Shown here piece after piece: positions 1-64,000 of a DNA stretch of 64,000 nucleotides. Made by a program: the position numbers and the translations under genes. Position 1 is the first letter of the stretch; every line of letters starts with the position of its first letter. The DNA comes from Raja brachyura. Its lineage: Eukaryota. The stretch lies in assembly GCA_963514005.1 (NCBI GenBank), contig OY740784.1, positions 93,992,001-94,056,000 of the forward strand. Reading direction: 5' to 3'. Below the pieces are notes generated by a model. The model made no database searches. It saw nothing but the letters and a program-made list of their open reading frames with translations, and was not told the DNA's origin.

Positions 1-1510
1 GTTTAAATTCTTCACGGATTGGGGGATGGTTGCACTTGTTTTGGGATGCATAGAGTACTATAACTTCTGATCCTTTCATACTGCAAAGTATTCAGGGATA
101 CAAAATTGAATTTGTTCACAAACTCCCCTTTCCTGTTCAGCATACACCTAGTCGAAAGTTTGTACTTTCACAGAAAGAAAAGACAGAAGGTCATGCTGAA
201 CTCTTAAGACTACATACAAAAGGGGTAATTGAGAAAACCAAAAGTGAGTCTCATGAGTTTGTATCGAACATCTTCACCAAAAATAAAAAAGACGGCAGAT
301 GCCGCATCACTATTGATTTGACAGAACTGACTTATTTCGTGCAGTACGCCCACTTCAAAATGGAAACTTTTGTTACTGCCAAACAACTAGTTTCCAAGAG
401 ATACATCATGGATTGCATCGACCTAAAATATGCATACTATTCAGTACCAATAGACAAAGATCATCGCAGATCTTTGAAATTTGTCTGGATGGGCAGCTCT
501 GGCAGTATAAAGCTTTGCCTAATGGATTATCATCAGCACCCAGACTGTTTACCAAATTATTGAAACCAGCGTGTCTCAGAAAACAAAAACATATTGTTAT
601 GGCATACCACGATGACATTTTAATCATGAGGAAAACTTTCGAGTTGGCCAAATTGGCTGTCTCAGCCTCTGAGCACTAATGTCAAAAACTGGGGTTTATC
701 ATCCATCCAGATAAGTCTGCCACCGAACAAAGTGTCAGACTTGATAGAAGCATGCAACAGCCTTACTGGCATCAGTAAACCGTCTATTCGGCAAGTAGCC
801 AGGGTCATTGGGAAGCTTGTGGCTGCCTTCCCAGCCACACAATTTGGGCCCTTGCATTACCAAAACTTACAAAGGGCAAAAATTGCAGCACTCAAACACC
901 ATGCTCGCCATTTTGACAGGCCAATGCAATTACTGGCAAAAGCAAAATTGGAATTACAATGGTGGATAGACAATGTTCGACATTGCTCTAATCCCATCAC
1001 AATCACGAATCCCTTGGTTATACTACAAACTGACGCCAGCGCTCAAGGCTGGGGAGCAACTAATACCACCTACAGTTGCGGTGGTAGATGGAATGCACAT
1101 GAATTAACCTTACTCCCGGCACTGGGAATTAATTATCTAGAAATGCTGGCAGCATTTCCTGGACTCCGGGCTTACTGTTCGGACATGCACCATCTGCACA
1201 TACGCTTACAAATTGATAATACCACTGTGGTGGCTTATATCAATCATATGGGTGGAATAAAGTCAATATCTTGTGATTAATTGGTCAATACAATCTGACA
1301 CTGGTGCTTAGAAAGGAACATTTGGATATCAGCCACTTACCTTCCAGATGGGCTAAATACAGTCGTGGACACCAAGTCACGCGAGTTTAATGACAACACC
1401 GAATGGATGTTGGACCGCAAAGTGTTTGCCGATATGATAGATCGGTATGGAACACCAGATATCGACCTTTGTGCATCCAGACTTAATCACCAAATACCAA
1501 CATATGATTT
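1..1510 (+). mobile_element. DIRS-type (tyrosine recombinase retrotransposon) pol relic: RT, RNase H and start of methyltransferase-like domain, frameshifted
   Basis: Motifs in order across frames: FVSNIFTKNKKDG..IDLTEL..HFKMETF, IDLKYAYYSVPI, ALPNGLSSAPRLFTK, AYHDDILI (YxDD). RNase H: LQTDASAQGWGA..INYLEMLA..LQIDNTTVVAYINHMGG. Then EWMLDRKVF..YGTPDIDLCASRLNHQ, typical of the DIRS MT region. Runs off the window start. Confidence 0.9.
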
Positions 1511-1961
1511 TTAGAGTACCTTTCCAATTCGTATCCCCAGCAATGATGCAGTACTTTGCCTCTTAGTACTGTTTAGACCCAGTCCTGTTTTCCAACCAAT
1601 CGGATATCCAAGTCTGGGCAGGGCCACAAACCACTAAGCTATTCTCGATGTCAGGCCAACTAAATGGTACCTAATGGTTAGATTTTGCAACAGCGCTGTC
1701 GACCTAGTTTTTAGGGGACGTCGAATCTTCGGGAAGGGAAGGACCTCAAACCCCAAAAAGGCAGGAACGCCCTCAGTGCTTGCTAGACTACTGTTTTACG
1801 ATCTCGTTGGTAACACCAACCCAAGTTCGCGAATGATCGATCCGCTCCGACTAGCGAAGTGGGAAGACCGATGCGAAAACCGCACAGTGGCACCGATTTC
1901 TCCCCTCGCAATCGCAGCTGAACACCCTCGATCGCAAACTTGTGTCTGGGGGTCCGTTGAG
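1511..1961 (-). mobile_element. ERV 5' leader and probable decayed start of gag
   Basis: Lies directly downstream of the PBS on the minus strand. From 1649 it reads IENSLVVCGPAQTWISDWLENRTG..NWKGTL, possibly a decayed MGNS gag start (inference). Confidence 0.5.
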
Positions 1962-1979
1962 ATCCTGGACGAGCCCCCA
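1962..1979 (-). promoter_or_regulatory. Retroviral primer-binding site complementary to tRNA-Pro
   Basis: Minus strand TGGGGGCTCGTCCAGGAT matches 17/18 of the MLV PBS-Pro TGGGGGCTCGTCCGGGAT and sits 1 nt after the LTR terminal CA. Confidence 0.9.
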
Positions 1980-1980
1980 A

Positions 1981-2760
1981 TGTAATTATGCTCCTAGGGC
2001 TAACCCCTTTAGTCTAGTTCAGTAAAACACCGAGTCAAGCACTGGACAACTAATTTTTTATTTTATGAATACGATTATGAAACAAATTTCCTATACGATA
2101 CCTAGCCACACCGCGGGATCAATCCTTGTCTCAATTTGTCCAAGCCCTTCAGCCTCGTGCAAGCAGATACTTCCAAAAGGTTACACAGTCCCAAGCGCTC
2201 CTCCAGAAGATCGACAACGAACCTCATGGGGGGTTACCATTTATAGGTCATCGAACCCTGTGGAGCAGATCTATATGGGGGTGGTACCCCTACAAACCAA
2301 TCACAGATATCGATTATAATAAAATGTTATTGACAGTCCCCCAACCCAATTAAAAAGCATCCCATTACAATGTTTCTACAGAAGCTTCTGGAAGGAAGTC
2401 AATCATTCAAGTAATGCAACATTCTCCTGGGGAGTATAAACAATTCAAACAAGGCTTCAAACTTCAGCCAGTCATCAAACAATAACACAAACATCTTATT
2501 GACAGTATTTACAAACCTTCTGCAGCCAGCCCATCGTGCTAATGCACTTGGCAACACCTTTGGGTTTCTCTGCAAAGTACTCATACATTTTAACAATAGT
2601 GAGGACATTTGGACCATACCTTATCTGATAGTTCAATCTAGGACCCAGACTAGCTGGTGCCAATTTGCAGCTTTCAGCTTTGCACAGAAATTGATCAAAC
2701 AGGTTTTGCAGATGCAATGATCCTCCATTTTATATATTTCTATTTTAGCCAATATTAACA
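1981..2760 (-). mobile_element. Endogenous retrovirus 5' LTR (~780 bp)
   Basis: Minus strand begins TGTTAAT and ends TTACA. TATAAA at 2245-2240, AATAAA at 2062-2057, followed by the PBS. Colinear similarity to 33842-34610. Confidence 0.85.
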
Positions 2761-3926
2761 AGTACACATGACAATAAACTAAATTTCACTAAACTAAAAG
2801 TTAAGGTATTTCTTACTGAGTTGTGGATAGGGAGTTCCAGGAATTAAACATGGTATCAATGAATTACGAGCTAGAACAAAATCTAAAAGCTGCAGATCCA
2901 AGAAGTCTTAAAAAAATACAGAAAACTGGAAGATGTCAGCAGATCAGACGGTATATACAAAGAGAGAAACAGAATTAACATTTCAGGTTCGGGTCGAGGC
3001 CCCTTAATTAAAACAAAAGATAATAATGAAGTTTTATTAGTAAGCTTCTCAGAATCTCTGCATCTCTGTAATTTGTAGGTTTAACAATCCCTGTTACCGT
3101 ATAAGTGTTAGTGTTTTAGATTTGATTCTCAATCTTACATTGTCTAAATAATTTGATTTTATCCAGATGCACCGCTGACCTGGGTAAATTTCACCCTCAT
3201 TAAACCTCGCACAGACCAGGTCATCCTGTTTAACCAGGCCAGTGATCTAGCTCCTGAGTTTCTCCCCATCTTCATCAATGTAACCATCATTGCATGATTC
3301 CCGTCTTCTCCTAGTGCATTTCCAGTTTCTCTTTAAATGCAGATGTGCTGTCGCATTTGAGGTTCGTCCATGGCTGTGAGTACCAGATTCTTGAAAATCT
3401 CTGGATTGAAAAAGTAGTTGTTTTGAATTTATTTTTTGATTTCTTGGTGACTGTCTTCAATTGATGACCTTTAAATTGCCATCTTTTCACACATCATGCC
3501 TTATAAATTCAATTCCAATGCTGCTCAATTGAAAATGAAAGCACCATTGCTAGTTGTCGGGTGTGTGTGATGCGCCTATCTTCACTAGTTAAGACCCAAT
3601 TGTATTGCCATATAAACGCTTGTTAGCAAATCTACTGTGTCAACGTGTTAACGATAGTAAAAATTGGCAAACAGAATTAAATAATATAAATGCATTTTAT
3701 ATAGTGTATTTTTCAAATTAGATGGTGCTACATTAATATGTGACCTACAGAGGGCAGTATAGACTCACTGTTACTTAACCTGACCAGTATGTTCCAGAAA
3801 CGCTGCCCCAATTTTAAACGATTTGTTCTCTATCCAGAATTGATTGTATTTAATATGAATGAATGAATCTGCGTTTTATAGACAAGTGCCCAAATCTGAC
3901 ATTTCTATGTAATTTTACCATGTTAA

Positions 3927-4084
3927 CATTTGAAAGTAAAGTGGATAGCTATATGGACAGGAAGGGTATGGAGGGGTATGGTCTGAGTGCAGGTAGATGG
4001 GACTAGGGGAAAATAAATGTTCGGCACGGACTGGAAGGGCCAAGAGGGCCTGTTTCCGTGCTGTAATTGTTATATGTTATATGT
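3927..4084 (+). mobile_element. CR1-clade LINE 3' end fragment
   Basis: Same 3' UTR and TTATATG tail as the copies at 26832-27473 and 46494-47020. Confidence 0.85.
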
Positions 4085-5599
4085 GTGTAACCTCCGCCTG
4101 ACTTTGACTGTTTTAACGAGGAAATGTTGATGTAAGTATCCTAGCTGCAAGGGCTGAAGAAATAATTGAATTCTCATGTGCTCAGACTTTGACTGGATTC
4201 AGAGTACCTCTACCTTCAGCTCCCGAGATTTGAAATAAATGGCAATAAAACACAGCTTTTTTTGTCATTTTTGTGGGGTTATCAATGTAGTGGTAGTAAA
4301 AAAACATGCACCTTCAGGGGAAGTATGATAAATGTTCCTTTTATAGCGGGAATATAAAAGCATTCTTGGACAGTGTACAGAAGGACAAAAGAGTGGGAGG
4401 ATAGCAAGTCTGTCCTATTTTATATCCATTTATATCAATTACTTAAAAAAGAGAAGGTAATATGTGCCTACTAAACTGGCTGCTTGATTTTCTTACTCTG
4501 CATCTGGGAAAAATGTATAAATCTGAGTGCAAAAAGAGAGGTAAATCACACTAAAAAAACTTTATTTTGCCCGTGAAAAGAATTATAGCGGCAGAATAAT
4601 GACTGAGGGCAAAATCTCGAAGGCCTCATCTCCTAGAGAACTGAAGAGGGCTATATTTTTCTCTCTTTGCTCATTTTAACAAAATTGTAGTTGCCTTTGA
4701 ACATTGGTATACTGCCAACTAGAAAGTAAAAAGTGGTGGTAGCATTACCTTGAGGATTTAATTTATCCAACAATGCTTCATAGAAATTAACATAAATTGA
4801 AAAAGGGAAAAATATATTATTAAGGTGATGTTAAATCGAGCATAAAATATTAATTTGTAATTAAGCAAGTGTAGTTATTCACTCCAGAGAATGGGTAAGG
4901 CGGCTGCTGGTACATTTCGCAGTCAGGAACGACATTTTTCAACAGTCACGCACAAGGCTTTCATTAGACAATGACTTTTATTGGTTTTTGCTCCACTGGC
5001 AAACAAAGGATTTCAGTTGGTTTTGTGATTACGTTTTCCTCTTCTATATTGTGGAATGCCATCTTTCACCTCTGCCAGGGTCAGACTGGTTAACAATGTC
5101 ACACCGAGTGGCTGCAGGCAGATGTAGCCAAGTCTACCATCTAAATGTTCACCTCAAAACTGCAGAGTTTGTTATCATCTCAATACCATGCTTTATATTG
5201 AGGGAGTACATTGTGATTATATTCTCACATACCCAGATATGATACTTAACTGGACATTGACTTTATGAAATAATCTATGGAAAAAATAGCATTGATTACT
5301 AAGTGACTCTGGTGCTAAATGCTGCTGAAATTAGCTGAGAAGCCCATTACTACCCATGGCATGGGTTTGATAGCTGGCTACTGTGCATCTCTCTGGCTGT
5401 TGGCACGCAATCTAAGTGCATGACTGTGCAACTAAATTCCACAATTTACGCTTGCACTGAAACCCTGAAATTGGCACCAATTCAGTGAATAATGGTGCTG
5501 GTCAATATTACGGCGACAATGTCACATATTGAGAAGGTGATCGACAAAAACAGCAACCAGATCTCTCCGTTATTGGAGAATTAACAATTCTCCAGGTTT

Positions 5600-5960
5600 T
5601 GAGGGTTCTTAAGCCAAGGTATTTAAAGAAGTAGGTGAGAAAATGGCATGTTATTTAATCATGACTTCAAAATCCTCTTGATTTATTAATTCATCCCTTA
5701 ATTCAGGAGATTATCAATGTCACTCCATTATTTGAGAAGGGTGGAAAGGATAAATCAGGAAATTATAAATCAATTAGTCTAGCATCTGTTCCGGAGGAGT
5801 TAGTAGAGTCTATCATGAGGGAGAGAATAACTAAGCACTTCGACACATATGAACTGGCAGAGAGAGCCAATATAGATTTTTAATGAGTACGTTTTGTCTC
5901 GGTTATTAAAATGGACTTCAAGAAGACTTTCAATAAAGACAGCAAAAATGAAAGCGTATG
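5600..5960 (+). mobile_element. Old CR1 RT fragment
   Basis: Encodes NVTPLFEKGGKDKSGNYKSISLASV, the CR1 'VTPLFKKG..PGNYRPISLTSV' motif. Confidence 0.7.
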
Positions 5961-6387
5961 TAATTGGCGGCAGATTTTCACTATATGTATTCATGACAAT
6001 AGAGGCCCAAATACCTTGCTCTTACAATTACACTAGACCCGCTTGTGGGGGGGGAGGGGGGGGGGGGTGGGGTGGGGGGGTGCGGCATGCGGCGTCACAC
6101 ACACACACTAACCACCACCCCCCACGCAAATGCACTAACCCCCCCTTGATATCTTCTATACTATTACTAAAAGTCTCATCTTGACCACTTCCTGTCTATG
6201 TTGTAAATACATTTTTTTTAACACATTTATTGACATAACAAAATACAAATACAGACAAAACAAAGAGACACACAAAAGGCAATTGCAAAATGACAAAATA
6301 CAAATCACCTAACCTCTATTTGCATCACATCGGATCCTCTTAACATTCTATTATAGAAGCATCTTATTCACAGGCACCATAGCAAGC

Positions 6388-9300
6388 TCATCCATTCATA
6401 TCCTTAATCAATCTTGGCATTTGTAAAAGTACCGGTTTCCATATAATGTTAAAGGCCTTGGCCCTCAACTGGAGCTTAGCAGTTATACTTTCCATCAAGT
6501 ATACATTGTTCAATCTTTCCCTCCACTGTTGAACATTTGGTGGCATTTCCTTTCTCCATAGCACTGTTATCATCTTTTTAGCAATCAACAGCATCACCCC
6601 AAGCAAATATTTCTGATTTTGAATATCTGTTGCTGCTGGAGTATCTCCTAATATAAAACAAGTCTGTTCCAAAGGTAGATCTACTCCCAGAATCAATTTA
6701 ATCTCTACCTGGATGTCTCTCCAGTATTGGTACAATTTGGGACATCCTAAAAAATATGTGTGTGAACACCGATCTTCCCACATTGTCTCCAGCATAAATT
6801 TGAGGTGTTACTGTATCTGGCCAACACTAAAGTGGTCCTAAATATTCTCATTTTAATTTTCCAGTTGAACTCCCTCCAAGCTTGTCAGCTTATGGCCCAA
6901 GAGACATGTCCTTTCCAATACAATACAATACAATACAATACCGTTTATTGTCATTTGAACCTCATTGAGGTTCAAACGATATTTAGTTTCTGCAGTTATA
7001 CAAACATGAAAAGAACCAAGACACAACACAATTTACACAAACATCCATCACAGTGAATCTCCTCCTCACTGTGATGGAAGGCAAAGTCTTATCTCTCCCC
7101 TGCACTCCCCATTCTCCTCCCGATGTCAGAGTCAAAGCCCCCAGCGGGCGATGGTAAATAAGTCCCGCGGCCATTCAGGCCGCGCCGGGGGATGCAAGAC
7201 CGCGCTCCGGGTCTTGATGTTAGAGCCCCCGGCGGGCACTAGCAAGTCCCGCGGCCATTAAAGCTGCACCGGTCGATGTCAGGCCCCACTCCAGGTCATT
7301 TTCGACCCCGCAACTCGGGCAGGAGAAGTTGCCACCGCGGGGGCTCCAAAAAGCGGTCTCCCACCAGGGACCCGTGAGCTCCCGGTGTTACCATCCACCG
7401 GCCTGCAGCTGGACCCTCCGAATCTCCGGGGTCGGGTAGTAGCAGCGCGCCACAACCGCTCCTCCCGTTCCGAACTCGGCCAGCTCCACGATGGTGAGTA
7501 GCCCGCAGCTCCACAACTGGAGCCCCAGGTCCGGTTGGAGGCCGCTCCACGGTGCTAGGCCCCGACGCCAACGGAGACCCGACAGAGGAAAGGTTGGGTC
7601 CTCCATACAGGGAAAAGATTTCCACCCCACACACATATCCAGCTAAAAAAACCCCACTAACTACACTCAAACAAGACAAAAAATAAAAAAAGACAGACGG
7701 ACTGCAGAGGCCGCTGCGACGAGAGTTGCACCGCCCACTTTTCATCTGTAATAATAATGTTCATTTCCAATTCCCATTTCTGTTTTGTTTCTATAGTATT
7801 TCCTTTTATATAATCTTGAAGTCCTCGATATAAATGGGATATCAAATTATTTTGTAACACTCCCTCTATAGTCATCAAGAAAGTATTTTCCAAATTTGAA
7901 GGTAGTCTACACATCTGCTCCCAATCTACATGTGTCTGTAAGTAGTGCCGTATTTGGAGAAACCTAAAGAAATCCGACCCTGACAGTCCAAATTAATTCT
8001 GCAAGTGCTCGTAAGATTTCAAGGCTCCCCACAAAAAGCTGGTCCTCAGTAATAAGTCCTTTATCTGCCCAGTTTCTAAATCCCTTATCAATTTTGCTGG
8101 GTATAAAATTAGGACTAGCAGCTATCTTCATTGCTCTAGATATCGAATTAAAAAGATTAAATTGCTATCTGATAGCTAACCACGTTTTCATCGTGAATAT
8201 AATCCAATCGTTATCTACTTTTAATTTGTTCCAATTTACTTAAGTTAGAAATGGGAGCCCAGCCAGGGCAATACTAGGACATGCACTTTGTTCTACTTTC
8301 ACCCATCCCGTTTCTTCATCGTTCGTTAACGATGCTATCAAGGTTCTCAGCTGCGCTTCCCAATAATAATATTTAAAGTTGGGCATATTTAGGCCCCCTT
8401 TTTGTTTTGATAACAACAGTGTCTTAAGTCTGATTCTGGGTCTCATATTTTGCCACACAAATCTTGTTAACTGTCTTAATGCCTTAAATGCCGCGCCAGG
8501 GGCCTACTGGTAAAGATTGAAATAAGAAAAGCAGTCAGGGCAAAATGTTCATTCGAACAACTTCCACTCTACCAATTAAAGATAAAGGGAGAATATCCCA
8601 TCTGTGCATGCCTACCTTAATATTCTTGAGTAATTTGCCATAGTTAGCTTCATTCAATGCAGTGATAGAGGAAGTGATGACAATGCCTAAATATCTAAAA
8701 CCCTCCCGAGACCAATGGAACCTGACCTGATCATTTAATTGCGAGGGCCACAGACCTGACAGCATCATTGCTTTTGATTTTGAGTCATTTATTTTATATC
8801 CCAATATTTCTCCATATTCCTGTAAGACTTGCAATAGATGAGGCACTTCGGAAATAGGATTACTCACATAGATCATAACATCATCTGCAAATAGTGACAT
8901 TTTTTGTTCCCCCCCCCCCCCCCCCCCGATCATCTTTAATGCCCTCAATATAGTCATCTTGCCTAATAGTTTCTGCGAGCAGATCTAAACATACGCTAAA
9001 AAACAGGGGACTCAAACTCCCTGTCTAACTCGCCTCTCAAAAAACTCAGAGCAACATCCAGTTACCCTCACTCTTGACTTTGGATTTAAATATAATGTTT
9101 TCACCCAATTAATACATTTTGTGTGGAACCCCATTTTATCTAGTGTATATTCAAGATAGACCCAATCTACTCTGTCGAAAGCCTTTTGAGCATCTAAACT
9201 TAATAGCATTGAAGTCTGATGCTTCCTTTTTGCACATGTCATGATATTCAGGACTAATATTATTGGCTCCCTGTCTGCCCGGTATGAACCCTGTTTGATC

Positions 9301-10649
9301 AGGTTGTATCAATTGTTTTATAATTTTTTGGGTTCTCTTGGTTAATATAGCACTGAGTATCTTTAAGTCATTGCATAAGAGACTTATCGGTCTGTAGCCT
9401 TCACATCCTGTGGGATCCTTCCCTTCCTTATAAATAACAGAGATTATAGCCTCTGCCCATGATCTCGGTGGGTTACCTTCAGCCAAGGCATAATTATAGA
9501 CTCTAGCCAGAATCGGAGAAAGCTCGTTCTCAAAACATTTATAAAACTCTCCTGGAATCCCATCCGTCCCTGCGGACTTCTTGTTCTTTAATTTTTTTAT
9601 TACTTCTTTTATTTCCTGCTCTTTTATTTGTGTTGTCATATTTCTTGCTTCTTCTTGAGAAAGGCAGGGCATTTTTAATCCAGAAAAGAAAGTTCTGATG
9701 TTTTCCTCTTTATCTATGATTTCAGGAGAGTCGTATAACTATTCATAGAAGGATGCAAACGCTTCTCTGATTTCTCGTGGTTGAGAGGCTAAATTTCTAG
9801 ATATCGGATGTAGAATTTTGAAACTACTCGATTAGCTTGCTCCTTACGCAATTGAAATGCCAGAAGGCGACTAGCCCTATTTCCCTTCTCATAGTATTTT
9901 TGATTTAAAAATCGAAGGGCTCCTTCCGCTTTATATGTTAGAAGCTCTTCTAACTCATGTCTTTTTTGTTTTAGTTCCTTTGACAAATTCTTGTTTCTAT
10001 TATTATTTTTGTGTTCTACTTCTAATATCTTTATTTTACTTTCCAAGTCAGATTGCTTCTTCAACCTATTCTTCCTTACTCTACTCGATATTTCAATCAT
10101 TTTGTCCCTTATTACTGCTTTTGCACCATCCCAAAGAGTGGATAATGTTATTTCACTATTGTCATTGTAGCATATTATTTAATATTTTGTTTCTTTTTTG
10201 TTTGGTTGTACTCATCTGGTAATTCTATCAAGCCTCCCATCAATGACTGCATTGAAATCACCACCTAGTATTATCTTACCTTTGGCATTTTCTTCAATTA
10301 TATCTGCAATGTCTCCAAAGAAAGAGTAATCATCTTCCGTTGGTGTATAAATATTTATAATCGATACTACCATCCCACTCCCCAAAGTATCTTGAAGTAC
10401 TTTTTCCACAGAGAAAACTACATTTCTATTGAAAAGAATAGCCACTCCTCTTCTTTTCCCATAGGAGGCACTAAATACCTCACCAACCCACTCTTTTCCA
10501 AGCTTTTTATGTTCAGTTTCCACCAGATGCGTTTCCTGAATCAATGCAACTCCACATCCTAAATTTTTGAGTTAGCTCAGAATTTTTCTCCTCTTTATGG
10601 GGTGATTTAAACCGTGGATGTTATAACTTACTATCTTTAAATTAGTCAT
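6388..10649 (-). pseudogene. L1 ORF2 (APE endonuclease, RT, C-terminal domain), disrupted
   Basis: MTNLKIVSYNIHGLN..IQETHL..ILGGDFNA; KSAGTDGIPGEFYK, YRPISLL, DQTGFIPGR, LDAQKAFDRV, LFADDV, FRYLGI. Many frameshifts and one insertion. Confidence 0.92.
6918..7737 (-). mobile_element. Non-autonomous GC-rich SINE-like retroelement inserted in L1 ORF2
   Basis: Interrupts ORF2 after IIITDEKW. Ends in a hairpin, TGACAATAAA and a (TATTG)n tail. Shares 5' and hairpin motifs with 45122-45664. Confidence 0.7.
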
Positions 10650-11349
10650 TATCTCACATTGCGTAAATCTACTAGTTGCTTTCTATACCATTTTTGTTTC
10701 TTGCTCTGGTTAGCCTGTGAATACCCGCTGTACTCAAAATATAATTTACTAGGGTGCGATGTAACAATGAAAAACATTTGCCAAACTAACAAATCAATAA
10801 ACAATAAACAAATCATTAAATCAACATACAATAAAACAAATAAATACAATACACATTGGACCAAAAAACAATAAAGAAAAAAGGGACTTCCTACCTAACA
10901 AACCTATCTGGACACCCTAAACTAGGTGGTGTACCAGCTCCTCGTAAAAAGGCGAAGAGATGTGACCAGGTCTCTTCTGGGTAGCCCACTTATGTGTGGT
11001 TGCAACTACAGTAAGGTTGCTCTAAATCCCACTTTAGGACTTTTGAATTACAATTATAAACAAAAATAAATGGCAGGTATCTCCCCCCCACCCGAGAGAG
11101 CCCCCCTTAATCCCTCTCTTTGATAGTACATTTAAATCAATTAGAAGATATAATACATTACAAAGCCAGCCGTATATGTGCTGTAAAACATGGCATAATT
11201 ACCCTTCGTCAAGAAAACAAAACAGAACCAGAGAGTATATGTACAAACTATTTACATATTATTTGTCTCATCTTATACTATTATCTGATCGTATAGACGT
11301 TAATTGTCCATTTCATTAACTCAATGGTCTCTTTCAGACATTTTACCAT

Positions 11350-12563
11350 ATGACCCACGTTTCTGTGCTTATTTCAAAACTCTCTATAGTCCATCTCCTA
11401 TGATACCCAGTATGGTGCGAAGATCTTCCTCTGACAGATTTGCCAATCCTCTCTGGCCGCCTGCTTTATTCGTCCCCCCGACCAGTGGTCTCACAGCAGT
11501 TCTCTATTCAACACATCTCTGGACTCCGATCTGATGTAAATCCCCATCTTCTCCAGTGTAGGTACTGCCTCAGTCAATGTCCTGAAGGATTTAACTCCAG
11601 AATCTAGAAAGATCTTGAGCTGTGCCGGGAATGGAGACTTGGCATTAATATTTCTCTCCCGTAGTTGCTTAATCACCTGTCGTACCTCCTTACGCTTTCT
11701 CTGGACTTCTGGCGAGTAGTCTTGATCAAAATACGCTGCTTCCAGCCTGTTGCAACACAAGATCTTTCGTATAATATTCTAAAAATCTGACTATTAATGA
11801 TAGAAACATAGAAACATAGAAATTAGGTGCAGGAGTAGGCCATTCGGCCCTTCGAGCCTGCACCGCCATTCAATATGATCATGGCTGATCATCCAACTCA
11901 GTATCCCGTACCTGCCTTCTCTCCATACCCCTCTTAAATATAGCCAATGAACTGGCCTCAATTACCCTCTGTGGCAGAGAGTTCCAGAGACCCACCACTC
12001 TCTGTGTGAAAAAATGATCTTGGTGGGGCTAGCTCTGCACTCGGTCTAGCTGCAATGGACCTATGTGCTCTCTCTATATTTATAGTTAAATCTTCCGGGA
12101 GTTCTAGGAAATTCCTCAACAGTTCATTTACAAACTGGAAGATGTCCTTTTTTCCCTTTCCTTCTGTGATTCCATATATCTGCACATTTTTACGCCTCGC
12201 TCGATTTTCCAGGTCCAGACATTTCTCTGTTAACTTAGCTTCTCTCTGTAACAGGTGGTTAATCACTCTCTCGTGTCTCCTTTCCTTATCTTCTGTTGAA
12301 CTTACTCTGACCTCCATTTCCTTCAATTTTCCTTTCAGCTTTTCCATTTGAGCTGTTAAATCCTTCATTTTATCCTCCACTCTCGTTAATCTCTGTTTGG
12401 TATCTTCTGAGGCTTCTTTGTGTTCTTTTCTCAACTTTCTCAACTGCGAGAGAATTAACGAGCTTTCCTTATCAGACTCGGCATCTTGCGGAGAGGCTGT
12501 TAGGTTCTGACCTTCATTCTTTCCTTTTCCTCCTTGCTCAGATGACTTATGTCGACCCATCAT
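11350..12563 (-). pseudogene. L1 ORF1 (coiled coil, RRM, CTD), interrupted by CR1
   Basis: DLENRARRKNVQIYGI, IERAHRS..PRS | LIVRFL, FDQDYSPEVQRKRK, FPAQLKI. 3' end approximate. Confidence 0.9.
11802..12012 (-). mobile_element. CR1 3' fragment inserted in L1 ORF1
   Basis: (TTTCTATG)n tail; AATGAT duplicated at 11796-11801 and 12013-12018. Confidence 0.88.
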
Positions 12564-12981
12564 GTTCAGACAGCCATTAGCACTCCTTTCTCCTCGTAAA
12601 TCACAGTATTTATCTTTCTTGTGGCTGGTTTGAAGATGGCCTCCCGGAGAGCAAGTCGATTACACAGCCTTCACTGTCATGGCGTCACCGGAAGTTGTAA
12701 ATACATTTTAATAAAAATGCTACCCTATATCGTTATGATTTTTTTCAGCATCTTACTCACCGTCCTCCTCTCCTCCAACCGCCCCAAGGTTTCTTTCCGA
12801 TTGGTGAAATAATAAAAAGTTATGAATGTTTAAAAAATCTTGAGATCAGCAGATTGGTCTTCTCGCCTGTCAGTCACCATGATGAAGGTAACGCCCCTTC
12901 CGGGGGGCCAGGAGAATAAAGCCCTGTAGGCCAGACATGAGTCAGTTACCCCGGAAGACTGTGAGTGAGAGTTGAGTCCTA

Positions 12982-13148
12982 CTGTGCTGCTTGAACTGAA
13001 TTGAAGAGTTGGTCTGCACTGTGCTGCTTGAACTGAATTTAAGGGTTGGTCTGCACTGTGCTGCTTGAACTGAATTGAAGGGTTGGTCTGCACCGTGCTG
13101 CTTGAACTGAATTGAAGGGTTGGTCTGCACTGTGCTGCTTGAACTGAA
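12982..13148. repeat. 37-bp tandem repeat, ~4.5 copies, inside Helitron
   Basis: Unit GTGCTGCTTGAACTGAATTGAAGGGTTGGTCTGCACT. Confidence 0.9.
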
Positions 13149-13254
13149 CGTTGCGCTCATTCCAGAAGTCCCGCTCACTGCGGAAGTACCGCTCAGGGGA
13201 GAGGCTGCGCTCAACTGCGTGAGTAGATTCAAAAGAGTTTTACTGTCATTATAT

Positions 13255-13820
13255 ATGTTGTGTGTGAATATGTAAGATTGTGTGATGGATGGTGTGAGTG
13301 TGTGTGTGAGAGATGATGTGCGTGTGAGATGGTGGGTGTATGTGTGTGTGAGATGGAGGGTGTGTATGTGAGTTTGAGATGGCAGGTGTGAGTGTGTGTG
13401 AGATGGAGTGTGTGTGCCTGTGTGTGTGTGAGATGGCGGGTGTGTGTGTGAGCCCTTTAGCCATGAGTGAGTCTTCTGCCAGCCCACCAGCCGTGAGTGA
13501 GTCGGCTGCCAGCCCGCCAGCCATGAGTGAGTCTGCTGCCAGCCCGTCAGCCATGAGTGAGTCGGCTGCCAGCCACCAGCCGTGAGTGACAGAGCTGCCA
13601 GCCCACCAGGCCTGAGTGACAGCTGCCAGTCCACCAGTCTTGAGTGACTGAGCTACCAGCCCACCAGACCTGAGAGATTGAGCTGCCAGCCCACCAGGCT
13701 TGAGCTGCCAGCCCACCAGGCCCGAGCTGCCAGACCACCAGGCTCGAGTGACTGAGCTGCTAGACCACCAGGCTCGAGTGACTGAGCTGCCAGCCCACCA
13801 GGCCTGAGCTGCCAGCCCAA
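13255..13820. repeat. TG-rich microsatellite followed by ~30-bp GCTGCCAGCCCACCAG minisatellite
   Basis: Directly visible tandem units. Confidence 0.85.
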
Positions 13821-14031
13821 GAATCCATTCGGTCCACAATGTCCATACTAGCCCTCTGGAAACCAGTCCCTTCGGCCCAAAACTCCCATACTAGCGCTCC
13901 AGAAAGCCCCCCCCCCCCCCCCCCCCCCCCACTGGCCACCAATATTGGAATTGGTGGAGAGGTGGAATATTGCATTGGGGGACCAGCCCTCCCGTGTGAA
14001 CATGGGACCCAACGGGTTGCACTTAGTCTAG

Positions 14032-14430
14032 CTACATTAATATTATTCATTCGCTCCTTTTCCCCCAACCCCGCCCTATCCACTCACGTATAGTCCCCAA
14101 CTGCACAGGCACAGCTAGAGAGGTAGGGTGGTAGAGAGGGAGGGTGAGGGGGTGGAGAGGGAGGGTGAGGGTATAGAGAGGGAGGGTGAGGCGATAGAGA
14201 GGGAGTGGGTAAGGGGAGTAGAGAGGAAGGTGAGTAGAGATTAAGGGGTGGAGGGGGGGGGTGTGTGGCGTCACAGGGCAGGGCTGGTCCCCGAACGCAA
14301 TACTCCACCACTCACGCATAGGTCCCAATACTCACCACTCCCTACAGAAGGGGGGGGGGGGAGGGGGGGAGGTAGAGAAGGAGTGGTGGCAGTGAGGGAG
14401 GAAGGGAGGGGGGAAGGGCAGAGAGACATG
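14032..14430. repeat. Continuation of an outer repeat that starts at ~6032-6151, with GA/G-rich low complexity
   Basis: The two flanks join as ..CCCCCCTTGATA|CTACATTAATATTATTC. The outer element begins ACTAG at 6032, a minus-strand CTAG end. Confidence 0.45.
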
Positions 14431-16339
14431 AAGTTAGATAGCTCAGTAAATAATCTGAACAGGAGCTGTAAATTGCATAGTGACATTGATAGATTAAATG
14501 AGTGAGCATATTTGTATTAGATGGAATTCAAAATGAGAAAACACTATGAGAAGGAATTCTACACATTTTTTTTAGGGCCTAGAGATTTCTACACATTTTT
14601 TTTAGGCCATCATCTTCTTGGCCCCTCAAAAGAAAGTAAAATCTTACTTATCAAATCCAGTTTCTCTTCTAACATGCTTCAATCTGCTGGGAAAGCTGCA
14701 CTGACTTTGTTCAGTCCTGAGTTAAAGTGTGATTCGGGATTCCTGAGTTAAAGTGCGATTCGGGAACCTTATACACAGCAGTCCTTATTTTTTGCCCCTC
14801 CCGTCCAGGAGAAAGTGGCAATGAGATTCACTGTTAAAACTACTTTGGCTGCTTTGGGAAGCCTGCTGTTAACTTAAATCATTCTTCAGCCATCGTAAAG
14901 ACTGCCAAAGGGTTGAGATGACTTTTGTGACTTTGTAAAAACTCTGAATGTTCCTGCTATATTATTGTGACATTTACCATTAGGCCCAGAAATTCATATG
15001 CGCCATACCTAAAAGAATTGGCATCAATCGGATAAATATTGTATTAACGTGCTATTAACGAATTTTGCGTATACTTCTGTGTGAGTTAATACCAGTTGTT
15101 ATTAAGATATGGACTTCCTTGTTTATGAATTTTATTTATGCTGCCACTGACTTTCTGGTGTCAAGCTGACCCAATTGATGTTAACAGTCATGATATGCCA
15201 ATAATTTGTTTCCGGTGAGATTTTCAATTACATTTCTCTGAATCATAACTGGCACTGTTCACTGGTAGAAGAATTGGTTTTAAATAACACCAAAGACTCA
15301 AAGCGAACATATGTGCAACACAAAAGACATTTAAAGATTCGGACACAGTCCTTCTGTAGTCATTGTCTGAATCCTATACAGGTTTGTGTGAAGCAAACCT
15401 CAAGTAAACTAACCCAAACTGAATCAACAGTTCACAGCAACTGGTTTATGTAGTGTCTGTCTCAAAATTGGCCTGAAATGTTGCAAGAAGATCTACAAAA
15501 TCATAAGTGCTTCAATGTTCATCAGATCAGTAATGATTACAAAAATGGAGAAAGACTCATGGTGGAAGGTTGTTGGGAAGATGTCCATAAGGGCATAAAT
15601 GCAAGTGCCTTTTGGAGTCTTGTGCTGCACCAAACTATCCCTAATATTGTGAATGCAAACGTCATGTTCATCAAAGACCTCAGAATTCCCACATTGACGT
15701 GGGAACTTTTCTATCTGTGAACAGTAATGTGAAAAATGTGGCCTACCTCACAAAGACAACCTATTTGAATCCTGAGGCAAGGTTCTGAATAGTGAGAGTG
15801 ATATTGATTTAAAAGCAAAACAAATCTGTGTTGCTTAGACTTTTGTATTGACGACAATGGCTTCGGCTGACTTTGCAGAATTTATTTGGAGTACAACCTT
15901 GTTTCCCGACAGAAGATCACATCTGCATTCTTGGCCTTCACTTCCAAAATCTCAAGTGCAGCTTGAAGATTCTTTGAGTCCCACTGTCTCAAGTTGGGCC
16001 ATTCTTGAGTGCCTTCCTGGATTGAAAGGGCGCCAGGTTACTTGACAGTCTTTGCATAGCTGCAATACATCAGCATTTTAAGAGCATTAAATGGCTTTAG
16101 GTATTGTAGGCTTACTCCTGGGCATTCACATCTTTGAGCTCTTGCTCAGTTATGCAACTACTGAACACTGTAGTTTGTGCTGACTGCATGGGGCAATAAA
16201 GCAAATGAGTAACAACATAAAGTAGGTGTGGAGCCTCCAAGAAAAGAAAGGTTGTGCTACTGGAGCACATTTCATGGCCAAAATCACTGGGTGCTGATCC
16301 TTGATGTTGTTCATCCACCTATTTCTTGGGCTTTCCAGT

Positions 16340-16635
16340 TGTTCTCTCATGAACTCTGCATATTACTGTTGCCTCTAAGTCAGAAATTTATAAGTTCAAG
16401 TCCCAATTCAAAGCCTAAGCACAAGTACTGAGGCTCGATCAGCTATGGTGCAGATGCAGTGTTTCACCATTGGAAATACTATCTTTTGAATGAAATGTTG
16501 AATCGAGGCCCTATCTTGTTCTATGATATAAAAGGAGTGCAGATGAGTTACAAATTGCCTCTGGTTTCTTGGACCAGCATTAATGTTTCACTCCAGCCAT
16601 TAAAACATACTAATTGAGGATTTGTTGCAAAACTA
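16340..16635 (+). mobile_element. Ancient Deu-domain-type SINE (SacSINE1/AmnSINE-like), degraded
   Basis: tRNA-like head (AGTTCAAGTCCC) then ATCTTTTGAATGAAATGTTGAATCGAGGCCCTATCT, resembling the recalled Deu-SINE core. Confidence 0.5.
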
Positions 16636-17161
16636 TAGAAACATAGAAACATAGAAAATAGGTGCAGGAGTAGGCCATTCGGCCCTTCGAGCCTGCACCG
16701 CCATTCAATGTGATCATGGCTGATCATCCAACTCAGTATCCCGTACCTGCCTTCTCTCCATACCCCCTGATCCCTTTAGCCACAAGTGCCACATCTAACG
16801 CCCTCTTAAATATAGCCAATGAACTGGCCTCAACTACCTTCTGTGGCAGAGAATTCCAGAGACTCACCACTCTCTGTGTAAAGAATGTTTTCCTCATTTC
16901 GGTCCTAAAGGAATTCCCCCTTATCCTTAGACTGTGACCCCTTGTTCTGGACTCCCCCAACATCGGGAACAATCTTCCAGCATCTAGCTTGTCCAACCCC
17001 TTAAGAATTTTGTAGGTTTCTATAAGATCCCCCCTCAATCTTCTAAATTCCATCGAGTACAAACCGAGTCTATCCAATCTTTCCTCATATGAAAGTCCTG
17101 ACATCCCAGGAATCAGTCTGGTGAATCTTCTCTGTACCCCCTCTATGGCAAGGATGTACAT
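16636..17161 (-). mobile_element. CR1 LINE 3' end (ORF2 C-terminus and tail)
   Basis: IEGVQRRFTRLIPG..LGLYSMEFRRLRGDLIETYKI..TRGHSL..FFTQRVVSLWNSLP; (TTTCTATG)n tail. Confidence 0.95.
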
Positions 17162-17377
17162 AGATCAACATTTTTCGAGCAACCACAGCGTATTGCAAAG
17201 TGAAATCATTTTTGTAATATAGGAATATGGAAGACAATTTTCGTACAATAAGCAGGAAGATGATACACCACGGGATTTTCTCACTACATAAGTTGGTCCA
17301 TACCGCTAAGAACAGAGTAGGCTTTGGTTTAAAATCTCATATGAAAGCACAGCTCTCACAGTGCAGCCCTCCTTTAA

Positions 17378-17568
17378 TGGTAGACAAAAGTGCTGGTGAA
17401 ACTCAGCGGTTACGGCAGCCTGTCAGTCTGAAGATCAGTCTGAAGAAGGGTTTCGGCCCGAAATGTTGCCTATTTCCTTCGCACCATAGATGCTGCCGCA
17501 CCCGCTGAGTTTCTCCAGCACCTTTGTGTACCTTCGATTTTACAGCATCTGCAGTTCCTTCTTGAACA
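17378..17568 (+). mobile_element. Penelope pLTR fragment with inverted 5' copy and degenerate hammerhead core (17440-17467)
   Basis: CTGAAGAAGGGTTTCGGCCCGAAATGTT; 17379-17409 is an inverted copy of 17502-17532. Confidence 0.75.
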
Positions 17569-18571
17569 GGCCTCCTTCAATAATCTCAATAAAATGCAGG
17601 TCTAAATTTTCAGCACCTTTCAGAACTCCTGGATATCCCAATCTCTTTTGTACCATACTTAACACTAATCGAGAAATAAAAGCTGTTAAAATGTTGTGAA
17701 ATTTGCAAAGACCTTCTGTTGCATTTGTTTCAAGTGCTGCAATAAATGAATGAACAAAACTTTATAATCTCCTGTGCAATTGCCACAAATTGCCTATTAA
17801 TAAACCTCAAAGTACAGGGAATTAGTATTTAGGTGCTTTGTTGCTTTGCTAACTGAAAAATCAGTTGAGCAAATGAATAGGATGAAAGCACAACATTTGT
17901 ATCAAATCTTCTTGAGGAAATGGACCTTTGAGATCTGAATTTGAATTAAAAAAAAAGTTTTTTTTTCCTGTTCAAATGTAAGTTCTTGCAGTTACATTAG
18001 TGACATTTTTTGTTACAGTTATTAATATACTAGATTGCATTTATAGTCGAATATTCTTCAGCATAATCCATAATCTTTTCTCAGGAAAATGTGGGCTTAT
18101 GCCTCAGGCTTTCAAGTATTGAAAACCAAGCTCATCCTCACCAAACATAACCTGATAAACAAATTATCATTAAACGCTACATAAACACTCAATGTATTTT
18201 ATAGATTTTGCATCCCAACCATAAGAAGTGAAAAGATCTCTGGACTCTGCCTTTTGATAGATGGAAGTTTTATAGAGTCAAAGATCTATACAGTTGGAAA
18301 TGGGCCCTTCAGGCCAACTAGTCTCTGCTGGCTAAGGCTCCTACCTGTGGTAGTCCCATTACTCAGTGCTTGACCGTTACCTTTATTTTCTAACCATATA
18401 CCTACACAAGTGTCTTTAAAGTATTAGACTTCCTCTGGCAGTTTGTTATATATACAACTACCCTCTGTGTAAAAACTTGCCCCTCAATTCCCCTTTACTT
18501 AAACATGTCCTCTCTAGTTTTAGACTTTGGTATCCTGGAAAAAGGACTGTGTAACCATCCACCTTATCAAT

Positions 18572-18860
18572 TTAAGGATAAGGGGGAAGTCTTTTAGGAC
18601 CGAGCTGAGAAGATCTTTTTTCACACAGAGAGTGGTGAGTCTGTGGAATTCTCTGCCACAGAAGGTAGTTGAGGCCAGTTCATTGGCTATATTTAAGAGG
18701 GAGCTAGATGTGGCCCTTGTGGCTCAAGGGTTCAGGGGGTATGGAGAGAAGGCAGGTACAGGATACTGAGTTGGATGATCAGCCATGATCATATTGAATG
18801 GCGGTGCAGGCTTGAAGGGCCTATTCCTGCACCTATTTTCTATGATTCTATGATTCTATG
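18572..18860 (+). mobile_element. CR1 3' end fragment
   Basis: LRIRGKSFRTELRRSFFTQRVVSLWNSLP; (ATTCTATG)n tail. Confidence 0.93.
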
Positions 18861-18944
18861 CCCCTCAGAGTTTTATAAACATCTATAAGATTACCCCTTA
18901 GCCTCCTTCACTCCACATAAAAAAAGTCCCAGAATATCCCAGGT

Positions 18945-19207
18945 AGGCCAGCACAATGGCGCAACTGTGGGAATAGATATGGAGATTGCATGTTCTTTCT
19001 GTGACCACGTGGGTTTCCTCTGTGCATTCACATCCCAAAAACATGCTGGTCAGTAGCTTAATTGGCCTCTGTAACTTCTCCCCAGTGTGTTGGAAGTGGA
19101 CGAGAAAGTGGAATAACAGAACTAATGTGAATGGATTATCGATGGTCCGCGTGGACTAATTGGGTGCAAGGGCCTGTTTCCATTGCTGCATTTATCAATC
19201 AATCAAT
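18945..19207 (+). mobile_element. tRNA-derived V-SINE/HE1-type SINE, degraded
   Basis: GATTGCATGTTCTTTCTGTGACCACGTGGGTTTCCTC core, CR1-like 3' GGGCCTGTTTCC, (ATCA)n tail. Confidence 0.65.
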
Positions 19208-19499
19208 GATCTAGTCTCTCCTTATAACTCAAGCCCTCAAGTCCCAGTAACATCCTTTTGAATCGGTTCCATACCCTCACTAACCTGATCACACCCATCC
19301 CACAGCAAAGTAACCAGAACTGCACACAATTTCACAGTGATCCTGAACTGGAGTTAGATCACTAAAAGGTGTCAGGAGAAACATAACTTATGCTAAAGTG
19401 TGCAAACATTGGCAGCAGTGTGGTAACCACAGCAAGGAAAGACACCAAGCTTAACCTTCAACCCAATTGAGTTTGAACTTGAACCTTGAATAAATGATT

Positions 19500-19690
19500 T
19501 ATAATCCTGGATATGGAGAGCTCAGTTTATTTTCTTTCACAACACCAATGACAGCATTTCTTTCAGTGTAAGAACCCTTGCTGATGGACTGAAGAGTCAA
19601 ACCTGGTCATGTTTTCAAGTTGCTGGAGTCAGACATGAACTTATAATCATTTGGCACTGAAACAAGATTGCTGCCATTGAGTTAAGGCGA
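19500..19690 (-). mobile_element. Ancient tRNA-derived SINE fragment (Deu-type)
   Basis: Reverse-complement similarity to the head of 16340-16635. Confidence 0.4.
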
Positions 19691-20114
19691 ACACAATGAT
19701 TAATGTGTTGATCATTAATCATTACATGATTAATGCAGAATAGTTAAGTCATGATTTCCATACATTCAACCTGTCTGACATATGTTCATTATTAGCTACT
19801 TAATTCAGGTCATCATATGATGAAAGACAAAGTGCTATCCCCATATGATAGTTCCCCGCTCCCTGCATTTGGTCCCTCCCAGACTGGTCCACATTCACAC
19901 ACTTTGGCCAGTGCCATTCTACATGTTCTGACCTTGAAATAGAATGGTGAGTGTATTGAGTCCAGAGAGAGCCCACATACCACATGAGAGCTTCACTTTT
20001 TCTTCAAAAGACAAAGGTCTTGTGTTTCAAGCATTATACATGAACATGGCAATATTTTCCAAGGATGTTTTCTCAGTCAAATAATGTGAGTTTGTTGGAC
20101 ATCTGTGAAAAATA

Positions 20115-21275
20115 CAGTGCCCTCCATAATGTTTGGGACAAAGACACATCATTTATTTATTTGCCTCTGTACTCCACAATTTGAGATTTATAATAGAAGA
20201 AAATCACATGGTTAAAATGCATATTGTCAGATTTTAATAAAGGCCATTTTTATACGTTTTGGTTTCACTGTGCTATACACAGTCTCCCCATTTCAGGGCA
20301 CTGTAATGTTTGGGACACAGCAATGCCATGAAAATGAAAGTAGTCATGTTTAGTATTTTGCTGCATATCCTTTGCGTGCAATGACTGCTTGAATTCTGTG
20401 ATTAACGGACATCACCAGGCCTGTTTTGGTGCCATCTTTAGCTTATGCTTGTTTTGGGGGCTAGTCCCCTTCAGTTTTCTCTTCAGCATATAAAAGGCAT
20501 GCTCAATTGGGTTCAATTGATTGATGGCCACTCAAGAATTGACCATTTTTAGCTTTGAAAAACACCTTTATTGCTTTAGCAGTATGTTTGGGATCATTGT
20601 CTTGGCGTAGAATGAACCGCCGGCCAATTAGTTTTGAGGCATTTGTTTGAACTTGAGCAGATAGGATGTGTCTATACACTTCAGAATTCATTATGCTACA
20701 ACCATCAGCAGTTGTATCAGCAATGAAGATAAGTGAGCCAGTTCCTTCAGCAGCCAAAGCACCCCCAGGCCATAACAACCCCCCCCCCCACCCCCCAATG
20801 TTTTTCACAGATGAGGTGGTCTGCTTTGGATCTTGGGCAGTTCCTTCTCTCCTCCATACTTTGCTCTTGCCATCACTCTGATGTAAGTTAATCTTCGTCT
20901 CATCTGTCCACAAGTCTTTTTCATGAATTGTGGTTGCTTTTTTAAGTACTTGGCAAACTGTAACCTGGCCATCCTATTTTTGCAGCTAACCAGTGGTTTG
21001 CTTCTTGCAGCGTAGCCTCTGTATTTCTCTTCATGAATTCTTCTGCGGACAGTGGTCATTGACAAATCTACACCTGACTCCTGAAGAGTGTTTCTGATCT
21101 GTCAGTCAGGTGTTTGGGGATTTTTCTTTATTATAGAGAGAATTCTTCTGTTATCAGCTGTGGAGGTCTTCCTTGGCCTGCCAGTCCCTTTGCGATTAAT
21201 AAGCTCACCAGTGCTCTCTTTCTTCTTAATGATGTTCCAAACAGTTGATGACTGTTTGCATGACTTCTTTGCAAT
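20115..21275 (-). mobile_element. Tc1-family DNA transposon relic (IR/DR type), one end preserved
   Basis: TA|CAGTGCCCTCCATAATGTTTGGGACA terminus, with the ATGTTTGGGACA motif repeated near 20305. Transposase motifs STVWNIIKK..GRPRKT, WTDETKINL, QDNDPKHTA, LNPIEHA (DD34E type), frameshifted. The other end is lost at a CR1. Confidence 0.93.
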
Positions 21276-21277
21276 TA

Positions 21278-21568
21278 ACATAGAAACATAGAAAATAGGT
21301 GCAGGAGAGGCCATTCGGCCTTTCGAGCCAGCACCGCCATTCATTGTGATCATGGCTGATCGTCCCCTCTCAATAACCCATGCCTGCCTTCTACCCATAT
21401 CCCTTAATTCCACTAGCCCCTAGAGCTCTATCTAACTCTCTTTTAAATCCATCCAGTGATTTGGCCTCCACTGCCCTCTGGCAGGGAATTCCATAAATTT
21501 ACAACTCTCTGGGTGAAAAGGTTTTTCTCACCTCAGTCTTAAATGACCTCCCCTTTATTCTAAGATTG
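21278..21568 (-). mobile_element. CR1 3' end fragment
   Basis: TTTCTATG tail and the 3' UTR hairpin shared with other copies. Confidence 0.9.
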
Positions 21569-21773
21569 CATCAGTGTGCTAGTTCCAGGAAAGATCTTCT
21601 GATATATGCACGCCCAGGAATTTGAAGTAATTGACCCTCTCCACCATCTTCCAGTTGAAATAAACAGGATTGTGGGTGCTCATCCTTCCCCTACTAAAGT
21701 CCACAATCAGTTCCTTGGTCTGCTATTGTGCTGGCACCATTTGGTTAGTCGGTCGATCTCACTTCTATACTCT

Positions 21774-24700
21774 TTTTTTTTTGTTTAATTTCTTTTATTA
21801 GAAGTAATCGATTTACAATATTGTAAACAGTTTTGCAAACATCAACTTAATTCCAAAATTTTTTAAAATAACCCATTGAAAGTTATTATCTTCTATTTTT
21901 TAGGAAAAAAAGATAGAGATAGAGTAGTTTTAAATCAATAAGAGAGTGATTAAATAATAATTTGATTATATAAAAGAGAAAAAGAAAATAGAAAAAGAAA
22001 ATAAGGTTACCAGAAAAATAAAAAAATATTATATATATATATAAATGAAAAACAACCAAATATGTTTTATCTAAAACTATTACAAATAATAGTATCAATG
22101 AAGACATGCTTATTAATCCTAGTATAAGAATATGTTATTCTCATCAAGTACCGCAGGGTACCCGTCAAGCTGTGTTGTCAAGAGCAGCTACTTCTCCGGG
22201 TACTGTATATATGGAGACCATATTTGTTCGAAAGAATTATATTTGTCCAGTAGGACAAATCTGATTCTTTCCAATTGTAACGTCTCCAACATTTCTGCCG
22301 CCCACATTTTAATTGTGGGGGTTAAAGTTCCCTTCCAAAATTTCAATATTAATTTTTTCCCTATTATCAAACAGTAATCAAAGAAATTTCTTTGATTTAC
22401 TGTAAGGACCGAGTTTGAATCCAAAATTCCAAGTATTATTATCTTTGGGTCTGGATCCAATCTAATTTTAAGAACCTCAGAGATAACCTTAAAAATTTCT
22501 GTCCAGTAATGATTCAATTTGGAACATGTAGCAAAACTGTGTGTTAAATTTGCTTCTAAATTCTTACATTTATCACAAATTGCAGAGAGATTGGGAAAGA
22601 TACTATTTAATTTAGTTTTTGAGTAATGTAATCTATATAATACTTTAAATTGTATCAATGTATGTCTGGCATTTAACGAACACCGATGTATTTGCTGTAA
22701 ACTTTCTTCCCAGATTTCTTTTGTTATGGATAACCCAATTTCTTTTTCCCATGCTTGCCGATATGTTTCAGTTGTTGGTTTCTCCTTATCCAAAATTATG
22801 TTATATATATATGCTATTAATTTTTCTGTATTTGGATGTAAATTAAACACATCATCTAATAATCCTGGTACTTTATTTTTGTAATCTTGTGTGTTGGATT
22901 TTATATAATCTCTAATTTGTAAGTACCTAAACAAATGTTGCGGAGACAGTCCGTAAATCTCTTGTAACTCTTGAAATAAAAGAAATTTTCCTTTACTATA
23001 AAGGTGTTCTATCCTTTTAATTCCTAAATCATCCCAATGTCTAAACCCTCCATCCAATATAGAGGGTCTAAATAATGGGTTTTTCGTTATTGGTAGTCTG
23101 AGTGAAAGATTATCTAATTGTAAAGTCTTAACTATTTGTTTCCAAATACGTCTATTATTATAAATTATAGGGTTATCCCTATACATTTTTTTTTGTACTT
23201 CCTTTGGGGCAAAGAGAATCGAGCCTACCTTATAAGGTAAACAATCTTCCTTTTCCATCTTTAACCACATTGGTTCCTGATCCACATTTACCCACCAAAA
23301 ATTCATATTCTTAATCTGAACTGCCCAAAAGTAATATAAAAAATTTGGAAGTGCTAATCCTCCATTTATCTTAGATTTACATAAATGTTTTTTACTTATT
23401 CTATGATTTTTATAATCCCAAATAAAACTATAAATAATATTATCTATTTTTTTAAAAAAAGTCTTTGGGAGAAAAAAAGGAATAGCCTGAAACAAATATA
23501 ATAATTGTGGTAAAAACACCATCTTTATAGCATTTATTCTACCAATCATGGATATAGGAAGTGTTTTCCAATACAGAATATTTTTTTTAAGTTTATCTAA
23601 TAATAGAGGGTAATTAGATTTAATTAGCGAATTATAAGATTTAGTTACATTAATTCCTAAATATTTAAATTTGTCTTTAACTAATTTTAATGGATATTGT
23701 TGTAATATGTTTAAATTAATTCCTGTTATAGGCATAATATCACTTTTGTTCCAATTAATCCTAAATCCTGAAAATGTACCAAATTTAGTTATAACATTAA
23801 ACAGCTTTGGTATACTAATTTCCGGTTTTGTAATATAAATCAACACGTCATCTGCATATAAAGATATTTTGTTGGTTGTAGTGTCGGTATTATAGCCATA
23901 GATTTCAGGTTCAGATCTGATTCTTTCTGCCAAAGGCTCTATCATCAAAGCGAATAATAAAGGCGATAATGGACATCCCTGTCTACAACCCCTAAAGAGT
24001 TTAAATTTAGCTGATAACATTTGATTAGTTAAGATTCTTGCCGTTGGATTCGAATATAGAATTCTTATCCATTTACAGAATCTATCCCCCAATTGATACT
24101 TTTCCATTATATTAAATAAATATAACCATTCTACCTGATCGAATGCTTTTTCCGCATCTAGCGATATAACTGCTAGTTCCCCATCCCGTACTTTTTTTGA
24201 ATATATAATATTAAACAGGCGTCTAAGATTATGGGATGAATAGCGTTTTGGAATAAAACCTGTTTGATCATGATGTATTAATTTAGAAATCACTAAACTT
24301 AATCTCTGAGATAAAACTTTAGTTAATATTTTTTGGTCTGTATTCAGAAGTGCGATCGCTCTATATGATCCTGGATCTTCCAAATCCTTATCTACCTTAG
24401 GTATGAGTGTAATTGTGGATTCGTTTAAAGAGTCTGGTAATTTGCCTTGTTCATATGAGTATCTATATACTGTATGTAGTCTTGGGGAAATCAAGTCTTG
24501 AAATTTTTTATAAAATTCGGCACTCAGGCCATCAGGGCCTGCTGCTTTTCCATTCTTTAACAAACTAATTGCTTCTTCAATATCTTTTACTGTTATTTCA
24601 GCGTTTAACAAATGTCTACCTTCCTGATCTAGATTGTTAATTTGACACTCTTGTAGAAATGTATCCATACCAACTGTTTGGCCTGTTACCTTAGATGAAT

Positions 24701-36000: not shown

Positions 36001-37530
36001 TCGATATTACTAAAAGTCTGATCTTGACTACTTCCTGTTGTTCTGTATATTGATTTTAGATAAAACGCTGCTACTTACTGCTGTAAGTATCTTACCCAGA
36101 GTCCCCCTCCGCTGCGCAGGACAAGAGGATTTTTCCCATCGATTCACAATAAAAGAGTTATTAGTCTTTACAAAATGTTGAGATTCTCTCTCCCGAAGGC
36201 CACACTACATCCGGAGGGACTATAAAACCCGGATGTGTTGAGTGCCTAGGTCAGTCTCTGCAAGCTGGAGGGAGCGAGAGGGTGACGTCTCTCACTCTGA
36301 GCTGTGAATAACACTGAACACATGTCTACTAAACTCTGAGTGGTTTTACTGACCTGTCAGTGCCCTCAATGTGGTTTGTAAATATAGTTTGGAAATGCTA
36401 AAGCTGTGTTGCCTTTGGTTTGGAAATGCTAAACCTGTGTTGCCTTTGGTTTGGAAATGCTAAAGCTGTGTGCCTTTGGTTTGGAAATGCGAAAGCTGTG
36501 TTGCCTTTGGTTTGGAAATGCTAAAGCTGTGTGCCTTTGGTTTGGAAATGCGAAAGCTGTGTTGCCTTTGGTTTGGAAATGCTAAAGCTGTGTTGCCTTT
36601 GGTTTGGAAATGCGAAAGCTGTGTTGCCTTTGGTTTGGAAATGCTAAAGCTGTGTTGCCTTTGGTTTGGAAATGCGAAAGCTGTGTTGCCTTTGGTTTGG
36701 AAATGTGAAAGCAGTGTTGCCTAATTAAAGTTGCCTTCCCTAATTAAAGTTGCCTTCCTTTGTATATAATTAAAAGTCTAATCTTGACCAATCCTGAATC
36801 CTGAAGACGAAGCAAAAGACTAATCCTGTTTGCGCTTTATATTGATTTTAGAAAAAACACTACCACGTATGGCTGTGATTGTTGGCCATCTTACTCAGAG
36901 TCCCCCTCCACTCATCAGGTGCCGAGCATTTTTCCCATCGATGAAAAATAAAAGTTATCAGTGTTTAAAAAATGTTGAGATTCTGTCCCCTGTCAATCAT
37001 GCCACGAAGGCCATGCCCTTTCTGGTGAGAGGGGGGGAGGGACTATAAAACCCAGAAGTGTTGGTATGGCTCAGTCTCTGCAAGATGGAGGAGGGGAGAG
37101 GTCATGACTCGCTGTCTTTAATGGCCTTGCACCCTGCTTGAAATGGTATGAAACTGCACTTTAATTTTGTGGCCTTGCACCCTGCCTGCAGTGGTAAGAA
37201 ACTGCACTTGAATTTGGTGGCCTTGCATCCTGCTTGAAATAACCGTGAGTCAACTGACTGCGCACCAGCTGTGAGTGAGTGTGCTGCCAGCACAACAGGC
37301 TTGAGTGACTGAGTCACCAGCCAAATAATCCATTTGGCCCACAATGTCCATAATAGCCCTCTGGAAACCGGTCCCTTCAGCCCACAACACCCATATTAGC
37401 GTTCCAGAGAGCCCCCCCCCCCCTTCCCCCGCGGCCACCAATATTGGAATTGGTGGAAAGGTGGAATATTGTGTTGGGGGACCAGCCCTCCCGTGAGATG
37501 CTGGAACCCAATGGATCCCACTTAGTCTAG
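36001..37530 (+). mobile_element. Non-autonomous Helitron with a duplicated head, inserted at A|T without TSD
   Basis: CR1 flank CTGGGCTTA|TC...CTTAGTCTAG|TATTCACTG rejoins cleanly. 3' hairpin TGGAACCCAATGGATCCCA. Second head at ~36763. Confidence 0.85.
36387..36722. repeat. 31-bp minisatellite, ~11 copies
   Basis: Unit GGTTTGGAAATGCTAAAGCTGTGTTGCCTTT, no spacers. Confidence 0.95.
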
Positions 37531-37544
37531 TATTCACTGTAATT

Positions 37545-38130
37545 CTAGCCGCAGGCATGGCGTGGAGTTACTATCCGGAGTCTGGGATCCCACGGCGGGG
37601 ATTGCTGGAGAAGAGCTCCGACCACCAGCCTGCGGCCTGTGACATCCTGTAGCTGCGGTCTGCGAAGCTTCTAGCCGCGGGCGTGGCGTGGATATGCCAT
37701 CCGGAGCCTGGGATCCCTTGCCGGGGATCGTCGGAGAAGAACTCCAACCGCCGGCCTGCGGCCCATAACATCCTGAAGCCGCTGTCTCCGGTAGGAAAGT
37801 GTCGATTCAGGACCTCAAAGCCGTTGCGTGTGTTCGACCGTCCTGATGTCGGAGTTTCAATCATCCCGACGAGAAGGCCTGTACATCGGGCCGTTCATAG
37901 CGGCGACTACAGAGGGTTGATGGCCCCGACCACAGGTGAACAAAGGAGGAGGACTGGCTTAACTTTGTTGCCTTCCACCACAGTGAAGAATGCTGTGGTG
38001 GATGTTTGTGTTTAATTTTATTGTGTATTGTGTGTTCTTTTTAAGTGTATTGCTCCTGGCAAATTCATTTCACTGCACCTTCGGGTGTATGTGATGAATA
38101 AAATTGAAGTTTACTTTGACTTTTTGATTT
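37545..38130 (+). mobile_element. GC-rich SINE-like element with Rex1-type 3' tail
   Basis: Internal direct repeats, CCACCACAGT..GCTGTGGTGG hairpin, TTTCACTGCACCTTCGGGTGTATGTGATGAATAAA end. Confidence 0.6.
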
Positions 38131-38639
38131 TGTATTTAGTGGGATGAGAGGGGATCTTATAGAAACATATAAAATTCTTAAGGGATTGGACAGACCAGAT
38201 GCAGGAAAAATGTTCCCGATGTTGGGTGAGTCCAGAACCAGGGGTCACAATTTAAGAATAAGGGGTAGGCCATTTAGGACTGAGATGGGGAAATACATTT
38301 TCACCCAGAGAGCTGGATCTCTGGGTGAAAATTCCAGTTTGGAATATTCCAGTTGGAATATTTTGGAGGACCAAGTAACCAAGAACCAAGAGTTGTGAAT
38401 CTGTGGAATTCTCTGCCACGGAGGGCATTGGACATCAATTTGCAGGATGTATTCAAGAGAGAGTTAGATATAGCTCTTTGGGCTAACAGAATCAAGGGAT
38501 ATGGAGAAAAAACAGGAACTGGGTACTGATTCTGGATGATCAGCCATGATCATATTGAATGACATATCAAAGATCTGAATCTCCCACTCCTGCACCAACT
38601 TCCTATGTTTCTATTAAAATATATAAAGTTAGAGATAGG

Positions 38640-39895
38640 GTGATACAGCACAGAAATTTCCTTTGGCTCAACTTGGCCATGCTGACCAAAATGCCACATC
38701 TAAATTAGTTCTACGTACATGCGTTTGACCCATATTCCTTCAAACCTATGCTATGCATTTACTACTTCAAACTTATTTTAATGTTGTTATTTTACCTCCT
38801 TCAACTACCTCATCTGGCAGCTCATTCCATATATCCACAATCCTCTGTGTAAGAAAAAAGGTGCCCTGCGGCTTCCTATTAAATCTTTCCCCTCTCACAA
38901 ATCTATGTCCTTTGGTTCTTCAATCTAGACTCCGTGTAAAAGACAGTTTTCACCTTATCTATTCCCTTCGTGATTTTATACACCTCTATACGTTCAGCCT
39001 CATACACCACTAGGAATACTGTCCTAGTCTGCCTAACCTCGCTATAATCTTGGCAACAACCTCATACTATAAATCTTCGCTGGCATCTTTCTAGCTTAAC
39101 AACATACATCCTATAGCACAGTGACCAAAACTGAACACGATACTCCAAATGCAGCTTCACCAAAGCGCTGTACAACCATAACATAACATCCCTACAATTA
39201 TACAGTACCCTGACTGATGAAGGCCAATATCCCAAAAGCCTTCTTGACCAACCTATTTATCTCTTTGCTACATTCAAGGAACTGTGTAACTGCACTCTTA
39301 GATCCCTTTGCTCTACAACGCTCCCCAGGGGCCTGCCATTCACTGTGAAGATCCTGGTCTGGTTTGACTTCCCTCCATGCAATACCTCGCACTTATCTGC
39401 ATTAAATTGCAATTGCCATCCCTCAGCCCATATGCCCAGCAGACTCTATATGCCGTAATTTTATATAAGCATCTTCACTATCTATATACTACCAAATATA
39501 ATGCCATCTGCAAACTCACTGATCATGCCTTGTACATTCTCATCTAACTCATTGATATAGATGACAAACAACAATGGGTCCAACACTTCTTCTTTTGTAT
39601 GGCATGCACAGCCTAAAGTTGTAGGACAACTTGTTCTATTTGATCTTCTGTTTGTGCACGTCGAGTTGTTTGCATTAGTCATAACAGGGCGCACCACGAG
39701 AAGGTTGCAATCTTCCACCCCGGTCCAGTACTGACCCCGAGGCACATCACTAGTCACAAGCTCCAGTCTGAAAAACAACCTTCCATCACCATCTGCTTCC
39801 TTCCATGAAGCCAATTTTCTAACCCTGGATCCCATGTGATCTAACCATCCAGAGCAGCTGATCATTCGAATCCTTATCAAATGCCTTTCTGAAAA
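38640..39895 (-). mobile_element. Old CR1 fragment(s)
   Basis: VKKAFGILAFISQG; LDPLLFVIYINELDENVQGMISEFAD. Confidence 0.75.
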
Positions 39896-39904
39896 TAGTG
39901 TAAA

Positions 39905-40500
39905 ATATGAAGCCAGAGGAAGGAATATAGGTAGAAGGGGATGAGGGAAGGTGAAAGGGAAAATGGGTCTGTGTGGGAATGGGACCCTTCCCTTTCCCAT
40001 ACATATCTTTCTGTCCTGGACCTCCTCCATTGCCAGAGTGAGACCATGTGCAAACTAGAGGACGAGCACCTCATATTTCACTTGGGTAGCTTACAGCCCA
40101 ATGTTAAGAACATTGAATTCTCCAATTTCAGTTAAGTAGCCGACAAACACCACCACCCTCCTCGACCCCTCCTTTTTTCCCCCATTCCCCTCTTGCCATC
40201 TCTTTTCCTTGTGCCCCACCTAGATGTACACCCACTTTTCTCTATCCCCTTCCCTCATCCTCTCCCACCTTTGTTCCTTCCTCTAGCTTCATATTTCATG
40301 CTTTTATCCTTTTTATCGCACTTCTTAGGCTATAGTCCAACCATCTGCAAAATCAAAATCCCTCCTTACCTGTTGCCTGATTTTGACCTCCCACCACCTC
40401 TCATCTAGTTTTCTCTCCCCACCCCCTCCCCCCAACTATAATCAGTCAGAAGAAGGATTCTGACACAAAATGTCAGCTATCAATGTTCTTCCGAGAAGTA
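39905..40500 (+). mobile_element. Penelope 3' fragment (GIY-YIG C-terminus, 3' UTR, degenerate hammerhead) with inverted 5' piece
   Basis: LSVLDLLHCQSETMCKLEDEHLIFHLGSLQPNVKNIEFSNF matches the end of the 61338 ORF. 39905-39965 is inverted to ~40235-40295. CAGAAGAAGGATTCTGACACAAAATGTC at ~40447. Confidence 0.8.
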
Positions 40501-40609
40501 GAGAAGGCCTTTTAAATTGCACAAGCATTTGTAATTAGGAGCAAAGAATAGAAAAACAAGAAACCTTTTTATAAACCATCAATTAGACTGTACCTGGATC
40601 CTGGTCATA

Positions 40610-42240
40610 GTGTCACATAGTCATAGAGCAGGGAAGCAGGTCCTTTGGCCCATTTTGTCCATGCCTTCTAAGATGCCTCATCCATGCCTGGCCCATATTG
40701 CTCTAATCTTTGCTATCCATGTGCATGTCTATTAAATGTTATCATTGTACCTGGTCTAACTACTACTTCTGGCAGCTCGTTCCGTATACCCACCCCCTCT
40801 GTGCGAAAACATTGCTTTTCAAGTTCCTATTAAATCATTCTCCTCTTACTTTAATTTAGTAACCTCGAGTTCTTGATTCCCCCACCTATTTCTCCTCCTC
40901 ATAGTCTTATATACCTCCATGATATCACTCCTATAACCATATAACCATATAACAAATACAGCACGGAAATAGGTCTTCTCGGTGTCGACCAGTTATTTTC
41001 CCCTAGTCCCATCTACTGGCATTCAGACCATACCCCTCCATTCCCTTCCCGTCCATATACCTATCCACTTTACTTTTAAATGTTAAAATCGATCCTGCCT
41101 CCACCACTTCTGCAGGAAGATCATTCCACACAGCCACCACTCTCTGAGTAAAGAGGTTCCCCCTCATGTTGCCCCTAAACTTCTGTCCCTTAATTCTCAT
41201 GTCATGCTCTCTTGTTTGAATCTTTCCTACCCTCAATGGGAAAAGCTTATCCACGTCAACTCTGTCTATCCCTTTCATCATTTTAAAGACCTCAATCAAG
41301 TCCCCCCTTAACCTTCTATGCTCCAAAGAATAAAGACCTAACGTTCAACCTTTCTCTGTAACTTAGTTGCAGGAACCCAGGCAACATTCTAGTAAATCTC
41401 CTCTGCACTCTCTCTATTTTGTTGACATCCTTCCTATAATTAGGCGACCAAAATTGTACAACATACTCCAGAATTGGTCTTACCAATGCCTTGTACAATT
41501 TTAACATTACTTCCCTACTCCTATATTCAATGCTCTTTCCTCACTTGCATTCCACCTGCTGCAATGATTTATAAAGGCCAGCACACCAAAAGCTTTCTTT
41601 ACCACCCTATCTACATGCAATTCTACCTTCAGGGAACTATGCACAGTTATTCCTAGATCCCTCTGTTCCACAGCATTCCTCAATTCCCTACCATTTACCA
41701 TGTAAACTCCTTAGCCTCCAACTCTCCGAATAAAGTCCTAGCCTGCTCCACCTTTCCCTAAAGCCCAGACCTTCCAGTCATGGCAGCGTGCTTGTACATC
41801 TTCTCTTCTCTGCACTCTCACAATTAAATGGCATCTTTCCTATAGCAGGAAGACCAAAACTGAACACAATACTCCAAGTGCGGCCTGACCAATCTTGTAC
41901 AACTATAACATAGCGTCCCAAAATCTGTACTCAATTTCCTGACTGATGAAGGCCACGTGCCGAAAATCTTCTTCCCTACCCTATCTGCTTGCAACGCCAC
42001 TTTCAGGGAACCACGTACATATACTTCAAGATCCCTCTGCTCTACAACAATCCCTGGGTCCTACTGTTCACTGCGAAGGTTTGATGTCCCAAAATGCACT
42101 TATCTGGATTAAACTCTAGTTGCCATTCCTCGGCAACTAGAGTTGAACTATAATTCTTGATAACCATCTTAACTGTTTACAACACCATCAATTTTTGTGG
42201 CATCTGCAAACTTACTTACCATGTCTTGTACATTCTCATG
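40610..42240 (-). mobile_element. Older CR1 carrying a younger CR1 (40933-41703)
   Basis: QRDLGITVHSSLK..LYKALVRPILEYVVQFWSP..RRLRGDLIEVFK; TTATATGG tail at 40933; older VSKFADATKI near 42200. Confidence 0.88.
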
Positions 42241-43769
42241 TGGAAACTGGAGATAAATGCTGCAGTTCAGCAATGAACCTTTGATGTTTATGGTCATAAT
42301 TGTCATTACGTTTTGTACAATTGGTCTATTTATGCCCGTGAGGAGGTCGTGAACCTGCTGACAGATTCCAGCAGCAAAATTCATCAGTATGATTCACTGC
42401 TAGACTTTGCCCGGAATCCAATGGTAGAGAACAAACGGCTGAGATTTCCCCACACGTATGCTGAGAGACCTGTTCATCGCAGTTCAGCAGACACTCAACA
42501 GCTGTAGAGAAGAAATTTAAGCTGAAGTACATCACGATTTTTTTTGTTTCCTGCAGTGTTTTTCATTATATTACAAATTATCCAGAAGTATTTAATTACT
42601 TATTTCATTTTTAATAGGTTTTGAATGTTAGAAGCATTCCAAGACTTTAAAAAGCTTTAACAATCAGCAGATTTCACCTTTTGTCAGACGGTGGCCCACA
42701 GCAGCGCTGGCTTAAGATCAGAATCTGCTCTTCCCAGCATATGTAGCAGCAGTCGGCGCTGGCTGTCTGACAGGCTACTACAGTGTTGCGCCAGTGTGGC
42801 AGCAGGTGGAATGCAAGTGAGGAAAGATACTGGGTACCCGACTCTCCAAGTGACTGGCACTTTCCCAAGGCAACACATGGAGCATTTTAGGAGTTGGAGG
42901 ACTGATTGCTGCACCGCTGTGACCCCTTGCAAATTCCCTCGAGCATGGCATGTACAGCTATAATGTCTGCAAACTAAGCTCACACAACACAAGCCTGAGC
43001 TTTCACTGCAGTATCCAGATCTTTGGAAGGTGACATTTTGATGATGAAGCACTGCATTGTCATTGCCTTAGGAAAGGTGCTGATGGAGTTGCTTGTGGTT
43101 CTCATGCTGGAAAGGAAGATTCCAAGTTATGCACTAAACCCTGTTTGAAATTGGTGCTGGACTGCTACATTCCTGGCTTCTTGGTCGCCCAGCCAATGGT
43201 CCAAGCATTATCAACCTTTTCCTTTAGGCTGCCGGATTAGTCTCATCACAGCTCTCTGCAGCGGATCTCATGCAAACTCCCCCTTTGGAAGGGCTGGCAC
43301 TTGTCCGAAATGAATTATTAATATCTGAGTTGTTGGCTGGAAGTAATAAATCAAGCAAACTCATTTTGCTCACATCTTCACTCTTATTGTCATCCTAACA
43401 CTGACTGGGTATGTTACAGTTCTTGTGTATTTCACAGGAGAAAGGCAGAAAACAAAGGTGGTGGTGAAGGGATAGGTGATCGATGCAGACAGTAGGGGCC
43501 TTCGCTTTTCGCACCTGAACTGTGCATATCCAAAAAGATGGTGGGATGAGGATGAAGTGATATGTGAGAAGGAGCACCAAAGGCACGAGGGCACTGTCAA
43601 CTTCAGTGGTTTCTGCTCACCATTGATTGCAAATTCTGCACAGGCCACGCCAGTGTTGGTAATTAATGGGGCATGTAAATCATGATGACGCAGATTAATG
43701 ATAGTTGGAGTAGAGTGAGGAAATAACAGTTGCGTAGCGTAGTTGATGGCATAGACTTTTGAAGACGCT

Positions 43770-43980
43770 TTCACTGACCTTGACAACATTTTTTTACATC
43801 ACCCAGATTCTTAGGGAATTAGGGACAACCCCTATGTATTCACAGTCTTCTGCGTGTGTGGCCGACTTGCTGCTCGCTATGTTTGGAGCAGCATATTTCC
43901 CTTTCAAACCTCTTGCACCAAAGCATCGAGAATAGCATGGGAAAAACATAGAGATGCCTCTCTTCCCTGTTGTGCCTTTA
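43770..43980 (-). pseudogene. Relic of a Harbinger-associated Myb/SANT-like ORF
   Basis: KAQQGREASLCFSHAILDALVQEV*KGNMLL resembles the R.P.FS...L.ALV.EV......LF start of Harbinger Myb-like proteins; stops present. Confidence 0.5.
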
Positions 43981-44739
43981 GGCCTTTGACAAATTGCTGC
44001 TATCTTTGCTGATTCCCAGCACCACGTTGCACCTCCACTTTAATTAGTGTAGCTTGCCTTACCATGTGCTTTTAGACCTTTAAACTGGGACTCTCTTAAG
44101 GCAATGAGCTGTCCAATGACATGGCAAGTTGTTTTTAAGGACTTGGCAGCAGAGAAGAGGAGCCAACACAGTTTAATTGTTTGAGTGCGCGCATGACGTT
44201 GTTGATCAGACCTAACAGCCTAAGCAGCAAGTAAAAATGACTTGGACAGTAGCAGAGTGCCAATATTGGTGCAACCTATTTTTGAGTGGGGTTGCTTTGC
44301 TGCTGGTAGGTCAACTAAACCTGCGCACAGAATCAAGGCACAGTGTTCAAGATTTATTTGCTCTTAAGTCTGCTGGATTTCTTTCTAAGTGTGTTTAGGG
44401 GGCAATTATGGAAGTCAATGGAGTGTGTGCTCCTCCTGATAGATGTGGTAAATCCTGGAGCAGTCTTGTGACCCTGAAGACTGGGTCTGCCGGACTTGTT
44501 TCCAGGTCCAACTCCTCCAAGACCACATGGGTCAGTTGGAGCGACAGTTGGACACACTGAAGAGAATATATGAGGCAGAGGGGGGGTGATAGACACTATT
44601 CAGGACAGTGGCCTGCCAGGTTCAAGGTTCAGCCAGAAAGATGGGTGACCATCATGAAAGGCAGTGCAGGATTCTCCTGTGGCTATCACCCTCTCATACA
44701 AGTGCACTGTTTTTAATACTGGTGCCGCCGCAGCAAACG

Positions 44740-45757
44740 CCTTCCGGAGGTGCTGCTGAGAAGTGTAGGCCGGAGCCTCGTGGCCTGGGCCTCGCAAGTC
44801 GGAGATAGAGACTCACGGGTAGGAGCCTGGGCCTCGTGGACTGGAACGTCATGGGTTGGCGGAGCCCGTGGCTGCGGCACAGGTCGCGCCATGGCGACGT
44901 TCTGAGAGGACCCGGCACCGTTAGTGGATATGTCGGTGCGGCGGTCGATGATGGCGCGAGGACGGACACGAGGAAGTGAAGGACGCCACTGCTGAGGGAA
45001 GGACCAAAGGAGGACCCGACATGAGAGGACGCAGTGAGGGGGGGGGGGGGGGGGGGAGGGCGGGAGGACAAAGGGGGACCTGGCATTGGGGGAAGGGAAA
45101 TTGTAACTTTGTAAGCGCCTTTTATCATAATAATCATAATCATTATCATACTTTATTCGCCAAGTATGTTTTCAAACATACGAGGAATTTGATTTGCCAT
45201 AAAGTCATACCAATAAAAAGCAACAAAGCACACAAAATACATTTTAAAATCACCATCCACCACAGTGACTTCTCCACATTCATCACTGTGATGGAAGGCG
45301 AAAAGAAGTTCGATCTCTTCCCTTCTTTGTTCTCCTGCGGTCGGGGGCCTTGAGCCTTCCATTGATGGGGCTATTTTGGCTCCCGTAGCTGGCAGTCAGG
45401 CCCTCTGCGTCGAGGCGATTGACCTCCCGCATTGGATGATCCCGCGCCGGACGATCGGACCCCGGGTCGAGGCTGGTTGAAATCTTCTGCGTTGTTTGGA
45501 GCTCCCGACATACTGACATTTGACCAGATAATAGGCATTCGACCTAAAACTGCGAGCTCCTCGATGGTGAACATTAACACATACTTTTAAAACACACTAA
45601 AAATAACGAAAAAAAGGCAAAAAGACAGACATACTGTTGGCGAGGCTGCCATCGCGGCGCCACTTTATAGGTGACCATATGCATACCTTGGGTATGCAAG
45701 CAAAGAACTTCACTGTGACTTGTCACATGTGACAATAAAGCAATTCAATTCAATCCA
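44740..45757 (+). mobile_element. GC-rich SINE-like element with Rex1-type tail, interrupted at 45122-45664
   Basis: 3' end TTCACTGTGACTTGTCACATGTGACAATAAAG(CAATT)n. Confidence 0.55.
45122..45664 (-). mobile_element. SINE-like element related to 6918-7737
   Basis: 5' GTGGCGCCGCGATGGCAGCCTCGCCAACAG..GTCTGTCTTTTT, CCATCACAGTGA hairpin, AATAAA and (ATTATG)n tail. Confidence 0.65.
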
Positions 45758-45972
45758 TACTGATGGAAGGGGTGGCATCTCGGGCAAAAGTCAGCAACTA
45801 CCAGAATTATGGCATCACATCTGGCTTAGGTGATGAAGGTGACTGATGAGGGTAAGGCAGTGGATGTTGTCTACATAGACTTCACTAGGCATTTGAACAA
45901 ATACTTCATGGTGGGCTGAACCAGATGATTAACATGGGTGGAATCCTTGGCGAACAGGTAGTTTGGATTCAA

Positions 45973-46068
45973 GGGTTACACAAAAAGCTGGAGAAACTCA
46001 GCGGGTGCAGCAGCATCTAAGGAGTGAAGGAGATAGGCGACGTTTCGGGTCGAGACCCTTCTTCAGAC
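45973..46068 (-). mobile_element. Penelope-derived ~96-bp mini-insertion
   Basis: Near-identical to the terminal ~95 bp of the Penelope element at 61011-61105. Confidence 0.85.
46036..46068 (-). ncRNA. Minimal type I hammerhead ribozyme motif (PLE type)
   Basis: CUGAAGA-A-GGGUC(UC)GACCC-GAAACGUC: intact core, stem II and palindromic ACGU in place of stem III. Helix I is weak; activity untested. Confidence 0.75.
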
Positions 46069-48519
46069 AAACTGGCTTCCCCATAGAAGACAGAAGGTAA
46101 TGGTGGAAGGGTGTTATTCTGGATGGAAGCATGTGAGCAGCGGATTTCCTCTGAGATCTGTGCTGGAACCTCTGATGTTTATGATATATAATACATGGGT
46201 TGGACAAAAATGTAGATGTGTTGGTTGGTAAGTTTGCAGCCAAGACAAATATTGGTGTAGCTGAGGACAATGAAGCAGGCTGTCGGAGGATACAGCATGA
46301 TGTAGATATGGGCAGAGAATTGGCAACTGGAGTTTAATGCAGACAATGTGAGGTGCTGCAGTTTTGACGGTGAAATCTACTGGGAAAGCACACAATAAAT
46401 GGCAGGACCCTGACAGCACTGGTGTACTGCGGGATCCTGGGATCTAAGTTCATTTCACCCTAAAAGCAGCAAACATGTGAGTGGGAAATAGAGTGTCGCC
46501 TAATTATAGGAAGGATGTCAACAAAATAGAGAGAGTACAGAGGAGATTTACTAGAATGTTGCCTGGGTTCCAGCAACTAAGTTACAGAGAAAGATTGAAC
46601 AAGTTAGGTCTTTATTCTTCGGAGCGCAGAAGGTTAAGGGTGGACTTGATTGAGGTCTTTAAAATGATGAAAGGGATAGACAGAGTTGACGTGGATAAAC
46701 TTTTCCCATTGAGGGTAGGGAAGATTCAAACAAGAGGGCATGACATGAGAATTAAGGGACAGAAGTTTAGGGGTAACATGAGGGGGAACACTTTACTCAG
46801 AGAGTGGTGGCTGTGTGGAATGAGCTTCCAGCAGAAGTGGTGGAGGCAGGATCAATTTTAACATTTAAAAGTAAAGTGGATAGGTATATGGACGGGAAGA
46901 GAATGGAGGGGTATGGTCTGAATGCAGGTAGATAGGACTAGGGGAAAATAAATGGTCGGCAAGGAATGGAAGGGCCGAGAGGGCCTGTTTCCGTGCTGTA
47001 ATTGGTATATGGTTATATGGAAGACACGTGGAATGCTTCTTTGTTAGTCAGGCATTCCGTATTAGAGTCAGGAAAGTCTAATTTCAGCCTTGTCAGAGTT
47101 TGGATAGGCTGCATTTGAAGAATTGTACAGTTCAGGTTACGCCATTATAGGAAGGGTATGGAGGTTTTGGAAGGGTGCAGAATAGATTTACCAGGGTGTT
47201 GCCTGGATTAGAGTGTGCAATCTATAAAAATAGATTGGACAAACATGGATTATTTTCTCTGGAGCATAGGAGGTTCAGGAGAGAACTGATATAAGTTCAT
47301 AAAATTATGATAGAATCTATAGGGTAAACAGTCAGAATTGTTTTCCAGGGTGGAAATATCAAATACGAGAGGGCATAGCTCGAAATTGAGACTGGGAAAG
47401 TTTAAAAGAGTAGTGTCGGGCAATATTTTTTATACAGAGACTGGTAGGTGTCTGGAATGTGCTATTAAGGATGTTGGTGGAAGCAGCTACGATTAGTGGC
47501 ATTTAAGAAATTTGATTGGCATGTGAATTATGCAGGGCATAAAGTGATATGTATCACGTGCAAGCAGGAGGTATTAGTTTAATTCAGCATCATGTTTGGC
47601 ACATATATCTTGATCCAAAAAGTATTTTTGTGTGCTGTTCTGTACTGTTCTATGTTCCCTATACTCACGCTAGCTGGGTAGATATTATCATGACAAATTT
47701 GATGTGTCTCTGAATTTTCCTGATTGGATAGGAATTAATTGTGTGCATGAATCCCTGCATGTTTTAGAGGCAATAAATTTAGCCTCTTATGCCTGCTTGG
47801 TTAGAGCAAATTGTGGCACATGCTGAAAGCAAGAAGATTTAAATTATAAAATGCAATGACATTTTAACGACTTTTCTTGCCTGATGATGAACTGCTTGCT
47901 GAATGCAATTGTTGTCTTCATAGTTATCCATGCATTTTAATCTCTAAAAAATTATCAGCAATTATAGATGAGTTGCAGTTAGTTTTCCAGTAGATTACAT
48001 TTTCTGATCTATTGCTCTTGCCGTGCAGAAATCAGTTGGTATATGCACAACTAGATTAACGATAATGATAATTTTATATCTCTACTTTTTTATCCAAGGA
48101 AATATGCCTTAATTTAGTAGATATTAATCGAGTAAAATTTTTTGATATTTTCCTATAACTGCTCTTACTGAACAAAGAACCAAAGTTTATCTGGTACAAT
48201 TCGAGGCTTGGTGTTGGCCATGATTTTCAATCAGCAATCACGATATTTTGGTAATCAACCAATAAAGATATTAGGGAAACAGATTGACTTTTAATCTTGC
48301 CATTGTGCCAGATAACTTTTGAAATTAATTTCACAATGAAGGGACTTGAAATTACAAATTTATTTTTGTTGTGAAAGCTTCAAATTTAATGTGGGAGTGA
48401 ACCAGAACCCCTCTTTAAAGTTGTAATAATAAAATATACAGAAACTGGAAATTTAACAGATAAATCAGCTTTTCAAAAGGGTAGGTTGTGTCTAACCAGT
48501 CATACAAACTGTTTGGGAA

Positions 48520-48880
48520 AGTAAATTGTTATGTTACAGTTATACAAGACATTATTGAGGCTACATTTGGAGTTTAGTTTTACTCACCCTGCTATAGAAG
48601 GATGTTGTTAAGTTAGGAAGAATGCAGAGAAGATTAATGAGGATGTTGCCAGGACTTCGGGGCTTGTGATATAGGGAGAGGTTGGGCAGGCTAGGAGTAT
48701 TTCATGGAATGCAGGAAGATGAGGGATGATCTTTTAGAGGTGTATAAGATTATGAGGGCAACATATATAGTAGATGCACAGAGTAGAGGGATCAATAACC
48801 AAAGGATATATGTTTAAGGTGAGAGGGGAAAGATTACATTGGAATATGAGGGGCAACACATAGAGGGGTGGTGGGTACAG
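48520..48880 (+). mobile_element. Old CR1 3' fragment
   Basis: Degraded LYKTLLRLHLE..QRRLMRMLPGL..MRDDLLEVYKI. Confidence 0.7.
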
Positions 48881-48974
48881 ACTCTCTGCTTTATGTAAGG
48901 GTTATGTTCTGTAAACCCTCATGTAAGTCAGATTTTATGCTAGTCGAAATCAACATAAGAGTAAAAAACAAAAT

Positions 48975-49703
48975 ATCATAAGGTCATAAGTGATAGTAGA
49001 ATTAGGCCATTCAGCCCATCAAATTTATTCCACCATTCAATTATGGCTGATCTATCCTTCCTTTCTAACCACATTCCCGTGCCTTCTCCCCATAACCTCA
49101 GACACCTGTACTAATCAATAAATTATCTATCTCTTCCTTAAAAAATATCCACTGCCTTTCCTCCACAGGCTTCTGTGAATTCCACAGATTCATATTTCTC
49201 TGACTAAAGAAATTTATCCTCATCTCCTTCCTAAAAGAACATCCTTTAATTCTAGGACCTCTAGTCCTAGACTCTCCCACTGGTAGAAATATCCTCTCCA
49301 CATCCACTCTATCCAAGTATTTCTGCATGTTTGAACGAGGTTGCCCCTCATTCTTCAAAGCGAGTGCAGGCCCAGTGCTGACAAACACTCATCATAGGTT
49401 AACCTACTCATTCTTGGGATTATTCTTGTAAACCTCCTCTGGACCCTCTCCAGAGTCAGCACATCCTTCCTCCAATATGGTGCCCAGAATTGTTCAAAAT
49501 ATTTCATATACGGCATTACCAGCACCTTATAGAGCCTCAGCATTACATCCCTGTTTTTGTATACAAGCCCTCTTGAAATTAATGCTATCATTGAGTTTGC
49601 TTTCTTTACTATTGATTCAACTTGCAGATTAACTGTTTGGTGATTCTGCATTAGTGCTCCCAAGTCCCTTTGCACCTCCAATTTCTGGATTCTCTCCCCA
49701 TTT
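48975..49703 (-). mobile_element. CR1 3' region
   Basis: EVQRDLG..KKANSMIALISRG..LERVQRRFTRIIP; ESRTRG. Confidence 0.88.
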
Positions 49704-50221
49704 TCACCAGCTGCAGCACCCTCCAGTTGACGCAGCTGTTATTGCAGCTTACATTGTAGCTCGTGACTGACAGTGCTTTCTGTGGGCCGCCACCATCGAC
49801 AGGATGTGTTCGGTCACTGTGGGATTCCCTCCCCTCTTGCCAGCTGTCGCGGGTTTCTGTCAGCCATTGCTTTTGTCCGCTCTGTTGCTACCCCATCTAC
49901 TGTCGCACTCCCCTCCTTCTCCACTGCAGTTGCTAACATAGCCCACCTTGGGGCACGTCCTGTCAGTGGTGGCAGCTCGAAGAAAGTGCTGTTGGCCAGA
50001 GGCTACACCATGACTGCAACAATAGCGTGTCAACCTGATTATGCGGCAGCTGGTAAAGACAGGCTCGCTGGTGCACTTTGTGGAAGATGTAGGCGACTTG
50101 ACCAGCAATTGCTCTCCACTGCCTCCCTCATTCTCGCTCGCTTTCCACTGTCGCACCAACAGTGGCCAAAACCTGAAGAGCAGCAATCCCAGGCGATGCT
50201 TATATAAGTCAGGGAGTGCCT

Positions 50222-50410
50222 GCATAGGCAATGTACTGCCAGAGGAGATGGATGAGGCACATACTATAACAACATTTAAAGGACAGGTACATGGACAGGA
50301 AAGGTTTATGGGCCAAATGCGGGCAGGTTGGACTAGGTTGAGGGAGCAGTTGGTCAGCATGAGTACGTTGGGCCAAAGGGCCTGGTTTTGAGCTATATGA
50401 CTCCATGACT
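50222..50410 (+). mobile_element. Old CR1 3' tail
   Basis: CR1-like UTR ending TTGGGCCAAAGGGCCTG..TATGACTCCATGACTC. Confidence 0.65.
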
Positions 50411-52257
50411 CCAAAGGTAATGGTGGATAAGAAAACTAGAGTAGAGAAAATGGCATAGACTTTCGAATGCACTCAAAAGGTCCAATACCAAAACAAATGA
50501 TGGATAACAAAGGTTTCATATTTTCAGTTACAGAAATATGCCACTTTGTCATTCGATCAAAGGAGAGTTTGGGGATAGGCTATGGGCCTGATTGTGCCCG
50601 TGCTGTGATTGAAGAATGGAACAGGCAATGATTAGAGGCTGCACCTTGGGTCCTGGTGCAGATTATTGGGAAGAATCAGGTCAATAATTAACCAAGGATC
50701 ATCTTTGAGGAATGCCAGGGACAAGAGGCTATTCAGTGAATGGGAGTGAGATCCGCATCAAGCAGATGTGGGGGTCAGGTGATTGTGAACTTGGGGTTTG
50801 GGAGCAAAATCGGAAATTTGTGGTGGAGTTTATGCATTTGTTGAGGGAGGTCATAGTGGGGGATTATATATAATTGCTTGTACATCTGGCATAGAAATTG
50901 CTTCAGGGTTGTGACTCATGTCTGGTTGAATTTAGGAAGTGACATGAAATGAGCTGACATTTCTCATGACATAGAAGGAGGTAATTAGACCCGTTGATCC
51001 GTGCATCTCTATCCATTTCCTTTCCCTCTTATTCCCTGTAACCTATTTTGCCTCGTGCCCCTCAACAGTTTTTGTTTACTAACCAGCTACACCAGGTGTC
51101 ATTTATGGTAGATATTTTGCCCATCAACCAGCACCATTATGGTTGATATTACGTTTCACTCAGGCAAAATAATCACATTTTAATTGCTTTATGCTGAACA
51201 ATATTGCACCATAGAATGCCTGGACCAATGCTTGTCCAAGAGTTTAATCTTGTGGGCAGGGAAATGGAAGAGAAAATGCTACTTATATTGTGACAAGAAT
51301 CTATGCAGCAAGAATCTGTTATGTTGACCTGGAAATACCTGGAGTAGTCTAAATTCATTTCTTGCAAGCGGGAAACATTGGTACGGCCAGCATTTATTAT
51401 ACATCCCTAACGGCTTGAGACGGTGGTGCTCTTGTCTTGAACCATTGCTATCCATACAGTGAAAGTAGTGCTATCAGAGAGGAAGTTCTAGCATTTGGAC
51501 CCAGTGATAATGAAGAAATGTAGAAATTCATATGATCACGGCTCACTGGAGAGTGGAGATGAGGAGAGCTATTGAAGGTGCCCTGGGCTGTTGCTGCAAT
51601 GGTGGAAGAAATTAACATCCAAGCTGGTGTTTAGAATCTTTATCAATGACCATTTTCTGCTCCGGATGGCATTGGCTGCCGAGTGTATAGGTAGTTCTGC
51701 CATAACTCAATTGTTGCTCTCCTAGGAAACTGCAGTATATACTACAAGGTATGCTCATTATAGCAAATTGTGTTATAAAAGCAATTGTGTCAATCGGGGG
51801 GGGGGGGAAGGATCAGTATTAGGGGCTAGAGTTTCAGACTATCAATAACAAAATGATTATTACCACAGAAGTATTGAAAATTCTTTAAAAAAATAATAAA
51901 TTCATAGCCATAAGTTTATGTTTGTCACCGTTAAAAATGCAAAAGCTGCATGTTACATTGCTTAATAGAGTATCATTGTACAAGTGTCAATAGAAGCAAT
52001 TGCATGTCAATTTTAATATCCAATCTTGGATAAGTTCGCAGATGGGTTCTTAACAGTTAATGACATTGTATTACTTTGGGGATATTACATGGAAACAGTT
52101 TTTCTAGACAGCTTTTTCTGCTTGTCAATTTCCAAAATAACCTTTAAGCAATTTTCTAGTTTCTGGTTAAAACCAATTTGGCCTGTGCAAATTTGATAGC
52201 ATTCTCTAATTCAGAAAAATCATGCTAAATCGAGTTCACGTTCTTGAAGCCTGCATT

Positions 52258-52328
52258 AATGTCACCCATTCCTTCTCTCCAGAGATGCTGCCTGTCCCAC
52301 TGAGTTACTCCAGCATTTAGTTTCTACC
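52258..52328 (+). mobile_element. Penelope pLTR fragment beginning at the predicted hammerhead cleavage triplet
   Basis: GTCACCCATTCCTTCTCTCCAGAGATGCTGCCTGTCCCACTGAGTTACTCCAGC. Confidence 0.7.
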
Positions 52329-52701
52329 GTTAACATAGAACTACCTGTACTTGGTGCTGCACTTATCCAGATAAAGGGAGAGCTCCAACATATTCTTTGT
52401 AGAAAGCAAAATGGAATCACTTAAGGCAGAATACCCAATATCTGATCTATTCTTGAAGTCATAGCATTTATCCAATTGGTCCAGTCGCATTTCTGCTCAA
52501 CTATGATTCTATAATCCAGATGGTAGAGTCTTCAATAAAGTAATTACACTACATCTCAATGAAAGGTCGATAATAATTGCCATTTATTTCCCTCAATTAT
52601 AATTCCCAGCCCAACTCTGAATATTATATAAATCCTACTGTGTGGGACAGATTGTTTCATTATCTGAGCAATTGCAAATGCACACATTGTATTATTAAGG
52701 G

Positions 52702-52793
52702 TTACACAAAAAGCTGGAGAAACTCAGCGGGTGCAGCAGCATCTAAGGAGCGAAGGAGATAGGCGACGTTTCGGGTCGAGACCCTTCTTCAGA
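52702..52793 (-). mobile_element. Penelope mini-insertion with intact hammerhead core (52765-52792) and 12-bp TSD
   Basis: TATTATTAAGGG at 52690-52701 and 52800-52811; core CTGAAGAAGGGTCTCGACCCGAAACGTC. Confidence 0.85.
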
Positions 52794-52807
52794 GCCCTTT
52801 ATTATTA

Positions 52808-53243
52808 AGGGCTTGTTCCATTTAGGCTATTTTTAGGCGACTGCCGGTGGCTGTCATAGTCGTTGCAGGTCGCCGAAAAACCGGCGACTCGACCCCCCTT
52901 CGATACAAAATTTGAAATAGAATGATTACTTTAACAACAACAGAAAAATAAAGTCAGCACCGGCGACAACCTACGTTACCTGGCGACAACCTACGTTAAC
53001 CTGGTGACAACTACAACAGCATCTAGATCAGGAGAGGTCAAGCTATGCTCATTGGCGTCAAACCCACTGTCGCCGATTGTCTCCGAAAAATTTTCAACAT
53101 TGTGAAAATCCAGTGGTGACCAGAAAGACACTACGACTCTTTGGGCGACTGAGGAAACTACTCACGACCATACAGGCGACACCCCGGCAACTATGTGGCG
53201 ACAGCCTAGTCGCCTAAAAAATAGCCGGAGTGGGACAGGCCCT
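52808..53243. mobile_element. PIF/Harbinger-type MITE with TTA TSD
   Basis: TTA|AGGGCTTGTTCCA..GGCTATTTTTAGGCGACT ... AGTCGCCTAAAAAATAGCC..TGGGACAGGCCCT|TTA. Confidence 0.88.
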
Positions 53244-53745
53244 TTAGTATACATCCCCACTTTGAACCTAATGCGAGAAAGTCACGAATGAAGAAGCAAG
53301 GATATTTGGGGCCAGTGCACTGCTCTGGATTACACCTATGTTATGTCCTGGTCCTGAGGTGATTTATCCACAACAACTACAATCATTTATGTGCTCAACT
53401 TCAGCCAGTGGTTAGTTTTTATTCAATTTCCCATTGACAACATTATCATTTGGGCACCTTGATGTCATATCCAATCTCCTGGTTAATGTTTATCCTTCAT
53501 TCAATATCATTAGCATTAATTAATGATCCTTTTCAAATGATATGAAATAGTCACAATATGGTTTCCTCCGTCAATGTCCTGTTCCATAGTTGAATTATTT
53601 CGTTAGAAGTGCTCAGCAAATGTGGCCACCTATGCATGAAACAAAATAGAGTTAATGATTCATGTCTGCGATTTACGTGAAGGGAGCCTGATTTACTGAA
53701 TTCTAGCATGACACTATTTGTAGTATTACAGCCTAGATGGGCTAT

Positions 53746-53887
53746 CTCTCAACATCACCGTCTATATCTCTCGTTTCCCTGATCCCTAACCAGTCTGAAG
53801 AAGGGTCTCGACCCGAAACGTTGCCTATCTCGTTCGCTCCTTAGATGCTGCTGCACCCACTGAGTTTCTCCAGCCTTTTGTGTACCC
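53746..53887 (+). mobile_element. Penelope mini-insertion with hammerhead core (53795-53822) and TSD
   Basis: TGGGCTAT at 53738-53745 and 53888-53895; CTGAAGAAGGGTCTCGACCCGAAACGTT; matches 61011-61150 inverted. Confidence 0.85.
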
Positions 53888-54719
53888 TGGGCTATTTCTT
53901 TAGTTTGTAACGGCTTTGTCTGATTGAAAATTGTAATTTTCTGCAGTAAAGCCTTTCAAGGTCATTTCGGATGACTCCAGAGATTTGACTACACGTCCCG
54001 GTGTGCCAACCTCCCATAGTTTCTTCATTTACTCTACATCAGTAACATTAGGTTCATAAACCTAACCTGCTGCACTGACTCTGAGGAAGATAGATAAGTT
54101 CAAGTGATGTACAATTTAATTAAGCAAATGTACCTATTTAATTATTAATTTAATTCCATTCAAATATATTTAATTCATTTGTGTTTTTATTTTAATATTT
54201 ACATTTTAATGTAATTTTAATATTTTGAACTGCCTGATTAATTTTATATTATTTGAACATTTGACAATATTTGTGAATGCAGAGCCTCTGAGCCATCAAT
54301 CCTGTGGGCAGCTAGGAAGCTTAGCATTGTGACCTAATCAGCAGTCAAACTAAGCTGCACCTGAGCCTTGACCCTTTCAATGGGAAGGACCTGAATGTGC
54401 ACTGATTTACCAATTAGGAACTGGTTTTGGTAACCCAGTTAAGACTGCAGGTAATGAGAAAAAAACATTTATGATCAGGACCATTGGGAAAGAGTGATCA
54501 TAACATGATAAATGTGTACGTAAATTAAAGTGGCTAAATTGACTCTGAAACTTGGGTTTTACATCAGGATGAAGCAATCTATGAAGGCATGAGGCATCAT
54601 TTAGATATGGTAGATTGAGAAACTATATCAAAAGTAACGACAGTAAAGGTAAGACGTTATGTGTTTGCACTCTACTTAGAATAATATTTATATTTTTTTA
54701 ATATGAAGATGTAAAGAAG

Positions 54720-55005
54720 GGAAGCATGGTAGCGTAGCGGTAAAGTTGGTGCCTTACAGCACTAGAGACCTGTGTTCAATCCTGACTTTGGGTGCTGTCC
54801 GTACAGAGTTTGTATGTTGTCCCAGTGACCTGCACGTTTTTCCTCCGGGTGCTCCGGTTTCCTCCTACACTCTGAAGACGTACAGATTTGTGGGCTAATT
54901 TACTTGGTAAAATTGTAAATTGACCCTAGTGTTAGTCGACGGGGTGATCGCTGGTCTTTGCGGTCTTGGTGGACTGAATGGCTTGTTTCCCTAAACTAAA
55001 CTAAA
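54720..55005 (+). mobile_element. V-SINE/HE1-type SINE
   Basis: TGGTAGCGTAGCGG A box, GTTCAATCC B box, CTCCGGGTGCTCCGGTTTCCTCC core, (CTAAA)n tail. Confidence 0.85.
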
Positions 55006-55780
55006 TGTAAAGATAGCTGTCAGTCAAATCCATTTGAGCATATCAGATTTGTTAGGTTGGAAATTGCATGGCCTATCTAAATGCCCTCCAAAATGGCACC
55101 ATGCTTTGGATATTTGGCAATTTCTTTCCAGACCGGAGGTTAGTGATTTTTTTACATTGACATGGATTCCGAACTAGCTTACCCATAGAAGTCGGGGTAG
55201 TGGTGAAAGGAAGTAATTCTGGCTGAAAGTGTGTGAGCCATGTTGTTCCATAGAGACCTGTGTTGGGACCTCAGATAGACACAAAAAACTGGAGTAACTC
55301 AGCGGGACAGGCAACATCTCTGGAGAGAAGGGATGGGTGAAGTTTTGGGTCGAGACCCTTCTTCAGACCCTGTGGTTTGTGACTTGGATGAAAATTTTGA
55401 TGGGTAGATAAGTAACTTTGCAAACGACACAAAATTGGTGGTATTGTGAACGGTGCCAAAGGCTGTTAGGAGAGAGAGCTGGATATAGTTTAATTACAGG
55501 AATGGGTTGAGAGATTGCAGATGGAGTTTTATCTGAGCATGTACGAGGTATTAAACTTGATGAGGAGGTAGAATGTAAGGGTAAAGTGTACAGTTAGCGT
55601 TAAGATCCTTAACAACGTTAATGTACATTGGGATCTTGATGTTCAAGTTCATAACTCCTGAAATTGGCAATACAAGTAGATAGTGGTTATAAAAAAATTA
55701 TGCCTGTCTGTATTGGTCAGGGTATTAGGTAAAAGAGTGAGAATGTCATGTTGCAGCTTTATAAAACTTTAGTTCCACTG

Positions 55781-55858
55781 CTGAAGAAGGGTTTCGACCC
55801 GAAACGATGCCTATTTCCTTTGCTCCTTAGATGCTGCCTCACCAGCATTTTTGTCTAC
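55781..55858 (+). mobile_element. Penelope mini-insertion starting exactly at the hammerhead CUGAAGA
   Basis: Flanked by TTTAGTTCCACTG / TTTAATTCCACTG; core CTGAAGAAGGGTTTCGACCCGAAACGAT. Confidence 0.8.
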
Positions 55859-56179
55859 CTTTAATTCCACTGAACTTGGAGTATTGTGTGCAGTTCTGGT
55901 CACCCCATTGCATGAATAATGTGGAGGCTTTGAGAGGGTGAGAAGATGTTTACTGGGATGCTGCCTGGAGTAGAGTATGTCAATTTATAAAGAGAGATTG
56001 AACAAAGGTGGATTGTTTTCTCTAAAGTGTCAGAGGATGAGGGGTGACCTGATAGAAGTATATACAATTATGAAATAGAAAGATCAAAGACTAGGGCATA
56101 GTTTTGTGAGGGGGAAATATAAGAAGATGTGCAAGGCAAGTTTTTTCACCTAGAGTAGTAACTGGAACACACTGCACAG

Positions 56180-57328
56180 CTCTTCCTTTAACACCATTAT
56201 ACAATCTAAGCTCATCATCACCAAACCCGCCGGACTTGGAGTCAGCACTCATAACTGCAACTAGATTCTCGATTTCCTGACCTACAAACCAAATCGGTGA
56301 GGATAGGGGATAAATCATCCTCTACGATAATCCTCAACACTGGTGTTACAGAAGGATGCGTTCTCAGTCCCCTTCTTTACTCCTTGTATACCCACGACTG
56401 TGCACCTATATACAAACCTAATTCAACGTACACATTCACAGACGACACCACCATTGTGAGCTGGATATCAAATAATGATGAAATTGAGTAAATGAAGGAG
56501 ATTGAGAACCTCGTGACCTGGGTGTCGAGACAACAACCGTTCTCTTGAAGGAGATAGTTATCGACTTCAGGAAGCGAAGCGGTACACATACCCCAGTTTG
56601 CATTGACTGCGCCGAAGTAGAGATGATTGAAAGTTTCAAATTCCTTGGAGTAAATATCACCAACAATTTCTCCTGGACCAATTGAAGCAATTGCCAAGAA
56701 AGCACACCAATGCCTTTACTACATTAGAAGGCTGAGGAGGTTTGGCATGTCCCCAACAACTCTCACCAACTTCTACAGTTGTGCCATGGAAAGCATTTTA
56801 TCGGATGCATCATAGCTTGGTTTGGGAACATCTTCATCCAAGACCGCAAGTAATGCAGAGAATTGTGGATGCAGCCCAGACTATCACACAAACTGACCTT
56901 TCCATTGACTCCATTTCTACCTCATGCTGACTCATCATGGCCAACAGCTTAATTAAGGATGAATCGCATTCTGACCACTCCCTCTTCTCTCCTCTCCCAT
57001 TGGGCAAAGGTACAAGAGTGTGAAGATGCACACCTCCAGATTCAGGGTCAGTTTTTTTCCCAGCTTTATTCAGGCAACTGAACCATCCTACCACAACTAG
57101 AGAGCAGTCCTGAACTTCTATCTACCTCAGTGGAGACCCTCGGACTATCTTTGATCAGACTTTACTGGCTTTATCTTGCACTAAACGTTATTCATGTTAT
57201 TCCCATTATCATGTATCTGCACACTGTGGATTGCTCGATGGTAATCATGTATTGTCTTTCCATTGAGTGGTTAGCATGCAACTAAAGCTTTTCACTGTAC
57301 CTTGGTACACATGACAATAAACCAAATT
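56180..57328 (+). mobile_element. Rex1/Babar-clade LINE 3' portion
   Basis: [32 protein letters not shown]; EIVIDFRK; FKFLGVNI; 3' TTTTCACTGTACCTTGGTACACATGACAATAAA. Confidence 0.88.
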
Positions 57329-57744
57329 TAATTGGTGGTGGAAGCAGAAATGATACAGATACGGGCCATCTATGAGGCTTTTAGATGACGTGTGAATATG
57401 CAGGGAATGGATGTGTATGCAGGCAGAGGGGATTTGTTTAATTTGGCATCATGTTCAGCACAGATATTGTGGCCGAAGGGCCTGTTGCTGAGTTGCACTT
57501 TTCTAGGTTTCCATGTTTAAATTGTTGTGTAAGTGGAGAGGCTTCTGGAACTTCGACATGGTTACAGATGATAACCATGTACATTTCACGCTTTGAGCTG
57601 AAATCTTGACATTACATGGACAACTGTCACCACGACTGGCCCTCTGTAAGAACTGGTTATCACTGGAATATTCTGTTCATGGGCTTCAACTGGAATGTTT
57701 CAGTACAACAACAACACGGGCATCTGTCCAACAGTATAAACAAT

Positions 57745-59616
57745 TGCCAAGTTATATCATGTTAAATCGGAAGTGTCAGTGATGCAGTTGAACAAAGGGG
57801 ACTATGAAGGCATGAGAGAGGAGCTGGCCAAAGTAGACTGAAAAGGGCTCCTAGCAGGAATGGCAGGAATTTCTGGGCATAATCCATAAGACGCAGGATC
57901 ATTTCATTCCAAAAAGGAAGAAAGATTCTAAGGGGAGTAGGAGGCAACCGTGTCTGACAAGATAAGTTAGAGACAGAATAAAACTAAAAGAAAAGATGTA
58001 TAACACAGCAAAGAGTAGCGGGAAGCCAGAGAATTGGGAAACATTCATAGGACAACAGAAGGAAACAATACGGGCAATACGGGCTGAAAAGATGAAGTAC
58101 GAGAGGAAGCTGGCCAGGAATATAAAGAAGGACAGTAAAAGCTTCTGTATGTTAAGATATGTTAAGGGAAAAAGAGTAGCAGAGAAAAATGTGGGTCCCT
58201 TTGAAGGCAGACACGGGTGAAATTATTATGGGTAACAAGGAAATGGCAGAAGAGTTGAACAGGTACTTCGGATCTGTCTTCACTAAGGAAGACTCAAACA
58301 ATGTCAAAGAAGTACTGGAGGACAGAGGATCTAAGGGGGTCGAGGAACTGTAAGAAATTTTCATTAGGCGAGAAATAGTATTGGGTAGGCTAATGGGACT
58401 GAAGGATGATAAGTCCCCTGGACCTGATGTCCTGCATCCCAGGGTTCTTAGGGAGGTGGCTAGAGAGAAAACGGGGAATTACAGACCAGTTAGCCTGACT
58501 TCGGTGTTGACATGGATAGAAAATTGGTTGGCAGACAGGAAGCAAAGAGTAGGAGTGAACGGGTCCTTTTCAGAATGGCAAGCAGTGGCGAGTGGAGTGC
58601 CACAAGGCTCTGTGTTGGGGCCGCAACTGTTTACCATATATATTAATAATTTGGAAGAGGGAATTAGGAGCAACATTAGCAAGTTTGCAGATGACACAAA
58701 GCTGGGTGGCAGTGTGAACTGTGAAGAGTATGTTAGGACATTGCAGGGTGACCTGGACAAGTTGACTGGGTGGGTAGATGTGTGGCAGATGCAGTATAAT
58801 ATAGATAAATGTGAGTTTATCCACTTTGGCGGCAAAAACAAGGGGGCAGATTATTATCTCAATGGGATTAGATTAGGTTAGGTAAGGGAGAGGTGCAGTG
58901 AGACCTGGGTGTCCTTGTACACCAGTCACTGAAAGTTGGCGTGTGGGTACAGCAGGCAGTGAAGAAAGCTAATGGAATGTTGGCCTTCATAACAAGGGGA
59001 TTTCAGTATAGGAGTAAAGAGGTTCTTCTGCAGTTGCTTAGGGCTCTGGTAAGACCACATCTGGAGTATTGTGTACAATTTTGGTATCCTAATTTGAGAC
59101 TGAGGCAGTGATTGAGGTAGTGCAGCTTAGCTTCATGAGATTGATCCCTGGGCCAGTGGGACTGTCATATGGGGAAAGATTGAAAAGACTAGGCTTGTAT
59201 TCACTGGAGTTTAGAAGGATGAGGGGAGATCTTCTGGAAACATATACAATTATAAAAGGACTGGACAAGATAGATGCAGAAAAAATGTTCGCAATGTTGG
59301 GCGAGTCCAGAACCAGGGGCCACAGTCTTAAAATAAAGGGGAGGTCATTTAAGACTGAGGTGAGAACAAACGTTTTCACCCAGAGAGTTGTGAATTTGTG
59401 GAATTCCCTGCCACAGAAGGCAGTGGAGGCCAAATCACTGAATGGATTTACGAGAGAGTTAAATAGAGCTCTAAGGGCTAGTGGAATCAAAGGATATGGG
59501 CAGAAGACAGGCACGGGTTATTGATTAGGGACGATTAGCCATGATCACAATAAATGACGGTGCTGGCTCGAAGGGCCGAATGGCTTCCTCCTGCGCCTAT
59601 TTTCTATGTTTCTATG
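57745..59616 (+). mobile_element. CR1 LINE, 5'-truncated with internal deletions
   Basis: KSPGPDVLHPRVLRE, GNYRPVSLTSV, SGVPQGSVLGP, KFADDTKL, RRMRGDLLETY; TTTCTATG tail. Confidence 0.93.
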
Positions 59617-61010
59617 TGCATAAAGAGCAGGACAAATCCAGTCCAATTTACTGCTCAAACTGTTATCACGTGGAGCTTACTCGCTTAACCTGTCCACCAA
59701 TTTGGATTTTACCAGAAGAACTCTATTCCAGACCTGCCTTGGTCTAAACATGCACCATATAGCTAAATTCTGGAGATGAGATGAGGATAAACTGTGTTTA
59801 ACAACAAGTCAGCATTTTTGCTGAGTATGCCATTAAGTTGCCCTAGTAAATGTGAAATCAATGGGCATTAAAGGGGAAAGTCTAGTTTCCTGTCATCATA
59901 CTTGCATGGAGGCAGATGGTTGTGGTTATTGAAGGGCTATCATAATATCACTGTTCTTCAGGCCAGTGTGCTAGCATGCCCATGTTTTTCATGCTACCCA
60001 GCCACATTTCTCTGAATGTTGGACTATCCTCAGTATTTAGTCCGTCATCTTTATTCATGGAATTGCTAACAGGCATTGTAAATTGTAACAACTTGCTTGT
60101 ACTGAGTGAGGGTGTGCTATTTTAGAAGGCAAAATTTGAATTTGATCTCATTCAAACAAGTGTGGTTCCATTATGGCTAATTGGGAAATAGTTAGGAATG
60201 GTGTAAGATTTTTTGTGGTTTTCCCCAGCTGGATGAGATAAAGTTAGAAAACAGCTTTATTCAATTACATGCCCTCCCCAGCTTAAGAACGCACAACTTA
60301 TGTACAGCCCATATCTACAAACAAACATTTGGGAGATCACAGTTTAGATTTATTACCTGCTGTGGGGATGCAGGCAACTTCTGCCATGTGGGAACTTGGT
60401 TTGAAGCCATTTTGCGATCTGTTCGACTTAAAAACAGTGCACAGGAACAGAACCCTATCTGCATATTTACAGTGGTATTGCATGAATATTGAAGAAGACA
60501 CATAACTCAAGCAGCTACAAGATTACTGGACCTGGAGAATTATGGTTGTCTATTGGTATGCTTTCTGTGAGTCCTGCTCCTTGCCTCTTCTGCTGTGGTG
60601 TCTGCATTGTGCAAAAGTCCTCTACCGTTCTCCAGAGACATGGGATGAAGTACTTGTGCACTTTAAAGGCATAGTTCTGCAGTGCACAGTAGTCGTAGCA
60701 TCTGACTGGGAACTTTCTTTTAATGGCACAAGACTGTCTAAAGCCTTGGAATTAATGCTTGACTGAACAAGTCAATACCAATTCTTTCTGCTTTCAGCAA
60801 CTGCTATGTTAGCATTTTAACTCTAATTATATAATTCCATGAGGCTGCTTCTCAATTTAATAGTGTCTCACAAATTATTTTGGCACTTTTTACCATCTCT
60901 ATTCCATGATTCATAGAAACATAGAAAAATAGGTGCAGGAGTAGGCCATTCGGCCCTTCGAGCCAGCACCTCCATTCAATATGATCATGGCTGATCATTT
61001 AACATCAATA

Positions 61011-62561
61011 GGGTACACAAAAGGCTGGAGAAACTCAGCGGGTGCAGCAGCATCTAAGGAGCGAAGGAGATAGGCGATGTTTCGGGTCGAAACCCTTCTT
61101 CAGACTGGTTAGGGATCAGGGAAACGAGAGATATAGACGGTGATCTGGAGAGATAAAGAACAATGAATGAAAGATATGCAAAAAAGTATCGATGATAAAG
61201 GAAACAGGCCATTGTAAGCTGTTTGTAGTGTGAAAATAAGAAGCTAGTGCGACTTGGGTGGGGGAGAGATAGAGAGAGAGGGAATGCCAGGGCCCGAGGG
61301 CTGAGGGAGAGGTGGGAAGGGGAGGAGACAGCAAGGGTTAACAGAATTGAGAAAATTCAATGTTCAAGCCCTGAGGATGCAGACTCCCCAAGCGGAATAT
61401 GAGGTGCTGTTCCTCCAACTTGCGGTGTTGCTCACTCTGGCTGTGGAGGAGGCCCAGGACCGAGAGGTCGGATACAGAATGGGAGGGGGAGTTGAAGTGC
61501 TGAGCCACCGGGAGGTCGGGTTGGTTATTGCGGACCAAGCAGAGGTGTTCGGCGAAACGATCGCCAAGCCTCCGCTTGGTCTCATCGATATAGATCAGCT
61601 GGCATCTGGAGCAACGGATACAGTGGATGAGGTTGGAGGAGGTGCAGGTGATCCTCTGTCGGACCTGGAAGGACTGCTTGGGTCCCTGAAAGGAGTGGAG
61701 GGGGGAGGTGAAGGGACAAGTGTAGCATCTCTTGCGGCTGCAAGGGAAAGTGCCCGGGGAAGGGGTGGAGCGGGAGGGAAGGGCAGAATTGACAAGGGAG
61801 TTGCGGAGGGAGCGGTCTTTGCGGAAGGCAGACAGGGGGGGAGATGGGAAGACGTGGCGAATGGAGGGGTCACGTTGGAGGTGGTGAAACTGGCAGAGGA
61901 CTATGTGTTGTATATGCCGGCTGGTGGGGTGAAAGGTGAGGACCAGGGGGACTCTGCCCTTGTTGTCAGTGGGGGAATGGGGAGAGAGGGCAGTGTTGCG
62001 GGGTATGGAGGAGACCCTGGTGCGAGCCTCATCTATAGTGGGGGAGGGGAATCCCCGTTCTCTGAAGAATGAGGACATTTGTGATGACCTGGTGTGGAAC
62101 ATCTCATCCTGGGAGCAGATGCGGCATAGACGGAGGAATTGGGAATAGGGGATGGAGTCCTTACAGGAGGCAGGGTGGGAGGAAGAGTAGTCCAGGTAGC
62201 TGTGGGAGTCAGTTGGTTTGTAGTGGATGTCGCAGGAGTGTATCACCTGCAATAGAGATGGTGAGGTCAAGGAATGGTAGGGAAATGTCAGAAATGGTCC
62301 AAGTGTATTTGAGTGCCGGATGGAAGTTGGTGGTGAAATGGATGAAGTCAGTCAGTTGTGTGTGGGTGCAGGAGGTGACACCAAAGCAGTCGTCGATGTA
62401 ACGGAGGTAGAGGTCGGGGATGGGGCCTTGGTACGCCGAGAACAAGGATTGTTCGACGTACCCGACAAAGAGGCAGGCGTAGCTGGGGCCCATGCGTGTG
62501 CCGATAGCTACACCTTGTGTTTGGAGGAAATGGGAGGAGTCAAAAGAGAAGTTATTGAAGG
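61011..62561 (-). mobile_element. Penelope-like element (Neptune type), 5'-truncated: RT C-terminal half, Cys linker, GIY-YIG endonuclease, pLTR with hammerhead
   Basis: GTRMGPSYACLF..YLRYIDDCFG..LPFLDLTI; HYKPTDSHSYL; CSRKRCYTC linker; NLIHCIRCSRCQLIYIDETKRRLGDRFAEH; one frameshift near 62230. Confidence 0.93.
61073..61107 (-). ncRNA. Minimal hammerhead ribozyme motif in Penelope pLTR
   Basis: CUGAAGA-A-GGGUU(UC)GACCC-GAAACAUC, 3' of the endonuclease ORF. Confidence 0.7.
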
Positions 62562-64000
62562 ATCAGTACCCCATTCCTGGTTTTTTCCCCATATCCCTTG
62601 ATTCCTTTAGCCCTAAGAGCTAAATCTAATTCTCTCTTGAAAACATCCATTGAATTGGCTTCCACTGCCTTCTGTGGCAGAAATTTCCACAGATTCACAA
62701 CTTTCTGGGTGAAGAGGTTTTTCCTTCATTTCAGTTCTAAATGGACTACCCTTATTCTTAAACTGTGACCCCTGGTTCTGGACTCCCCCAACATCGGGAA
62801 CATTTTTCCTGCATCCAGCCTATCCAATCCTTTAAGAATTTTATATATTTCTGTAAGATCCGCTCTCATCCTTCTGATTCCTTATGATTCATTTTCATCA
62901 ACAGTTATCTATTTTGTTTCTCATGGATTTATTTACCCTTTCTGTCCACCATGCAAGCATGGTTACAATATACTTGCTGTCTCTGAAGAATAAGTGCTTC
63001 TTTCTAAGCATGAGATGTTATTTAATCTTCTTAATATATTGCTGAAGCCTCATGTGCATAGTTTTTCTATCCATTATTCAATTTTAATTCTGCTTTGTGG
63101 CAGAAATTCATATTCCTGCAAATGAATGTATGTTCTATTACCCTACTTCCTGATCGATATGTCATTATGTTCATTTATTTCAACTACTTCATTACGATGC
63201 AATAGCAGGTAATCTTGATCTTAAAATCAATCCCTAATTACCTACAATATGCTAAATATTCTTGAAAAATGTGGGTAATTAGGGATTAATTTTAAATTGA
63301 AGATACAGTATAACCCAGGAAGTAACTTTCAAGAGAAGCTTAAAAAGTACATAGATTGTGAGATTTCCAGGTATGTGCAATATTCTACTCACTGCATATA
63401 CACAGGATCATTTAGCGTCAATGAGTTGCATGAGTTGGAATTCTACACGGATCCTTTCTCTCTCTAATCGTAATACTGATGGAAAATCAGCAGATCTCTA
63501 GTAACTGATGGAATCTGTGTGGGTCTGGGTTATGCTGCATATTTATAATTGTTCCAAGGCATAGGTCTGTCTTCCATTGATTTTGGTAAGAAATTTGGAA
63601 AATCTTCGGAAAAATTCTGAATTGATCAATGTAATTAAATTATATGTGTAATATATTTATTGCGGTTTGTTAAAAACCATTAAAAATGTTTAAACATGTC
63701 AGCATGATGAATATTAATAACATTGGTTTCCCCAGCTACACAAGATTGATTTTCAAAATATATATGATAATTTGAAAATTATATTTTCTTGCATTGTTTG
63801 AGTATAAAATACTATTTAAAATATGCAGTAGATGAAAAGTGTTTTATACTAAAATAATGAAGGTTAAATTGTTTTACTTGTTTTCTCCTTTTACTATTTG
63901 TATAATTAACATCATATTATTTTGTAGAATTTAATGAAAACTATGATTTTAAGGTCAAACAACGGTGGTGCCATTGTTAACATAGAAATAGAAAACATAG

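What the first reader, a model, noticed from the sequence alone, without database searches (positions are those of the whole stretch)
45973..55858. Hammerhead-bounded Penelope mini-elements: independent insertions whose 5' ends coincide with the ribozyme core
Seen: several 80-140 bp insertions share the 3' terminus of the Penelope pLTR. Four separate copies (45973-46068, 52702-52793, 55273-55370, 55781-55858) have their 5' boundary within about 0-4 nt of CTGAAGA. A fifth (52258) begins at the GTC cleavage triplet. At least three copies of this repeat (52702, 53746, 55781) have their own TSDs. Established: Penelope-like elements carry minimal type I hammerheads with a palindromic stem III that can act as dimers. 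Inference: random 5' truncation should not cluster like this, so either reverse transcription stops at the folded ribozyme or a ~100-nt ribozyme-defined RNA is mobilised as its own non-autonomous unit. Self-cleavage alone would explain only the 52258 boundary.
Basis: partly seen in the sequence, partly recalled or inferred. Interest (0 to 1): 0.7.

Follow-up and report, generated by a model that had tools for sequence, protein, structure and literature searches.

The report
Run-off copies of Penelope RNA starts
These short repeats are end pieces of a very common Penelope-type jumping gene; most begin two to four letters in front of its small ribozyme motif and almost none at the predicted cut site, which likely marks the capped start of the element's RNA rather than anything the ribozyme does.

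Summary
The clustering is real; the proposed causes are not supported. The inserts are the terminal ~95 or ~130 nt of an intact Neptune-like Penelope element, about a million fragments genome-wide. Of 29,497 exact copies of one subfamily's core, 19-25% are lost per base at -3, -4 and -5 (0 = C of CTGAAGA), against at most 1.5% from mutation; 32% read into upstream pLTR. The predicted cleavage site shows almost no excess of ends (0.72% vs 0.42%), and 52258 starts 6 nt before it. An untemplated G precedes 55-58% of junctions at -3/-2 (27-30% expected); the context CCAGTCT is initiator-like. Short and long copies share alleles, so there is no separate mini-element master. In 34 junctions the same start is joined to early ORF sequence, often through oligo-A and G. 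Best reading (0.65): reverse transcription starts at internal tail sites near the RNA's 5' end and runs off its capped start. Against: no RNA reads could test the start; long ORF copies rarely begin there (2 of 22); no strand-transfer scar was found. The scan noted this pattern before, in this genome and others.

The parts
45974..46068 (-). Subfamily-A short copy: starts at -2 (GTCTGAAGA), ends at the first 3' terminus (+93); sits inside a LINE fragment; no clear TSD
52258..52326 (+). Older subfamily (ACCCAT type) copy truncated at +22, 6 nt upstream of the predicted scissile bond; not a cleavage product
52701..52793 (-). Subfamily-A short copy starting at -1, 12-bp TSD, 5-6 extra nt at the 5' junction
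53746..53887 (+). Subfamily-A copy that reads about 49 nt into the upstream pLTR; 8-bp TSD
55273..55370 (-). ACCCAT-type short copy starting at -2, preceded by GG; inside a LINE fragment
55781..55859 (+). Short copy starting at 0 with 3-nt microhomology to the target, internal deletion, TSD 8 bp exact (13 with one mismatch)
17379..17565 (.). Head-to-head pair of short copies; the + arm starts at -4 after a duplicated CAGTCTGAAGA and carries the ~35-nt tail; 7-bp flanking duplication
61010..62560 (-). 5'-truncated parent element: end of RT, CX4CXXC linker and GIY-YIG region (ORF 61338-62351), 3' UTR, hammerhead motif and first 3' terminus; 5' boundary approximate
40445..40499 (+). Old, diverged copy with pyrimidine-rich upstream pLTR

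Best explanation
The short copies are end pieces of a Neptune-like Penelope retrotransposon whose 5' ends pile up at -4..0 with an untemplated G, and they are likely run-off cDNAs that stop where the element's RNA, predicted to be capped, begins. Shown: parent element, the peak, no peak at the cut site, the extra G, shared alleles with long copies, two fixed 3' ends (+93/94 and +129), and junctions that join this start to early ORF sequence. Inferred: RNA polymerase II starts at the initiator-like CCAGTCT (A at -3, G at -2). The element protein primes reverse transcription at the two internal tail sites, which lie only ~95 and ~130 nt from that start. The enzyme reaches the 5' end, adds C (read as G), and the cDNA is joined to the target with or without microhomology, paired with a second cDNA from the other nicked strand (head-to-head pairs), or jumps to an RNA 3' end and goes on. 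The hammerhead coincides with the boundary only because it forms the first ~31 nt of the RNA; it is copied uncut.
For: Loss per base 24.6%, 20.1%, 18.9% at -3, -4, -5 versus 3.9% over -6..-11; single-base variants at -3, -4, -5 number 70, 127 and 115 against at least 8,618 exact copies. G precedes 2,039 of 3,741 junctions at -3 (54.5%; 27.4% expected) and 3,525 of 6,073 at -2 (58.0%; 30.1%), but 773 of 2,803 at -4 (27.6%). G/(G+A) is 65% at -3 versus 41 and 35 of the first 100 listed at +28 and +38 (counted by hand). L272 and L287 read TSD + GG + GTCTGAAGA. An extra G marks full-length L1 junctions as cap-derived (PMC11702581, passage). Purine before +28: 306 of 42,514; before +38: 192 of 45,620. 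Short versus long: G41A 17/143 vs 7/64, T80C 15/142 vs 9/62, first:second 3' end 81:37 vs 31:14, divergence 1.0% vs 1.1%. Across subfamilies 99 of 146 core-bearing copies lack pLTR-like upstream sequence. 34 ORF-to-start junctions: linker ends in G in 18, holds AAA in 11; AAA within 9 nt 12/34 vs 12/114 single copies, p=0.002. In vitro a Poseidon element starts at two internal sites that define the tail, extends both strands and uses uncut RNA (PMC11167929). D. virilis Penelope has an internal promoter in the pLTR (PMC2377424).
Against: No RNA evidence: all 24 runs offered were contigs, which cannot show starts. Of 22 copies with long ORF sequence only 2 begin at -4..0, and one of those is itself a jump product; 11 carry upstream pLTR and 9 stop inside the terminal region. 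About a third of core copies read past the site, so longer RNAs exist. Ends spread over -4..0 and the largest class is -2, not the initiator A. Some G at -2 can come from slippage onto GGGTCT at +8 (L216, L326, L335). Untemplated C addition can occur at uncapped ends (recalled). No G excess at -4 or -3 in pLTR-bearing copies (10 of 100 at -4 vs 18 of 100 at -5). The initiator consensus is recalled, and the same letters also read as a 3' splice site. The jump junctions come mostly from targeted searches; 1 of 51 in the unselected set.
Confidence: 0.65

Rival explanations
1. The template does end at -3/-2, but the end is made after transcription: a longer RNA is trimmed back to a protein-bound or folded domain in which the 5' GUCUGAAGAAGG pairs with the end of the tail.
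For: The -3..+129 RNA of subfamily A folds with its 5' end paired to the tail end (about 10 expected pairs in 4 of 6 copies versus 0.4-6.4 with a shuffled tail). A third of copies show longer RNAs. Terminal G addition need not need a cap.
Against: The pairing is weak or absent in older subfamilies (0-9 pairs, mostly under 6), which show the same boundary. The initiator-like context is kept across unrelated upstream sequences.
Confidence: 0.15
2. YAG|TCTGAAGA is a 3' splice site; spliced RNAs carry foreign or element exons upstream, so homology ends at -1 and the AG or G of exon ends mimics -3/-2.
For: The upstream pLTR is pyrimidine-rich and ends in YAG in most subfamilies. One locus carries the exact join of the donor-like site before the ATG to this acceptor in both inverted arms (L161/L162). 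In D. virilis the intron ends at the hammerhead's helix I (PMC4209133).
Against: 0 of 30 further loci with the same junction letters were such joins. TSDs often abut the element directly or through 1-2 G. G at -3 is not the usual exon end (recalled). The putative branch point is only 6-9 nt from the AG.
Confidence: 0.08
3. A ribozyme-defined short or circular RNA, or a mini-element master copy, spreads as its own non-autonomous unit.
For: Very high copy number; a few tandem units with repeated identical junctions (L331, L343, L355) resemble non-LTR retrozymes.
Against: Neither end is the cleavage site; no private alleles in short copies; most copies are monomers or head-to-head pairs; junction positions differ between loci.
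Confidence: 0.06
4. Reverse transcriptase stalls at the folded ribozyme.
For: Some ends fall inside the motif (4 of 32 at +3..+24).
Against: The peak lies on the far side of the motif; no stable fold upstream; the extra G and jumps indicate a template end.
Confidence: 0.03
5. The peak is a joining artefact: the near-palindrome CAGTCTG favours annealing of two cDNAs or fold-back there.
For: Many copies lie head to head with junctions in this word.
Against: Single TSD-bounded copies show the same peak (114 single copies, 104 at -4..0), and a palindrome does not add G.
Confidence: 0.03

Closest known systems
Endonuclease-bearing Penelope-like elements, Neptune type (PMC8557442, passages)
   Same: One ORF with RT, CX4CXXC linker and GIY-YIG; pLTR; optional ~35-nt tail; adjacent inverted truncated copies; partial tandems; TSDs.
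   Different: The passages read describe 5' truncation without a preferred point; here about two thirds of core-bearing copies stop in a 10-nt window with an extra G.
PAc (Poseidon, Anolis) in vitro (PMC11167929, parts 1-2 of 4)
   Same: Two internal start sites that define the tail; both strands extended; hammerhead cleavage not needed; no reads at the cut site.
   Different: There the ORF starts inside the hammerhead and 5' ends of genomic copies were not analysed in the parts read; here the first ATG lies 163 nt after the core and the 5' ends are mapped genome-wide.
Minimal type I hammerheads of metazoan PLE pLTRs (PMC4209133, parts 1-2 of 4)
   Same: CUGAnGA, one bulged nt, G-C closing helix II, GAAAC-GUC with palindromic 15.2-16.2 and no loop 3.
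   Different: Helix I is only 2 bp and helix II 5 bp; no compensatory change seen; activity untested.
Non-LTR retrozymes (bioRxiv 10.64898/2026.07.22.740005, parts 1-3 of 5)
   Same: Non-coding, pLTR-derived, hammerhead-bearing; solo copies spread over chromosomes.
   Different: Defined by tandem units with a hammerhead each; these copies are monomers or inverted pairs whose ends are not the cut site. The few tandems may be a birth stage.
Full-length L1 insertions with cap-derived G (PMC11702581, passage); retroviral strong-stop DNA (recalled)
   Same: Extra G where the cDNA reaches the template's 5' end; a short cDNA from an internal start near the 5' end.
   Different: Here the short product is primed on the target DNA and is integrated as such; no sign of a homologous transfer was found.

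Membership tests
EN+ Penelope-like element | Single ORF with RT and C-terminal GIY-YIG | tested here: met
   L151 ORF 1,203 aa stop to stop; RVT_1 E=2e-4 and GIY-YIG E=1.6e-3, both below Pfam's cut-off; window ORF 61338-62351 is its C-terminal part and alone had no Pfam hit
EN+ Penelope-like element | pLTR, optional 30-40 bp tail, inverted and tandem copies, TSD | tested here: met
   3' ends at +93/94 and +129; tandem array L198-L201; head-to-head pairs; TSDs 8-17 bp
Neptune clade | CX2-5CXXC linker between RT and EN | tested here: met
   CNRKRCYTC in L151; motif as given in PMC8557442, which says Nematis has it too
Neptune clade | Placement in an RT tree | not tested
   No reference PLE sequences at hand
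Minimal type I hammerhead | Core CUGAnGA/GAAA, bulge before helix II, palindromic 15.2-16.2, NUH triplet | tested here: met
   38 aligned copies against the description in PMC4209133; Rfam models gave no hit
Minimal type I hammerhead | Helices I and II supported by covariation | tested here: inconclusive
   85% of cells paired versus 4-50% when slid, but no compensatory change and no excess over shuffles; helix I 2 bp
Minimal type I hammerhead | Self-cleavage as monomer or dimer | not testable with these tools
   Genomic copies show at most a small excess of ends at the cut site, 0.72% vs 0.42%
Non-LTR retrozyme | Tandem units, each with a hammerhead | tested here: not met
   Window copies are monomers or one inverted pair; tandems were rare and found by targeted search
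Non-LTR retrozyme | Cleaved and circular RNA | not testable with these tools
   Only contigs available
SINE-like non-autonomous family with its own master | Diagnostic alleles apart from the autonomous partner | tested here: not met
   143 short vs 64 long copies, no differing site; subfamily A only

The most novel reading that the evidence does not exclude
Penelope-like elements replicate by a strong-stop-and-jump route: the enzyme starts about 100 nt from the capped 5' end, runs to the cap, jumps to the 3' end of the same RNA and copies the rest, which rebuilds the pseudo-LTR without a tandem source. The 5' hammerhead is masked by pairing with the tail, while a tail-less 3' copy could cut and set the RNA's 3' end. 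The hundreds of thousands of stubs are failed jumps, and jumps on short, oligoadenylated transcripts seed retrozyme tandems.
Probability: 0.25. Interest if true: 0.8.

Novelty: new variant of a known kind. Interest (0 to 1): 0.5.

Why it matters
How Penelope-like elements copy themselves, rebuild their pseudo-LTR and use their hammerhead is open: PMC2377424 sees no obvious mechanism for pLTR regeneration, and PMC8557442 calls the hammerhead's function unclear. Tens of thousands of near-identical copies give an in vivo record: a fixed template start with a cap-like G, uncut ribozyme, internal starts and end jumps. This yields base-level predictions for CAGE and for the existing in vitro assay. 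It is a refinement of a known class, not a new system. For annotation, these repeats should be filed as Penelope stubs, not as a ribozyme SINE.

Tried and rejected
Rfam scan: no hammerhead family hit. DNA search of the genome with the repeat returned nothing because common words are skipped; replaced by sampling and exact patterns. Positions above +16 are 1 too high (faulty reference); redone with a natural copy; searches failed on script errors. Splicing as the general cause: 1 locus (L161/L162), 0 of 30 further loci. ORF-bearing copies as a test of a shared start looked supportive at first (5 of 20, 27 of 38), but most of these proved to be jump products; among long ORF copies it is 2 of 22. 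Scar of homologous strand transfer at -4/-3: not found. Stutters ending at the cut site: 1 stutter in the loci held, ending near +28..+29, too little to judge. RNA: 24 runs, contigs only; the overlay gave no start. Covariation of the hammerhead: none. PMC5785218 (dimer cleavage) is not held; known here only from a reference list and a review passage. Supplements of the papers were not read and may hold 5'-end plots.
Full report
Numbering. Position 0 is the C of CTGAAGA on the element's strand; the predicted scissile bond is +27/+28. K is the 38-nt core of the youngest subfamily (A) from position 0.

What the repeat is. Ten matches lie in the window. One (61010, minus strand) follows an ORF ending in a GIY-YIG-type region. 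That protein has many near-identical relatives in the genome. Locus L151 holds an open frame of 1,203 aa with a CX4CXXC linker before the endonuclease and weak RT and GIY-YIG Pfam hits. In a natural tandem (L199) the order is ORF end, ~240-nt pyrimidine-rich 3' UTR, hammerhead motif, first 3' terminus (+93/94), ~35-nt tail (to +129), ATG at +163. This is an endonuclease-bearing Penelope-like element of Neptune type by motif; no tree was built. 434 fragments in 1.2 Mb scale to roughly a million. A cartilaginous-fish host is my recalled reading of the other repeats, not a call result.

Observation in the window. Four copies start at -2, -1, -2 and 0; TSDs are clear at 52701, 53746 and 55781. 53746 carries about 49 nt of upstream pLTR. 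52258 starts at +22 and includes GTC, so it is not a cleavage product.

Genome-wide test. In 120 evenly spaced 10-kb stretches, 17 of 32 young A copies end within -7..+2, 2 within -40..-8, 7 further upstream and 6 inside the terminal region. Exact counts: K 29,497; to -2 24,671; -3 18,598; -4 14,857; -5 12,054; -11 9,494. Loss per base is 8.5%, 24.6%, 20.1%, 18.9% and 3.9%. Substitution explains at most 1.5% per base (70-127 variants against at least 8,618 exact copies). The pattern is not confined to A: 99 of 146 core-bearing copies of all subfamilies lack pLTR-like upstream sequence, 21 of 33, 16 of 26, 27 of 41 and 35 of 46 by group (a rough classifier by pyrimidine content, 12% background).

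Cut site. A purine replaces the templated C before +28 in 306 of 42,514 copies and before a neutral site (+38) in 192 of 45,620; before -3 it is 3,114 of 18,598. The 1.7-fold excess at +28 may be rare cleavage or CpG mutation; I cannot tell. Templates are overwhelmingly uncut, as in the in vitro study of a Poseidon element (PMC11167929).

Template end. Where the match stops at -3 the next base is G 2,039, A 1,075, T 627; at -2 G is 3,525 of 6,073; at -4 G is 773 of 2,803, equal to background. At the two control sites G was 41 and 35 of the first 100 purines listed (hand count; these include point substitutions). Two loci read TSD, GG, then -2. An extra G at full-length L1 junctions is ascribed to the cap (PMC11702581, passage). 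The context CCAGTCT or TCAGTCT fits the initiator consensus with +1 at -3 (consensus recalled) and is kept across subfamilies with unrelated upstream sequence. Part of the G at -2 may be slippage onto GGGTCT at +8 (L216, L326, L335), which also needs the enzyme to run out of template.

No separate master. 143 short and 64 long A copies from all loci held have the same variants, divergence (1.0% vs 1.1%) and ratio of first to second 3' end (81:37 vs 31:14). The loci were partly chosen by pattern, so this is not a random sample.

Jumps. 48 places match exactly from 0 to the ATG; 38 distinct ones were examined, and 27 start at -7..0. Most run only a short way into the ORF and then join the start of a second copy. 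Of 34 such junctions (one locus counted twice, one mis-parsed), 18 break within 67 nt of the ATG, 18 have a linker ending in G and 11 a run of AAA; AAA within 9 nt is 12/34 versus 12/114 in single copies, p=0.002. I read this as the enzyme reaching the 5' end and jumping to the oligoadenylated 3' end of a short transcript. The search demanded a complete second pass, which favours short units; in the unselected set 1 of 51 was a jump. A second class joins ORF to upstream pLTR through microhomology and looks like internal deletion.

Results against. Long ORF copies mostly do not begin at the site: 11 carry upstream pLTR, 9 stop inside the terminal region, 2 begin at -4..0. No G excess marks -4 or -3 in pLTR-bearing copies, so a retrovirus-like homologous transfer has no support from this test. 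No raw RNA reads were on offer. The site also reads as a 3' splice site, and one locus has the exact donor-acceptor join in both arms, though 0 of 30 others did.

Ribozyme. The motif fits the minimal hammerhead description (PMC4209133) but has a 2-bp helix I, no Rfam hit and no compensatory change in 38 copies. An RNA that starts at -3 leaves no room for a longer helix I. In subfamily A the tail is predicted to pair with the core; older subfamilies show this weakly.

Comparison and novelty. Every structural piece is known: tail, inverted pairs, internal promoter, minimal hammerhead. Seven literature searches and the texts read showed no report of PLE 5' ends piling up at the transcript start with an extra G or of these end jumps; subscription papers and supplements were not seen. 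Read: PMC4209133 and PMC11167929 parts 1-2 of 4; PMC2377424 parts 2-3 of 4; bioRxiv 10.64898/2026.07.22.740005 parts 1-3 of 5; PMC3846280 passages and Discussion; passages of PMC8557442, PMC11702581, PMC11371274 and PMC6765202. Earlier notes of this scan, seen after my reading was formed (one search showed none), reach the same view in this genome and others; they are not independent support.

Verdict. A real, strong pattern in a known class of element; it most likely records where the RNA begins. Confidence 0.65, interest 0.5, new variant of a known kind.

Noticed in passing
L161/L162 (G000:C16:43672584-43672863): Both arms of an inverted insertion carry the exact join of the donor-like site just before the ATG to the acceptor-like site before the hammerhead; one arm spans about one 165-nt unit. 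Could be a spliced or back-spliced RNA, or a jump by AG microhomology.
   Followed up: partly
L001-L120 (ORF ends): In many subfamilies the stop codon lies in a donor-like AG-GT(A) word and the pyrimidine-rich 3' UTR ends in YAG, as if the whole 3' UTR could be an intron.
   Followed up: no
L198-L201 (G000:C18:46.36-46.37 Mb): Head-to-tail array of at least four near-identical element units with a period of 3,965 bp.
   Followed up: no
L331, L343, L345, L348, L355, L359: Short tandem arrays of 200-300-nt units made of hammerhead, tail and ORF start; look like newborn non-LTR retrozymes.
   Followed up: partly
L199 (-3..+129): AGATGCTG (+48) and CAGCATCT in the tail are complementary and kept in all subfamilies seen; the first 3' terminus lies inside this predicted stem-loop.
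   Followed up: partly
window 22188-25481 (-): 1,097-aa open frame with an RT domain (RVT_1, E=8.5e-39) and L1-like appearance; 5' part not examined.
   Followed up: partly
window 54..1280 (+): Broken RT and RNase H-like frames resembling a DIRS-type element (recalled resemblance).
   Followed up: no
window 52815-53245: About 430-bp element with terminal inverted repeats, next to the 52701 copy; looks like a non-autonomous DNA transposon.
   Followed up: no
window 54718-55005: tRNA-headed SINE ending in (TAAAC)n, resembling the HE1/V-SINE type (recalled).
   Followed up: no
window 17390-17525: The weak Rfam Vault hit (E=0.18) is the head-to-head pair folding back on itself, not a vault RNA.
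   Followed up: yes
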